In this document: positions 1 to 64,000 of the stretch, piece by piece
Position numbering within the stretch: the first letter of the stretch is position 1
Layout: each line of letters starts with the position of its first letter
NCBI GenBank assembly: GCA_037045245.1
Contig: JBAOHR010000004.1
Location: 751-64,750 of the forward strand
Direction of reading: 5' to 3'
From: Gemmatimonadales bacterium
GTDB lineage: Bacteria; Gemmatimonadota; Gemmatimonadetes; Gemmatimonadales; GWC2-71-9
DNA: 64,000 bases
Translations under genes and position numbers: made by a program
The notes under the pieces: generated by a model
The model's input: the letters and a program-made list of their open reading frames with translations, nothing else
Database searches by the model: none
Told to the model about the DNA's origin: nothing

Positions 1-632
1 CGCAAGGTAGCCGCTGACATAGCGGGCCGGCCAGGCCGAGCGAACGCAAACCCGCGGCCATGACCTGGGCAAAATCCTGGCACACGCCGCGCCGCTGCTG
101 CAGAACTTTGGCCACGGGCGTGGCAAAGTCCGTCGCGGTGGGATCAAAGGCAAAGTCTTTAAAGATTCGACGGTTTAAATCCTTCACTCCCTCCAGAATC
201 GGACGTCCCGGTGGAAAGGACGGCTTGGCATAAGCGGCAAACACGGAATCCATCGGAATCAAAGGCGAAGCAAAGCACAACTCCCCGGCCACCGCAGTGG
301 GCGTCAGTTGGTCGGCAAGACAGGCATCACGGACCAACTCCCAAGCAGGCGTGGCCCTGCTGTCGACCGGGGCGCTCTGCTGCAATCTGACGAGACTTTG
401 GGCCGTTATTTCCAACGATTCATGCGAGCCTTCGATCTCGAAATAGACACTCGAATTTCCGAAATAATCGCAACGGGTGGCTTTTTCCGTCGGCTGGGGA
501 TGGATGTGCAGACTCATGCCACGGACAGCTTTGCTGGGGAAGCGTCCTCGGCTCAAGGCGCGCGGTGTAGTGGCAAACGGTCACCGGTCGCTCATAGGTC
601 CAGGTCGTCTTGTGGGTGATTCGGTACTGCAT
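1..632 (-). CDS. Transglutaminase family protein (N-terminal bacterial transglutaminase domain + core), 3' truncated, frameshifts near 512 and 30
   Basis: Starts MQYRITHKTTWTYERPV. After a 1-nt shift it reads DYFGN...RRGVCQDFAQVM (catalytic Cys motif) and ARYVSGYL. Confidence 0.85.
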
Positions 633-643
633 GATGACTCGGG

Positions 644-3157
644 TCAGCGGACACGGCGCACGGCATGACTGAAGAAGTGCTCGGTGAGCAGATCTGAAAG
701 GACTTCCAGAGAATCGGCCAAATGTTGACACAGGGCAGGCAACTCAACCCGGGGATCCCTCTCGGCGGCGGCCATGGAGACCAGATTGATGCCACTGAGA
801 TCGGAAAGCAGGGCATCCGTCTGCTGGCGTTCGCGGCCACCGGAGTCGGTGGTGGGATCGCTGGGAAGACGCGCACTTTGGCGCCCCAATGCCTGAAGCT
901 GGAAGGCCACCGACCGCGGATTGGACTCATCCAGCAGGAGCAGATCGACGGCAGGAAGGAGGGACGGGCGGGAGAAATACATTCTCCGGTAAGTCATGCT
1001 GCTGTCGCAGATTTCCAGCAAAGGCGGCAGCACCGCCTCTTCCCCGAATTCCGATCCGGAGGCAGTCTGCAGGAGAGTCAACGTCTGCCATCCCCGCTCG
1101 ATGCGTTTCCCGATCTCCAAAAACCTCCAACCATGGCCTCGTGTCATGTTTTCCTGCTGCAGGCCGCTGAATGCCGTGAGATCGAGAACCAGCGAATCCA
1201 GAAGGTCCTGCGCACCGGACAGACCGGCGGAAGTCCTGTCCAACATTCCGTCCCGGTCGAGATGGTTGAAGAGTCTCCACATGTCGTCGCTCAGACGATC
1301 GCGGGCCGAGGAGGCATTGAAACGGATCCTCCCCAGCAGATCGGACAGGCTTCCGTCCTTTTTCGGATCGCGGATGATTTCACGCAGCTCATTCCTGATG
1401 TTGGCTCCGATGCTGGAAAAGCCCATCGCCTTGAGCAGATCCAGGCAGGCCCGGATCTCGGGATTGCTTTCAGCGGCTCTTTCGCTGAAGAGACGCTGCA
1501 GCAGCGCCCGCAACACCCGCACGGTGGTATCGAGACGTTCGGCATAGCGTCCCAACCAAAACAAATGGTCCGCCGCCCGGCTGGGCACAGCACCCGGAGG
1601 ACGGCTTGGCCGGATCACGGCGGGGGTCTGCTGAATCACACCGGGACCGGATGTCTCCGCGCCATCGCCAATAATCCAGGTGTCTTTGCTGATGCCACCG
1701 CTGCGCATGGTGACGATCCAGCGGCGGGGTTCCGGGCTGACCCGGCTCAGACCACCCGGCATGGTGTTGTATCCATCGTTGCCCGCGACCGTAAAGGTCC
1801 GCCAGACCAAGGCACGGGGCTCAAGCCGGCCGCGCACGAGGGTCGGGGCCGTGGAAAGTGGCAGCGCTTCCTGGGCAATCCAGTCATGTGGGGTGCTTCT
1901 CAAGCGTTCAAGGAGAGACGCTTTGTCGGAAGGGGAAAGATCCGCGAGAAATATGGGATCGCGGGCACCGCGCACGAAAGCAGGCTTGAGCACCCAGCGG
2001 TCCGGCGAGGCGAGGACCATCTCCCGCTCCCTGGCTTGACCGCACCACCAGGTCGGTGCGGAAGGCAGGAGCAACTCCTCACCGAGGAGATGCCGGCAAA
2101 GTCCCGGGAGAAAAGGATGCAACGCAGGGGTCTCCACGACCTTGGTTCCCAACCCATTGGCCAAGGCCACACTGCCTGACCGCCAAGCCTCCAAAAGGCC
2201 TGCCACCCCCAGCAATGAATTTGGTTCCAGTTCCAGCGGATCGGCGAATACATCATCGACATGGCGGATCAGGACATCGACTCTGCGGAGTCCTTCCAGG
2301 GTCTTCATGTGCACACGCCGGTCCCTCACCGTGAGGTCGGCCCCCTCGACCAATGGATAGCCCAGGTAGCGCGCCTTGAGGGCGTGTTCAAAATAGGTCT
2401 CGTTGTACGGACCGGGAGTGTACATGGCGATGCTGGCCCCTCCTCTGGCCCGTGGGGCCAGGGATTGCAGCATCTGCTTGATCACTTCATAGTGGTCGGA
2501 GAGCCGACGCACTCCGAGGGCGTTGAACTCCTCCGCATGGACATTGGCGAGGACCAACCGGTTCTCCAATGCGTAGCCATTCCCAGATGGCGCTTGCAGG
2601 CGGTCGGCCAGCACCATCCATCGTCCATCGAGCCCCCGGACCAGATCGGCGCCAAGCCGGACGAGAAACTTCCCCCCAGGAGGCACCACCCCACTGACCC
2701 CGCGGAGGAATCCGGGATTCCCATGCACCAGGGCCGGTGGAAGAAGTCCCCTCTTGAGCAATGTCTTTGCCCCATAGAGATCCGCGAGGATGGCATTGAG
2801 GAGCCTGGCCCGTTGCGCCAATCCCACGGAAACAGACTGCCATTCTGACTGGGGAAGCAACAGAGGCAGGAGATCCAGTTCCCAGGGACGACCGGCGCCC
2901 CGGGTATCGTCATACATGTTGTAGGTGACGCCATGGTCCCTCAGAAGCTTCTGCATCTGGCTCTGGCGCCGCCCGATCTCTTCGGCCTCGACGCTTTCCA
3001 AGAAACGGGCGTAGGCTTTCCAATGGGGCCGGATGCCACCGCCGGGCAGCAGCATCTCATCCCAGACCCCGGATTGGGGAACATATCCGGCAAGCAATCC
3101 TCCAGCCTGGGAAGGTGGATTGGCGGACCCGGCGGGGAGCTGAGCTGGCATGGACAT
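644..3157 (-). CDS. Circularly permuted type 2 ATP-grasp protein fused to alpha-E domain
   Basis: Motifs RPWELDLLP, QAPSGNGYALENR, PGPYNETYFEHA, MPGGLSRV, SKDTW. C-terminal alpha-E part has LFWLGRYAER, GKRIER and NPRSV. Confidence 0.9.
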   Translation of the reverse strand: MSMPAQLPAGSANPPSQAGGLLAGYVPQSGVWDEMLLPGGGIRPHWKAYARFLESVEAEEIGRRQSQMQKLLRDHGVTYNMYDDTRGAGRPWELDLLPLLLPQSEWQSVSVGLAQRARLLNAILADLYGAKTLLKRGLLPPALVHGNPGFLRGVSGVVPPGGKFLVRLGADLVRGLDGRWMVLADRLQAPSGNGYALENRLVLANVHAEEFNALGVRRLSDHYEVIKQMLQSLAPRARGGASIAMYTPGPYNETYFEHALKARYLGYPLVEGADLTVRDRRVHMKTLEGLRRVDVLIRHVDDVFADPLELEPNSLLGVAGLLEAWRSGSVALANGLGTKVVETPALHPFLPGLCRHLLGEELLLPSAPTWWCGQAREREMVLASPDRWVLKPAFVRGARDPIFLADLSPSDKASLLERLRSTPHDWIAQEALPLSTAPTLVRGRLEPRALVWRTFTVAGNDGYNTMPGGLSRVSPEPRRWIVTMRSGGISKDTWIIGDGAETSGPGVIQQTPAVIRPSRPPGAVPSRAADHLFWLGRYAERLDTTVRVLRALLQRLFSERAAESNPEIRACLDLLKAMGFSSIGANIRNELREIIRDPKKDGSLSDLLGRIRFNASSARDRLSDDMWRLFNHLDRDGMLDRTSAGLSGAQDLLDSLVLDLTAFSGLQQENMTRGHGWRFLEIGKRIERGWQTLTLLQTASGSEFGEEAVLPPLLEICDSSMTYRRMYFSRPSLLPAVDLLLLDESNPRSVAFQLQALGRQSARLPSDPTTDSGGRERQQTDALLSDLSGINLVSMAAAERDPRVELPALCQHLADSLEVLSDLLTEHFFSHAVRRVR

Positions 3158-3230
3158 GGGTCGGTAATGCACCCCATTGTGTCCTCAATTGCCGGGAAAG
3201 CCAACAGAGGGACGGACTGGCATCAAGGAA

Positions 3231-4978
3231 CTATGCCTTTCTCAGGTCAAGCGTAAAGGGAAAGTCCCGGTCAATCGACACCTTCGGCACCGTCACCGGA
3301 CCGGGGGAGTGCCCCATGGGGAAGAACCGCGACAACCTTCTCGCCTCGGCCTCATAGGCATTGACCGGAAAGGTGTCGTAGCCCCGGCCCCCAGGGTGGG
3401 AGACATGGTATTGGCAGCCTCCCAGACTGCGGCCACTCCACGAGTCGAGAAGGTCGAACACCAGGGGGCTGTGCACCCCGATGGTGGGCTGGAGGCAGCG
3501 CGGAGGCTGCCAGGCCCGGTAGCGCACCCCCGCGACAAATTCTCCCACCGTGCCGGTGGGATGGAGCGGCAGAGCCCTGCCGTTGCAGGCCAGGACATGG
3601 CGTCCCGGAACCAGACCTCGCACTTTGATCTGAAGCCGTTCCAAGGAACTGTCAACATGACGGGACGGTGGCCCCGGCCGCAGATTCCTCGCCCAGCACA
3701 TGCCAGGGTTCCAACGCGGTGCGGAATTCCAGCCGGAGATTCCACAGCGAATGATCCCCGATGCGGGGGAAACGGAATTCAAAATGGGGAGCGAACCACT
3801 CCTCCGACAGAGGGTAACCGTGTTCCTGCATGTCCTCGAGAACATCACGGAAGTCGCTCCAAACGAAATGGGGCAGCATGAACCGGTCGTGCAGTCCCGT
3901 CCCCCAGCGGACGAGTTCCTGATTGTAGGGCTGACGCCAGAAGCGGGCAATCGCCGCGCGCAGGAGGAGGTGCTGGGCCAGACTCATGCGGGCATGGGGC
4001 GGCATTTCAAAGCCACGCATTTCCAGCAAGCCCAGTCGGCCGGTGGAGGAGTCGGGGGAATACAGTTTGTCGATGCAGAACTCCGTCCGGTGGGTGTTCC
4101 CGGTGGAATCGACGAGCAGGTTCCGGAAGAGCCGATCGACCAACCAGGGGGGCACCTGACCGTGGTCGGGCACCTGGCGGAAAGCCAGTTCCAGTTCCGC
4201 CAGACTGTCGAGTCTCGCCTCATCGATCCGGGGATGCTGACTGGTGGGCCCGATAAAAAGACCACTGAAAAGGTAGCTCAGGGACGGATGATTGTGCCAG
4301 AAAGCCACCAGGGATCGCAGGAGGTCCGGTCGGCGCAGCAGCGGAGAATGCGCGGGCGTTTCCCCTCCGATGACGATGTGGTTCCCCCCTCCGGTCCCGG
4401 TATGCCGCCCATCGACGAGGTATTTCTCGGTGCCGAGGCGAGATTGGCGGGCCTCCTCGTAGAGAGTAGTGGTGTTGTGGACCAGTTCCTTCCAATCGTA
4501 GGCAGGCTGGAGGTTCACTTCGATGACCCCGGGGTCGGGAGTCACCTTAATAACTCGGAGTCTGGCATCGTAGGGAGGCGGCGTGCCCTCGATAATAACC
4601 GGAAGATGCAAAGCCGCCGCCGTGTCTTCAATCGCAGCGATGAGGTCCAGGTAGTCTTCCGTGTCCGCCACAGGAGGCATGAAGACGTGGAGCCGTCCTT
4701 CGCGGGCCTCGAAACACATGGCGGTCCGAGTCAGCCAGGCGGCGGATTCCTGCGAGCCGGGAATGCGGGTCTCGGGCACTGTCCAGCTGCCGGAAGATTC
4801 CATGTCGGCAATGTAGGAGTCAATGCCTCCCGCGGCGGCACGCAGGTAGTTCACCCGGCTGAAAAACTGCGGTGGCAGAGCTTCGCGGTCATGCGAAGGA
4901 TCGGGCGGATGCACCCACGGAAAATCCGTCTCACTGACCCAGGGCAGACTATCCAGAGGCAACCGGTATCCCATCGGA
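3231..4978 (-). CDS. DUF2126 transglutaminase/putative amidoligase family protein, 5' truncated at junction, frameshift near 3670
   Basis: [43 protein letters not shown], then DSSLERLQ...[18 protein letters not shown]...TLDLR in the shifted frame. Confidence 0.85.
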
Positions 4979-5834
4979 TTCACCGCGCCGGCCAAGGCGG
5001 ACGCCGCCGTCCCGTCCCGTGATCGGTGGAAGCTCTGGGTCTTGTCCGTCGGGATGAACGGCTATCTCAGCGGCGAGTCGAGCTCGAAGTCGAGCGACGT
5101 CGGCGGCAGCTTCTCGGCCGGCCGCACCACGGCGGACTGGAAGTTCCAGGCCTACATCTCGGGCAACAAGAGCGACAACAGCTTCGATCTTGGCGACGGC
5201 AGCACCTTCACGTCCAACGTGCACAGCTATTACGGCAGCGGACTGCTCGTGCGAAGCCTCGGCGGCCATCTCTCGGCCGGTGCCCTCTTTTCCGGCAGCT
5301 CCTCGACGCAAGAGAACATCGACCTCAACCTGCGCGTCGCGCCGACGCTCGAGTACTCGGTGTTCGGCTACGCCGACTACACCAAGCGCCGACTCACCTT
5401 CCAGTACAGCGTCGGATTCAATCGCTACGAGTACACCGAGACGACCATCTTCGACCGCGACGAGGAGACGCTGGTGAATCAAACGCTCGGCGCCTCGTAC
5501 GTCACGCGGACGACCTGGGGCAGCGCGAGCATGAGCATCAATGCCTCGCAGTACCTCGCCAACCTCCGACAGAACCGGATCACCCTCGGCGCCAACGCAA
5601 ACGTGCGTGTGTTCAAGGGGATGGGGATCAACTACGGGGCGAGCTATTCCCGCGTACGCGACCAGATCACCCTGCCCCGGGACGGGGCCAGCGACGAGGA
5701 GATCCTCCTCCGCCTGAAGCGGCTGCGGACCAACTCACCGCTACTCGGCGTTCTTCGGGCTGAACTACACCTTCGGCTCGGTGCTCAACAACATCGTGAA
5801 CCCCCGCCTCGGCGGGAGCGGGGAGTATTACTGA
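4979..5834 (+). CDS. Outer-membrane beta-barrel-like protein, 5' truncated, frameshift near 5735
   Basis: Alternating aromatic/polar strands. Removing 1 nt gives the C-terminus YRYSAFFGLNYTFGSVLNNIVNPRLGGSGEYY* (TGA 5832-5834). Confidence 0.6.
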
Positions 5835-5926
5835 GCAGGCGCCGCCTCCCCCCGTGTGGTTCCGGCTCGAGGCGGCGTCTCCAGAGGATCCCCACATTCG
5901 CGTGTCTTCACCCCGGGAGGGCTGCC

Positions 5927-7597
5927 ATGTCCCAGGCTCGTCTGTTGTGGTTACTTGCCACGCTGGTCGCCGTGCCGGCTGCGGCGCAGGGCGGAACAGC
6001 CTGCGTGCAGGGGCGGGTGTATGGGTCGTTCGGGTCGCCATTGATGGGCGCACGGGTCACCCTGCTCAACGCCGGTACGGCGGTGATGACCGACCTCGAG
6101 GGGCGATACGCCTTCCTTTCGCTGCTGCCGGACACCGTCAGCCTGCGGGTCACCTATATCGGGTACAAGAGCGGGATGGTGTCAGGACTCCGACTGGAGG
6201 CCGGCAAGCCGGTGACGCAGGACTTCACCCTCGAGCAGTCGAAGGTGACGATCACCCCGATGGGCGACGCCCCGCTGCCGGCAGCGTCGGCACCGCGGGA
6301 AGGACGACCCCAGCCGCCAACGGTGATCGAGTCGGAGCGCACGTGCCCGAAGAGCACGGCGTCGAGTCCTACCCGGATGATCGACGGCGTGCCGGTGGAT
6401 ACCAGTGCGCGGTTCCGGGAGGTCATGCCGATCGCAGTGCAGACCGCTGGCGCCGGATCCAGCCCACGTGCCGCGAAGGTGCTCATCGACGGCGTGCCGC
6501 AGCAGGTGAATCGGCGCCCGCTCTCGGGCACCGCCTGCCTGCAGGGGCGGGTCTTCTCGGGTCCCGGCGTGCCGCTGCCGGGCGCCAGGGTGGTGCTCGT
6601 CAACCCGCAGATTGCCACCATCACGGACGCCGCCGGGCAGTACTCCTTCTGGTCGCTCGCGCCGGACACCGTCAGCGTGCGGGTCAGCTACCTCGGCTAC
6701 AAGGCAGCGCTCGTCTCGGGGCTCCGGCTCTCGGCCGATCGAATCGTGAGCCAGGACTTTACGCTCGAGGCATCTCCCGTCACTGTCACCGAGTTCACGC
6801 CACCTCCGGGGAAGGCGGGCCGACAGGCATCGGCCGCACCCTCAACGCGTCCGGTAGAGACGAGCCTCTGCGAATCGTCGACCACCACCCCCGAGGTGAC
6901 GCGCCTCCCGGACGGTTCGTACGTCGACCGGTTGCCGGCCAATGGCGTCCCACTCGTGCTCCGAGCTCGCCCCGGCACGCCCGTCCCCGCTCCGGGCCGC
7001 CTCGAGGGCACCGTGATGGCGATCGGACGGCAGCCGCTCTGGGGCGCAAGCGTCTACATCGTTGGATCGCTCGTGAGCGCCAGCACCGACACCACCGGTC
7101 GCTATCGCTTCGATTTCGTGCCAGCCGGAGCGATCACCCTCTACGTGCAGGCCGCCGGATCGAATCCCGCCACGGTCGAAGGGGTCCGCATCCGAGCCGG
7201 GGAGACGGTCGTGCAGGACTTCGTGCTCGTACCGGGGACGCCGGGTGGCAACAGCATGAATCGAACGGAAGGCACGCGTCTCGAGTTCGTTTACGTTGAT
7301 GCCCTCCCCCCCGGCGCGCGCGCTGACTCCGCCCCGGGCCGCATCGAGGGGACGATCCGCGACGGGTCGAATCGACCGGTGGTCGACGCGCGGGTCGTGA
7401 TCATCGGCACAATGGAGTCGGCGCGGACGGACAGCGCCGGCCGCTATGTTCTGCCACTGGTCCGTTCCGGAATGCTCACGCTTCGCGCCACCCGAGATGG
7501 ATACGCCATGACCCAGGTGGAAGGGCTCCGCCTGAACCGCGGTGCGACCCTCGTGCAGGACTTCCAGCTCCTGTCGGTGCCCGCAGGACGACCGTGA
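5927..7597 (+). CDS. Secreted protein with four carboxypeptidase-regulatory-like (CarboxypepD_reg) domains
   Basis: GGAGG RBS, signal peptide MSQARLLWLLATLVAVPAAAQ, and four G-x-V..P(L/V)xGAxV...TD..GxY...QDFxL repeats. Confidence 0.75.
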   Translation: MSQARLLWLLATLVAVPAAAQGGTACVQGRVYGSFGSPLMGARVTLLNAGTAVMTDLEGRYAFLSLLPDTVSLRVTYIGYKSGMVSGLRLEAGKPVTQDFTLEQSKVTITPMGDAPLPAASAPREGRPQPPTVIESERTCPKSTASSPTRMIDGVPVDTSARFREVMPIAVQTAGAGSSPRAAKVLIDGVPQQVNRRPLSGTACLQGRVFSGPGVPLPGARVVLVNPQIATITDAAGQYSFWSLAPDTVSVRVSYLGYKAALVSGLRLSADRIVSQDFTLEASPVTVTEFTPPPGKAGRQASAAPSTRPVETSLCESSTTTPEVTRLPDGSYVDRLPANGVPLVLRARPGTPVPAPGRLEGTVMAIGRQPLWGASVYIVGSLVSASTDTTGRYRFDFVPAGAITLYVQAAGSNPATVEGVRIRAGETVVQDFVLVPGTPGGNSMNRTEGTRLEFVYVDALPPGARADSAPGRIEGTIRDGSNRPVVDARVVIIGTMESARTDSAGRYVLPLVRSGMLTLRATRDGYAMTQVEGLRLNRGATLVQDFQLLSVPAGRP

Positions 7598-7664
7598 ATC
7601 CTCACGGCAGACCACCTTGCGTCCGCAATGCGGGAGGCTAGCTTGGGGAAGGCGTTTCAGCACT

Positions 7665-7690
7665 GGAACGCCCTCCCCACGCCAACGGTC
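7665..7690 (+). promoter_or_regulatory. Candidate ECF sigma promoter GGAAC-N18-GTC
   Basis: GGAAC 7665-7669 and GTC 7688-7690, 33 nt before the ATG at 7724. Confidence 0.4.
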
Positions 7691-7723
7691 AGATCGCGCC
7701 ATCCCTCCTCGGAGGACCCCGCC

Positions 7724-7990
7724 ATGCCCTGGATCGACGCCGCCACCGGCACCATCGCCTCGGTTGCCATCGTACTCTTCGTCGTCGTCAACGCGGTGTT
7801 CATCGCCGGGCTCTGGCGCACGCGGGATCGTCGTTTCGTCGACCGCTGGACCAAGCCGCTGGTGATGACCGATGCCGCGCTGCTCTTCGCGACCGTCGGC
7901 ACGCCCGTCATCGGGATCGCGGTGAAGCTGGGCGGGCAGTTCCTCGGCTTCCTGGCCACCCTGCCGGCGACCCTGATGCCGGGCAAGTGA
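7724..7990 (+). CDS. Small membrane protein
   Basis: GGAGG RBS, two hydrophobic segments, GTGA overlap with the next gene. Confidence 0.7.
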   Translation: MPWIDAATGTIASVAIVLFVVVNAVFIAGLWRTRDRRFVDRWTKPLVMTDAALLFATVGTPVIGIAVKLGGQFLGFLATLPATLMPGK

Positions 7991-8898
7991 CGCTCGAGCG
8001 GATCGCCCGCGGGATCATCGGACTCTTTCTCTTCCTGGTGGCCGTCGCGGGAATCGCGCTCGGTTACACCTACTGGACCAGCGGCAAGCGCCTCGAGCGC
8101 CGCTGGAGCCTTACCCCCGACAACGTCGTCGTCCCCACCGATTCCGCCGCGATCGCGTACGGTGGGCATGTCGCCGCCCTGCAGGGGTGCGACGGTTGCC
8201 ACGGCCCCGAGCTCGCCGGTCGCGCCTTCATGGATGCGCCGGGCGTCGTGCGCCTCTTCGCCAGCAACCTCACGCCGGGCGCGGGTGGCGTGGGGGCGCG
8301 GTACACCGACGCCGACTGGGTGCGCGCGATCCGTCACGCGGTCGCCCCGGATGGCCGCGGCCTCTTTTTCATGCCGTCGCAGAACTACCAGCGCCTCAAC
8401 GATCGCGATCTCGGCGCCCTGATCGCCTGGCTCAAGGCGCGGCCGAAGGTCGACGCCGCCTTCCCGGCCCCGTCGGTCGGCGTGCTCGGGCGCGTGATGC
8501 TGGTGATGGGAAGCCTGCCGCTGGTGACCGCCGAGCGGATCGATCATCAGGCCCCGCGGCCGCCCTCGATCCCGATCGGGCCGACGATCGCCTACGGCGA
8601 GTATCTGGCCGGAGGCTGCCGCGGTTGCCACGGCGAGACCTTCTCCGGCGGCGAGATTCCCGGAGGCGCCAGCATGGCGCCGTCCCGCAACCTCACGCCG
8701 GACAGCGCCACCGGGATCGGCCGCTGGTCGCTCAGCGACTTTCGCGCGGCGATGCGGATCGGTCAGCTCCCCGAAGGGGTCATGATGGACTCGGTGGCCA
8801 TGCCGATCCGCATCAGCCGGGAATTCACCGACGACGAGACGGCGGCCCTCTTTGCCTACTTCAAATCGCTGCCTGCGAAGCCCTGGGGCAATCGCTAG
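7987..8898 (+). CDS. Membrane-anchored diheme c-type cytochrome
   Basis: N-terminal TM helix, CDGCH and CRGCH heme motifs each followed by NLTP and a MP axial-ligand motif. Confidence 0.88.
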   Translation: MTLERIARGIIGLFLFLVAVAGIALGYTYWTSGKRLERRWSLTPDNVVVPTDSAAIAYGGHVAALQGCDGCHGPELAGRAFMDAPGVVRLFASNLTPGAGGVGARYTDADWVRAIRHAVAPDGRGLFFMPSQNYQRLNDRDLGALIAWLKARPKVDAAFPAPSVGVLGRVMLVMGSLPLVTAERIDHQAPRPPSIPIGPTIAYGEYLAGGCRGCHGETFSGGEIPGGASMAPSRNLTPDSATGIGRWSLSDFRAAMRIGQLPEGVMMDSVAMPIRISREFTDDETAALFAYFKSLPAKPWGNR

Positions 8899-9009
8899 CG
8901 CACGGCGCGTGACGCGCGGGGCCCGGACATCACCGCGCTGGCGCGATCCGTCGCCTCGCCGGTACTCTTGGGGCAGGAGCGCCGTGTCCACTTTCGCCCC
9001 GGAGCACCG

Positions 9010-9570
9010 ATGGGAACCATGATCCTCCTCGGACTGATCGCCGCCTTCCTCGTGATGTGCATCGCCGCCTTCAATCGCCTGATCGCGCTGAAGGGGCAGG
9101 TACAGAACGGCTGGAAGCAGATCGACGTGCAACTCAAGCGGCGCCATGACCTGATCCCCAACCTCGTCGACACGGTGAAGGGGGCGCTCCAGTTCGAACG
9201 CGGCACGCTCGACGCCGTGATCCAGGCCCGGACCCGCGCCGTTGGCGCCACCGGCGTCAAGGACGTGGCGCAGGCGGAAGGGGCGCTGACGCAGGCGCTC
9301 GGCCGCCTCTTCGCGGTGACCGAGGCCTACCCCGACCTCAAGGCGCTGGGGAACGTGAGTCAGCTGCAGGAAGAGCTGACCTCGACCGAAAACCGGATCG
9401 CCTTCTCGCGCCAGCACTACAACGACGTGGCCACGACCTACAACGTGGTGCAGCAGCAGTTCCCCACTTCGTTGGTGGCGGGGCTCGCGAAGGCCTCGGT
9501 CGTGGAGCTGTGGGAGATCACCGACCCGGGCGAACGCAACGTGCCGAAGGTGGACCTCTCCCTCCCGTGA
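9010..9570 (+). CDS. lemA: LemA family protein
   Basis: QIDVQLKRRHDLIPNLV, EAYPDLKA, ENRIAFSRQHYN. Confidence 0.93.
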   Translation: MGTMILLGLIAAFLVMCIAAFNRLIALKGQVQNGWKQIDVQLKRRHDLIPNLVDTVKGALQFERGTLDAVIQARTRAVGATGVKDVAQAEGALTQALGRLFAVTEAYPDLKALGNVSQLQEELTSTENRIAFSRQHYNDVATTYNVVQQQFPTSLVAGLAKASVVELWEITDPGERNVPKVDLSLP

Positions 9571-10595
9571 TCCCGTCGCCCGCCAGTGGCCGCGTGCGCC
9601 GGGATCTCTTCACGCAACAGGAGGAGAACCGGCGGAAATCGTCGTGGCTCGTGGCCGGCTTCGTGCTCCTCTTCGCGTGGGTCGGCTTCGGTGGGGACTT
9701 CGCGTTGATGCGCGCGACCCCCGACGACTCGCTCGGCTATCGGCACCGCGTGCCATGGCTAGGTATCGGCGTCACGCTGGTGGCCGCGGGCGTCGCGTGG
9801 GGTGCGTGGCGGCATGGTGACCGCCAGGTCCTCTGGTCGGCGCGCGCGATGGAGCTGGTGAACGCCGTGACCCCCGAGCAGCAACGGCTGGTGAACGTGG
9901 TCGACGAGATGGCGATCGCCAGCGGCCTGCCGCGCCCCACCGTGTGGATCGTCCCGGATGACGACCCCAACGCCTTCGCCACCGGACGCGATCCCGACCA
10001 CGCCTCGATTGCCGTCACGGAAGGACTGCTGACCCGGCTCGATCGCGACGAACTCCAGGCCGTCGTCGCCCACGAGATGGCGCACGTGGCGCGCTACGAC
10101 ACGCGCCTGATGACGCTCGTGGCCGCCATGGTCGGCGCGATCGCCTTGTTGAGCGATGGGCTCGGCCGCGCCCTCTGGCATTCCGGTCGAAGCGGGAACG
10201 CGGCGGGGCGCTCGATGGGCGGCCTGGTGGCACGACGGAGTGGTGGTCGAGGATTCCCGGCCGCAGCGATCCTCCTGGCGATCTGGCTCGTGACGCTGCT
10301 GATCGCACCGATCGTCTCACGGCTCGTGGCGATGGCGATCTCGCGCAAGCGGGAGTTCCTTGCCGACGCGACGGCGGCCCAGTACACGCGGAATCCCGGC
10401 GCGCTGGCTTCGGCCCTGGCCAAGCTCGACGAGGCGCGCGGCCCGACCCACCGGATCGGACGCGCCGCGACTCATCTGTGCATCGTCGATCCGGGCGATC
10501 AAACCGTCCAGCGACTGCGGGGAATGCTCGGCAACCTGATGTCGAGCCATCCGCCGATGGCCGAGCGCATCGCCCGCCTGCAGGCGATGGGCTAA
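9567..10595 (+). CDS. htpX: M48 family zinc metalloprotease (HtpX-like)
   Basis: PNAFATG, AHEMAH (HExxH), SRKREFLAD, SHPPMAERI. Coupled to lemA. Confidence 0.9.
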   Translation: MIPSPASGRVRRDLFTQQEENRRKSSWLVAGFVLLFAWVGFGGDFALMRATPDDSLGYRHRVPWLGIGVTLVAAGVAWGAWRHGDRQVLWSARAMELVNAVTPEQQRLVNVVDEMAIASGLPRPTVWIVPDDDPNAFATGRDPDHASIAVTEGLLTRLDRDELQAVVAHEMAHVARYDTRLMTLVAAMVGAIALLSDGLGRALWHSGRSGNAAGRSMGGLVARRSGGRGFPAAAILLAIWLVTLLIAPIVSRLVAMAISRKREFLADATAAQYTRNPGALASALAKLDEARGPTHRIGRAATHLCIVDPGDQTVQRLRGMLGNLMSSHPPMAERIARLQAMG

Positions 10596-10602
10596 CGGCC
10601 TC

Positions 10603-11996
10603 TTATTCGCCTCCCCCCGACGCGCTGGTGCGGGTGCGGGTGCGGGTGCGGGTGCGGCAGCTCGACGAATGTTCTGCGGCCCACCATGCAGGAACTCCCC
10701 CACCAGGATCACGCCACCCTGCTTGTAGACCAGTCCGTCCTTCAGCACGAACTGGACGTCGCGCAGCGCGTCGAGTGATTCCAGCGGATTCTCGGACAGC
10801 GCGATCAGGTCGGCGGCCATCCCCGGCTTGATCGGGCCCCGGCGCGCGTCCAGCTCGCTCACCTTGTAGCCGTTGATCGTCAGCGCCTTGAGCACCTCGG
10901 CGTTGGGGATCCCGGCGTCCTGCCACGTCTTGATGAACTCGATGGCCACCTGCCCGCGGTCCTTCCCCGGCACGTAGTAGTCTGCGTCGGTCGAGTAGGT
11001 CAGCGGCACCTTGTTCTCGAAGGCGTTCTTGAGCCCGGCCACGGTGCGCTGGTACGCCGCCGCGCTGGTGTGCCCCACCAGGGTGATCGGCGTCTCGGTC
11101 CCGACGCGCCAGATCCCCTTTGCGGCCATCTGCTTGTGCAGCGTGTCGTTGAGGGCCGAGGCGTGCTCGATCGACCAGATCCCGGCGTCGATCGCCCGCT
11201 GCGCCCCCGCGGCGGTCTGCACGTGCCCGGCCACCTTGAGGCCGGCCTTGGCCGCCTCGCTGATGAAGAGCTGGATCTCCTCGGTGGTGTACCCCCAGCG
11301 CTTGCAGTCGACGCAGATCTTGATGACTCGGGCGCCGAAGAGCGCGTTCTGCCGGACCGCCTTGATGATCTCGTCGTGCGTGTCGGCTTCGAGGTATTCC
11401 GGATAGACGATCTTGTGGTCCAGCGCCATCGTCGGCGTCGGCGAGAACTGGCCGCCCATCCCGCCGATGATCAGGCCGGAGGTGACCATCGTCGGCCCCG
11501 GCAGCCACCCTGCCTCGATCGCCTGGCGGAGCGCCACGTCGGCGTAGTTGGCGTTGTTGCCGAGGTCACGCACGACGGTAAAGCCGCCGCTCAACATCTG
11601 GAGGCCGTTGGAGGCGGCCTGGATCGCGCGCAACTCCGACGATTCCTTGATGTAGGTGATGTAGTAGTCGTTCCGCTCCGGGTCTTCCTTGTAAGTCAGC
11701 GCGAGGTGGTTGTGCGCATCGACGAGGCCCGGCATCACCGTGAGCTTCGACAGGTCAATCACCTTGGCACCCGTCGGCACCGCCACGTCCGTGCCGACGG
11801 CGGTGAAGCGCCCGCCCTGGACGAGGATGACGGCGTTCCGGGTGATCGAACCGTTCGCAGGATCGATCAGGCGGCCGGCGCGGATCGCGGTGATCGGACC
11901 GGTCGGCGGTGCCGGCGTGGCCCCGCCTTGGGCGACGAGCGGGACCGTCGCCACGAGCAGCGAGAGGAACGGAAGCGACCAGGGCAGGCGACGCAT
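10603..11996 (-). CDS. Secreted amidohydrolase family protein; true 3' end uncertain
   Basis: Signal peptide, MPGLVDAHNH, GFTVVRDLG, SIEH, ADLIAL. As given the ORF reads on into htpX to 10317; a likely stop is TAA at 10603 after an indel. Confidence 0.8.
10627..10657. repeat. Hexamer tandem repeat (GGTGCG)x5 encoding a Pro-Ala tail
   Basis: Directly visible; translates as APAPAPAPA on the minus strand. Confidence 0.8.
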
Positions 11997-12123
11997 GACG
12001 ACACTCCAGGCGGGTGGCGCGGGGGAAGACGGGGGTGACGAGCGGATGGGGGGAGGCGCGAGGTGCAGCAGGAGAGTACGGCGAGTCCCGATCGAGCGCC
12101 AGCCTGTCGACGAGGAGGGTCGC

Positions 12124-12165
12124 AAACGAAGCGGCGGGCCCGGAATCAGATTCCGGACCCGCCGC
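12124..12165 (-). terminator. Intrinsic terminator after the PEP-CTERM gene
   Basis: GCGGCGGGTCCGGAATC-T-GATTCCGGGCCCGCCGC followed by TTCGTTT. Confidence 0.75.
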
Positions 12166-12194
12166 GACACCCACTACCAGAGAACCGTTCGGAG

Positions 12195-12968
12195 TTACTT
12201 CCGGTTGCGGCGGCGCTTGGCGGCGGCCATACCAGCCAGGCCAGTCGCGAGCAGCGTCATCGTGGCCGGCTCCGGGACGACTTCCTGCGGCGGCGAGCCA
12301 TTGTCGGCGGTGATGCGGAACATCATGTCCTGATAGTCGAAGTCACCCGCGGCATTGTCCTCGACGCCGGCGATCCAGGTCATCGGATCGAGGCGGCCGA
12401 AGCCGAAGAGCGCGAACTGCTGGTCCGTGTCCGAGTAGGCGCGGCCACCACCGACCAGGTCAACGTAGATGCCCCACGAGACGGCCGGCGAGAAGCTGCC
12501 AAGCGTCGGAAGGCTGTTGAAGCTGATCGTCGAGCTGCGATTGCCGACCGCGAAGATACCCCAATCGAGGTTCATCCCGGCGACGTCACCACCGGTGCAC
12601 GGAGCCGAGCAGCCCGGGCTGGTCGTGCCACCGAGGTACGACAGCGTGTAGTCGCCGGCGCTGAAGATGATCGGCGCCCAGTTGCCGCTGACGTTCCAGT
12701 ACTCGGTCGCGTGCAGGCCGGTGTACGGGAGCCAGGTGTTCGGCCGCTGGTTGATGCAGGCGGTCGGGGCAGCGCCGGTGACGATGAAGCCCGAGTTGCA
12801 GGTGTTGAAGGTCGTCTGGGGCGAGCCCAGGCCCAACCCGTCGGCCGAGAGGTTGTCCCAGAACTCGGCGCCGTCGTTGTTCGCCGTGAACGACGAAAAC
12901 GCCTGGGCCTGCAGTGGGGCGGCGCTGATCACGGCCGCGGCGGAGAGAGCAAGTACAAGATTCTTCAT
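12195..12968 (-). CDS. PEP-CTERM exosortase-sorted surface protein (DUF4114-like motif)
   Basis: Signal peptide, GVED...DFDYQDMMF motif, C-terminal VVPEPATMTLLATGLAGMAAAKRRRNRK. Confidence 0.92.
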   Translation of the reverse strand: MKNLVLALSAAAVISAAPLQAQAFSSFTANNDGAEFWDNLSADGLGLGSPQTTFNTCNSGFIVTGAAPTACINQRPNTWLPYTGLHATEYWNVSGNWAPIIFSAGDYTLSYLGGTTSPGCSAPCTGGDVAGMNLDWGIFAVGNRSSTISFNSLPTLGSFSPAVSWGIYVDLVGGGRAYSDTDQQFALFGFGRLDPMTWIAGVEDNAAGDFDYQDMMFRITADNGSPPQEVVPEPATMTLLATGLAGMAAAKRRRNRK

Positions 12969-13006
12969 GGTCAGACAGAACTCCGGTGTGGGTTGCCCAG
13001 CCTAGG

Positions 13007-13022
13007 AGCACCTTCCATGCCA
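13007..13022 (-). promoter_or_regulatory. Sigma54 -24/-12 promoter
   Basis: TGGCATGGAAGGTGCT = GG-N10-GC, 38 nt upstream of the PEP-CTERM start. Confidence 0.7.
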
Positions 13023-13060
13023 ATCAATTCGCCACCAAGACCACAACCTAAGTCGTTAAA

Positions 13061-13073
13061 AGTCAATCAGTTA
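13061..13073 (+). promoter_or_regulatory. IHF-like binding site
   Basis: AGTCAATCAGTTA, one mismatch to WATCAANNNNTTR, within an AT-rich patch. Confidence 0.55.
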
Positions 13074-13103
13074 GCAAACCCTAAGAGCTAGGCCTCCGGA
13101 GCG

Positions 13104-13123
13104 ATGTTGCGGTCGCGCAACAT
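13104..13123. promoter_or_regulatory. Palindromic upstream activator site candidate
   Basis: Perfect inverted repeat ATGTTGCG-GTCG-CGCAACAT (TGT-N12-ACA). Confidence 0.55.
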
Positions 13124-13167
13124 AAACTGTCGCGGGCGATCTGCACTCGCCTGCCACAGCGCCCCGG

Positions 13168-14217
13168 CTACCGATGGACGGCCGCGATCGCGGCGATCAG
13201 CGGGGTCGCATCGAAACGGACCGGATCGGTGCAGGGGAGGCCGGTTTCCCGGGCCGCGTCCTCGCACGCCTGCCGCGCGGCGGCGTCATCCAGGTCGTAG
13301 GTGTTCAGCGCGATACCGATCACCCGCGACGGGTGGACCGCACTCGCCATGGTCTCGTAGAGCCGGACGTATTCCGAGAGCGGCGGGATCGCCAGCCAGG
13401 CCTGCGGGCGGTAATCGCCGATGAACTTCCGGCTCGCCTGGTGGCAGAGGATCATCGCGTCGGGGCAACTGCCGTGGAGCAGCCCCAAGGTCACCCCGGA
13501 GTAGCCGGGGTGATTGATGCTCCCCTGCCCTTCGACCAGCACCACATCGGCGCCCTCGGCGCCTTGCAGCGTGATCCGCTCGGCGGCGCCGGCGATGAAG
13601 TCGGCGACGACGGCGTCGACGGCGATCCCCCACCCCTCGATCATGATCCCGGTCTGGCCGGTGGCGACGAAATTGGTGCGGAGCCCGCGCGCCTTGAGGC
13701 CGTCGACGAGGCGAAGCTGGGCCGTCATCTTGCCGACGTTGCAGTCGGTGCCGACGGTGAGGACGCGGATGGCCGAGGTGGCCTTGGCGCGGCCGGCGGC
13801 GACCGGAAGATCGGCCGGCGGGCGCCGCAAGTCTTCGATCCGTCGGCCGTGGGAGCGCGCCGCCTCGGCCAGGAGGGGGTCGTCGCCGAGAAAGGTGTGG
13901 AGCCCGCTGACGATGTTGCAGCCGCCCTCGAGGGCCTCGCGCAACCAGGCGCGCCACTCGTCGGGGAGTCGGCCGCCCACTGGCGCGATCCCGATCAGGA
14001 CCGAGTTCGCGCCGAGGGCGAGTCCTTCGCGCATGGTGGCGATCACCGGAATGTCGCCACCCGCGCCGAGGATGTCCTGCGAGGTCTTGCCGGCGTGCTG
14101 CCGGTCGAGCACCGCGACCACCCGATCGGGCTGGAAGCGGATGATGGAGTTCGCCGTCTTCGACGTGAGCGGCCCGAAATCCCCATCGGCCAGGATCAGG
14201 TGACGCGGCGCGTTCAC
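13168..14217 (-). CDS. DUF1611 family protein (DgcN-like P-loop protein)
   Basis: KTANSIIRF, IVSGLH, VGTDCNVGKMT, ATGQTG, VEGQGS, GLLHGSCPD. Confidence 0.88.
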   Translation of the reverse strand: MNAPRHLILADGDFGPLTSKTANSIIRFQPDRVVAVLDRQHAGKTSQDILGAGGDIPVIATMREGLALGANSVLIGIAPVGGRLPDEWRAWLREALEGGCNIVSGLHTFLGDDPLLAEAARSHGRRIEDLRRPPADLPVAAGRAKATSAIRVLTVGTDCNVGKMTAQLRLVDGLKARGLRTNFVATGQTGIMIEGWGIAVDAVVADFIAGAAERITLQGAEGADVVLVEGQGSINHPGYSGVTLGLLHGSCPDAMILCHQASRKFIGDYRPQAWLAIPPLSEYVRLYETMASAVHPSRVIGIALNTYDLDDAAARQACEDAARETGLPCTDPVRFDATPLIAAIAAVHR

Positions 14218-14963
14218 GATCCGCTGGACTCCGTGATGATCGTCTCACCACCCTGGCCGAGCTGCTTCGGCGCCTCGGCCTTCGGGGCCGCGAGCATCCC
14301 CATCTTGGCCTTGAGCTCGAGCAGCTGCTGGTCCGACGAGCCGTGGTACTCGAGCTGCTCGAATTCCTTGGCCAGCTTGTCGCCGGTGAACTCCTCCTGG
14401 AGCTCGGCGGCGGCGAGCGCCTTCCGCTCGTTGTTCTCGATCTTCTCCTGCATCCGCTCGAACGACTCGAAGGCGCTCTTGTCGCCCATTCCGGAGAGGG
14501 TGTCCTGGATGCGCTGCTGGGCCTCGGCGCGCCGGGCGCGGGCGACCAGGATGTTCTTCTTCCGCTTGGCTTCCTCGATCTTCTCGTTGAGCTGGCGGAG
14601 CGAGCCCTTGAGCGAGTCGGTCTCCTGCTTGCTCTTGGCCCAGGTCTCGTGCAGCTGCTGGGCGCCCTGCAGCGCCTCGTTGTAGCGCATCAGCGCCTGC
14701 TTGGCGAGATCGTCGCGACCTTCCTGGACGGCGAGCATGGCGCGGCGCTCCCAGTCCTCGGCCTGCTTCTTCATCGCGATCGAGTCGGCCTCGAGCTTCT
14801 TCTCATCGGCGATCGCCTGGGCCACCTGCTGGCGCGCCTTGTCGAGCTGGCTGCGCATGTCCACGATCAACTGGTTCAGCATCTTCTCGGGGTTCTCGGC
14901 CCGGGAGATGAGATCGTTGAGGTTGGAGCGCAACATCGTGGCGAAACGGTCGAAGATCCCCAT
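14214..14963 (-). CDS. pspA: Phage shock protein A / IM30 family (bacterial ESCRT-III-like)
   Basis: MGIFDRFATMLRSNLNDLISRAENPEKMLNQLIVDM, W.RRAMLAV..GRDDLAKQAL, FERMQEKI, LLELKAKMG. Confidence 0.95.
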   Translation of the reverse strand: MGIFDRFATMLRSNLNDLISRAENPEKMLNQLIVDMRSQLDKARQQVAQAIADEKKLEADSIAMKKQAEDWERRAMLAVQEGRDDLAKQALMRYNEALQGAQQLHETWAKSKQETDSLKGSLRQLNEKIEEAKRKKNILVARARRAEAQQRIQDTLSGMGDKSAFESFERMQEKIENNERKALAAAELQEEFTGDKLAKEFEQLEYHGSSDQQLLELKAKMGMLAAPKAEAPKQLGQGGETIITESSGS

Positions 14964-14968
14964 GGCGA

Positions 14969-15355
14969 TTACCTCTCCCCGAACGCCGCGAGGGCGCCCA
15001 CATGCGACGCGAGGGCAAGGGCGAGCGAATCGACGCTCGCCTCGAACTCGCTGAAGTCGAGATCGGACAGCAGCAATGCATCGGTGAGGACGACGTGGTC
15101 GCCCTCGACGCCGTACGAGCCGTGCACCAGCTCGCGCGCGTTGAATTCCAGCAGGCGGCGGCAGAGTTCGCCGGCGCGCACCGAGTCGCTCGGGAGCTGC
15201 ATGACCCGCACCCGCAGCACCAGCACCGGCGGCGCGTAGTGGACGATCAGCTCGGCGTCCTCCGCCGTGCGGACCAGCCACATGTCCTCGGCCACGGACT
15301 CGACCGGCAGGTCGAGCCGGTCGAGATAGGCCTGCACGTCATCACGATTGGTCAT
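14969..15355 (-). CDS. CesT/YbjN-like (type III secretion chaperone fold) protein
   Basis: 128 aa, acidic, RRLLEFNARELVHGSYG...LDFSEFEASVDSL. GGAGG RBS; ends 5 nt before pspA. Confidence 0.72.
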   Translation of the reverse strand: MTNRDDVQAYLDRLDLPVESVAEDMWLVRTAEDAELIVHYAPPVLVLRVRVMQLPSDSVRAGELCRRLLEFNARELVHGSYGVEGDHVVLTDALLLSDLDFSEFEASVDSLALALASHVGALAAFGER

Positions 15356-15441
15356 CGGCGATTCCTCCGGCCCGGACACGCCGGGCGACGTCTGAAACGT
15401 AGTGCGGGCCCAAAAGACCCGCCAAGCACCCCGCCGCCATC

Positions 15442-15795
15442 TCATCCCGCCGCCGGCGGTTCCTCACGGCGCGCCAGCAGCCGCTCCGAGAAGTCCTGCC
15501 GCTCCTCCAGTTCCGCCACCCGCGTCCGAAGCTCGTCGAGCTCCGCGTAGAGCTCCTCGGGCAGTTCGGCCGGGCCGCTCGACTCGGGGAGCTCGCCCGA
15601 AATCCTGGCCGCCAGCGCCTTGCCGAGCGGGCCGCGGAGGATGAAGGTGCCGCCGGCCACGACCGCGAACCAGATCGGCACCGAGACCGGGCCGAGGACC
15701 ATCGTCGCCTTCATCAGCCCGCCGAAGACCGCCACCGCGGCAAGCGCAATCCACCCACCGCTGCCCCCGCCCCGCTGCCGCGGCTCATGCGCCAT
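15442..15795 (-). CDS. PspB-like small membrane protein, paralog 5
   Basis: TM + GPLGKALAARI + coiled coil ELEERQDFSERLL. Confidence 0.75.
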   Translation of the reverse strand: MAHEPRQRGGGSGGWIALAAVAVFGGLMKATMVLGPVSVPIWFAVVAGGTFILRGPLGKALAARISGELPESSGPAELPEELYAELDELRTRVAELEERQDFSERLLARREEPPAAG

Positions 15796-16183
15796 GGCGA
15801 CCCTCGCCGATCCGCGGTTGCGCCAGCAACCGCTCGGTGAACTCCAGCCGTTCCTCGACCTCGGCGATCCTGGCGTAGGCCTGCTCGACCTCGCCGCTGG
15901 TCAGGCCGCGGTGCTCAAGCTCGGCCAAGCGTGATTCCAGCTCCGCCATCCGCGATGCGGAGAGGCCATCGACGCCGCTGCCTTCGAGCATGCCAGCGAT
16001 CGCCCTCCCGACCGGCCCCATGAAGAGGAGGAAGCCCATGCCGACGAGACCGAACAGCCCCACGATGAGGAACTCGAATCCCTTCCGCGCGGCCTCGTCG
16101 ATCAGGAAGGCCATGAACAACATGCTGCCGAACGCGAGGAAGAGGACCAACCCCATCGCCATCATGCGCGAGAACCGATTCAT
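15785..16183 (-). CDS. PspB-like small membrane protein, paralog 4 (2 TM)
   Basis: GPVGRAIAGML + EVEERLEFTERLL. Confidence 0.75.
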   Translation of the reverse strand: MNRFSRMMAMGLVLFLAFGSMLFMAFLIDEAARKGFEFLIVGLFGLVGMGFLLFMGPVGRAIAGMLEGSGVDGLSASRMAELESRLAELEHRGLTSGEVEQAYARIAEVEERLEFTERLLAQPRIGEGRHGA

Positions 16184-16479
16184 TCCGAGCCCCCTGCGAT
16201 CCGCGGCTGCGCCGCCTGCTGCGCGAGCATCCGCTCCGTGAACTCCACCCGTTCTTCCATCTCGGCGAGTCGCGCATACGCCTGCTCCACCTCGCCGCTC
16301 GTCAGTCCGCGCTCCTCGAGATGGGCCAGCCGTGTTTCAAGTTCGGCGATCCGCTCGGCGTTGCCACCGCTGATCCGATCGGCCCAGGCCTTCAGCACCG
16401 GCGAGATCGCCCACATGGCGGTGCAACCGATACCACCCATGGCCAACCAGAAGGAGAAGGCGCCGATGCCATCACCCAT
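16180..16479 (-). CDS. PspB-like small membrane protein, paralog 3
   Basis: SPVLKAWADRI + EMEERVEFTERML. Confidence 0.75.
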   Translation of the reverse strand: MGDGIGAFSFWLAMGGIGCTAMWAISPVLKAWADRISGGNAERIAELETRLAHLEERGLTSGEVEQAYARLAEMEERVEFTERMLAQQAAQPRIAGGSE

Positions 16480-16839
16480 CTAGCGCCCACCCGGCTCAGG
16501 CAGTCGTGCCGATTCGGCGCGCTGCGTCAACATCCGTTCGGCGAAGTCCATCCGGTCCTCGATCTCGTGCATCCGGGCGACCGACTGCTCGAGATCGGCG
16601 ACGCGATCGCGCAGCGTCTGCACCTCGTCGAGCAGCGCCGGCTCCTGTCCGCGCTGCTCGATCCGACGCGCCCACGCGCGCACCAGCGGATAGAAGACGA
16701 TCGCGCCGACGATGATCAGCAGCGTCAACACCGCGACGGGGGCGATCCAATCCGGCGGCCCGCTGCCGGCAATGATCACCTGGGGATCCGGCGTGTCCGG
16801 TGGAATCGGTGGCGTCGGCAATTGGGGCAGTGCCATCAC
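16480..16839 (-). CDS. PspB-like small membrane protein, paralog 2 (Pro-rich N-terminus)
   Basis: YPLVRAWARRI + EIEDRMDFAERML. Confidence 0.75.
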   Translation of the reverse strand: MMALPQLPTPPIPPDTPDPQVIIAGSGPPDWIAPVAVLTLLIIVGAIVFYPLVRAWARRIEQRGQEPALLDEVQTLRDRVADLEQSVARMHEIEDRMDFAERMLTQRAESARLPEPGGR

Positions 16840-17108
16840 TGACCTCCCGTGGCGGCGTCTGCCCGGTCGCCCTTGGCGAGCAGGCGCTCGGTGAACTCGA
16901 CCCGCTCATGCAGCTCGTTGACCTCGAGGCGCAGGCGATCGAGCTCGTCATAGACGGCCGGGTCCGGCTCGAGCGCCGGGAGCGGCTGGGCGCCGTGGCG
17001 GAGCCGGTCGGCAAAGGCCTTTCCGACGGGCGAGAACGACAACACGATCAGGGTGCCGCCGCCGAAGATGCAGAGGATCGCAATGATGTCTTCCACGGAC
17101 GGCCTCAT
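16836..17108 (-). CDS. PspB-like small membrane protein, paralog 1
   Basis: SPVGKAFADRL + ELHERVEFTERLL. Confidence 0.75.
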   Translation of the reverse strand: MRPSVEDIIAILCIFGGGTLIVLSFSPVGKAFADRLRHGAQPLPALEPDPAVYDELDRLRLEVNELHERVEFTERLLAKGDRADAATGGQ

Positions 17109-17130
17109 CGAGAAAGGGAACGCCCCCTTG

Positions 17131-17157
17131 TACGGGGGGGCGCGCGGGAATGTTTCA
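17131..17157 (-). promoter_or_regulatory. ECF (sigmaW-like) promoter TGAAAC-N17-CGTA
   Basis: Exact -35 and -10 motifs ending 22 nt upstream of the first PspB-like gene. Confidence 0.6.
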
Positions 17158-17177
17158 GCCGGAAACAGGGCCCACGA

Positions 17178-18068
17178 TCAGGAGGTCGGCCCCTTCCTGG
17201 GCTTCAGCTGGACCAACCGCTCCTTGGCGAGCCGCCGCCCGGTCGGGGTGGCGGCCAGCCCGCCGCCGGCGGTTTCCCGGTACCGGACGTCCATCTCGCG
17301 GCCGATCTGGCCCATGGTATCGATGACTTCGTCGACGGGAATCGGGAACTCGACCCCGGCCAGGGCCATCTCGATGCCGGCGAGGGCCATCGCGGCTCCG
17401 GTGGCGTTGCGGTACACGCACGGGACCTCGACCAGCCCGCCGAGCGGGTCGCAGACGAGGCCGAGGGTGCCCTGCATCGTCAGCGCCACGGCATGCATCG
17501 CCTGCCGCGGGGTCCCCCCCAGCAGTTCGACGCCGGCCCCTGCCGCCATGCCGGCGGCCGCCCCGGTCTCGGCCTGGCAGCCCCCTTCGGCGCCGCTGAG
17601 CGAGGCCCGGACGGCGACGACTGCCCCGATCAGGCCGGCGGTGGCGAGGGCGCGGACCATCGCCTCCTCGGAGACCGGATGACGGCGCGCGATCCCCAGC
17701 AGGGTCCCGGGCAGCACGCCGGCTCCGCCCGCCGTCGGCGCGGCGACGATGACGCCCATTGCCGCGTTCACTTCCTGCACCGCGAGTGCGGCCGCGAGGG
17801 CATCGGTGAAGATGGTGTTGGCCAACGGCCCCCGCGCATTCGCGAGCCGGAAGGCATCGCCGCCGACGAGGCCGCTGACGGAGTGCAAGTCGCCCTTGAG
17901 CCCGCGCTCGACGGCGTGCTGCATGACGTGGAGCGCGCGGCGGAGCCCGGCCTCGACTTCCTCGCGGGTCCGGATGCCGGTCTCCGCTTCGGTGCGCAGG
18001 GCGAGTTCGCCCAGCGAAATCCCCTGGCGCTCGGCATCGCCGACCGCCTCGTTCAACACGTCGTACAT
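17178..18068 (-). CDS. sdaAA: L-serine ammonia-lyase, Fe-S dependent, alpha subunit
   Basis: EVNAAMGVIVAAPTAG, SGAEGGCQAE, LGLVCDPLGGLVEVPC, RETAGGGLA. Confidence 0.93.
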   Translation of the reverse strand: MYDVLNEAVGDAERQGISLGELALRTEAETGIRTREEVEAGLRRALHVMQHAVERGLKGDLHSVSGLVGGDAFRLANARGPLANTIFTDALAAALAVQEVNAAMGVIVAAPTAGGAGVLPGTLLGIARRHPVSEEAMVRALATAGLIGAVVAVRASLSGAEGGCQAETGAAAGMAAGAGVELLGGTPRQAMHAVALTMQGTLGLVCDPLGGLVEVPCVYRNATGAAMALAGIEMALAGVEFPIPVDEVIDTMGQIGREMDVRYRETAGGGLAATPTGRRLAKERLVQLKPRKGPTS

Positions 18069-18733
18069 CAGGCCACCCGTTCGATGATGCGCACAGTCTT
18101 GAGCGCCGAGAGCGCCTGAATCCTGGCCAACGCCTGGGTGGACGGGGCGTGGTCGAGTTCATAGATGTGGATGGCATCGCCACCGCGCTGGCGGCGGAAG
18201 ACGCGCATCGTCGCCACGTTCACGGCGTCCTCGGCGAGCGCATTGGCGACACTGGCCACGCTGCCCGGCACGTCCTTCGCCACGGCCACGAGCGTGGTGT
18301 AGGCGCCGGTCACCTCGACCGGAAAGCCATCGATCGCGGTGATCATGATGCGGCCGGCTCCAAGCGATGAGCCGACCAGCACCGCCGTGCGATCGCCGCG
18401 GCTGACAGTGAGCCGGGTCGTGTTGGGGTGATGGTCACCACGCAGCGTGGTGTTCTTGAACTCGATCGCGAGCCCGGCGGCCTTGGCCGCCTCGAGCGAC
18501 TCGCGGAGCCGCTCGTCATCGGGCTGGTAGCCGAGCAGCCCCCCGGCGATCGCGCGATCGGTGCCGTGCCCCACCCCGGTGCGCGCGAACGACCCATGCA
18601 GCTCGACGAGGGCGCGATCGGGCGTGCCGCCGACCAGCGCCCGGGCAATGAGTCCGATGCGGCAGGCCCCCGCCGTGTGCGACGACGAGGGACCGACCAT
18701 GACGGGACCGATGATGTCGAGCAGTGAGACCAT
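18068..18733 (-). CDS. sdaAB: L-serine ammonia-lyase beta subunit
   Basis: DIIGPVMVGPSSSHTAG, GSFARTGVGHGTD, HPNT, C-terminal ACT domain. Confidence 0.93.
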   Translation of the reverse strand: MVSLLDIIGPVMVGPSSSHTAGACRIGLIARALVGGTPDRALVELHGSFARTGVGHGTDRAIAGGLLGYQPDDERLRESLEAAKAAGLAIEFKNTTLRGDHHPNTTRLTVSRGDRTAVLVGSSLGAGRIMITAIDGFPVEVTGAYTTLVAVAKDVPGSVASVANALAEDAVNVATMRVFRRQRGGDAIHIYELDHAPSTQALARIQALSALKTVRIIERVA

Positions 18734-18739
18734 GCGGGT

Positions 18740-18955
18740 TCAGACCAATTCGGCGGAGATGATGTCACCGAGGGAAACGCCGATCTCGGTGTCGTCGTTG
18801 CGTTCGGGGCGCAGAAAGACCTCGTGGGCCGTCGGATGCAGGTCCACGCTGGTCGGGACGCCGTGGACTTCACTCTCGTCGCGCAGCACGAGCCGCACCG
18901 TGAGTCCCTGCCCGTTGGCCCAGCGCAGCACCTCGATGATGCCGTCGATATCCAT
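18740..18955 (-). CDS. Small hypothetical protein (possible Sm/Hfq-like fold)
   Basis: GGAGG RBS, fits the operon spacing, helix followed by VRLVLRDESEVHG...D...I. Confidence 0.6.
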   Translation of the reverse strand: MDIDGIIEVLRWANGQGLTVRLVLRDESEVHGVPTSVDLHPTAHEVFLRPERNDDTEIGVSLGDIISAELV

Positions 18956-19027
18956 GACTGCCTCCGTGAAGGCGGGTCCCGGAAATCTAGCGCCGTCGCC
19001 GACCGATCGGGTCGGGCCCCGCGCCGA

Positions 19028-20848
19028 TTATCCGGTCGGGTGGCCGTCGTCCGCGCGCGGCAACCGCGGCGGCGCCGCCCGCGGGGCGCCGAAGATGTCC
19101 TGCGAACGCACCGAGCCCTGCACGGCGTCGAGCATCGCCTCCAGTTCCTTCCGCGCGCGCTTGAGCCCGTACCGGAAGGAGACGCGGTACAGCCCCACCA
19201 TGGCACCGCCGACGACGGCGAATGCCGAGAGCCCGATCGGCGCCGCCAGCAACAGCGCGCCCTTCGCCGCAGCCAGGCCGATCCCGACCGCGGCCCCCCC
19301 GCCGCCCAGCCCGGCCCCGAGCCAGAAGCCCACCTTGGCGTTCTTGGCCACGCCGCTCCGCAGGTCGGTGGTGATGGTGACGTCGCAGCGCCGCGGATCG
19401 GTCGGATGCGCGTGCAGCGTGACGCGCAACTGGTAGGCGTCAATCACGGAGAGGTAGTAGCGGAGCATCGAGAGGCCGCTGCCGCCGACGTAGTCGCCCG
19501 ACGAGAGGGCGCGCACGCCGAAGGTCAGCACCCCGCCGTCGAGCGGATGGCCACCGACCGTGTCGCGGAAGAGGAGCTCCCAGGGATGCGCGGGAAAGAT
19601 CTTGCCGATCGCCTCGAGGGTCTGCACCGGCGTCGCGTGGATCGTGCTGGTGACCTGCATCGAGCGATCGCTCGTCCCGACGATGAAGGTCGCGAAGCGG
19701 TCGCGCCCTTCGCCGGAGAGCACCGGCACCGTGCCACGATCCGCCTCCGCCGGCAGTTCGGCGAGCGCGAGCTGGACGAATTCCGCGCCGATCCCCGCCT
19801 CGACGGCAGCGGCCTCGACGTCGACCCGCCGGTAGCCGCTGGTCGGCGCGGACGGCTGCACCCCGGTCGCATACGCCTCGGCCTGCGCCGAGCGATCCTG
19901 CACGCGGCGCGCGGCATCGGCCTGCAGTTGCGCAGCGCGCAGCCACACCGCCTTGGCGGCCTCCTCGCTGAGCACCGCGTCGGGCACGGCGCTCGGTCCG
20001 CTCTGCGCCTGCTGCAGCGCCTGCGTCAGCGCCTCGGCGAGCGCTTCGCCAGTGGCGTAGCGTTCCGCCGGGTCCTTCCGCAGGCAGCGGTCCACCACCA
20101 GCGCGAGCGGAGCCGGCACCCCGGGGGCGAGCTCCGACAGCGACGGCGCCGCACGCGTCGCCTGCATCAGCAGCACGGCGGAGGCCTGCGGGGCGTCGAA
20201 CGGCAGGCGCCCGCTGAGCAGCTGGAAGGCGACGACGCCGAGGGCATAGAGGTCGCTGCGGCCGTCGAGGTCGCCGCCGCTGACCTGCTCCGGGCTCATG
20301 TAATGGACCGACCCCATCACCATGCCATCGGCGGTCAGCGACGAGGTGCGCGCGTCCCGCGCAATGCCGAAGTCGGTCACGGTGACGCGCCCGCTGCCGC
20401 GCTCCAGCATGATGTTCTCGGGCTTCACGTCGCGATGGATCACGCCGCGCGCATGCGCGTAGGCGAGCGCCCAGGCCGCCTCGCGCAGGACGCGCACCGC
20501 CTCGCCGGGCGCCAGCGGGCCGCGCGCGGCGAGGCGCTCGGCCAGGGTCTCGCCGTCGACGAAGCCCATCGTGAAGTAGACCAGCTCGTCGACGCGGTCG
20601 GCGCGATAGATCGGGACGATGTTCGGATGGGAGAGCTGCGCGGCCGTGCGGGCCTCGCGCAGGAACCGCTCGCGGATGCCGGCATCGCTCGCCAGGGCGG
20701 GCGGCAGCAGCTTGATCGCCACCATCCGGTCGAGCGAGAGCTCGCGGGCAAGGAAGACGATCCCCATGCCACCGCGGCCGAGCTCGCGCTCCAGCGTGTA
20801 CTGCCCGGCGAAGCGCGGGCGCAGTTCGTCCAGCGTCAACTCGGTCAC
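19028..20848 (-). CDS. Hanks-type Ser/Thr protein kinase with C-terminal membrane domain
   Basis: [28 protein letters not shown], and two C-terminal hydrophobic helices. Confidence 0.93.
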
Positions 20849-20893
20849 GGCCGCTCCACCGGCAGAAGGGTCGGATCGCCCACGGGGGGGCTC

Positions 20894-20920
20894 GACGAAC
20901 GACGCTGGCGACGGGTTTCG
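20894..20920 (-). promoter_or_regulatory. Candidate ECF promoter CGAAAC-N17-CGTC
   Basis: Same spacing as the 17131-17157 motif, upstream of the kinase. Confidence 0.45.
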
Positions 20921-20939
20921 TCGCGCAGCGCAACGCGGC

Positions 20940-23846
20940 TCAGCGAATGCCCAGCGTCCGGGCGAGGAATCGGCCGGTATGCGATCCCGGCACCAGCGCC
21001 ACCTCTTCGGGCGTGCCGGCCGCGACGATGGTGCCGCCGCGCACGCCGCCCTCCGGGCCGAGGTCCACGACCCAGTCGGAGGTCTTGATCACGTCGAGGT
21101 TGTGCTCGATCACGACCACGCGTGTTCCCCTTGTCGACCAGTCGGTGCAGGACTTCGAGCAACAGGCGGACGTCCTCGAAATGCAGGCCGGTGGTGGGTT
21201 CGTCGAGGATGTACAGCGTACGACCCGTATCCCGCTTCGCGAGTTCCGTCGCCAGCTTGACGCGCTGCGCCTCGCCACCGGAGAGGGTCGTCGCCGCCTG
21301 CCCAAGGTGGAGGTAGCCGAGGCCGACGTCGTTGAGGAGCGAGAGCTTCTCGGCGATCCGCGTCTGCGCGGAGAAGAAGTCCATCGCGTCGGCCACGGTC
21401 AGTTCCAGCACGTCGGCGATGCTCTTCCCCTTGTAGCGGACCTCGAGCGTCTCGCGATTGTAGCGGCGGCCCTTGCAGACCTCGCACGGGACGTACACGT
21501 CGGGCAGGAAGTGCATCTCGATCTTGACGAGCCCGTCGCCCTGGCACGCCTCGCAGCGGCCACCCTTCACGTTGAAGGAGAAGCGCCCCGGCCCGTAGCC
21601 GCGCATCTTCGCCTCGGGCAGCTGCGTGAACAGCTCGCGGATCGGCGTGAAGAGCCCGGAGTAGGTGGCGGGGTTGGACCGCGGCGTGCGACCGATCGGC
21701 GACTGGTCGATGTCGATGACCTTGTCGAGCTGGTCGAGCCCCTCGATGCGGTCGTGCGCCCCGGGCAGCACCTTGGCGCGATAGAAGTGGCGCGCCAGCG
21801 TCTGGTAGAGGATGTCGGTGACCAGCGTCGACTTGCCCGACCCGGAGACGCCGGTGATCGAGACGAAGCAGCCGAGCGGGATCTCGACGGTCGAGGCCGC
21901 TGGAGGTTGTTCTCGCGCGCGTTGGTGATGCGGAGGCGCCGCGCCGGATCGCGCGGGCGCCGCACCGCGGGCACCGGGATCGCGCAGCGTCGTTGCAGAG
22001 ATAGCGCCCGGTGAGCGAATCGGGGTCGTGCCAGCGATCTCGTCGATCGTGCCCTCGGCGACGACCTCGCCGCCGATGCTGGCCGGCGCGCGGGACCGAG
22101 GTCGATCAGCGTGGTCGGCGGCGCGGATGGTGTCCTCGTCGTGCTCGACCACCAGGACGGTGTTGCCGAGGTCGCGCAGCCGCGCGCAGCGTGTCGAGCA
22201 GCCGCTCGTTGTCGCGCTGGTGGAGCCCGATGCGACGGCTCGTCGAGGATGTAGAGCACGCCGACGAGGCGCGAGCCGATCTGCGTGGCGAGGCGGATGC
22301 GCTGCGCCTCGCCGCCCGAGAGCGAGCCGGCCGAGCGGTCGAGCGTGAGGTAGTCCAGGCCGACGTCGGCGAGGAAGCGCAGCCGCTCGATCACTTCCTT
22401 GAGGATCGGGCCGGCGATGTCGGGGTCGACGGCGCCCGCCTTGCCGTCGACCGACCGGGATCCCCTCGAAGAACGCGATCGTCTCGTCCACGCGAGAGCG
22501 CCACGACGTCGCCGATCCCCTGCCCGCCGACCAGTCACGGCGAGCGACTCCGCCTTGAGGCGCGTCGCCGCCTGCAGACGATGCAGGGACGCTCGACCAT
22601 GTAGCCCTCGAGGTCGGTGCGCACCGAGTCGCTCGAGCGACTCGCGCCAGCGCCGCCCCACGTTCGCGAGGATGCCCTTCCCACTCCCCTTCCGTTTCCT
22701 TGCTGCGCCCGCCATCCGCCACCCAGGTGATCTTCTTCCCGGGCGCCCCCTCGAGCAGGACCTTCCGCACCGTCGGCGAGAGATCGCGCCACGCGCTGTT
22801 CAGGTCGAACTTGTAGACGCCGGGCGAGCGTCGGCAGCACGACGCTTGCGGAGGTAGCCGGTCCGGTTCGCCCCAGGGGAGCACGACGCCCTCGAGGATC
22901 GAGATGCTGCCGGGTCGCCGCAGCGACCAGCTCGGCATTCGGCACGCGCGATGGTGCCGAGCGCCGTGGCATTCGCGCGCACGCGCCGAAGGGCGAGTTG
23001 AACGAGAACTGCCGCGGCTCGAGCTCGGGGAGCGAGAGGCCGCAGGTCGGGCAGGCGAAGCTGCTCGCTGAAGAGCCGCGACTCCTGCGCCGCCGGCTTG
23101 GTCGTCGTGTCGCACGATCTCGACGACGCCCATCGGCCGACGCGCAACGCGGTCTCGATCGAATCGCACCAGCCGCGGCCGATCGCTCTCGCGCACGACG
23201 AGCCGGTCGACGATCGACGGCGATGTCGTGCTTGATTCTGCCGACGATTGAGCGCCGGCACCGTCGGTGAGGTCGTGTGTCTCGCCGTCGACACGCACGC
23301 GCGCGATAGCCCTGCTTGCTGCAGGTCCTCGATGAGGTCGCGGAACTCGCCCTTGCGGCCGCGCACGATCGGGCGCGAGCGACCTCGATGCGCGTGCCCT
23401 TCCGGCCAGCGCCGAGGACTGGTATCGCCGATCTGGCCCGCCGATCTGACCGCGCGATCGGCGTCCCGTCAGTTCGGGCAGTGCGGCACGCCGGCACGGG
23501 CGCAGAGGAGGCGCAGGTAGTCGTAGACTCTCGGTGACGGTGCCGACGGTCGAGCGCGGATTCTGCGCCGGTGGTCTTCTGCTCGATCGAGATCGCCGGC
23601 GAGAGCCCCTCGATCGCATCGACGTCCGGCTTTTCCATCAGGCCGAGGAACTGGCGCGCGTAGGCCGACAGCGATTCGACGTAGCGTCGCTGCCCCTCGG
23701 CATAGATCGTGTCGAACGCGAGCGACGACTTGCCCGACCCCGACAGGCCGGTGATGACCGTCAGCGCATTCCGCGGAATGCGGACGGTCGACGTTCTTGA
23801 GATTGTGCTCGCGCGCCCCTCGGACGACCAGGAACTCTTCAGCCAT
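20940..23846 (-). CDS. uvrA: Excinuclease ABC subunit A, with many frameshifts (probably sequence errors)
   Basis: [77 protein letters not shown] spread across frames. Confidence 0.93.
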
Positions 23847-23931
23847 AGCCCGGAACCATAAGGTGGAACGGGAAGGAGGAGCAACGCGCCACCCTGGGGC
23901 GGTGGCCCACGGCTTGCCCCATATTCCCGTA

Positions 23932-25478
23932 ATGCAGCTCTATCGCCCGTCCCCCCGAGCCTGGGCCGCCATCGCCATCCTCCTCGCCTGGGGGGGCGCC
24001 TTGGCGTGGCTGGCGGCGCGACGCCTGAACCAGACCGAGGCCGCCGTTCTCAGCACCGAAGCGGCGCTGCGGCTGGCGCCCGGCGCCGCGTGGTTCGCCC
24101 TGTACAGTGGCGACACGCAAGTCGGGCAGGCCGGGATCACGGTGGATACCCTCTCCCCGGGCTATCAGGTCACGGAGACGTTCGCGATCGAAACCCCGGC
24201 CGACTCGGGCGTCTTGCGGGCGTCCCGGTACACCGTCACCAAGGTCTCGGCGGCCCTGGTGGTGACCTCCGTCACCTCCCGGTTGGTGCTGGACCGGTCG
24301 AAGGAGGCGTGGGCCGTCTCCTTCCCGGCCGGGCGCCTCGCGATCGCCCGCGAAGGGACGATCGGCACCGACAACGGGATCCCGGTGACGGTCGCGCCGA
24401 CCACGACGGCCATCCTCCCCTACCGATTGGCGCTGACGGGCTGGCCTGGCCCCCGGGCGGCGGCGGAGCCTTCCCGGGCTGGTCGGCTGGCCGGGGACCG
24501 TGGTCACGCTCGAAATGACCGCCGGGCCCGACTCGATGGCGGTGTTTGCGGACAGCGCCGTCCTCGATCCGGCGTCCGGGCAGTTGATGGTGGCGCATCG
24601 CGACTCGACCCCGCGCCCGCGCCGTGGTGATTCGGGGCGACGGCCCGGCCGAGCGGTGGTGGATCGACGCCCGCGGACGCGTGGCCGGGATCGAGACGGC
24701 CTTCGGGCTCTCGTGGCGGCGGACCGACTTCGACCTCGCCGCCAGCGCGCTGCGGAATCGCGGGATGTCGCGCGTCGCGCGCCTCCGCACGCTGTATCCG
24801 CTGGTGCGCCGGCTCACGACGCCCGATACCTCCACCACGCCGTGGCGGTTCCTGCCGTCGCGGCGCGATGGCCGTCCGCTCGATGCGGCGCTGCTCCAAC
24901 CGCTGTCCAGTGGCCGGCAGCAGCTCCACGGCGACACGCTGTTCGTCATGACCGACTGGAGTGAGCCGACCGGTGGCGCCGGCGAGCCGATGCCGCGCGA
25001 CCCGCTCGCGCCGGACTCGCTCCCCGAGGTCCGCGCATTCGTTGACCGGGCGCTCGGCCCGACGCCGCCGACCGACCGCGATCTCATCCTCGGCCGCCTC
25101 CTCTCGGCGATCGCCGCACGGGTGACCCTCGACACCTCGGCGACCGCTGCGGTCGACGCCGGGGCCGCCCTCGCCACGCGGCGGGCGCAGGCCGAGGGGA
25201 TGGCACGCCTCTTCGTGGCGGCAGCCCGCGTGGCCGGCTTCGAGGCGCGTCTCGCGATCGGCCTCCAACCAGTGGGCGACGGTTTCGCGACCCACGCCTG
25301 GGCGGAGGTGCGCCGCGACGGGCGGTGGACCGCAGTCGATCCGGCGTTCGGTCGGCGGCAGGCCGGCGCCTCGCTCATCCGGCTCGGCAGCAGCGGCTCG
25401 GCCGACCCCTCGCAGCTTCTCGCGCGCGTGCTCCAACTGCGTGTCGTGGCAGTCCCCGATTCTCCGGAGGTCCCGTGA
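23932..25478 (+). CDS. Membrane-anchored transglutaminase-like domain protein, frameshifts near 24450 and 24620
   Basis: N-terminal TM; C-terminal [14 protein letters not shown]...HAWAEV...WTAVDP; no Cys at the expected catalytic site. Confidence 0.65.
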
Positions 25479-26230
25479 TCCGCCTGCGCGGCGTCACCAA
25501 GCGGTACGGCAGCTTCGAGGCGGTGCGCGGCATCGATCTCGACATCGCGCGCGGCGAACTGTTCGGCCTGCTCGGCCCGAATGGCGCCGGGAAGACGACG
25601 ACGATGCGCATGATCGCCGGGATCCTCGCCCCGACGGGCGGGACGATCCACGTCGGCGGCGAGGACATCCTCCGCCACCCGATGCGCGCCAAGGCCAAGC
25701 TCGGCTTCATCCCCGATCGGCCGTTCGTGTACGACAAGCTCACCGGGGCGGAATTCCTCCGCTTCACAGCGGCGCTCTTCGGTCAGGATGGTGCCGAGGT
25801 CGAGGGGCGGATCGACGAACTCCTCGAGCTCTTCGACCTGACCCCGTGGAAGAGCGAGCTCACGGAATCGTATTCCCACGGCATGCGCCAGAAGCTCATC
25901 ATCGCGAGCGCGCTGGTGCATCGTCCCGAGGTGATCGTGGTCGACGAACCGATGATCGGCCTCGACCCGAAGAGCGCCAAGCTCCTGAAGACGCTCTTCC
26001 GACGCTACACCGACCTCGGCGGCACCGTCCTGATGAGCACCCACACGATGGAGATCGTCGAGGGGCTGTGCGACCGGGTCGGCATCATCTCGAAGGGTCG
26101 CCTGGTGGCCTGCGGCACCGTCGAGGAACTCCGGCGCGAAGCCTCATCGGATGCCGCCGGGATGGAGGAGCTCTTCCTCCGGCTCACCGGCGAGCATGTC
26201 GACCACGACCTCGATGCGCTCCTTACCTGA
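25475..26230 (+). CDS. ABC transporter ATP-binding protein
   Basis: GPNGAGKTT, YSHGMRQK, VVDEPMIGLD, STH. Confidence 0.93.
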   Translation: MIRLRGVTKRYGSFEAVRGIDLDIARGELFGLLGPNGAGKTTTMRMIAGILAPTGGTIHVGGEDILRHPMRAKAKLGFIPDRPFVYDKLTGAEFLRFTAALFGQDGAEVEGRIDELLELFDLTPWKSELTESYSHGMRQKLIIASALVHRPEVIVVDEPMIGLDPKSAKLLKTLFRRYTDLGGTVLMSTHTMEIVEGLCDRVGIISKGRLVACGTVEELRREASSDAAGMEELFLRLTGEHVDHDLDALLT

Positions 26231-27929
26231 CGCGGCGAGGCCGCAGCCCGGCCTCGCCACGCTGACCTCGCCGAAGTGGCGGAGCGCGCTGGCGCGGGTG
26301 CGCACGCGCCCCGACCAGTCGACGCGCTGGCGCGGGCTGCTGCTGGGCGTCGCCGGGCTGCTCTTCCTCGCCGCAGCCTATGGCATCTCCTATCGGGCGG
26401 TGAAGTACTTCAAGGACGTCCCCGAAATCGGACCGCTCCTCGCCGGCAAGCTGCTCGGGATGGCCTTCCTCGCCTTCCTTTCGATCCTGTTGCTGTCGAA
26501 CCTCGTGGCGGCACTGTCGACGTTCTTCCTGGCGCGCGATCTCGACATGCTGGTCGCCGCGCCGCTCGACTGGGGACGCTTCTATCTCGCCAAGCTCGGC
26601 GAGACGGTGGTGCACTCGTCGTGGATGGTGGTGCTGCTCGCGGTGCCGCTCCTCGCCGCCTATTCGGTCGTCTGGGATGGCGGCCTCTTCTTCCCGCTGG
26701 TCGCGCTCGGCGCCCTCGTGCCGCTGCTCGTGATCCCGGGCGTGATCGGCGCCGCAGCGACGCTGCTCCTCGTCAACATCTTCCCGGCCCGCCGCGCGCG
26801 CGACATCCTCGGGCTGGTCTCGATCCTCACCGCCGGCGCCCTGGTGGTGATGTTGCGCGTGATGCGGCCCGAGCAGCTCGCCCGCCCCGAGGGGTTCCAG
26901 AACCTGGTCGACTTCGTCGCGGTGCTGCGCACGCCCTCCCATCCGCTGCTGCCGAGCGAGTGGGCGAGCGGCATGGTGATGAACTGGCTGACGCACGTGG
27001 GCGACCCGCTGCCGATCGCCCTCCTCTGGACGACGGCGGGTGCGTTCGTGGTGATCGGCGCGGCGCTGCACCGGCGCCTCTACGTGCAGGGCTTCGCGCG
27101 CGCCCAGGAGGGGGCCGACCAGTTCGTGCGCGGCGCGCGCTGGGACGGCCTGATCCGGCGGCTCTTCGTCGGACTGCCCCCGATGCGGCGCGAATTCATC
27201 CTCAAGGACCTGCGTACCTTCTTCCGCGACTCGACGCAGTGGAGCCAGCTGATCCTGCTCGGCGTCCTCGTGCTGGTGTACCTCTTCAACATCCAGGCGC
27301 TGCCGCTCTTCACCGGCGAGAAGGTGCCGGTGCTGCTGGTCACGCTGATCGCCTTCCTGAACCAGGGACTGGCGGGCTTCGTGATCGCCGCGATTGCAGC
27401 GCGGTTCATCTTTCCGGCCGTCTCGCTGGAAGGGCGGCAGATGTGGCTGCTGCGCTCGTCGCCGCTCGATCCGCTCGCGATGCTCCGCAGCAAGTACTTC
27501 GTCGGTGTGGTGCCGCTGCTCGTCCTTGCCGTCGGGCTGACCCTCTCGACGAACACGCTGCTCCGTGCGTCGCCGTTCATGATGCTGGTGTCGGTGGCGA
27601 CGGTCGTCGGCTACACCCTTGCCGTCGGCGGGCTCGCGCTTGGCGTCGGCACGCTCTTCCCGCAGTACGACACCGAGAACGCGGCGCAGATTCCGACGTC
27701 GTTCGGCGGCCTCGTCTTCATGCTCCTCGCGGTGGCCCTCCTCGGCGCGGTGATCTCGCTCGAGGCGATCCCGGTGGTCGAGCAGCTGCGCGCCACGTCG
27801 GCGGGCGAGGAGACCCAGGTGAGCCTCGGCGGCTGGCTGGCCTTCGCCGGGGCGGCGGCCTGCTGCGTCGTCGCCGGCTGGCTGCCGATGCGGCTCGCCC
27901 TGCGCCGGCTCGAGCAACTCGAGGTCTGA
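26196..27929 (+). CDS. Putative ABC exporter permease (multi-TM)
   Basis: About 12 hydrophobic segments, ARDLDMLVAAP, SLEGRQMWLLRSSP; overlaps the ATPase gene. Confidence 0.85.
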   Translation: MSTTTSMRSLPDAARPQPGLATLTSPKWRSALARVRTRPDQSTRWRGLLLGVAGLLFLAAAYGISYRAVKYFKDVPEIGPLLAGKLLGMAFLAFLSILLLSNLVAALSTFFLARDLDMLVAAPLDWGRFYLAKLGETVVHSSWMVVLLAVPLLAAYSVVWDGGLFFPLVALGALVPLLVIPGVIGAAATLLLVNIFPARRARDILGLVSILTAGALVVMLRVMRPEQLARPEGFQNLVDFVAVLRTPSHPLLPSEWASGMVMNWLTHVGDPLPIALLWTTAGAFVVIGAALHRRLYVQGFARAQEGADQFVRGARWDGLIRRLFVGLPPMRREFILKDLRTFFRDSTQWSQLILLGVLVLVYLFNIQALPLFTGEKVPVLLVTLIAFLNQGLAGFVIAAIAARFIFPAVSLEGRQMWLLRSSPLDPLAMLRSKYFVGVVPLLVLAVGLTLSTNTLLRASPFMMLVSVATVVGYTLAVGGLALGVGTLFPQYDTENAAQIPTSFGGLVFMLLAVALLGAVISLEAIPVVEQLRATSAGEETQVSLGGWLAFAGAAACCVVAGWLPMRLALRRLEQLEV

Positions 27930-28055
27930 GCGCAGGAAGGCGCACCCTTCCGCACCGTTCGGTCACTCGGCGGCAGCGGTTCCTCCACGATCGTGACGAC
28001 CGCGATTCGGCACTCCGCCGGATCGCGGTCTGTCCTTTGGTCCCTGGAGGGCCCG

Positions 28056-29255
28056 ATGTCCCGTCGCCTGCTCTACTGCACCGCATTTCTCCTTGGCCTC
28101 GCCGCCTGTCAGGGCGCCGATGCCCCCACGCCGACGGCGCCGACGCCGGCCGCCGCCACCGAACCCGTCGCGAGTTCCCCGCGTGAACGGCTCGCCCTGC
28201 GCCTCGCGGTCGCGCTTGGCGATCCGGCGACGCGCGCCTCCCTCAAGCGCCGCCTCGATGCCTCGCACGCCCCGGAGGGGAAGCTCCAGTTCCAGGCGCT
28301 CGCGCGCGCCGACCAGGGACTGCTCCTCGCCTCGCTCGCGCGCGGCGGCGGCTCGGTGGCGGAACTCCTCGGCGACCTCGACGCGGCGCGTCCGCTCGAG
28401 GTCTACCTCCCGGTCGAGGCGCATCGTGTCGCGTGGCACGGCGACGCGGGCCTCCTGGTGGCCACCCTCGGGCAGGATGGCGAAGCCCCGGTGGCGTATG
28501 ACCTCGAGGGGCATCGCCGCGTCCTGCGTGCCGACACGCCCCCGACCACGCCGGTCCTTGCCCTGGTGCCGCAGGAGACCGACTTCACCGGCGGTCGCCC
28601 GCTGATGGCGGCGTCCTGCTACGACCTGTGCGGCACCACCAGCACCTCGGCCGGCGGCAACCTCTCCTCGACCGCCGGGCTCTACCTGACGACGTCGCAC
28701 TTCGAGGATTCCTTCGAGAGCTGGCTCAAGGGGAAGCCGGAATACGAGTACCACGTGTACGGACTGGTGGCGGGGAGCGAAGCCGAGCAGCTGGCGTGCA
28801 CCGGGGAGTACGCGGGCGGCTATTCCTATTTCGACCAGAACGGCCCCGACTGGAGCGGCAACGCGATGCTGCTCTCCGAGCAGGAGCGGCAGGCCTACCA
28901 GTCGGCGCACCCGGGCGCACCGATTCGCATCGTCGCCTACGAGGACGACGACGAGGCCTGCGTGCCGCGGATCGACGGCAACCGCGTGACGCAGCTGCTC
29001 TCGGCGGTGGATGCCGCCTACAAGAGCGTCACGAGCGGGAAGGTGGAGCCGTGGTATGTGAAGGGGGTGCGGGCCGCGCCGTCACTGTTCAACCTCTACA
29101 GCGCGGTGCGCAACATCATCACGACGGGTGACGACCTCATCGGGAACGCGGTCGAGACGTCGGTCGCGGGATGGGTGCCGGGTGGCGCGAACTGGGTGCT
29201 CAAGTCCGACGGCACCCGAACCTACGGCTGGTTCGGGACCGCCTACCGCCCCTGA
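28056..29255 (+). CDS. Lipoprotein of unknown function (possibly DUF3103-like)
   Basis: GGAGG RBS, lipobox LAAC, ESWLKGKPEY, EDDD motif. Confidence 0.7.
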   Translation: MSRRLLYCTAFLLGLAACQGADAPTPTAPTPAAATEPVASSPRERLALRLAVALGDPATRASLKRRLDASHAPEGKLQFQALARADQGLLLASLARGGGSVAELLGDLDAARPLEVYLPVEAHRVAWHGDAGLLVATLGQDGEAPVAYDLEGHRRVLRADTPPTTPVLALVPQETDFTGGRPLMAASCYDLCGTTSTSAGGNLSSTAGLYLTTSHFEDSFESWLKGKPEYEYHVYGLVAGSEAEQLACTGEYAGGYSYFDQNGPDWSGNAMLLSEQERQAYQSAHPGAPIRIVAYEDDDEACVPRIDGNRVTQLLSAVDAAYKSVTSGKVEPWYVKGVRAAPSLFNLYSAVRNIITTGDDLIGNAVETSVAGWVPGGANWVLKSDGTRTYGWFGTAYRP

Positions 29256-29258
29256 GTG

Positions 29259-29696
29259 CTAGACGAGCTGCGGGGCGCCGCAGCTGCCGCAGAAGCGTCC
29301 GCCGGGCACCCGGCGGGCGCCGCAGCTGCCACAGAAGCCGCCGCCGGTCACGATGCGCTGTGTGAGCAGCGCTTCGACCGGATCGCTGTCCGCCGGCGAC
29401 GCGGCGACCATGGTTGCGGGGGCCGTCGGTGCATCGAGCAGCTCGAGCGCCCGGCTGGAGTAGCGGGCGTGGAGCTCGGCGTAGTCCTCGTCGGAGAGCT
29501 TGCCGGTGGCGCGATCGAACTCGATCTCCTTGAGCGCCAGCAGGGCCTGGCCGCGGGGCGTCTCTTCCGGATCGGGCGGCTCGATGATCGGCGCCTGCTC
29601 CACACCGGGCGCGATCAGCGGCTGGGCAACGAGCCAGAACAGCGCGAAGCCGACCATGACCATGGCGACCAACTGGGCCATCGTGTCCTGATTCAC
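29259..29696 (-). CDS. CcmI-like membrane protein with C-terminal zinc ribbon
   Basis: TM + LKEIEFDRATGKLSDEDYAEL + two FCGSCG motifs; lies in the ccm operon. Confidence 0.75.
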   Translation of the reverse strand: MNQDTMAQLVAMVMVGFALFWLVAQPLIAPGVEQAPIIEPPDPEETPRGQALLALKEIEFDRATGKLSDEDYAELHARYSSRALELLDAPTAPATMVAASPADSDPVEALLTQRIVTGGGFCGSCGARRVPGGRFCGSCGAPQLV

Positions 29697-30289
29697 GAAT
29701 CCACCTCGTCAAGCGCGCGCTTCAGCCGTTCCATCGCATCGGCATCGGGCGCCACCGGGGACGCGCCCCCCGCCGTGGCCACCGCGACGACCTCGCGCCG
29801 GCGGGAGAGATACGCCGCCAGGGCCAACCCGGCGGCCAGCATGCCCAGTCCGGGCACGAGATAGCCGGCCAGGTTGAATCCCTGGGCGGCCGGGGCCATC
29901 AGGATCTTCTCGCCCTCGCGCTCGACGTAGTACTTGACGATCTGTTCCGGCGTCTGGCCACCCTGCACGAGCGCGATGATCTCCTTGTGCAGCGCCGGCG
30001 ACACCCCGCAGGTGAAGTCGGTCGTGCGGCAGGTGTAGATGTCGAGCGTGCAGCCGCAGGTGCAGTGCAGCTGCCGCTCGATCGCGATGATGCCGGGGTC
30101 GTTGTCGACCGCCGTCACGGTGTCGCGGCGTCGCCCGACCCCGTCCGGGTCGCGCAGGAGGTCGCCCTGCACCGTGGTGGTGTCCTTCGCCCCGAGGGGC
30201 ACCTGATCCTGCGCGGCCAGCGGGCGCAGTGCCGCGCTGCCGGCGGCCGCCACGACGGCGCCGAGGAACTGCCGACGCGAGCTGGTCAC
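29693..30289 (-). CDS. ccmH: CcmH-like cytochrome c biogenesis protein with Tat-like signal
   Basis: GTG start, SRRQFL, LHCTCGC...C...C, GQTPEQIVKYYVEREGEKILMAP, C-terminal TM. Confidence 0.75.
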   Translation of the reverse strand: MTSSRRQFLGAVVAAAGSAALRPLAAQDQVPLGAKDTTTVQGDLLRDPDGVGRRRDTVTAVDNDPGIIAIERQLHCTCGCTLDIYTCRTTDFTCGVSPALHKEIIALVQGGQTPEQIVKYYVEREGEKILMAPAAQGFNLAGYLVPGLGMLAAGLALAAYLSRRREVVAVATAGGASPVAPDADAMERLKRALDEVDS

Positions 30290-32325
30290 TCGGCGACTCC
30301 GGCGAGCGGCACGGTGTAGCCGGCCTGGATCGAGGCGCGCTGCCGTGCCGTCTTCACCTGCGGACCACCCGGCCACATCGTGAGCAGGCCGCCGAAGACG
30401 AGGATGCCCCCGCCGATCCAGAACCAGCTCACCAGCGGGTTGATCAGCAGCGAAAACGAGGCGCGTTCGGTGCCATCCGGCGAGCCGGCGTAGACCACGT
30501 AGACGTCCTCGAGCAGGTCCGAGCGGATGCCGACCTCGGTCGAGGGCTCGAAGGTCGGGTTGCCGAACGAGTCGACGTGCTGCCGCTTCTCGGACTTGAT
30601 GGTGCCCATCTTCACGCCGTCCTTCGCGATCTCGAGCGTCGCCGCCGAGACCCGGCGGTTCAGCGCCTCGTACTGCGAGACGCCGAGGTGGGTGAAGGTC
30701 CAGGTGTGACCATAGGCGGACTTGAGCGTGGCCTTCTGGCCGGGCTGCAGGTCGACGGTCGTCTTGGTCGCGAAGGCGAGCCCGGTGAAGGCGACGAAGT
30801 AGACCATGATCGCCACGTGCACGACGTAGCCGCCGTAGCGGCGCCGGTTCCGGGCCACGAGCCGCATCAGCGCCACCGGCGCCCCTTCGGCGTGCATCGT
30901 CATCCGGGCACGGATGCCGCGCGCAAACTCCTGGATCACGGTCACCAGCGCGAACGCCGCCACCGCCAGCGACATCAGCGCCCAGGGCGAGCGGAGGCCA
31001 CCGGCCAGCAGCGCGCCGAGGGCGACCACGCCCCCGACGAGCGGCGCGATGAACTGGCGGCGCAGGTTGGCGGCGGACGCCTTGCGCCACGCGATCAACG
31101 GCCCGACGCCGGTCAGGAAGAGGAGGAAGATCCCGAGCGGGATGTTGACGCGATTGAAGAAGGGCGGGCCGACCGTGATCTTGGTGCCACGCACCGCCTC
31201 GGAGAGGATCGGGAAGAGCGTGCCCCAGAGGACGGAGAAGGCGATGCCGACCAGCGCGAGGTTGTTGTAGAGGAAGGCGCCCTCGCGGCTCACCATCGAC
31301 TCGAGCTGCGCCTCGGGCTGCAGCAGCGGCCAGCGCGTGTAGAGCAGCGTGAACGAGAGGATCGCCGCCACCATCAGGAAGCCGAGGAAGAAGTAGCCGA
31401 CGGCCGACTGGGTGAAGGAGTGCACCGACGCGATCACCCCGGAGCGGGTGATGAAGGTGCCGAAGATCGTCAGCAGGAAGGTCCCGACGATCAGCCCCAT
31501 GTTCCAGCGCTTGAGCATGCCGCGCTTTTCCTGGATCATCACCGAGTGGAGGAACGCGGTGAGGGTCAGCCACGGCAGCAGCGAGGCGTTCTCGACCGGA
31601 TCCCACGCCCAGACGCCGCCCCAGCCGAGCTCGACGTACGCCCACCACATCCCGATCGTGATGCCGACCGAGAGGAAGAGCCACGAGGTGAGGGCCCACT
31701 TCCGCATCGCCACGATCCACCCCGCGTCGAGCTGCTTCGCGAGCAGCGCCGCCATCGCGAAGGCGAACGGGATGGTGAGCGAGATGTAGCCGAGGTAGAG
31801 CATCGGGGGATGGATGATCATCCCCGGGTTCTGCAGCTGCGGGTTGAGGCCGCGGCCGTCCGGCGGCGTGAAGGCGAGGCGCTCGAACGGGTTGGCCCCG
31901 CCGAAGAGCATCACCAGCACGAAGAAGATCGTGGTGATGTTGGCGATGCCGGCCACGTAGGGCAGCATCGCCTTGAAGCGCTGCGAGGTGAGCGCCTGCG
32001 CCAGCGCCCCGAAGATCGACAGCACCACCGCCCAGAAGAGGAGCGATCCCTTCTGCCCCGCCCAGAACGCCGAGATGAGGTAGTACTCGGGAAGGTTCCG
32101 CGAGGTGTAGGCGGCGACGTATTCGATGTTGAAGTCGTGGGTGAAGATGCCCTTCCAGAGGGCGACCGCCGCGACGAGCAGGGCGGCACAGAGGGCGTAG
32201 CTGCTCCGCGTGATCGCGGTGGCGATCGCCGGGCGCTCCTCCCACTTGCCGAAAAACGCCAACGCCGCACCCCAGGCGCCCACCAGCACGGCGGCCCAGA
32301 GTGCGAACTGTCCCAGGTAAGTCAT
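30286..32325 (-). CDS. ccmF: Heme lyase CcmF
   Basis: GRGLNPQLQ, IHPPMLYLGY, WGGVWAWDPVENAS, RSGVIASVHSF. Confidence 0.95.
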   Translation of the reverse strand: MTYLGQFALWAAVLVGAWGAALAFFGKWEERPAIATAITRSSYALCAALLVAAVALWKGIFTHDFNIEYVAAYTSRNLPEYYLISAFWAGQKGSLLFWAVVLSIFGALAQALTSQRFKAMLPYVAGIANITTIFFVLVMLFGGANPFERLAFTPPDGRGLNPQLQNPGMIIHPPMLYLGYISLTIPFAFAMAALLAKQLDAGWIVAMRKWALTSWLFLSVGITIGMWWAYVELGWGGVWAWDPVENASLLPWLTLTAFLHSVMIQEKRGMLKRWNMGLIVGTFLLTIFGTFITRSGVIASVHSFTQSAVGYFFLGFLMVAAILSFTLLYTRWPLLQPEAQLESMVSREGAFLYNNLALVGIAFSVLWGTLFPILSEAVRGTKITVGPPFFNRVNIPLGIFLLFLTGVGPLIAWRKASAANLRRQFIAPLVGGVVALGALLAGGLRSPWALMSLAVAAFALVTVIQEFARGIRARMTMHAEGAPVALMRLVARNRRRYGGYVVHVAIMVYFVAFTGLAFATKTTVDLQPGQKATLKSAYGHTWTFTHLGVSQYEALNRRVSAATLEIAKDGVKMGTIKSEKRQHVDSFGNPTFEPSTEVGIRSDLLEDVYVVYAGSPDGTERASFSLLINPLVSWFWIGGGILVFGGLLTMWPGGPQVKTARQRASIQAGYTVPLAGVAE

Positions 32326-32335
32326 CGGGCCCCGC

Positions 32336-32767
32336 TCAGGTGGTCTTGTTCTTGGCCATCTCGTCCCACTGCGCTTCGTAGCGGGACCCGCACTTGGCGA
32401 CCAGGACGGTTGCGTGGAAGGTGCCGTCGCGCCCGAACTTCCCCTCGGCGACGACTTCGATCTCGTTCTTGTCGGTGAAGGTGTCCGGCACCAGCCCGGT
32501 GTACGTCACGGGAAACGACTGCGTCCCGTCGCTGATCGTGAAGTCGACGCGCTGGGCCGCCGGGTCGCGCTTGATCGACCCCTGCACCACCTTCGCACTC
32601 ACCTTGACGCCGACGTCATGCAGCGAGGGATCCTGCGCCGCCTTCGCGACCAGCTGCGACGGCGTGAGGAAGTAGGTGCCCGTCTGCTTCACGCCCTCGA
32701 TCATCAGGAGCGAAACGACGGCCACGATGGCGACGCTGCCGAGGGCGAACTTGGTGCTGGGCTTCAT
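32336..32767 (-). CDS. ccmE: Heme chaperone CcmE, Cys (CxxxY) variant
   Basis: YFLTPS, YTGLVPDTF, VVAEG, VAKCGSRY. Confidence 0.9.
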   Translation of the reverse strand: MKPSTKFALGSVAIVAVVSLLMIEGVKQTGTYFLTPSQLVAKAAQDPSLHDVGVKVSAKVVQGSIKRDPAAQRVDFTISDGTQSFPVTYTGLVPDTFTDKNEIEVVAEGKFGRDGTFHATVLVAKCGSRYEAQWDEMAKNKTT

Positions 32768-32846
32768 GGTGTGACGCTCCCCAAGGAGATGGGCAAATAT
32801 ACCCCGGAACTCCGGGAAAAGGTGCCATCCTGCCGGGCCCGCGGGG

Positions 32847-32895
32847 GATGATCGATGATCGAGGATCGATCATCGATCATCGGTCATCGATCCTG
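32847..32895. repeat. Heptamer palindrome (GATGATC)3 / (GATCATC)3-4
   Basis: Directly visible; contains the glpK stop codon. Confidence 0.85.
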
Positions 32896-34341
32896 CGCCC
32901 AATGGAGCGCCGCCCCGACCGCCCGCAGCCACTCCGCGCGCCGAGCGTCCCGCCAGTCCGCCGAGCCCCGTGGCTCGAAGGTGGTTCCGCCGCCCAGTTC
33001 GGCGGCCGAGGGGAGCGTCCCCCCGATGCCTTGCGCCGCCAGCCGGGCCGCGCCGTAGGCGGTGAGTTCGACCGCCGCCGGGCGCTCGATCGGGACGCCC
33101 AGCAGGTCGGCCTGCATCTGCATCAGCCAGGGATTCGCCGCGGCTCCCCCATCGACCCGCAACGCGCTGACGCCCCCCATCGCCTCGACCAGGTCGGCGG
33201 TCTGGTGGGCCACCGACTCCAGCGTCGCGCGCACCAGGTGCGCCTTGGTCGTCCCCCTGGTGACGCCAGTCACCATGCCGCGGGCCTCGGCGTTCCAGTA
33301 CGGGGCCCCCAATCCAGTGAAGGCGGGAACCACGACCACCCCACCAGTATCGGCCACGCTCGCCGCGAGCGCAGCCGTCTCGCTTGCTTGGGCAATCAGC
33401 CCGAGACCATCCCGAAGCCACTGGACCGCCGCCCCCGCCACGAAGACGCTCCCCTCGAGAGCCCAGGCCCGTTCTCCCCCGGCGCCGACGGCGATGGTGG
33501 CCAGCACTCCCGAGGCCGGTCGTTCCGGTCCCTCGGTGCCCACAAAGCGCAGCAGGAAGGCGCCGGTGCCATAGGTGATCTTGGCGCTGCCGCGCGTGAC
33601 GCAGCCCTGCCCGAAGAGGGCCGCCTGCTGATCGCCGGCCAGCCCCGCGATCGGCAGCTCGCGGCCGAACCACTCGGCCCTCGCCGACCCCACCACGCCG
33701 ACCGACGGGACGAGCGTCGGCAGGATCGCCGCCGGCACGCCGAAGGTCTCGAGCAGCGCCGGATCCCACGCCCCGGTGTCGAGCGCCGCCAGCATGGTGC
33801 GCGAACTGTTGGTCGGATCGGAGACGTGCACTCCACCGGTCAGCCTCGCGACCAGCCAGCTCTCCACCGTCCCCACGCGCAGGGTGCCCGCCTCGGCCCG
33901 CCCGCGAATGGCGGGATCGTGCAGGAGCCACTCGAGCTTGGTGGCGGAGAAGTAGGGGTCGAGCAGCAAGCCGGTGCGCTCACGGATCGCCTCCTCCACG
34001 CCGTCGGCGCGGAGCTCGGCGCACCGCTCGGCCGTGCGCCGATCCTGCCAGACGATCGCTCGACCGATCGGCGCCAGCGTGTCACGATCCCACGCGACCA
34101 GCGTCTCGCGCTGGTTGGTGATACCGATCGCGTCCACCGACACCCCGGCCTGCGCCAACGCCTCGCGCCCCGCGGCGACGGTGGCGCGGACGAGCATCTC
34201 GGGGTCGTGCTCCACCTTCCCGGGCGCGGGAAAATGCTGGGGAATCTCCCGGGTCCCGCGCCCAAGGACGCGGCCATCCGGCGCCACCACGAGCGCGGTG
34301 GAGCTGGTGGTGCCTTGGTCGAGGGCCAGGATTGTCGGAAT
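32884..34341 (-). CDS. glpK: Glycerol kinase; start codon unclear
   Basis: LALDQGTTSS, ITNQRET, IVWQDRRT, DPYFSATK, GDQQAALFG, PAFTGLGAPYW. Confidence 0.92.
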   Translation of the reverse strand: MPTILALDQGTTSSTALVVAPDGRVLGRGTREIPQHFPAPGKVEHDPEMLVRATVAAGREALAQAGVSVDAIGITNQRETLVAWDRDTLAPIGRAIVWQDRRTAERCAELRADGVEEAIRERTGLLLDPYFSATKLEWLLHDPAIRGRAEAGTLRVGTVESWLVARLTGGVHVSDPTNSSRTMLAALDTGAWDPALLETFGVPAAILPTLVPSVGVVGSARAEWFGRELPIAGLAGDQQAALFGQGCVTRGSAKITYGTGAFLLRFVGTEGPERPASGVLATIAVGAGGERAWALEGSVFVAGAAVQWLRDGLGLIAQASETAALAASVADTGGVVVVPAFTGLGAPYWNAEARGMVTGVTRGTTKAHLVRATLESVAHQTADLVEAMGGVSALRVDGGAAANPWLMQMQADLLGVPIERPAAVELTAYGAARLAAQGIGGTLPSAAELGGGTTFEPRGSADWRDARRAEWLRAVGAALHWAQDR

Positions 34342-34363
34342 GGCGTGGCTCGATGGCGGGAGG

Positions 34364-34550
34364 GGTGAACGGTGAACGGTAAACGGTAACCGGCAAGGGG
34401 GTGAGGGGTGAGGGGGGAGGTGAGACGTAAAACGTGAAACGGTCCCGAGGCGCTGGACTCCGCATCCACGCCGTTTCACCTCTCATGTTTCACCCCCTCT
34501 CCTGTTCCCCTCACCCCCATCTCCTCACCCCTCTCCCCCGCCCCCCTCCC
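34364..34550. repeat. Heptamer-built inverted repeat between divergent glpK and crotonase genes
   Basis: GGTGAAC/GGGTGAG/GTGAAAC units on the left arm, GTTTCAC/CCCTCAC units on the right. Confidence 0.8.
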
Positions 34551-34566
34551 CCCTTATCTTTCCGCG

Positions 34567-35352
34567 ATGCCCTACACCACCCTCCTGACCGCCCAGGACG
34601 CCGACGGCATCGTCGTCGCCACGATCAATCGCCCCGACAAGCTCAACGCCCTGAACGACGCCGTGATCACCGATCTGGCGGCGCTCGCGGCGTGGGCTGC
34701 CGAGGATGCGTCGGTGCGCGCGCTGGTGCTCACCGGGGCCGGCGAGAAGGCGTTCGTGGCCGGGGCGGACATTGCCGAGATCGCCGGGACGGATGCGACC
34801 TCGGGCGAGCGGCTGTCGGCGAAGGGCCATGCCGCCTTCCGCGCCCTCGAGACGCTGGGCAAGCCGGTGATCGCGGCCGTGAACGGCTTCGCGCTCGGCG
34901 GCGGCTGCGAGCTCGCGATGGCGTGTCACATCCGGTATGCATCGCCGAATGCGAAGTTCGGGCAACCGGAGGTGAAGCTCGGCCTGATCCCCGGTTACGG
35001 CGGCACGGTGCGGCTGCCGCGCCTGGTCGGTCGCGGGCGCGCGCTCGAGTTGTTGCTGAGCGCCGCGATGATCGATGCGACCGAGGCGCACCGGATCGGT
35101 CTCGTGAACAAGGTGGTGCCGATCGAGTCGCTGCTCGACGAGGCCAAGGCGCTGGCGAAGACGATCCTGCAGATGGGGCCGATGGCGGTGCGGATGGTGC
35201 TGGAGACCGTCGACGCCGCCCTCGATCGCCCGCTCGACGCCGCGCTGGCCCACGAGGCGGCGCAGTTCGGCGTCGCGTGCGGCAGCGACGAGAAGCGCGA
35301 AGGGACCACCGCGTTCCTGGAGAAGCGGCCGGCGCAGTTCCGCGGTCGGTAG
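34567..35352 (+). CDS. Enoyl-CoA hydratase (crotonase)
   Basis: NRPDKLNAL, AFVAGADI, GFALGGGCELAMAC, GQPEVKLGLIPGYGG. Confidence 0.93.
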   Translation: MPYTTLLTAQDADGIVVATINRPDKLNALNDAVITDLAALAAWAAEDASVRALVLTGAGEKAFVAGADIAEIAGTDATSGERLSAKGHAAFRALETLGKPVIAAVNGFALGGGCELAMACHIRYASPNAKFGQPEVKLGLIPGYGGTVRLPRLVGRGRALELLLSAAMIDATEAHRIGLVNKVVPIESLLDEAKALAKTILQMGPMAVRMVLETVDAALDRPLDAALAHEAAQFGVACGSDEKREGTTAFLEKRPAQFRGR

Positions 35353-35355
35353 TCG

Positions 35356-36431
35356 ATGCGCGCGGCGACCCTGCTGGTGCGGAGCTTCCGCAACCTGGCG
35401 GACGCCGAGTTGACGCTGCCACCCGAGGGCGTGGCGCTGGTCGGTTCGAACGGCCACGGCAAGACCAACCTGCTCGAGGCGCTGGCCTATCCGGTGTTGT
35501 TCCGTTCGATCCGCGGTGCCGCCGACCGCGAGCTGGCACAGTTCGGCGGACCGGGCTTCCACGTGACGGTGGCACTCGCCGAGGGGCCGGTGATCGCGAC
35601 CACCTGGTCGAGCGCCACGCGACGGAAGCGGATCACGATCGACGGCGAGGAGATGGCCGGGCGCGCCGCGGCCCTGGGCCGCTGGCTGGCGGTGGCCTTC
35701 CTGCCGACGGATCTCGCGCTGGTGCAGGGTGGCGCGGGTGAACGCCGACGCTGGCTCGACCGGATGCTCTCGCTGGCGTCGCGCCCGTATCTTGACTCGC
35801 TGCTGCGCTATCGGGCGGCGCTGGCCCAGCGCAACGCGGCGCTGCGTCAGGGCGATGCGACATCGGCCGGCGCGTTCGACGGGGTGCTCGCCCGCGACGG
35901 CGCGGCGGTGATCGCCGCCCGGCTGGAGTGGAGTGACGGCGCGGCCGAGCCCTGGGCGGAGGAACTCGCCGCGCTCGGTGAGGCGGCTCCCGTGGCGGTG
36001 CGGTACCGCACCGATCACGCGCTGGCGGAGGCCGAGGCGTGGCCGGCGCGACTCGCCGCCTCGCGGGCACGCGACCTCGCGCGCGGGCAGAGCCACGTCG
36101 GACCGCATCGCGACGACCTGGTCTTTGCGCTGGGTGGCCACGCACTTCGCGACTACGGCTCGACGGGCCAGCAGCGGTCGGCGGCGATCGCGCTGCGGTT
36201 CCTCGAGCAGGAGACGCTCGCGGCGCGGCGGGGGGTGCGGCCGGCGCTGCTGGTGGACGATGTCTTCGCCGAGCTCGATGCCGAGCGGCAGCGGCGACTC
36301 GCCGAGCGGCTGGTGCGTCGCCCGGGCCAGCGGATCGTGACGGCGCCGAGGCTCGAGGAACTGCCGCGGCAACTGGAGTTGCCCCGTTGGGGCGTCGCGG
36401 CGGGCGTGGTGACGTCGCTGGAGGGGAGCAC

Positions 36432-36435
<4 letters not shown>
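35356..36435 (+). CDS. recF: DNA replication/repair protein RecF
   Basis: FRNL, GSNGHGKTNLLEA, GPHRDDL, GSTGQQRS, LLVDDVFAELD. Confidence 0.93.
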
Positions 36436-38706
<2,271 letters not shown>

Positions 38707-38713
38707 CGGAGTT

Positions 38714-38805
38714 CGAGAAGCGAGAAGCGAGAAGCGAGAAGCGTGGTGTCACGGAGAGATCTTCCCGTCGCACCACGCTTCTCGCTTCTCGCTTCTCGCT
38801 TCTCG
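38714..38805. repeat. Perfect 35-bp inverted repeat made of (CGAGAAG)4; possible bidirectional terminator
   Basis: (CGAGAAG)4CGTGGTG-N22-CACCACG(CTTCTCG)4 between convergent genes. Confidence 0.9.
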
Positions 38806-38808
38806 CCC

Positions 38809-39081
38809 TCAGCTGATCCCCGGCAACCCGCCATGCCCCGGCGAACCGGGCCCCCAGTCCTCCTCTTCCTCCCCGTCCTCCGTCACCTCGCCGGCCAGGG
38901 CCTCGCCGATGGCGCGGGCCGAGCGGTCGTCGCGCATCTCGAGCTCGGCCTGCTCGAGTTCGTCGACGTCGATCGGGGTCTCGACGTCGTCTTCCGGCGC
39001 GGCCGGCGGACGGTGCGATCCGAAGCCCATCAACCAGGCAAAGAGGGCGGCCAGCGCCGCCAGGCCGATCAGTGCGCCCAT
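38809..39081 (-). CDS. Small membrane-anchored acidic protein
   Basis: MGALIGLAALAALFAWLMGF + acidic tail; coupled to the upstream phosphorylase. Confidence 0.65.
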   Translation of the reverse strand: MGALIGLAALAALFAWLMGFGSHRPPAAPEDDVETPIDVDELEQAELEMRDDRSARAIGEALAGEVTEDGEEEEDWGPGSPGHGGLPGIS

Positions 39082-40418
39082 CAGGCGTCTCCGTACGGTT
39101 CGGTGTGGTCCTGCGTGATGCGCTCGACCAGCAGCGGGAGCGGCGCCTCGCCCGAGGCGAGGGCGTGGGCGAAGGCGCCACGCACGGCGCGCTCCGTGAG
39201 GTCGGCGTCGGCCTCGGTCCGGGCGTGCACGACGGCGAACGGATCGCCCACGGCCAGTGGCTGGCCGGCCTGGCACAGGAACTCCAGGCCGACGGCGGGA
39301 TCGACCGGGTCGGTCGCCAGTCGCCGCCCACCACCCATCGCGACGATCGCCTCGCCGAGGATTCGCGGCGCAAGCGCCGGCATCGGGCTGCCTTGCGAGG
39401 CGGTCAGCTGTCGGACGATCGGGGCGCGCGCCAGGCGCGACGGGTCGTCCACCACGGCCGGGTCGCCGCCCTGCCACCGGATGACCTCACGGAAACGCTC
39501 AAGCGCCGCGCCCGAGGCCATCGCCGCCTCGAGGGTGCGGAGGGCGTCGGCGCGGCTGGTCGCTTTGCCGGCCACCAGGAGCATCTCGGCGCCGAGCGCC
39601 ATCGTGACCTCCATCAGGTCGCTCGCGCCCTCGCCCCGCAGCGCCTCGATCGACTCCACGACCTCGATCGCATTGCCCGCGGTGCGACCAAGCGGGCGGT
39701 CCATCGCGGTGAGCAGGGCCACCGTGCGACACCCTGCCTGCTCGCCGACGCCGACCATCGTCCGTGCGAGCGTGCGGGCGTCCTCGAGCTTCGGCATGAA
39801 GGCCCCACTACCGACCTTCACGTCGAGCACGAGGCCGTCGAGCTGCTCGGCCAGCTTCTTCGACATGATGCTCGCCGTGATCAGCGGAATCGATTCGACG
39901 GTGCCGCTCACGTCCCGCAGCGCGTAGAGTCGCCGATCGGCCGGCACGATCTCCTCGGTCTGTCCGAACATGACGACCCCGATCGCGTCGAGCTGCCGTA
40001 GCGCCTCGGTGAGCGGCATCCGGGTGGTGAAGCCGGGGATCGCTTCGAGCTTGTCGAGGGTACCACCGGTGTGGCCCAGGCCGCGCCCGGACATCATCGG
40101 GACGGCGACGCCGCACGTCGCCAGGAGCGGCGCCAGGATCAGCGAGGTCTTGTCGCCCACGCCACCGGTCGAGTGCTTGTCGATGCGCGGCCGGTCGTCG
40201 GCCGATCGCGCGAGTCTCGCGCCCGAGTCGAGCATCGCCTGGGTGAGCGCGTCGAGTTCGTCCGAGGTGAGGCCGCGGAAGAGCACCGCCATGGCGAGCG
40301 CCGACATCTGGTAGTCCGGGACGTCGCCGGTCGCGTAGTGGGCGATCAGCTCCCGCCACTCGTCTCCGGTCAGCGCACCACCGTCTCGCTTGCGTTCGAT
40401 CAGGCGTGGAACGACCAT
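39081..40418 (-). CDS. pdp: Thymidine/pyrimidine-nucleoside phosphorylase
   Basis: PDYQMSAL, DKHSTGGVGDK, SGRGLGHTGGTLDKLEAIPG, ASIMSKK. Confidence 0.93.
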   Translation of the reverse strand: MVVPRLIERKRDGGALTGDEWRELIAHYATGDVPDYQMSALAMAVLFRGLTSDELDALTQAMLDSGARLARSADDRPRIDKHSTGGVGDKTSLILAPLLATCGVAVPMMSGRGLGHTGGTLDKLEAIPGFTTRMPLTEALRQLDAIGVVMFGQTEEIVPADRRLYALRDVSGTVESIPLITASIMSKKLAEQLDGLVLDVKVGSGAFMPKLEDARTLARTMVGVGEQAGCRTVALLTAMDRPLGRTAGNAIEVVESIEALRGEGASDLMEVTMALGAEMLLVAGKATSRADALRTLEAAMASGAALERFREVIRWQGGDPAVVDDPSRLARAPIVRQLTASQGSPMPALAPRILGEAIVAMGGGRRLATDPVDPAVGLEFLCQAGQPLAVGDPFAVVHARTEADADLTERAVRGAFAHALASGEAPLPLLVERITQDHTEPYGDA

Positions 40419-40466
40419 TCTGCCTCGGGCCGTCAGGCCCCGTGTCGTCATGAGAGGAATCGAGTC

Positions 40467-43279
<2,813 letters not shown>

Positions 43280-43291
43280 CTTCGCCACCCC

Positions 43292-43849
43292 ATGCCGCTC
43301 TTCACCATCGCCCCCGTCTCGCTCCATCGCCTGCGCCGCCGGTTGCACGATGCCGTGCCCGCCGCCGCGGCCGACATGCTGCAGGACGCCGGCTTCGCGT
43401 CGGGCGATGCGCTGGCGGAGCGGTGGCGGAACCGCGTCGCGGAACGCACCGGACTCGACGACGCGCGCCGACTCGACCTGCGCTGGTTCGGGCCCCTCCT
43501 GGACGAACTCTGTGTCGGGCTGGGATGGGGATCGCTCTCGACCACGCCGCTGGGCGAGCGGGCGCTGCTGCTCGAGGCGGGGGACTGGGCCGAGGCGGAA
43601 CCGGGAACAGCTGATCGCCCGGCCTGCCATTTCTCCTGCGGGTGCTTCGCGGCGTTCCTGACCGCCCAGGCGGGCGCGCCGATCGCCGTGCTTGAGGTCG
43701 AGTGCCGCTCGAGCGGCGCCGAGGCCTGCCGCTTCCTCGCTGGCTCCGCCGCCACGCTGGCGGCCGTCTACGACCTGCTGGCGGCGGGTCGCCCCTGGCA
43801 CGAGGCGTTCAGTGCCGAGGAACTCCCGGGCGCCCTGCTCGCGAGCTGA
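43292..43849 (+). CDS. Stand-alone V4R domain protein
   Basis: GWG, PACHFSCG, EVECRSSGAEACRF. Confidence 0.8.
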   Translation: MPLFTIAPVSLHRLRRRLHDAVPAAAADMLQDAGFASGDALAERWRNRVAERTGLDDARRLDLRWFGPLLDELCVGLGWGSLSTTPLGERALLLEAGDWAEAEPGTADRPACHFSCGCFAAFLTAQAGAPIAVLEVECRSSGAEACRFLAGSAATLAAVYDLLAAGRPWHEAFSAEELPGALLAS

Positions 43850-43852
43850 CGG

Positions 43853-44362
43853 TCACCCGCCGAGATAGCTGCGCAGGTCGGGCCGCATCACCAACTCACC
43901 GCCGTCGACCACTTCCCGATCCCACGGCAACACGATCGCCTTCGTCGTCGCGAAGGCGTGGAAGTCGGCTGCCCACCGACCGGTGCTGAACGAGACGGCC
44001 GTCCGCACCTCCGCGGGCCGGGAGGCACGCACCGCGTGCAGGGCGAGCTTCATCGTGTCGCCGCTGTCGCAGGTCTCGTCGACCAGCAGCACCCGCTTCC
44101 CGCGGATCGACGGCGGCGGACCGATCAGCAGCTCGGGCTCGGCGTCCTCGGTGGCGCGGGCAATCGTGATGCTGGCGTAGTCGCACTGCAGGATGGTCGC
44201 GACGATCGCGGCCGGGATGACGCCGGCCTTGGCGATCCCCAGAATGATCTCCGGCTGGTACTCCCGGGCGACCTTGAGGGCGAGCGCGCGGCACAGCTCC
44301 CCGAAGAACGGCCAATCGACTTCCAGAATGTCGCGGGTGGGAGCGGGACGGGGACGTGGCAC
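43853..44362 (-). CDS. Type I phosphoribosyltransferase (purine PRT-like)
   Basis: GIAKAG, VLLVDETCDSGDT, IVLPWD. Confidence 0.85.
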   Translation of the reverse strand: MPRPRPAPTRDILEVDWPFFGELCRALALKVAREYQPEIILGIAKAGVIPAAIVATILQCDYASITIARATEDAEPELLIGPPPSIRGKRVLLVDETCDSGDTMKLALHAVRASRPAEVRTAVSFSTGRWAADFHAFATTKAIVLPWDREVVDGGELVMRPDLRSYLGG

Positions 44363-44502
44363 GGGAGCCTCCGGGGTGTCGCGGCACGCACGCCGCTCCG
44401 GCCAACCTAACACGAATCATGCGCGCCCGGGCCGCGCGTTGCCCCGGCCGTCGGCGCGGCCTAAGTTACCGGGATGCCTCCCCTTGCCCTGCGGCGCCAG
44501 CA

Positions 44503-44946
44503 GTGAGTTGGTGGAAGAAGATCCTGGCCGGCGACGGCGGATCGATCAAGCCCCAACGCCTCGATTATCTGAACGAGGGTCTCGCGCTCGAACGCCACGG
44601 CGATTTCGAGGGTGCGATCACGTCGTATCAGCTGGCGCTCCGGGACGAACCCGCCAACGTGAAGGTCCTCCAGTACATCGCGATCGCGCTGTCGCGGACG
44701 GGGCGCCAGGAAGAGGCGATCCGCCACTACCGGCGAGCGCTCGAGCTCCAGCCGGATCTCGCCGGGGCGCACTACGGCCTCGCGTTCCTGCTGCGCCGGC
44801 GCGGCGACGTGGAGCGGGCGGCGGAGCACCTGCGCGCCTTTCTCTCGCGCCCGCCACGCGATCCGGAGATGGCCCGCTGGGTCGAGCACGCCCGCACCGC
44901 CCTGGCGGAGATCGATGGCGACCCCGAAGGCGAGGTGACCGCATGA
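44503..44946 (+). CDS. TPR protein
   Basis: EAIRHYRRALELQPDLAGAHYGLA; ATGA overlap with the next gene. Confidence 0.8.
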   Translation: MSWWKKILAGDGGSIKPQRLDYLNEGLALERHGDFEGAITSYQLALRDEPANVKVLQYIAIALSRTGRQEEAIRHYRRALELQPDLAGAHYGLAFLLRRRGDVERAAEHLRAFLSRPPRDPEMARWVEHARTALAEIDGDPEGEVTA

Positions 44947-45308
44947 GACTCCTGGCCCTGGTCCTGGCCGCCGCCAGCCTCACGGCGTGCTCCGCGCTCC
45001 CGGCCGATGGCGACGGCGTCGTCGCGATCGAATTGCGCACGCAGAGCCCGCTGTCGCTGCGGCTCGGGCAGTCGGTCACGCTGCGGGCGCGCGCGCTCAA
45101 CCAGCAGGGCGACTCGGTCCCGTCGGTGCTCCGCTGGTACACTGCGGACACGGCCCTGCTCGTCCTCGATTCGACGACGGGCGTGCTGTCGGGCCGCGCC
45201 GCCGCCGGAAGCGCGCGGGTGCAGGCGGCGGTCGGCACGCTCCGCTCCGACCCGATTGCGGTGACGCTCCTGCCTGCCGCCACGGGCGGCGCCCGATCGA
45301 CGCCGTGA
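44943..45308 (+). CDS. Lipoprotein with Ig-like domain
   Basis: Lipobox LTAC, then GQSVTL.A...W...D...G.L.G pattern. Confidence 0.7.
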   Translation: MRLLALVLAAASLTACSALPADGDGVVAIELRTQSPLSLRLGQSVTLRARALNQQGDSVPSVLRWYTADTALLVLDSTTGVLSGRAAAGSARVQAAVGTLRSDPIAVTLLPAATGGARSTP

Positions 45309-47098
45309 CCCCGGCCACCCTGAACGACCTCTACTTCGAGGCGGCGGCCAGGTTCGGTCAGCGACCGGTGGTGATGCGGATCAAGCGCGACGGCCGCTGG
45401 CAGCCCACCAGCTGGCCGACCCTCCACGCCAAGGTGCGCCAGGCGCATGCCGCCCTGCGCGACCTGGGGCTCTCGCCCGGTGACCGCATCGGGATCCTCT
45501 CGGAGAATCGGCCCGAATGGGCGATCACCGACTTCGGTTGCCTCGCCGCCCGCCTCGTCGACGTCCCGATCTATCCCACCCTCCCCGCCCGCCAGATGCA
45601 GTACATCCTCCACGACGCCGGCGTGCGGGTGCTCTTCGTGTCGTCGCTGGTCCAGCTCGCGAAGATCCTCGAGATTCGCGCCGAATTGCCGGCGCTGACG
45701 CGCGTGGTGCTCTTCGATGAGGGGCCGAGGCCGGAGGGCGTCGAGTCGTTCACCGAGTTCCTCGCGCACGGCGCCTCCGTGGCCGATCAGTATCCGGCGT
45801 GGGAGGCCGAGGCCCGGCGGGCCCTGCCGGGCGACCTCGCGACGCTGATCTACACCTCCGGCACCACCGGCAATCCGAAGGGCGTGATGCTCTCGCACGG
45901 GAACATCACCAGCAACGTGGTCTCGTCGCTGTCCGTGCTCGACATCCGCGACCAGGACGAGTGCCTCTCCTTCCTGCCGCTGTCGCACATCTTCGAGCGG
46001 ATGGTGGGGCACTACGTGATGGTGTACGCCGGCGTGCAGATCAGCTATGCCACGTCGAACGACACCGTGGCCGCCGAACTGGTCGAGGTGCGGCCGACCG
46101 TGCTGGCCTCGGTGCCCCGGCTCTACGAGAAGATCTATGCGCGCGCCGTCGAGGGCGCGATGTCGGCCGGCGGGCCGAAGCGGGCGATCTTCGAATGGGC
46201 GCGTGCGACCGGCGAGAAATACCTCGACTACACCCTGCTTCGGCGGCGCGTCCCGCTCGGGCTCGTCCTCGGCATGAAGCTCGCCGACGCGCTGGTGTTC
46301 TCGAAGCTGCGGGCGCGCACCGGCGGGCGGATCCGGATGATGGTCTCCGGCGGCGCGCCGCTCAATCCGGAGATCTGCCGCTTCTTCATCGCGGCAAAGC
46401 TGGTGATCTACGAAGGGTACGGGCTGACCGAGACGTCGCCGGTGATCACGGTGAACACGCCCGCGCTGCACAAGCCGGGCACCGTGGGGCGCCCGATCCC
46501 GGGCGTCGAGGTGAAGATCGCCGGCGATGGCGAGATCCTCACCCGGGGTCCGCACGTCATGCAGGGGTACTACAATCTCCCCGGGGCGACCGACGAGGCG
46601 ATCGACGCCGATCGCTGGTTCCACACCGGCGACATCGGCGAGATCGACAGCGAGGGATGCCTCCGCATCACCGATCGGAAGAAGGACCTGATCGTGACGG
46701 CCGGCGGGAAGAACATCGCGCCGCAGCCGATCGAGGGACTGCTGAAGACCAACAAGTTCTTCACCAACGCGGTCATGCTCGGCGACAAGCGGAAGTTCCC
46801 GATCATGCTGCTGGTGCCGAACTTCCCGGTGCTCGCGGCCTGGCTCACGATCAAGGGACTGCCGAAGCTCCCGCCCGAGAAGCTGGTCACCATGCCCGAG
46901 GTGCAGGACAAGCTGGCGCGCGAGGCGCGCAAGAGTCTCCGCGATCTCGCGCAGTTCGAGACCCCGAAGAAGTTCCTGCTGCTGCCCCACGACTTCACGA
47001 TCGAGGCCGGTGAACTCACGCCGAAGCAGTCGATCCGCCGGCGCGTGGTCGAGGCGCGCTACAAGGAACAGATCGAGGCGCTGTACCTCGAGGAGTAG
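45305..47098 (+). CDS. fadD: Long-chain fatty acid-CoA ligase
   Basis: YTSGTTGNPKGV, FLPLSHIFER, EGYGLTE, WFHTGDIG, DRKKDLI. Confidence 0.93.
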   Translation: MTPATLNDLYFEAAARFGQRPVVMRIKRDGRWQPTSWPTLHAKVRQAHAALRDLGLSPGDRIGILSENRPEWAITDFGCLAARLVDVPIYPTLPARQMQYILHDAGVRVLFVSSLVQLAKILEIRAELPALTRVVLFDEGPRPEGVESFTEFLAHGASVADQYPAWEAEARRALPGDLATLIYTSGTTGNPKGVMLSHGNITSNVVSSLSVLDIRDQDECLSFLPLSHIFERMVGHYVMVYAGVQISYATSNDTVAAELVEVRPTVLASVPRLYEKIYARAVEGAMSAGGPKRAIFEWARATGEKYLDYTLLRRRVPLGLVLGMKLADALVFSKLRARTGGRIRMMVSGGAPLNPEICRFFIAAKLVIYEGYGLTETSPVITVNTPALHKPGTVGRPIPGVEVKIAGDGEILTRGPHVMQGYYNLPGATDEAIDADRWFHTGDIGEIDSEGCLRITDRKKDLIVTAGGKNIAPQPIEGLLKTNKFFTNAVMLGDKRKFPIMLLVPNFPVLAAWLTIKGLPKLPPEKLVTMPEVQDKLAREARKSLRDLAQFETPKKFLLLPHDFTIEAGELTPKQSIRRRVVEARYKEQIEALYLEE

Positions 47099-47104
47099 CG
47101 GGCC

Positions 47105-47680
47105 TCAGCCCGCTCGCACCACCCACAGTCCGCCCGCTTCCGCCAGCAGCTCGTGCCGCACGCCGCCGGCTGGCGGCTGCCCCACGCCGACCCCCCGCAA
47201 CCCCGGCAGCACGCTCCCGAGCGCCTGCTCGGTCCAATGCTCGACGCCCGCGCCAAGGGCCACGCCGCGGAGCGCGTGTTGCTTGATCGGCCAGCGACCG
47301 CTCCGGAGCAACTGCACCCCGCCCTCCGGTCGCAGCGACGGCGGCGGATTGATCGCCACCACGCCCACTCCCGGCAACAGCGCACTGACCGCCGGCGCCA
47401 GCGCCGCGAGGGTCCCCGCCAGCACCATCCAGCCCCCCGCCCCTTCGATCCCGAGCGTCGCGACCACCGCCTCGGCGTCGCAGGGAGGATCTCCCATCGC
47501 GACGACCCCACCGCCGAAATCGGGGGCCCCATCGTCCCAGCGCGTGGCCCACTCGCAGATCGGACATCCCAGTTCGCCAGCCATCACGCGACGACCCTCC
47601 ATGCGGCCCGGCAACAGGACGAGGAAGGCCTCGTCATGCGGCTCGGGACAGCGGAGGTGGTCGGTGAGTTCGATATGCAT
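47105..47680 (-). CDS. Hypothetical protein with Trm112-like Zn-knuckle N-terminus
   Basis: LRCPEPH...GELGCPIC...G.PDF; Gly-rich C-terminal domain. Confidence 0.6.
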   Translation of the reverse strand: MHIELTDHLRCPEPHDEAFLVLLPGRMEGRRVMAGELGCPICEWATRWDDGAPDFGGGVVAMGDPPCDAEAVVATLGIEGAGGWMVLAGTLAALAPAVSALLPGVGVVAINPPPSLRPEGGVQLLRSGRWPIKQHALRGVALGAGVEHWTEQALGSVLPGLRGVGVGQPPAGGVRHELLAEAGGLWVVRAG

Positions 47681-47826
47681 GGGGTGAGGGGTGAGGGGTG
47701 GGGGGTGAGGGGTGAACGGTGAACGGGATCAAGGTAAGACGTAAAACGTGAAACGGGGGCTCGTCCACGGTTCACGTTTCACGTCTCACGTCTCACGTTT
47801 CGCCCCGTTCACCGTTCACCGTTCAC
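47681..47826. repeat. Heptamer-built inverted repeat filling the whole intergenic space
   Basis: GGGGTGA/ACGGTGA/AAACGTG units, then TTTCACG/TCTCACG/CCGTTCA units; shares AGACGTAAAACGTGAAACGG with the 34364 element. Confidence 0.85.
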
Positions 47827-48522
47827 CTACGCCGCTCCCAGCCGAATCACTTCAATCTGCACGTGCTTCGGCGCGGCCACGGCGTAGAGGATCGCATCGG
47901 CCACGTCGCTCGGGCGGAGCATCTCGGCGCGACTCGGCAGGTCGCCCCGGGTGTCGGGATCCATCGGGTCCCAGATGGTGGTGTCGGTCGGCCCGGGCGA
48001 CACGAGGGTGCAGCGGACGCCGCTGCCGCGCATCTCCTCGAGCAGCACCTCATGGAGGCCACGGGCGCCGAACTTCGAGGCGGAATACGCGGCGTTCTCC
48101 GGAAAGGCGCGCCAGTCCGCGATGCTGCCGACGAGGACGTGGGCGCCGTGTCCGCGCAGCCGCATCGCCGGCAGGAAGGTCCGGGCCACCGCAAACGGTG
48201 CTTCGAGGTTGATCGCGAGTTGTTCGCGCAGGAGGGAGTCGCTGCTCTCTTCGAGCGGCGCAAGGAGGAAGGAGCCGGCGTTGTTCACGACCACATCGGG
48301 GACACCGAAGTCGCGCGCGATGGTGGCGAGCGCATCGGCGCGCGCCGCATGCTCGGCGAGATCCGCGGCAACGTCGTGACAGTGCGCCAACGGCGGCATG
48401 GCCGACCGGGCGATACGGATCACACGGTACCCCGCCCCGACGAGGGCGATTGCCGTGGCGGCGCCGATGCCGCGCGAGGCACCGGTCACCAGGGCCAGCG
48501 GGCGGAGCGCGCTGTCGCTCAT
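47827..48522 (-). CDS. Short-chain dehydrogenase/reductase
   Basis: TGASRGIG, NNAG, YSASK. Confidence 0.9.
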   Translation of the reverse strand: MSDSALRPLALVTGASRGIGAATAIALVGAGYRVIRIARSAMPPLAHCHDVAADLAEHAARADALATIARDFGVPDVVVNNAGSFLLAPLEESSDSLLREQLAINLEAPFAVARTFLPAMRLRGHGAHVLVGSIADWRAFPENAAYSASKFGARGLHEVLLEEMRGSGVRCTLVSPGPTDTTIWDPMDPDTRGDLPSRAEMLRPSDVADAILYAVAAPKHVQIEVIRLGAA

Positions 48523-48938
48523 GTGTCGGGTCCCTCGTATTCGACGTAGTTGCGCTGTGTCTCCCAAAGGCGCACGCGAACCAGGCGCCCAGCGGGGATC
48601 CGCGCGGCCAGCTGTTCCCAGATGTACACCGCGATGTTCTCCGCCGAGGCGAGGCGTGTCGCGAACCAGGGGACATCGAGGTTCAGGTTGCGATGGTCGA
48701 GGTGCGCGTGCACGTGCTCCTCGAAGAGTGCGGTGAGCAGCGCGACGTCGACGACGTAGCCGGTCTCCGGGTCGATCGGCCCCGCCACGCACAGTTCCAC
48801 TTCGTAGTTGTGGCCATGGTAATTCGGGTTGTTGCACGGCCCGAACGTCGCCCGGTTCCACTCGTCGGAGCGGGCCGGGTTGTGCAACCGGTGAGCGGCG
48901 TTGAAATGCGCGCGGCGGACCACGATGGCGTGCGGCAT
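48519..48938 (-). CDS. 6-pyruvoyl-tetrahydropterin synthase (PTPS/QueD family, animal-type motif)
   Basis: FNAAHRL, FGPCNNPNYHGHNY, LDHRNLNLDVP, SAENIAVYIW, WET. Confidence 0.9.
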   Translation of the reverse strand: MPHAIVVRRAHFNAAHRLHNPARSDEWNRATFGPCNNPNYHGHNYEVELCVAGPIDPETGYVVDVALLTALFEEHVHAHLDHRNLNLDVPWFATRLASAENIAVYIWEQLAARIPAGRLVRVRLWETQRNYVEYEGPDT

Positions 48939-48990
48939 GAGGCGTCCATGGGCGGAAATGCGAACGGCGCTACCTCGGGGAGGCGGCGCC

Positions 48991-49163
48991 GGATGGACGA
49001 ACGATGGCGGGGATGGAGAATTTCGAAGCCCGTGGAGACACTTTTGGCGCCCTCTCCCTGTCGTCCGTCTTCCCCCGAGGGGCGTGGCGTCGGACCTGGA
49101 ATGTGGGCCCATCCTCGGACCTGTTGGCTCGAAACGTTGGCTCCCCGCCACCGTCCGGCCACC
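48991..49163 (-). ncRNA. ssrS: Probable 6S RNA
   Basis: About 173-nt rod: GACGGTGGCGGGGA pairs with TCCCCGCCATCGTT and TTTCGAGCC with GGCTTCGAAA. Central bubble, GGGCCC/GGGCGCC apical stem, own promoter and a downstream hairpin (48966-48990). Confidence 0.7.
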
Positions 49164-49167
49164 GGTT

Positions 49168-49196
49168 ATAATACGGCGGCGCAGGAAGGGCGTCAA
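49168..49196 (-). promoter_or_regulatory. Sigma70 promoter of the 6S-like RNA
   Basis: TTGACG-N17-TATTAT. Confidence 0.75.
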
Positions 49197-49222
49197 CAAT
49201 CTCCTACCCCCGAGAAGCCCAC

Positions 49223-49387
49223 GTGTTCGATCTGGTTGCCGGCCTCCTGCTCGTCGCGATCTGGGGTGTGCTCCAGTTCGTCGTGCAACCCACGACGGGG
49301 TTGATCCACATCCTGCTCGGCGCCGGCGTGATCGCGATCATCCGCGGCATCGTGCGGCTCTCACCCGGCACGCCCGTCAGGCGCTGA
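49223..49387 (+). CDS. 54-aa membrane peptide (lmo0937/DUF5670-like), absent from the ORF track
   Basis: MFDLVAGLLLVAIWGVLQFVVQPTTGLIHILLGAGVIAIIRGIVR...; G-LIHILL motif. Confidence 0.65.
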   Translation: MFDLVAGLLLVAIWGVLQFVVQPTTGLIHILLGAGVIAIIRGIVRLSPGTPVRR

Positions 49388-49802
49388 GCACCGCCAGCGC
49401 CGGCGCGACCAGGTCGGGTCGCAGCCGCGTCGCCTCCCGCAGGTAGACGTGGCGCACCTCGCGCCGTCCCCACACCCGTTCCACGTGCACCAGCAGCCGC
49501 AGGCAGCGCGGCATCGATCCCGGCACGGCGATCTCCAACGTGCACAGCAGGGGCACGCGATGCCACCCCGCCGCCCGCGCGGTCTCCGCCGGGAAGGCGG
49601 CGGAGAGGTCGGCCGTCGCGGTGAAGATCGCGCTGATGACCTCGTGGTCGCCCAGCGCATTCTCCCGGCGGACGGCATCGAGCAGCTCGATCACCGCCTC
49701 GCGGATCGCCGCCGCATCGTCGGTCGGCACGGTGATCGCGCCGCGAATCGCGCGGACCGACGGAAAGCCCAGCGCGCGCGCCATCATGCGCCGGAGACTC
49801 AT
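49377..49802 (-). CDS. aroH: Chorismate mutase, AroH class
   Basis: VRAIRGAITV, IFTATADL..AFPA..AR, VPLLC..EI.VPGSMPRCLR, HVYL....LRPDL. Confidence 0.92.
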   Translation of the reverse strand: MSLRRMMARALGFPSVRAIRGAITVPTDDAAAIREAVIELLDAVRRENALGDHEVISAIFTATADLSAAFPAETARAAGWHRVPLLCTLEIAVPGSMPRCLRLLVHVERVWGRREVRHVYLREATRLRPDLVAPALAVLSA

Positions 49803-50356
49803 GCCGCCGCCCGGGCCGCGATGGCGACCACGACGAAGTCGGTGCGATTGTCCGGCGCATCGGCGATCCCCTCGGCGATGATCGCGAGTCCGTAATGCGA
49901 CGCCGCCTCGACGCCGGCAATCGCCGCGCGGCTGTAGTCCCGATCCGTGGCGATCGCGCGCGCCGCGCCCGCGGTGTCCGCCACCGCGCGCGGCGTGAGC
50001 CGTTGGGCCGAGAGCCACCGCGCGCATTGCGCCAGCGCCGCCGGATGGCTCTCCACCCACCGCAGCGACGCGAGATCGGCCCCGGGCAGCGCCAGCAGGC
50101 AGTGGCGGACCGGTATCGCCACCCGGTTGACGACGGTGAGGCCGGAGACCGCGCGGAGGGCATCGTGGGCCTCGACCACGCGGCCGATCACGCTGTTGGT
50201 GACGGGCAGGATCGCGAGATCGACCGCCCCACTCGCCACCGCCCGCACCACCCCGGCAAAGTCGGCGGTCGGCACCAGGCGAGCCTTGGGATACAGGGTG
50301 CGAGCGGCGAGTTCGCTGTAGGCGCCCGGGGCGCCCTGGTAGGCAATGCGGGTCAT
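49799..50356 (-). CDS. pheA: Prephenate dehydratase, catalytic domain only
   Basis: IAYQGAPGAYSE, LPVTNSVIG, SHPAALAQC, DTAGAA, DNRTDF; no ACT domain. Confidence 0.85.
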   Translation of the reverse strand: MTRIAYQGAPGAYSELAARTLYPKARLVPTADFAGVVRAVASGAVDLAILPVTNSVIGRVVEAHDALRAVSGLTVVNRVAIPVRHCLLALPGADLASLRWVESHPAALAQCARWLSAQRLTPRAVADTAGAARAIATDRDYSRAAIAGVEAASHYGLAIIAEGIADAPDNRTDFVVVAIAARAAA

Positions 50357-50377
50357 GCGTGCTCCTGGGACTGGGAC

Positions 50378-50415
50378 ACAAACGAAGCGGCCCCCTCGGA
50401 TTCCGAGGGGGCCGC
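50378..50415 (-). terminator. Attenuator terminator upstream of pheA
   Basis: GCGGCCCCCTCGG-AAT-CCGAGGGGGCCGC followed by TTCGTTTGT. Confidence 0.8.
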
Positions 50416-50439
50416 CGGATCACTCGTGCTGCGCTCGTT

Positions 50440-50520
50440 CTAGCGCAAACGCCGGTGCCCGGCCCCCTCGGTGAGGAAGGCCGTAAAGGCAAAAGCGTAA
50501 AACATCGCGGCGCGAGTCAT
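50440..50520 (-). CDS. Phe-rich leader peptide (pheL-like), absent from the ORF track
   Basis: MTRAAMFYAFAFTAFLTEGAGHRRLR*, with 4 Phe + 1 Tyr in 9 codons. Confidence 0.8.
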   Translation of the reverse strand: MTRAAMFYAFAFTAFLTEGAGHRRLR

Positions 50521-50525
50521 GTCTC

Positions 50526-50555
50526 ACGTTACCCAGCGGACCGCCGAGGCGTCAA
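50526..50555 (-). promoter_or_regulatory. Sigma70 promoter of the phe leader
   Basis: TTGACG-N18-TAACGT, 5 nt before the leader ATG. Confidence 0.6.
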
Positions 50556-50601
50556 GGGGGGTTATTCATTGGGGACCATCCGCCTCTACCCGGACCCTGC
50601 C

Positions 50602-52241
50602 ATGCCCTCCCCCCACGTCGTCACCCACGCCGCCCCCGATTTCGGCCGCCGCTCGCCGGGCACCTCGGGGCTCCGCCGCCCCACCGCCGAGTTCCGGGCG
50701 CCGCACTACCTCGCCTCCTTTGCCGCGGCAATCCTCGGCGAGGCCGTTCCGCGGGGCGGTGCGACCCTGGTGCTCGGTGGCGATGGCCGCACCTTCGTCG
50801 CGGAAGCGGTGCAGCAGATCCTCAAGCTCGCCGCGGCCTGGGGGGTCGAGCGGACGATCGTCGGACAGGGGGGCCTGCTCTCGACGCCAGCCGCGTCGCA
50901 CCTGATCCGACTCCGCGGCGCAGTCGGTGGCATCATCCTCTCGGCCTCACACAATCCCGGTGGTCCTGAAGGCGACTTCGGCATCAAGTACAACGGCGCC
51001 AACGGTGGTCCGGTCCCGCCGGCGGTCACCGACGCCATCGCCGCGCGCGCCGAGGCACTGCGCGAGTACCAGCTGCTCGATCACCCCGACGTGCCGCTCG
51101 ACCGGATCGGCACATCGCAACTCGGCACGATGGTGGTCGAGGTGATCGATCCCGTCGCCGACTACGCGACGCTGATGGAATCGCTGGTCGACGTCGCCGC
51201 GATCCGCGCCCTCTTCGGGCGCGGCTTCACGATGCGCTTCGACGCGATGCACGCCGTCACCGGGCCATACGCCGTCGAACTGCTCGAGCGGCGCTGCGGA
51301 GCGCCCGCTGGCACGGTGGTGCGCGGCACGCCGCTGCCGGATTTCGGCGGGGAGCATCCCGACCCGAACCTGGTCCACGCCGCGGAACTGGTCGAGGCGG
51401 TGATGCACCAGGGCCGGTATGACTTCGGGGCCGCGTCCGACGGGGACGGCGATCGCAACATGATCCTCGGTCGGGGGTCTACGTCGCACCGTCGGATTCC
51501 CTGGCGGTGCTGGCCGCGCATCTCCCCCTCCTTCCGGGGTACGCCGCCGGCCTCGCCGGCGTCGCGCGATCGATGCCGACGTCCCGCGCCGTAGACCGGG
51601 TGGCCGCGGCGCTCGGCGTGCCGTGCTACGAGACGCCCACGGGGTGGAAGTTCTTCTGCTCGCTGCTCGATGCCGGGAAGATCACGCTCTGCGGCGAGGA
51701 GAGCTTCGGCACCGGCTCGTTGCACGTCCGCGAGAAGGACGGGTTGTGGGCCGTCCTCTGCTGGCTCAACATCCTCGCCGTGTCGGGCCACTCGGTGCGT
51801 GAACTGCTCGAGGCACACTGGCGGCGGTTTGGCCGCGACTACTACACGCGTCACGACTACGAGGACGTCAGCACTGCGGCCGGCGAGGCCGTGATGGCCG
51901 GCCTTCGCGAGCGGCTCGCGACGTTGCCGGGCACCACCGTGGCCGGTCGCACGATCCTCGCGGCCGACGACTTCGCCTTCACCGATCCCGTCGACGGCTC
52001 GACGGCGACGGCGCAGGGGATCCGGCTGGAGCTCGATGGGGATGCGCGGATCGTGGTGCGACTCTCGGGCACGGGGACGCGCGGCGCCACGATCCGGCTC
52101 TACCTGGAGCAGGTCGGCACCGGCGCGCCGGCCGTCGACGATGACGTGCAGGCGGTGCTCGCGGAAGTCGTCGGGGTCGCGCTGGCGGTCACCGACATCG
52201 CGGCGTGCACGGGACGCGCGGCGCCGACCGTCATCACCTGA
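50602..52241 (+). CDS. pgm: Phosphoglucomutase, one frameshift near 51478
   Basis: GTSGLR, LSASHNPGG, DGDGDRNMI, then ETPTGWKFF, CGEESFG, REKDG, RLSGTG, PTVIT. Confidence 0.92.
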
Positions 52242-52250
52242 GCGGGGCGC

Positions 52251-53213
52251 TCAGATCTCCCAGTTCGAGAGCAGCACGCCCCGCACCGGCGCCTCGGCGT
52301 GGCCCGTGTAGGTCAGCCGCAGGTCGGTCCAGTGCACCCGGTATTCCTCCGCGACCAGCAGGGCAAAGAACGCCTGCTGCACCCCCTGGCATCGCACCGA
52401 CACGACAGGCAGGCCGATCGCCGCTGCCTCGCGTTCGACCGCGGCGAGGAGCTCCCCCGCAGTGTCCGTGTCCGGCGCCACCAGCTTCAGGACGCGCACC
52501 TCCTCGGGCGGACGACCCTGCGCGAGCGCCGCGGTGTGCCAGAGCGCGAAGGCGCGCAGCGTCCCGTCGGCGCGACGCAGCAGCGTGACGTCACCGAGTC
52601 GCAACTCGAGGGTCAGCACCATCTCGCGGGTGAAGTCGACGCCGGCAGCGACCTGGGTCGACAGGGCGCGGCACTCAGCCAGCACGCTGTCCCGACGCCC
52701 GGCTTCGACCTCGCCCAGGCGGGTGGTCAGCGGCCCGCGCCGGCGCGGGTCGCGCCGTTGCAGCGTGATCGTCAGGTGCCCCGGGAGAAAGCCGAGGCCG
52801 GCATAGAAGCCGATGTTCTCGATGGTGCGCGGCATCGTCTCGAGCCCGATCGTTCGCACGCCCTGCGCCTGCAGCCAGGCCACGCCGGCGCGCACCACCT
52901 CGCGGCCGAGGCCCTGACCCTGGCGATCCGGACGGACGGCGAGCGGACCCATCCAGCCCTCGCTGCCTGAGCGGTGGACCATGCAGAACGCGATCAGTTC
53001 GTCGCGGGCGTCGCGCCAGACGAGGGCGCCCTCGGCCGCATCCTCGATGGCGTACTGCCAGATCACCGGATTCAGGAACGGCACGCGCACGCCCGAGAGG
53101 CCGTCGCGGCGGTAGCGCTCGGTGAACGCATCGGAGAAGAGACGGTTGAGCGCCTCGATGTCGGCCAGGGTGGCCCGGACGGGTCCGTGCACCGCGCGGT
53201 CAGGCCGCCACAT
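52251..53213 (-). CDS. GNAT family acetyltransferase
   Basis: GPLAVRPDRQGQGLG motif A, NIGFYAGLGF. Confidence 0.85.
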   Translation of the reverse strand: MWRPDRAVHGPVRATLADIEALNRLFSDAFTERYRRDGLSGVRVPFLNPVIWQYAIEDAAEGALVWRDARDELIAFCMVHRSGSEGWMGPLAVRPDRQGQGLGREVVRAGVAWLQAQGVRTIGLETMPRTIENIGFYAGLGFLPGHLTITLQRRDPRRRGPLTTRLGEVEAGRRDSVLAECRALSTQVAAGVDFTREMVLTLELRLGDVTLLRRADGTLRAFALWHTAALAQGRPPEEVRVLKLVAPDTDTAGELLAAVEREAAAIGLPVVSVRCQGVQQAFFALLVAEEYRVHWTDLRLTYTGHAEAPVRGVLLSNWEI

Positions 53214-53918
53214 CACCCGCCTCCAGCATTTCCTCGCGCGCGCTGCTCACCCGCCGCTCCACGTCATAGGTCATGCGGATGACCTGGTCGAAGGCGTCGC
53301 GCATCCCCTCGAGGTGCGTGATGAGGATCACCTGCGGGAAGCGATCCGCCAGCGCGCGCAGCAGGTCGAGCACCGATGCACGACGCTCCTCGTCGAGCGA
53401 CGAGAAGACCTCGTCGAGCACCAGCAGCGAGAGCGGCTGGCCGGCGCGCTCCGCGATCATTTGCGACAGCGCGAGCCGGAGCGCGAGGTTCACGACATCC
53501 TCCTCGCCGCCGGAGATCACCGGCTTTGCCTCGCCGTCCTCGACGATCGTCGGGATGTAGCTCTCGTCGAGTTCGAGGTCGGCGTAGCGTCCGGCGGTGA
53601 GATCCCGAAGCAGCGTGGAGGCGCGATCGGAGAGCTCCGGCCGCATCTGCAGGTTCAGTTCGGTGCGGAGGTCGCCAAAGGCGCGATCGAGCTCCTGCAG
53701 CATCGCCACCTCGACGCCGAGGCGCTTCGCGGTCTCCGCCTTCAGGGCGCGATCCGCCTGCCGCTGGAGCCCGCTGTCACGCATCCGCTCGGCGCCGCCG
53801 AGGTCCGCGGTGGCGCGGGCCACGAGCAGGCGCGCCGCCTGCAACGCGGCCTCGCCTTCGCGCACGCGTTCGGCCAGACGCGCATGACTCTCCGGGTCCC
53901 AGGCGAGCTCCGCGAGCA
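53200..53918 (-). CDS. SMC/SbcC (Rad50-like) ATPase, C-terminal fragment
   Basis: Coiled coil, ISGGEED, LVLDEVFSSLD, ILITH; 5' truncated at junction. Confidence 0.85.
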
Positions 53919-54104
53919 ACGCTGCTGGATTTTAAGTTCCGCGTGCTGAAACGCAAAGGTTACCAGTTTGTTGAGCCCCCATATCAGTCGGACAGCAAAT
54001 TCCTTCGGGACATAGAGGTAAGCTTCCATGAAGAGTGACACATTTGAGCGGGTCTATGTGGACGTGAAAGCCGCTTTCAACGTCGGCCGGGAAACTGATG
54101 CCGT

Positions 54105-54133
54105 TTGACAAAAAACCATGCCAACGGTATATT
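54105..54133 (+). promoter_or_regulatory. SigmaA/70 promoter
   Basis: TTGACA-N17-TATATT, about 190 nt before the NusG-paralog start. Confidence 0.7.
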
Positions 54134-54323
54134 ACTTTATAAAGCCAAGGAGGCTTTGAAGGCTTAAAGTTTTAAAAGCTTTCATCACCGGTGTTTACAA
54201 GCAGCGTGGCGCGTTTCCCTTGAGTTTCATTGGAAGTGTTAAATGCGAAGAAAAGTTTCTATCAATTTCGATGAATCACCTGAACAATCTTGTTCAAGCG
54301 AATGATTCGAAAGGGGCAAAGCT

Positions 54324-54843
54324 ATGGAATCTATCCCTGATTCTGCCGGTGCTGACCGATATACCTGTGTCTTTTGCAAGACCGGTTCAGAGCAATCTGT
54401 CGCGCATGCCATCATGGCATTGTTTCCCGGCCTGTACGCGACACCCGTGCGTCAGATCAAACACCAAAGCACAAATGGCGTTAAGACACTCAAAGAGCAA
54501 ATTCTCTTGCCGGGGTACGTATTTATATCCGTACCCTTTGATATTACAGGGGTCAATTTGTATGATTGCGGCCGTCTGCCGGGATGTATACCGGCTCCTG
54601 AAAGACGGCGAGGGGCATTGGGAATTCCAGGGGGAGGATGAGGCATTTGCCCGCTGGATCATCAATAACAAGGGCTTGATCGGCTTGTCTCAGGCCTACA
54701 TGGCGGGGGACAAGGTACAGCTGCTCTCCTGTTCGTTGAAGGAGCGGGAGGGCAACATCATCAAGATTGACCGCCGCGGCCGCAACGGCCTCATTGAGTT
54801 CACCTTCGACGGACGCGCGCGGCGGGTCTGGCTGGCGTTCTGA
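54324..54843 (+). CDS. NusG paralog antiterminator (LoaP/UpxY-like), frameshift near 54570
   Basis: NGN domain (VFCKTGSE...LLPGYVFI) + KOW domain (GDKV....LK..EG.IIKIDRR). Confidence 0.78.
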
Positions 54844-54844
54844 G

Positions 54845-54884
54845 TTTACGGAAATGCGCAGGCTGTGAAGCGCATTTCCGTAAA
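54845..54884. terminator. 15-bp stem hairpin immediately after the NusG paralog
   Basis: TTTACGGAAATGCGC-N10-GCGCATTTCCGTAAA. Confidence 0.65.
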
Positions 54885-54885
54885 T

Positions 54886-55352
54886 AATGCTGAATGCTAA
54901 ATGCTGAATTTCGCGCCACGGCGCGGAAACGTAGGACTGCTGGGCCCAATGCTAAATGCTAAATGATCCGTAAGATCAACAGAAAAATGGGTTTTCTTGG
55001 CCTCTTCCACATGTCCACCTGTTCTTTCTTTGTTATTCAGCATCTCCGGATCTAGCATTCAGCATTTGCCGCCTTAGCGGGACTGCGTTTGCGCAACAAC
55101 GCACTGCCGCTTCTGGTCAAAGGCCACGCTTTTCACATTCTTTCCCCGTCCGTCCCCGTCATTCAGCATTCCGCATTCAGGATTAAGCATTTGCCGCCTT
55201 AGCGGGACTGCGTTTGCGCAACAACGCACTGCCGCTTCTCGTGGCCAAAGGCCACGCTTTTCACATTCTTTCCCCTGTCCGTCCCCGTCATTCAGCATTC
55301 CGCATTCAGCATTCAGCATTTGCCGCTCAAGCGGCACTGCATTCAGCATTTG
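54886..55352. repeat. AATGCTG/A heptamer runs, their inverted copies, and a ~125-129 bp tandem duplication
   Basis: The unit starting AGCATTTGCCGC recurs at 55061, 55186 and (partial) 55315. Confidence 0.85.
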
Positions 55353-55385
55353 AACGCTGCGGCGTTCAGAAGGGGGGGAGATCAC

Positions 55386-56430
55386 ATGCAAAATAAACCA
55401 GGCAGCCGGTTCTCCTCTTTATCCCGCCGCCGCCAATGGCTGCTCATCATCATCATTGTGGCGCTGGCTGCTGCGCTGCTGGCGGGGCTGTATATGCTGG
55501 CGCAGCACTTTGAACGCGCCGCGCTTGTGGCGGAGGAGCCCAAGGGCAATCTGGAAGGGCGCTTTGAAACGCCGCTGCGCGTGGAGTACGGCGGCAAGAC
55601 TTACGAACAGAAGCAGCGGCTCACCACCATCCTTTTGATGGGCATTGATAAAGGGGGCGGAGCGGGATACGGCCTCCAGCGGCTTGCGCGATGGCGGCCA
55701 GGCCGACTTTCTGGCCCTGATGATCATCGACAGCCTGGGGAAGACCGTCTCCTCCATCCACATTGATCGCGACACCATGGCTGAGATCACCACCCTTGGC
55801 ATCTTCGGCAATGTGTCGGCAAAGCCGCCGCGCGCAGATCAGCCTGCAGCATGGCTTCGGCGATGGGGGCGAGCAAAGCGCGCGCCTCACGGCCGACGCG
55901 GTGAGCAAGCTGTTTGGCGGGATGCCGGTGGATTTTTACATCGCGCTGGATATGGATGCCATTTCCACACTCAATGACGCCCTGGGCGGCGTGGAAGTGA
56001 AGGTTGAGGATGACTTTTCTGCCCTTGACCCGGCCATGGCACAGGGCAGCACCATACGCCTGACAGGCACCAGCAGGCGGAGTACTTTGTCAGAAGCAGA
56101 ATGCAGGTGGGCGATGGCTCAAACGCTTCCCGCATGATACGCCAGCGCCAATTCCTCAGCGCGGCGGGTGACCTGCTGGCCCGTAAGCTCAAGGAGAGCG
56201 CCGCTTTTGCCGATACCCTGCTAAACGCCCTGGCAGCTCTCCATGCGCACGGATATGCGCCGCGGGCGGCTGATCAATGAAATCAACGCGGCAAGCGGCT
56301 ACGAGCGCGCCCCCATGCAAAGCCTGAGGGGTGAACATGCTTGTGGCCCAGGACGGCTTTGTGGAGTTTATTGCCGATCAGGGCGCTCGACCAGCTGGTG
56401 CTAACTCTTTTCTTCAGGGAGGTGGAATAA
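55386..56430 (+). CDS. LCP (LytR-CpsA-Psr) family protein, several frameshifts
   Basis: N-terminal TM, TILLMGID, GQADFL, IDRDTM, LNDALGGVEV, RMIRQR across frames. Confidence 0.82.
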
Positions 56431-56439
56431 AATTAGCTG

Positions 56440-56468
56440 TTGCCAAACCGCCTGGAAGTGGGTATTAT
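56440..56468 (+). promoter_or_regulatory. SigmaA/70 promoter
   Basis: TTGCCA-N17-TATTAT, followed by a GGAGG RBS. Confidence 0.65.
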
Positions 56469-56518
56469 ATGGTTGAGTCTTTCTATTGATTGCTTTAAAG
56501 TGTATGGAGGTACTTGTT

Positions 56519-57075
56519 ATGAAAAAGCTGCTTGGTATCATGTTGGCGTTGACATTAATGTTTGCAATAGGCGCAGCAAATGCAACGCCCAGTAAGACCG
56601 CGTCAGATCTGACGCAAATCGGCGATACAAACCTTCCTGGCGTGGTCGTGTATGTTACCACCAGCCAAGCAAGTGTTGATGCCGCCGCCGCTGTTGTGAC
56701 GGATATTGCCGCAAAGGTCGCCGCAGGCGTGACTGCCGCCGGGTTCTTTGGTGAGGCACTTCAGGCCGATATCGCCGCCGCCTTCCCCGCGGGCAAAGAT
56801 CTCGCGACGCTCGTAGCTAATGAGCTGGCCCCCCTGTGATCAGCGGCGATGCCGCCGGCATGGGTGATGTGATCGCGCCCTTCCAGTTTGCCACTGTCTA
56901 TCAGGCAGGCCAGGCTATTGTGCCTGTACTGGGATTCGTCGGTGCTGATGGCGTTGTTGAGTGGCATGTTCTGCAAGCCGAAGTGGTTGCAGGCGGTATC
57001 GTCAACATCACCTTCCCCGCGGATCTTGCCCTGCGCATGATGAGCGAAATCACCGTCCTGGCTATCCTCAACTAA
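56519..57075 (+). CDS. Secreted hypothetical protein, frameshift near 56835
   Basis: MKKLLGIMLALTLMF signal peptide; two abutting ORFs with continuous composition. Confidence 0.65.
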
Positions 57076-57095
57076 TCTCTTTCCTGTGATATGAG

Positions 57096-57140
57096 AATGC
57101 CCGGCGGTGAAGCCAAACTTAGCTCCGCCGGACATTTTTA
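57096..57140 (+). terminator. Intrinsic terminator
   Basis: ATGCCCGGCGG...CCGCCGGACAT followed by TTTT. Confidence 0.55.
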
Positions 57141-57211
57141 ATCGAGGCAATAGCAAAAAGCTGGTTTGCGCCAGCGCAAAGTGCCTGCTTCGCAGGCGCG
57201 AAGAGGCTGCA

Positions 57212-58290
57212 AAGCAGCCGCCAGTCCGCTGGCAGGCGCGCGCCGGCAACTCGCCCTGGCGCTGCAGCGCGCCGCAGGACTGCCAGTCCGTGCCCTCGTG
57301 CAGCAGGGCCCGGGCGTGGGCCAGCGTGAGGCGCACGCCCGCGCGCGTCAGGCGCGACAGCGGGGCGTCGTCCACCGACACGTGGGGCGCCATCAGGCCC
57401 ACGGGCAGGGCCGAAGCACCCGCTGCGGGGGCGCCGGCGGCATCCAGAACCTGCACCGCCGTGCCGCGCAGGGCCAGTGCCTGCGCCACGGCCGCGCCAG
57501 CCAGGCCGGCGCCGAGCACCACCGCATGCGACGGCGTGCCCCGGCCAGAGCGCGCGGAGGTGTTGGCTGGGTGTCGATGCGGGTCTTGGGCGTCCAGGCC
57601 GGGTCGTAGCGGCCTTGCAGGCAATCGCGCTTTGGCGGCAGTCCGGGCGCCTTGTGCACCACGAATCCGGCTTCGGCCAGGGCATCGCGCACCTCGCGCG
57701 CGATCGTCCAGGTGGCCACGCGCGCGCCGCGCGCGCAATGGCGGGCCACGCCTTTCAGCGTCGAGGGCTGCCACATCACCGGGTTGCACGCCGGGCTGAA
57801 GCCGTCCAGGAACACGGCGTCGGCCGTGGCCACCAAATCGCGCAGCATGGGCTGCACATCGCCCACGGCCAGCGTGAGCTGCACCCGTCCGCCCTCGAAC
57901 ATGCAGCCGGTGCACGCCGGGGAGCAGCCCCCACCAGCCTGTCGGCCAGGGTGCGCGCCAGCTCGGCCAGTTCGGGCCAGTCGGCGGCGCTGCGCAACAC
58001 GTCCGCCGCAGACACCGGGTGCGCCTCCACCGAGACAAAGTGGAGCAGCCCGGCGCGTTGCGGATCCGCCCGCCAGGCCTGCCAGGCGGCCAGAAAGTTC
58101 AGGCCCAGGCCGAAGCCGGTTTCCAGGATGGTGAAGGAGGGGGGCGTCCCTGCCAGGCGCCGGGCAGGCCGCAGCTGTCCAGAAACACATGGCGGGCCTG
58201 GGCCAGGCCACCCGCGCAGGAGCGGTAGATGTCGTCGAACCGGGCGCTGCGCGGCGTGCCGTCGGCCTGCCATTCGACGGGTTCGCTCAT
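57212..58290 (-). CDS. mnmC: Bifunctional tRNA mnm5s2U biosynthesis protein, 3' truncated and frameshifted
   Basis: [46 protein letters not shown]. Confidence 0.9.
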
Positions 58291-58310
58291 GGGGCAGCGC
58301 CGGCTGGCGC

Positions 58311-58582
58311 TCAGGCGGCCGGTGGCACGTAACCGGGGCGGCGTCGGCGCCGGCGCCGAAGAAGTGGTTTTCCATCTGGCGCTTGAGGTACTCGCGGGCG
58401 CGTTGGTCGGCCAGGTTCAGGCGGTTCTCGTTGACCAGCATCGTCTGGTGCTTGAGCCAGCCGGCCCAGGCCTCCTTGCTCACGCTCTCCCAGATGCGCT
58501 TGCCCAGTTCGCCCGGGTAGGGCGGGAAGTCGAGGCCCTCGGCTTCATGGCCGAGCTTGATGCAGTTGACGGTACGAGCCAT
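58311..58582 (-). CDS. yggX: Fe(II)-trafficking / oxidative damage protection protein, indel near 3' end
   Basis: [49 protein letters not shown]. Confidence 0.93.
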
Positions 58583-58663
58583 GGGTCACCTTGGGTATGT
58601 TTTGGGGTACTTGAATTGGCAAAAGCCTTCGCCGCGACTCTATCAAGATTCCCCAGCCCCTCC

Positions 58664-58715
58664 CGTCATCCCCGCTGAAGAGCCTGCCCCCGCGAAGGCG
58701 GGGGCAGGGATCCAG
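58664..58715. repeat. REP-like palindrome
   Basis: CGTCATCCCCGC...CCTGCCCCCGC-GAAG-GCGGGGGCAGG-GATCCAG. Confidence 0.6.
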
Positions 58716-58751
58716 TCGCAATGGCGGAACAGACGGCCCCAAGTCTCGTTT

Positions 58752-58812
58752 TTAGACAAAATCGGCCTCCAGCCCCCGCCAATGCTTGCTGACCCACTAT
58801 CAAAACGATAGC
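58752..58812 (-). repeat. About 60-bp dispersed repeat, intergenic copy
   Basis: GCTATC..GGGTCAGC..GGGCTGGAGGCCGATTTT; homologous to 63465-63520. Confidence 0.7.
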
Positions 58813-58827
58813 GAGTCAGAGGCGGGA

Positions 58828-59483
58828 TCAGGCCGCCACTGTCACCTGCGGCTGGTTCGCCGCCACGCTGTTGAGCGCCAAAATCTCGGCTTCAGCCGTC
58901 GCAATGGCCTGCGCCCTGGCCGCGTCGCCCATGGCCACGCCTTCGGCGCGCACGAAGCGCACGTCGGTCACGCCAAAGAAGCCGAACACCGTCTTGCAGG
59001 TAGCTCTCCTGGTGCTCCATGGCGTTGCCGGCGTCGCTGGTGGAATACACCCCGCCGCGGCGTGGACGCGACGATCACCGTCTTGCCGCCGGCCAGGCCC
59101 ACCGGGCCCTTGTCGGTGTACTTGAAGGTGCGGCCCACCTGGGCCATCCGGTCGATCCAGGCCTTGAGCTGGCTGGGGATCGAGAAGTTGTACAGCGGCG
59201 CGCCGACCACCACCACATCGGCCGCCAGGAACTGGCTGACCAGGCGCTCGGACACGGCGTTCTCGCGGCGTTGCAGCGTCGCTGAGGCTCCGGTGCCGGC
59301 CGGAGCCCGGAAGCCCAGAGAGTCTGCCGACAGGTGGCTGGGCGCGTCCGCGGCCAGGTCCAGATAGTCCACCTGCGGTGCCGGGGTGGGTGGCGCGCCA
59401 CTGCGCGGCAATGCGCTGCGGTGAGCTGGCGCGAGACCGAATTGGCCGCCGAGGATGCTGGAATCAATGTGAAGCAGTTTCAT
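58828..59483 (-). CDS. azoR: FMN-dependent NADH azoreductase, frameshifted
   Basis: [37 protein letters not shown]. Confidence 0.9.
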
Positions 59484-59578
59484 GACAATCTCCTGTGACG
59501 GATATACCGCTGGTCGCGGCGATGGATGTAGTGTGGAGTCGGATCGAATCCTTGATAAGCACGGCAAAATCGGATTAG

Positions 59579-59600
59579 ATTGTTCCACTGGCAGGACAAT
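59579..59600. promoter_or_regulatory. Candidate LysR recognition palindrome
   Basis: ATTGTTCC-N7-GGACAAT between divergent azoR and lysR. Confidence 0.5.
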
Positions 59601-59622
59601 TAACGCATCACAACGAGCCGCC

Positions 59623-60553
59623 ATGCAAGACCTCAACGACCTGCTTTACTTTGCCGAGGTGGTGGACCGGGGTGGCTTTGCCGCCGCCGGGCGGGCGCTG
59701 GGCATCCCCAAATCGCGGCTGTCGCGCCGGGTGGCCGAGCTGGAAGACGCGCCTGGGCGTGCGGCTGCTGCAGCGCACCACCCGCAAGCTGTCGCTGACC
59801 GAGGCCGGCGAGCGCTACCACCGCCACTGCGCTGGCCATGCGCGAGCAGGCCGAGGCGGCCGACGATGCGGTGGCCCAGGTGCAGGCCGAGCCCCGCGGC
59901 ACCGTCGCGCGTGGCCTGCCCGGTGACGCTGGCGCAGACCACGCTGGGGCCGCTGCTGCCGCTGTTCCTGGCCGCGCCACCCCCAGGTGCGGGTGGACAT
60001 GCGGGTCAGCAACCGGGTGGTGGATCTGGTGGAAGAGGGCGTGGACGTGGCACTGCGCGTGCGGCCCACGCTGGAGGACAGCGGCAGCCTGGTCGTCAAG
60101 AACCTGGGCCTGACGCAGACCCTGCTGGTGGGCAGCCCGGCGCAACTGGCCCGCCAGGGCCGGCCGGCGCGCGTGGAAGACCTGGCCCGGCTGGACACGG
60201 TCAGCCATGTCGGCCGCGGACGGCCGCACCAGCTGGACGCTGCTGGGGCCGGACGAGCGCGAGCCACACCCTGCACCACCAGCCGCGCTACGTGGCCGAC
60301 GACCTGCTGACGCTGAAGATGGCCGTGGTGCGCGGCACCGGCATCTGCGCGCTGCCGGACTACATGTGCCGCGACGAGCTGCTGGACCGGCCGGCTGGTG
60401 GAGGTGCTGCCCGGCTGGGCGCCGCTGCCCGGGCATCTTCCATGCGGTGTTCGCCGTCGCGGCGCGGGCTGGTGCCGGCGGTGCGGCGGCTTTCTGGACT
60501 TTCTGGCCGATCACATCGTGGCCGAAGGGCGGGTGAGCAAGGCGGCGGGTTGA
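59623..60553 (+). CDS. LysR family transcriptional regulator, frameshifted
   Basis: [57 protein letters not shown]. Confidence 0.92.
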
Positions 60554-60673
60554 TTTCTCCCCAAAAAACTGTGTTTCCTCATCTGAATTGATGAGGCGTT
60601 AGTACCCCGCTTTCGCGTATAGTCGCGCGCAATCAGTACAAAACGTTACAGATTCAGTCAAAAGGGGAATTCC

Positions 60674-62974
60674 ATGGGCGTCGAGGCGTCGGTGCGGGCA
60701 GAGGGGCCTGTACCCGACCAGCAGCGGGGGGAGCCACTCCAGCCAGTACCAGCGGCCGTCGATGCGTCGCTGGCTGCGCTGTGCGCCATTGCACGCCTGC
60801 ACCACGTCAGCGCCGACGCCGCCACACTGGCCCACCAGCTGGGCCTGGCGCCCAGCCAGACCGCCGACCGCCTGACGACCTGCTGCGCGCCGCCCACCAC
60901 CTGGGCCTGAAGGCCAAACGTCAGCACACCACCCTCGACCGCCTGAGCCTGACGCCATTGCCCGCGCTGGCCGGCTGATGCGCACGCGGCACGACGGCAC
61001 GCCCCGCGCATCGTCATCCTGGCCCAGTGCGACGGCCAACGCGTGCTGTTGCAAGACCCCGGCGCACCGTGGCGCGCCGGTGACGAGCCGGCCCCAGCCA
61101 TCGAACCGGTAGAGGTCTTTGCCGCGCAGTGGACGGGGCGAACTGATCCTCATCACCAGCCGGGCCAGCCTGGCCGGTGACCTGGCCCAGTTTGACTTCT
61201 CGTGGTTCATCCCCAGCCTGGTCAAGTACCGCAAGCTGCTGGGCGAGGTGCTGCTGATCAGCTTCATGCTGCAACTGTTTGGCCTGGTCAGCCCGCTGTT
61301 CTTCCAGGTGGTGATGGACAAGGTGCTGGTGCACCGGGGCCTGACCACGCTGGACGTGCTGGTCATCGGCCTGGTGGTGGTGGTGGTGTTCGAGAGCGTG
61401 CTCAACGCCCTGCGCGCCTACGTGTTCAGCCACACCACCAGCCGCATCGACGTGGAGCTGGGCGCGCGGCTGTTTCGCCACCTGGTGCAGCCTTGCCGCT
61501 GGCCTACTTCCAGGCGCGCCGCGTGGGCGACTCGGTGGCCCGCGTGCGCGAGCTGGAAAACATCCGCAGCTTCCTGACCGGCAACGCCCTGACCGTGGTG
61601 CTGGACGTGTTCTTCTCGATCGTCTTCATCGCGGTCATGCTGTTCTACAGCGTGCCGCTGACCCTGATCGTGCTGGTCAGCCTGCCGCTGTACTTTGGCC
61701 TGAGCCTGGCCGTGGTGCCCGATCCTGCGCCGCGCGGCTGGACGTCAAGTTCGCCCGTGGCGCAGAGAACCAGGCCATGCTGGTGGAAACGGTCACCGGC
61801 ATCCAGACCGTCAAGGCCAGCGCGCTGGAGCCCGCCTTTGGCCAGCCGCTGGGACAACCAGCTGGCCGCCTACGTGGCCGCCAGCTTCAAAACCCAGAAC
61901 CTGGCCACCGTGGGCCCACGAAGGCGTCAACCTGATTGGCAAGCTGGTCAACGCCGCCACCCTTTGGTACGGCGCCCACCTGGTGATGAACAACGAACTC
62001 ACCGTGGGCCAGTTCGTGGCCTTCAACATGTTTGCCCAGCGCGTGAGCCCAGCCCATCATGCGCATGGCCCAGCTGTGGACGGATTTCCAGCAAACCGGC
62101 ATCTCGGTGGCGCGCCTGGGCGACATCCTCAACACCCGCACCGAAGTGCCGCCCACCAGCGCCGCGCAACTGCCCCCGCTCAAAGGCCGCATCACGCTGG
62201 ACCAGGTGACCTTTCGCTACCGGCCCGAGGCCGCGCCCGTGCTGCAACGGCATCAGCCTGGACGTCAAAGCCCGGCGAAGTGCATCGGCATCGTGGGCCG
62301 CTCCGGCTCCGGCAAAAGCACCCTGACCAAGCTGGTGCAGCGCCTGTACAGCCCCGAGGGTGGCCGCGTGCTGGTGGACGGCATCGACATCAGCCTGATC
62401 GACGCCGCCCAGCTGCGCCGCCAGGTGGGCGTGGTGCTGCAAGAAAACCTGCTGTTCAACCGCAGCGTGCGCGAGAACATCGCCATCACCGACCCGGCCG
62501 CCCCCATTGAAGCCGTGATGCGCGTGGCCCAACTGGCCGGCGCGCACGAGTTCATCAGCGAACTGCCCGAGGGCTACGACACCATGGTGGGCGAGCAGGG
62601 CGGCATCCTTGTCGCGGCGGCCAGCGCCAGCGCATGGCCATTGCGCGGGCCCTGTTCACCAACCCGCGCATCCTGATCCTGGACGAAGCCACCAGCGCGC
62701 TGGACTACGAGAGCGAAGCCATCATCCAGCGCAACATGGCCCACATCTGCAAGGGCCGCACCGTGCTCATCATTGCGCACCGCCTGAGCGCCGTGCGCAA
62801 CGCCCACCGCATCGTCGTCATGGACAAGGGCCAGCATCGTGGAGGCCGGCCCGCACGACGCGCTGGTGCAAGAGCCCAGCGGCCTGTATGCCCACCTGTG
62901 GCGCATGCAGGATGGCGGACGCAGCCGCACCGGAGCCCGCCCCGGCCACACCCCCAGCCCGACCGCCACATCGA
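60674..62974 (+). CDS. Type I secretion ABC transporter (HlyB family), many frameshifts; boundaries approximate
   Basis: [61 protein letters not shown]. Confidence 0.9.
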
Positions 62975-64000
62975 CAGCAGCGCCACCCACCCGCGCACCC
63001 GGTGGAGCTGCTGGCCCGCTACCGCGCCGTCTTCGGCGCCGCCTGGGCGCACCGCGCACGAGCTGGCCGGCCCGCGCCGCCTGGCCGACGAGGCGGCCTT
63101 TCTGCCCGCCGCCCTGAGCCTGCAGGAAACCCCCGTGCACCCCGCACCGCGCCGCCTGGCCTGGGCGCTGATGGCCCTGTTTGCGCATGGCGCTGGCCTG
63201 GGTCCATCCTGGGCCAGGTGGACATCGTGGCGGTGGCGCCGCGGGCGCATCGTCGTGAGCGACCGCACCAAGCTCATCCAGCCGCTGGAGCGCAGCGTGG
63301 TCAAAGCGCGTGCTGGTGCAAAGACGGCGACCGGGTGCAGGCCGGGCCAGCCGCTGGTGGAGCTGGACCCCACCAGTGCCACCGCCGACAAAGCCAGCGT
63401 GGACGAAGCAGCTGCCGCGCCGCCGAAGTCGAATGGCTGCGCAGCGCATGCCCTGCTGCGATCTGCTATCAAATCAGGAGCGGGTCAGCGCAGGCTGCAA
63501 GCGGGCTAGAGGCCAATTTTTCGCATGAAACGGCCCGATGGACCGCCGCCACGCCGGCGCCCAGCTGCGAGGCCGAGTGGGCCGACATCACCGCGCGGCT
63601 GGCCAAGCTGGCCGCCGAAGCCGCGCGCCGCCAGGCCGAGAGTGGCCACCGCCCGCGAGACTGCTGGCCAAGCTGGAGGCCACCGTGCCCCTGGCCGCGC
63701 CAGCGCGAGGAAGACTTCAACAAGCTCGGCCGACGCAGGGCTTCGTGGCCGGCCACGCGGGGCAGGACCGCACCCGCGAGCGCATCGAGCTGGAGCGCGA
63801 CCTGGCCACCCAGCGCGCCCGCCTGGCCGAAGCCCAGGCCGCGCTGCAGGAGAGCGAGCAACACCCGCGCCGCCTACCTGGCCGAGACGCGCCGCGCCCT
63901 GCACGAGCGCCAGGCCCAGGCCCAGCTGAAGCGCCAGCAGGCCACGCAAGAGCAGGCCAAGGCCGAGCCACCGCGAAAAGCTCACCACCCTGGCCGCGCC
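62970..64000 (+). CDS. HlyD family type I secretion adaptor, frameshifted, 3' truncated
   Basis: [39 protein letters not shown], coiled coil. Confidence 0.85.
63465..63531 (+). repeat. Second copy of the ~60-bp repeat, inside hlyD
   Basis: GCTATCAAATCAGGAGCGGGTCAGC...GGGCTAGAGGCCAATTTT. Confidence 0.7.

Follow-up and report, generated by a model that had tools for sequence, protein, structure and literature searches.

The window, a stretch of 64,000 nucleotides from contig JBAOHR010000004.1 of a Gemmatimonadales bacterium (assembly GCA_037045245.1), contains a tandem array of five small membrane protein genes on the minus strand, followed head to tail by a CesT/Tir-like gene, pspA, and a DUF1611/DgcN-like gene (Table 1). 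The positions of these eight ORFs, the order of the array, and the identities of the three larger genes had been proposed in a first-pass annotation and were confirmed, the identities by Pfam matches. The annotation had also described five ORFs of 90–132 aa. The five ORFs are intact, however, gene A likely starts at GTG 17096, the start of its orthologs, and the array proteins are therefore 86–132 aa long. The genes are tightly packed. A and B overlap by 4 nt, B and C abut, C and D overlap by 4 nt, and D and E overlap by 11 nt; gaps of 86 nt and 5 nt separate E from cesT and cesT from pspA, respectively, and the DUF1611 gene overlaps pspA by 4 nt at the pspA stop codon. The locus encodes a PspA_IM30 protein, as Psp/Lia-type systems do, and this is the only pspA in the genome; its product is 29% identical to E. 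coli PspA.

Table 1. Features of the locus, with positions in the window.
Feature	Position	Strand	Description
ECF (SigW-type) promoter sequence	17131..17157	-	-35 TGAAAC, 17-nt spacer, -10 CGTA
Paralog A, 86 aa (90 aa from ATG 17108)	16836..17096	-	One membrane helix; most conserved subfamily
Paralog B, 118–119 aa	16480..16839	-	Pro-rich N-terminus, one membrane helix
Paralog C, 99 aa	16180..16479	-	One weakly hydrophobic membrane helix, longer coiled coil, LTSGEV insert
Paralog D, 132 aa	15785..16183	-	Two membrane helices, LTSGEV insert
Paralog E, 117 aa	15442..15795	-	Two membrane helices
CesT/Tir-like chaperone-fold gene, 128 aa	14969..15355	-	CesT_Tir_1 PF22550 E 3e-24
pspA (bacterial ESCRT-III), 249 aa	14214..14963	-	PspA_IM30 PF04012 E 7e-49
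DUF1611/DgcN-like gene	13168..14217	-	PF07755 E 6e-76; NF041892 below cut-off

The five small proteins are paralogs, with all 10 pairs matching in BLASTP at E ≤ 6e-7 and 28–53% identity, of which C and D are the closest pair (53%). Within the genus the E type is usually the last in the array. The architecture and tail motif noted in the first-pass annotation were found in all five proteins: hydropathy gives one or two membrane segments in each, and each coiled coil ends in ERxDFxERLL. The AlphaFold2 model of paralog A (mean pLDDT 91) features helices at residues 2–21, 23–33, and 46–83, which form a membrane helix, a short helix, and a long helix, and in the paralogs an amphipathic helix with a P-h-G-x-A motif lies between the membrane helix and the coiled coil. 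Hydropathy and AlphaFold2 thus give the PspB-type layout of an N-terminal membrane helix followed by a helical domain, which would face the cytoplasm. A fold search with the paralog A model found no PDB match at E ≤ 0.001, a result that is uninformative for a three-helix chain. The family to which the paralogs belong is large, comprising at least 4638 clusters at 50% identity, and is unannotated and without a name.

The R-h-x-x-h-E motif, which we take to be a trimer-type coiled-coil motif, occurs in 112 of 202 family tails versus 7 of 132 coiled-coil-like windows from the other proteins of this genome. These windows replaced an earlier shuffle control (119/215 versus 12.5), which destroys heptads. 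The sequences make it likely that the coiled coils form trimers. The D, F, and R of the tail are near-invariant across the family (88%, 99%, and 100%), and in a trimer register they would take the outer b, c, and f positions, where we infer a partner-binding patch. Additionally, a short tail motif is common to the family proteins and the C-terminus of PspA. The pattern [RKQ][LI][PGE]xG is present in 74 of 229 family copies versus 9 in shuffles and in 34 of 47 PspA proteins versus 4, a test that overstates the significance because the pattern was devised after the sequences had been viewed. In PspA it lies in a C-terminal extension that carries a conserved [KR]Q[LI]GxG motif.

Like PspB and the C-terminal domain of PspC of the proteobacterial pspFABC system (PF06667, TIGR02976; PF04024), the paralogs combine a small membrane helix with a cytoplasmic coiled coil and are encoded beside pspA. 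The heptads R-I-Q-A-L-E-S-I-L of PspB, R-L-R-E-M-E-R-Y-V of PspC, and R-L-D-F-A-E-R-L-L of the family can be aligned by eye, an alignment that is statistically not significant. The label "PspB-like" given in the first-pass annotation is unproven: no curated cut-off is reached, and the best PspB E-values for the window proteins are 0.52 (Pfam) and 0.059 (NCBIfam). Among 97 family members, PF06667 gives weak matches to 3 and TIGR02976 matches 14 at E up to 0.05 (best 7e-6), whereas the unrelated GspM model matches 18. PF06667 is above its cut-off in none of 61 genomes. Its sub-threshold matches there number 13, of which two (G087, G134) coincide with array genes already mapped and a further three (G063, G128, G140) are no more than about 1.3 kb away from an array match. 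Alignment of profiles with hhalign gave a probability of 0.65% against E. coli PspC and of 9% over 23 columns against PspB; the PspB test is weak because the PspB alignment is narrow (Neff 1.4), three attempts at building it having returned almost only close enterobacterial sequences. The nearest named Atlas cluster of two paralogs is PspB (0.80 and 0.79), which serves as a lead only. Taken from these sequence comparisons, homology to PspB is suggestive only. Unlike PspB and PspC, the family lies below all cut-offs and has the extra amphipathic P-h-G-x-A helix and the near-invariant D-F-x-x-R patch.

The gene layout also differs from that of pspFABC. The family is present in 2–14 copies upstream of pspA, versus one or two copies downstream of it, although duplicated pspB is already known (Ravi et al., PMC11237479). 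The operon is without a PspC domain, and an ECF promoter would stand in for PspF and sigma-54. Beyond the locus, from which pspC and pspF had been reported absent, no PspC match was found in the genome (95% complete) and none of 8 enhancer-binding-protein matches is over the PspF cut-off (TIGR02974). The PspB-PspC complex of pspABC operons has no counterpart here, and in place of the classical PspF-regulated layout, sdaA lies upstream of the array on the same strand. Of 74 genomes of the family, just 15 gave a PspC match, which is on another contig wherever the array position is also known.

The linkage of the array to pspA, on which the first-pass reading depended, was upheld across relatives. 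Of 80 loci, 17 are cut by contig ends, and in the 63 with sequence to show it pspA is always 3' of the array. Within the genus and its sister family pspA follows the array in 19 of 20 loci, the remaining one being cut, and it does so in 20 of 20 loci that are mostly from other genera. The CesT-like gene lies between array and pspA in 52 of the 63 loci and in 8 of the 20 mostly from other genera; in the other 12 of these 20 no cesT match was obtained and pspA comes straight after the array, so the link between array and pspA outlives the link to cesT. With copy numbers ranging from 2 to 14, the copies cannot all belong to one complex of fixed stoichiometry. In more distant families, 3 of 10 genomes feature a single divergent copy between the promoter and cesT-pspA, an arrangement that resembles a one-anchor ancestral state. 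The other 7 have cesT-pspA with no family gene ahead, 5 of them behind a GAAAC-type promoter, which indicates that PspA can work without an operon-encoded copy. The DUF1611 gene had been counted as part of the unit, however, in many relatives it is apart from pspA or was not seen, and comparison of the loci identifies it as a frequent but optional neighbour.

With a CesT/Tir-like gene immediately 5' of pspA, the locus resembles the CesT/Tir-PspA dyad operons of the E. coli yjfI-yjfJ type (Ravi et al. 2024, PMC11237479), which occur alone or within larger operons. The three larger operon types of that study (band-7/AAA+, spermidine-synthase-like, and ATP-grasp) differ in being without such an array, and the string "Gemmatimon" is absent from its main text and one supplement.

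The promoter sequence TGAAAC-N17-CGTA, of which the first-pass annotation says nothing, is the sole match within the window, where 0.02 are expected by chance. GAAAC-N16/17-CGT is found upstream of 20 of 20 arrays inspected and of 63 of 76 further arrays, versus 93 of 2744 background windows. The sequence matches the SigW consensus of B. subtilis given in an excerpt of PMC5758882. The strict motif matches at 12 sites in the genome, every one of them outside the called genes, and a spacer scan from 10 to 24 peaks at 17; a scan for sigma-70 promoters returned none. Matching sites lie upstream of nfeD-floA, of an M48 protease, and of an anti-sigma-like gene. The last of these immediately follows a sigma factor for which SigW is the best NCBIfam model (E 7e-43, below cut-off). 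The SigW-like sigma factor at C7:360182 would activate the locus, an assignment that is putative because the genome holds 23 sigma region-2 matches. Among the contigs of 4 RNA runs out of 22 listed, all 4 small-share, short near-identical ones cover 16795–17181, 15167–15483 (the E-cesT junction), and 14899–15102 (the cesT-pspA junction) at low depth; DNA may be present, and neither a transcript nor its start or level can be read from them.

The pairing of a SigW-type promoter for PspA with floA/nfeD is also seen in B. subtilis with its SigW-controlled pspA-ydjGHI, and liaIH of that species is likewise a close known system. According to passages of PMC8581546, B. subtilis pspA and floA are both SigW-regulated and PspA needs membrane anchors, and small membrane proteins of its own operon recruit it (also in a part of PMC13051332); a counterpart of this recruitment is predicted here. 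Unlike the array proteins, the B. subtilis anchors YdjG, YdjH, YdjI, and LiaI are single copies from other families, and their models are not among the Pfam and NCBIfam matches listed for the array.

The preferred interpretation, which we judge about evenly poised between right and wrong, is that the locus is a SigW-regulated Psp variant in which multiplied proteins with PspB/PspC-like tails form trimers that tether PspA. It starts from what was observed directly, namely gene order, paralogy, the conserved promoter motif, pspA linkage, purifying selection, and a genome in which no pspC and no pspF over the cut-off were found. The five membrane proteins, the CesT-like protein, and PspA would constitute a membrane-stress cluster behind one SigW-type promoter sequence, with the array, cesT, and pspA presumably co-transcribed and serving membrane repair. 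The coiled coils would assemble the small proteins into trimers, possibly mixed, and the near-invariant cytoplasmic tip of these trimers would tether PspA to the inner membrane, directly or via the CesT-like protein. The paralogs would thereby do the job of E. coli PspBC, while control would be by an ECF sigma and anti-sigma factor, like that of B. subtilis pspA-ydjGHI, rather than through sequestration of PspF by PspA. The additional paralogs would be specialised subunits of old origin, with different membrane parts and a docking tip in common. Binding of PspA by the family tail is inferred from gene order and analogy: passages of PMC6003685 place the PspA-binding part of the E. coli and Yersinia proteins in the PspC C-terminus, which Ravi et al. 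(PMC11237479) view as a divergent PspB domain. PspA proteins can, however, bind membranes without adaptors, as described in part of PMC13051332. A complex prediction of three copies of paralog A with PspA 1–225 scored 0.06 and 0.13 (mark 0.32); controls were not folded, and the result is evidence neither way.

Some family genes occur away from pspA. Solo homologs lie after bshC and before murJ, and distant families, with one copy or none in the operon, have solo copies elsewhere. Judged by the translations of neighbouring genes, two genomes of family f2 have homologs flanked by a histidine kinase and a response regulator, and in other genomes a homolog immediately precedes or follows an ECF sigma gene. 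Solo genes away from pspA carry their own ECF-type sites. These sites, together with the cesT-pspA genes of distant genomes that have no array, favour a doubtful though serious alternative in which the paralogs are themselves membrane-protecting effectors that oligomerise in the membrane, where they either plug damaged complexes or act as their chaperones, and stand beside pspA only through a common SigW-type regulon. In Yersinia, PspBC do not need PspA to protect against damage by secretins, as part of PMC9239133 reports. The other regulon members are spread over the genome, however, yet the array is beside pspA in all 63 loci, even where cesT is missing, and the motif common to the family and PspA tails also argues against this alternative. 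The homologs next to kinase, regulator, and sigma genes would fit a tail that binds a regulator or protease (an anti-sigma factor, histidine kinase, or enhancer-binding protein) rather than PspA, the array acting as membrane-bound signalling inputs as PspBC do for PspF. This is held to be very unlikely, as no regulator gene travels with the array across the mapped loci and the genome has no PspF ortholog over the cut-off. Additionally, all 47 of these PspA proteins have R or K at position 37, where E. coli PspA has the glutamate needed for PspF inhibition.

The first-pass annotation had viewed the array as diversified sensors or adaptors with variable input ends and a constant PspA-binding tail. 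In a fuller version of this reading, each N-terminus would respond to its own trigger, such as antibiotics, phage proteins, or secretins, and the tail would report to PspA. The N-termini do differ strongly among the paralogs, the copy number varies widely, the tail is portable, as its fusion behind a TM2 membrane domain illustrates, and the N-terminal dN/dS of paralog E against G006 is nearly neutral (0.55/0.59). Orthologous N-termini are nevertheless under purifying selection (dN/dS 0–0.4 versus the two closest genomes), as are the paralog B orthologs, and paralog A has a dN/dS of 0.03–0.15. The subfamilies are old, being common to several genera with one recurring in 34 loci, and for just 12 of 209 copies is the nearest relative another copy of the same array. 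These results count against fast-evolving sensors, and most copies have almost no periplasmic part able to bind a ligand. The sensor reading is given very little credence as a whole, though the N-termini may have a static sensing role, and their diversity fits an old specialisation with no arms race. The same data dispose of two simpler accounts: purifying selection rules out an ORF artefact, and the nearest-relative pattern rules out recent tandem amplification in this genome.

Literature searches found no description of this system, and the suggestion that it is undescribed apparently holds for a conserved Psp-type locus with a constant tail and neither pspC nor pspF. What is known of the membrane targeting of bacterial ESCRT-III comes from a handful of systems, each with one or two anchor proteins (PspBC, LiaI, YdjGHI), and here a family is expanded to many copies ahead of pspA in a widespread, largely uncultured group of Gemmatimonadota. 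Its small, expressible candidates and the D-F-x-x-R patch offer a way to ask whether many adaptors serve one PspA, and the SigW-PspA-flotillin regulon logic of Bacillus would be extended to a Gram-negative phylum. Were the paralogs merely co-regulated effectors, the interest would be narrower, but the family, which is large, and the type of Psp operon would still be new. A bolder and distinctly unlikely extension of the tethering model is a combinatorial adaptor layer for bacterial ESCRT-III, in which up to 14 operon paralogs and the solo or TM2-fused copies would mix into heterotrimers. Their membrane parts would engage different clients (lipid II flippase, flotillin domains, secretion machines), and one tip with the CesT-like chaperone would nucleate PspA polymers. 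Such a layer would parallel, in bacteria, the many adaptors that recruit eukaryotic ESCRT-III, and the short [RK]QL[PG]xG tail of PspA and the adaptors would then be a docking motif for a common partner. A search for longer fusions of the family gave 2 matches; one of them, P0123, looks like adjacent copies joined by frameshifts, as do several oversize matches from the family survey.

The pspA locus is a real and conserved variant of the Psp system that has apparently not been described in print; its PspB-like membrane proteins, which belong to a family that is expanded and has no name, are under ECF control. It comprises eight closely packed ORFs: five paralogs (A-E), a CesT/Tir-like chaperone-fold gene (cesT), pspA, and DUF1611/DgcN. 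The tandem arrangement of five paralogs before cesT and pspA, proposed in the first-pass annotation, is confirmed by these ORFs, by the Pfam matches of cesT and pspA, and by BLASTP among A-E, where 10/10 pairs match at E 6e-7 or better. Every paralog has a P-h-x-[KR]-A helix in addition to its hydrophobic segments (one or two), and its coiled coil closes with E-R-x-[DE]-F-x-E-R-[LM]-L. The AlphaFold2 model of paralog A, made from a 97-sequence alignment, has helices at residues 2-21, 23-33, and 46-83 (pLDDT 91, pTM 0.46). The array ORFs are real genes, since dN/dS comes to 0.03-0.30 in comparisons with the two closest genomes, and to 0.15-0.50 with a third one. The source genome (95% complete) has a single pspA and four more family matches outside the array. 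The lack of pspC and pspF noted for the window extends to this genome, where PspC has no match and PspF none over the cut-off.

Features of the window and of source-genome contigs C7 and C11 (L, locus numbers)
Feature	Position	Strand	Remarks
Paralogs A-E, cesT, pspA, DUF1611/DgcN	17108-13168	-	
cesT		-	PF22550, E 3e-24
pspA		-	PF04012, E 7e-49
pspA extension	14214-14270		conserved [KR]Q[LI][GP]xG-type motif (KQLGxG)
TGAAAC-N17-CGTA	17157-17131		sole window match; 0.02 expected
G/C hairpin	17123-17139		overlaps -10 element; recurs in closest relatives
Second hairpin	15385-15405		within E-cesT spacer
PEP-CTERM protein gene	12195-12968	-	just downstream of pspA locus; near-full-length identical contigs in 4/4 RNA-library runs, depth 33-115 (depth is a poor expression measure)
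lemA, HtpX-like M48 protease	9010-10595	+	nearby envelope-stress pair
uvrA-like gene (named from translation)	20845-23619	-	broken across several frames, probably by assembly errors
SigW-like sigma gene, TGAAAC/CGTA site, anti-sigma-like gene, two more genes	L066:683-3977 (C7)		
TM2-tail gene	L004:4977-5356 (C11)		behind tRNA-like sequence; apparently frameshifted at C/G run; relatives L255-L259
Solo family gene after bshC	L002:5289-5603 (C11)		murJ (lipid II flippase) follows

The linkage to pspA holds in other genomes. Three locus sets were mapped, and their counts are not independent because the sets may overlap and the loci are related by descent. Among 20 loci chosen by hand from the best-matching clusters, cesT and pspA lie downstream of the array in 19, and the remaining locus stops at a contig end. 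In a second set of 20, chosen from matches to a five-sequence profile and mostly from other genera, pspA follows the array of 3-13 copies in every case, with cesT intervening in eight. The third set, all of the best 80 genome-collection loci, has pspA after the array in 63, and the other 17 are cut at most 1.3 kb past the last copy, so that no locus with room for pspA is without it; cesT stands between in 52/63, and copy number is 2-14 in the 59 loci with enough flank. The operon was also viewed from pspA in ten genomes of distant families, of which three carry a single, divergent family gene ahead of cesT-pspA and seven carry none; in five such genomes a wider profile found 2-8 family matches elsewhere in each. 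The array is therefore an expansion, in families f1 and f3, of a gene that may also be single in the operon or absent from it. One genome (G006) carries two full array-cesT-pspA loci on different contigs, which may reflect a mixed bin because it has 6% contamination.

The motif upstream of the array matches the B. subtilis SigW consensus, as given in PMC5758882. GAAAC-N16/17-CGT precedes the first array copy in 20/20 inspected loci and in 63/76 loci of the third set, compared to 93/2744 background windows (the promoters themselves included). It also occurs upstream of or within the array in 14/20 loci of the second set, and before the operon in 8/10 distant-family genomes. The strict motif occurs 12 times in the source genome, always outside called genes and with a spacer peak at 17; sites also precede an M48 protease gene and an outer-membrane efflux protein gene, and nfeD-floA has the CGTC variant. 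The B. subtilis SigW targets named in PMC8581546 include pspA-ydjGHI and floA. A further site lies before an anti-sigma-like gene that comes immediately after the gene of a sigma factor; this factor scores best against the SigW model (E 7e-43, under the cut-off) and may read the array promoter. The 250 nt ahead of the sigma gene itself contain no TGAAAC/CGTA site, a layout that would mean negative feedback without positive autoregulation. An alternative in which the paralogs are inputs to a regulator is improbable.

The coiled-coil core follows the register R(g)-V(a)-x-E-L(d)-E(e)-E-R(g)-L(a)-D(b)-F(c)-A(d)-E(e)-R(f)-L-L(a). R-h-x-x-h-E is a trimerisation motif of short coiled coils, and it is found in 112/202 tails versus 7/132 coiled-coil-like windows of other source-genome proteins. 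The F is conserved at 99%, the following R at 100%, and the preceding D at 88%; because these residues are conserved yet occupy outer heptad positions, they point to a binding surface. For the array as a whole we infer a mechanism that is the likeliest of those considered and to which we give roughly even chances: envelope stress would free the SigW-like factor, array, cesT, and pspA would be co-expressed, the paralogs would assemble into membrane-anchored trimers, possibly mixed, and through their invariant tips these trimers would bring in PspA, either by direct contact or by way of the CesT-like protein. Against this mechanism, cesT-pspA does without an operon copy in 7/10 distant genomes, family genes also occur in unrelated contexts, and PspA proteins are able to attach to membranes by themselves, according to PMC13051332. 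That the paralogs are instead protective effectors of the same regulon, independent of PspA, is a less probable reading. After the helix, many array copies finish with a short stretch of the [RKQ]L[PG]xG type, similar to the conserved KQLGxG of the PspA extension; this pattern, picked after looking at the sequences, is possibly a shared docking motif.

The description "PspB-like" stands for architecture and position, in which the family resembles PspB and the PspC tail, but not for membership, since no window protein and no protein in 61 genomes passed the PspB cut-off. TIGR02976 is weakly matched by 14/97 members and GspM by 18/97, and in the Atlas PspB is the nearest named family, at lead-level scores. 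By eye, at a level that is not statistically significant, E. coli PspB and the C-terminus of PspC fit the tail register. In this alignment the final L of the family falls opposite V105 of PspC, and in Yersinia the corresponding residue is required for PspC to bind PspA (as reported in PMC6003685). The D-F patch is absent from both proteins. The tail is portable: 4/5 relatives searched have a single ORF of 127 aa in which it follows a TM2 domain as a fusion, an architecture that parallels PspC. Remote homology to PspB is given a somewhat better than even chance. Ravi et al. 2024 (PMC11237479) describe a CesT-PspA dyad, pspB duplications, and fusions of PspC with a divergent PspB; no such array was found in the text, which has no Gemmatimonad string, and its web app or external data may list such genomes, as may the external data of Popp et al. 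2022 (PMC9239133), in whose text no such array was found either. A search that mostly excluded subscription literature found no paper on Gemmatimonad PspA/ESCRT-III or on the family.

The first-pass annotation had read the N-termini as variable input ends, and their rapid diversification is not borne out. A FastTree phylogeny was built from 215 sequences and 88 columns, after a filter had removed 33/240 profile matches (wrong length, N residues, or weak membrane segment); the losses included four solo and five window copies, and eight of these nine were restored. The clade of paralog A (support 0.96) has 37 members from 34 loci, and smaller clades are also common to several genomes. Only 12/209 array copies have their closest relative in their own array, and the best match of a copy has a median identity of 64% in another genome versus 43% inside the own array. 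For the N-termini, comparison with the two closest genomes gives dN/dS of 0-0.4, with one comparison to the third near 1. The paralogs therefore diversified long ago and have been kept distinct since, with middle copies gained and lost, and the array does not look like the product of an arms race. It is quite unlikely that the paralogs are diversified trigger sensors.

In the Atlas, paralog A falls among Gemmatimonadota clusters without a common Pfam family. The best 80 loci carry 78 Gemmatimonad- titles, one "uncultured bacterium", and one Chloroflexota label on a 1.9-kb contig; since these are best matches only, they do not bound the range of the family. The five-sequence profile matches 74/74 genomes of the window's family (4-20 each), 15/31 of family f2 (1-3 each), and 0/15 from three families of other classes, and the 97-sequence profile matches 4638 clusters at 50% identity. 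A divergent solo family gene comes directly after bshC in four genomes from different parts of the class (L002, L262, L263, L270), and its tail, EExxFLxxLL, resembles that of the lone copy in the operon of distant families (a clade of 4). In three f2 loci (L264, L266, L267), a histidine kinase gene and a response regulator gene flank one or two family genes, as read from translations.
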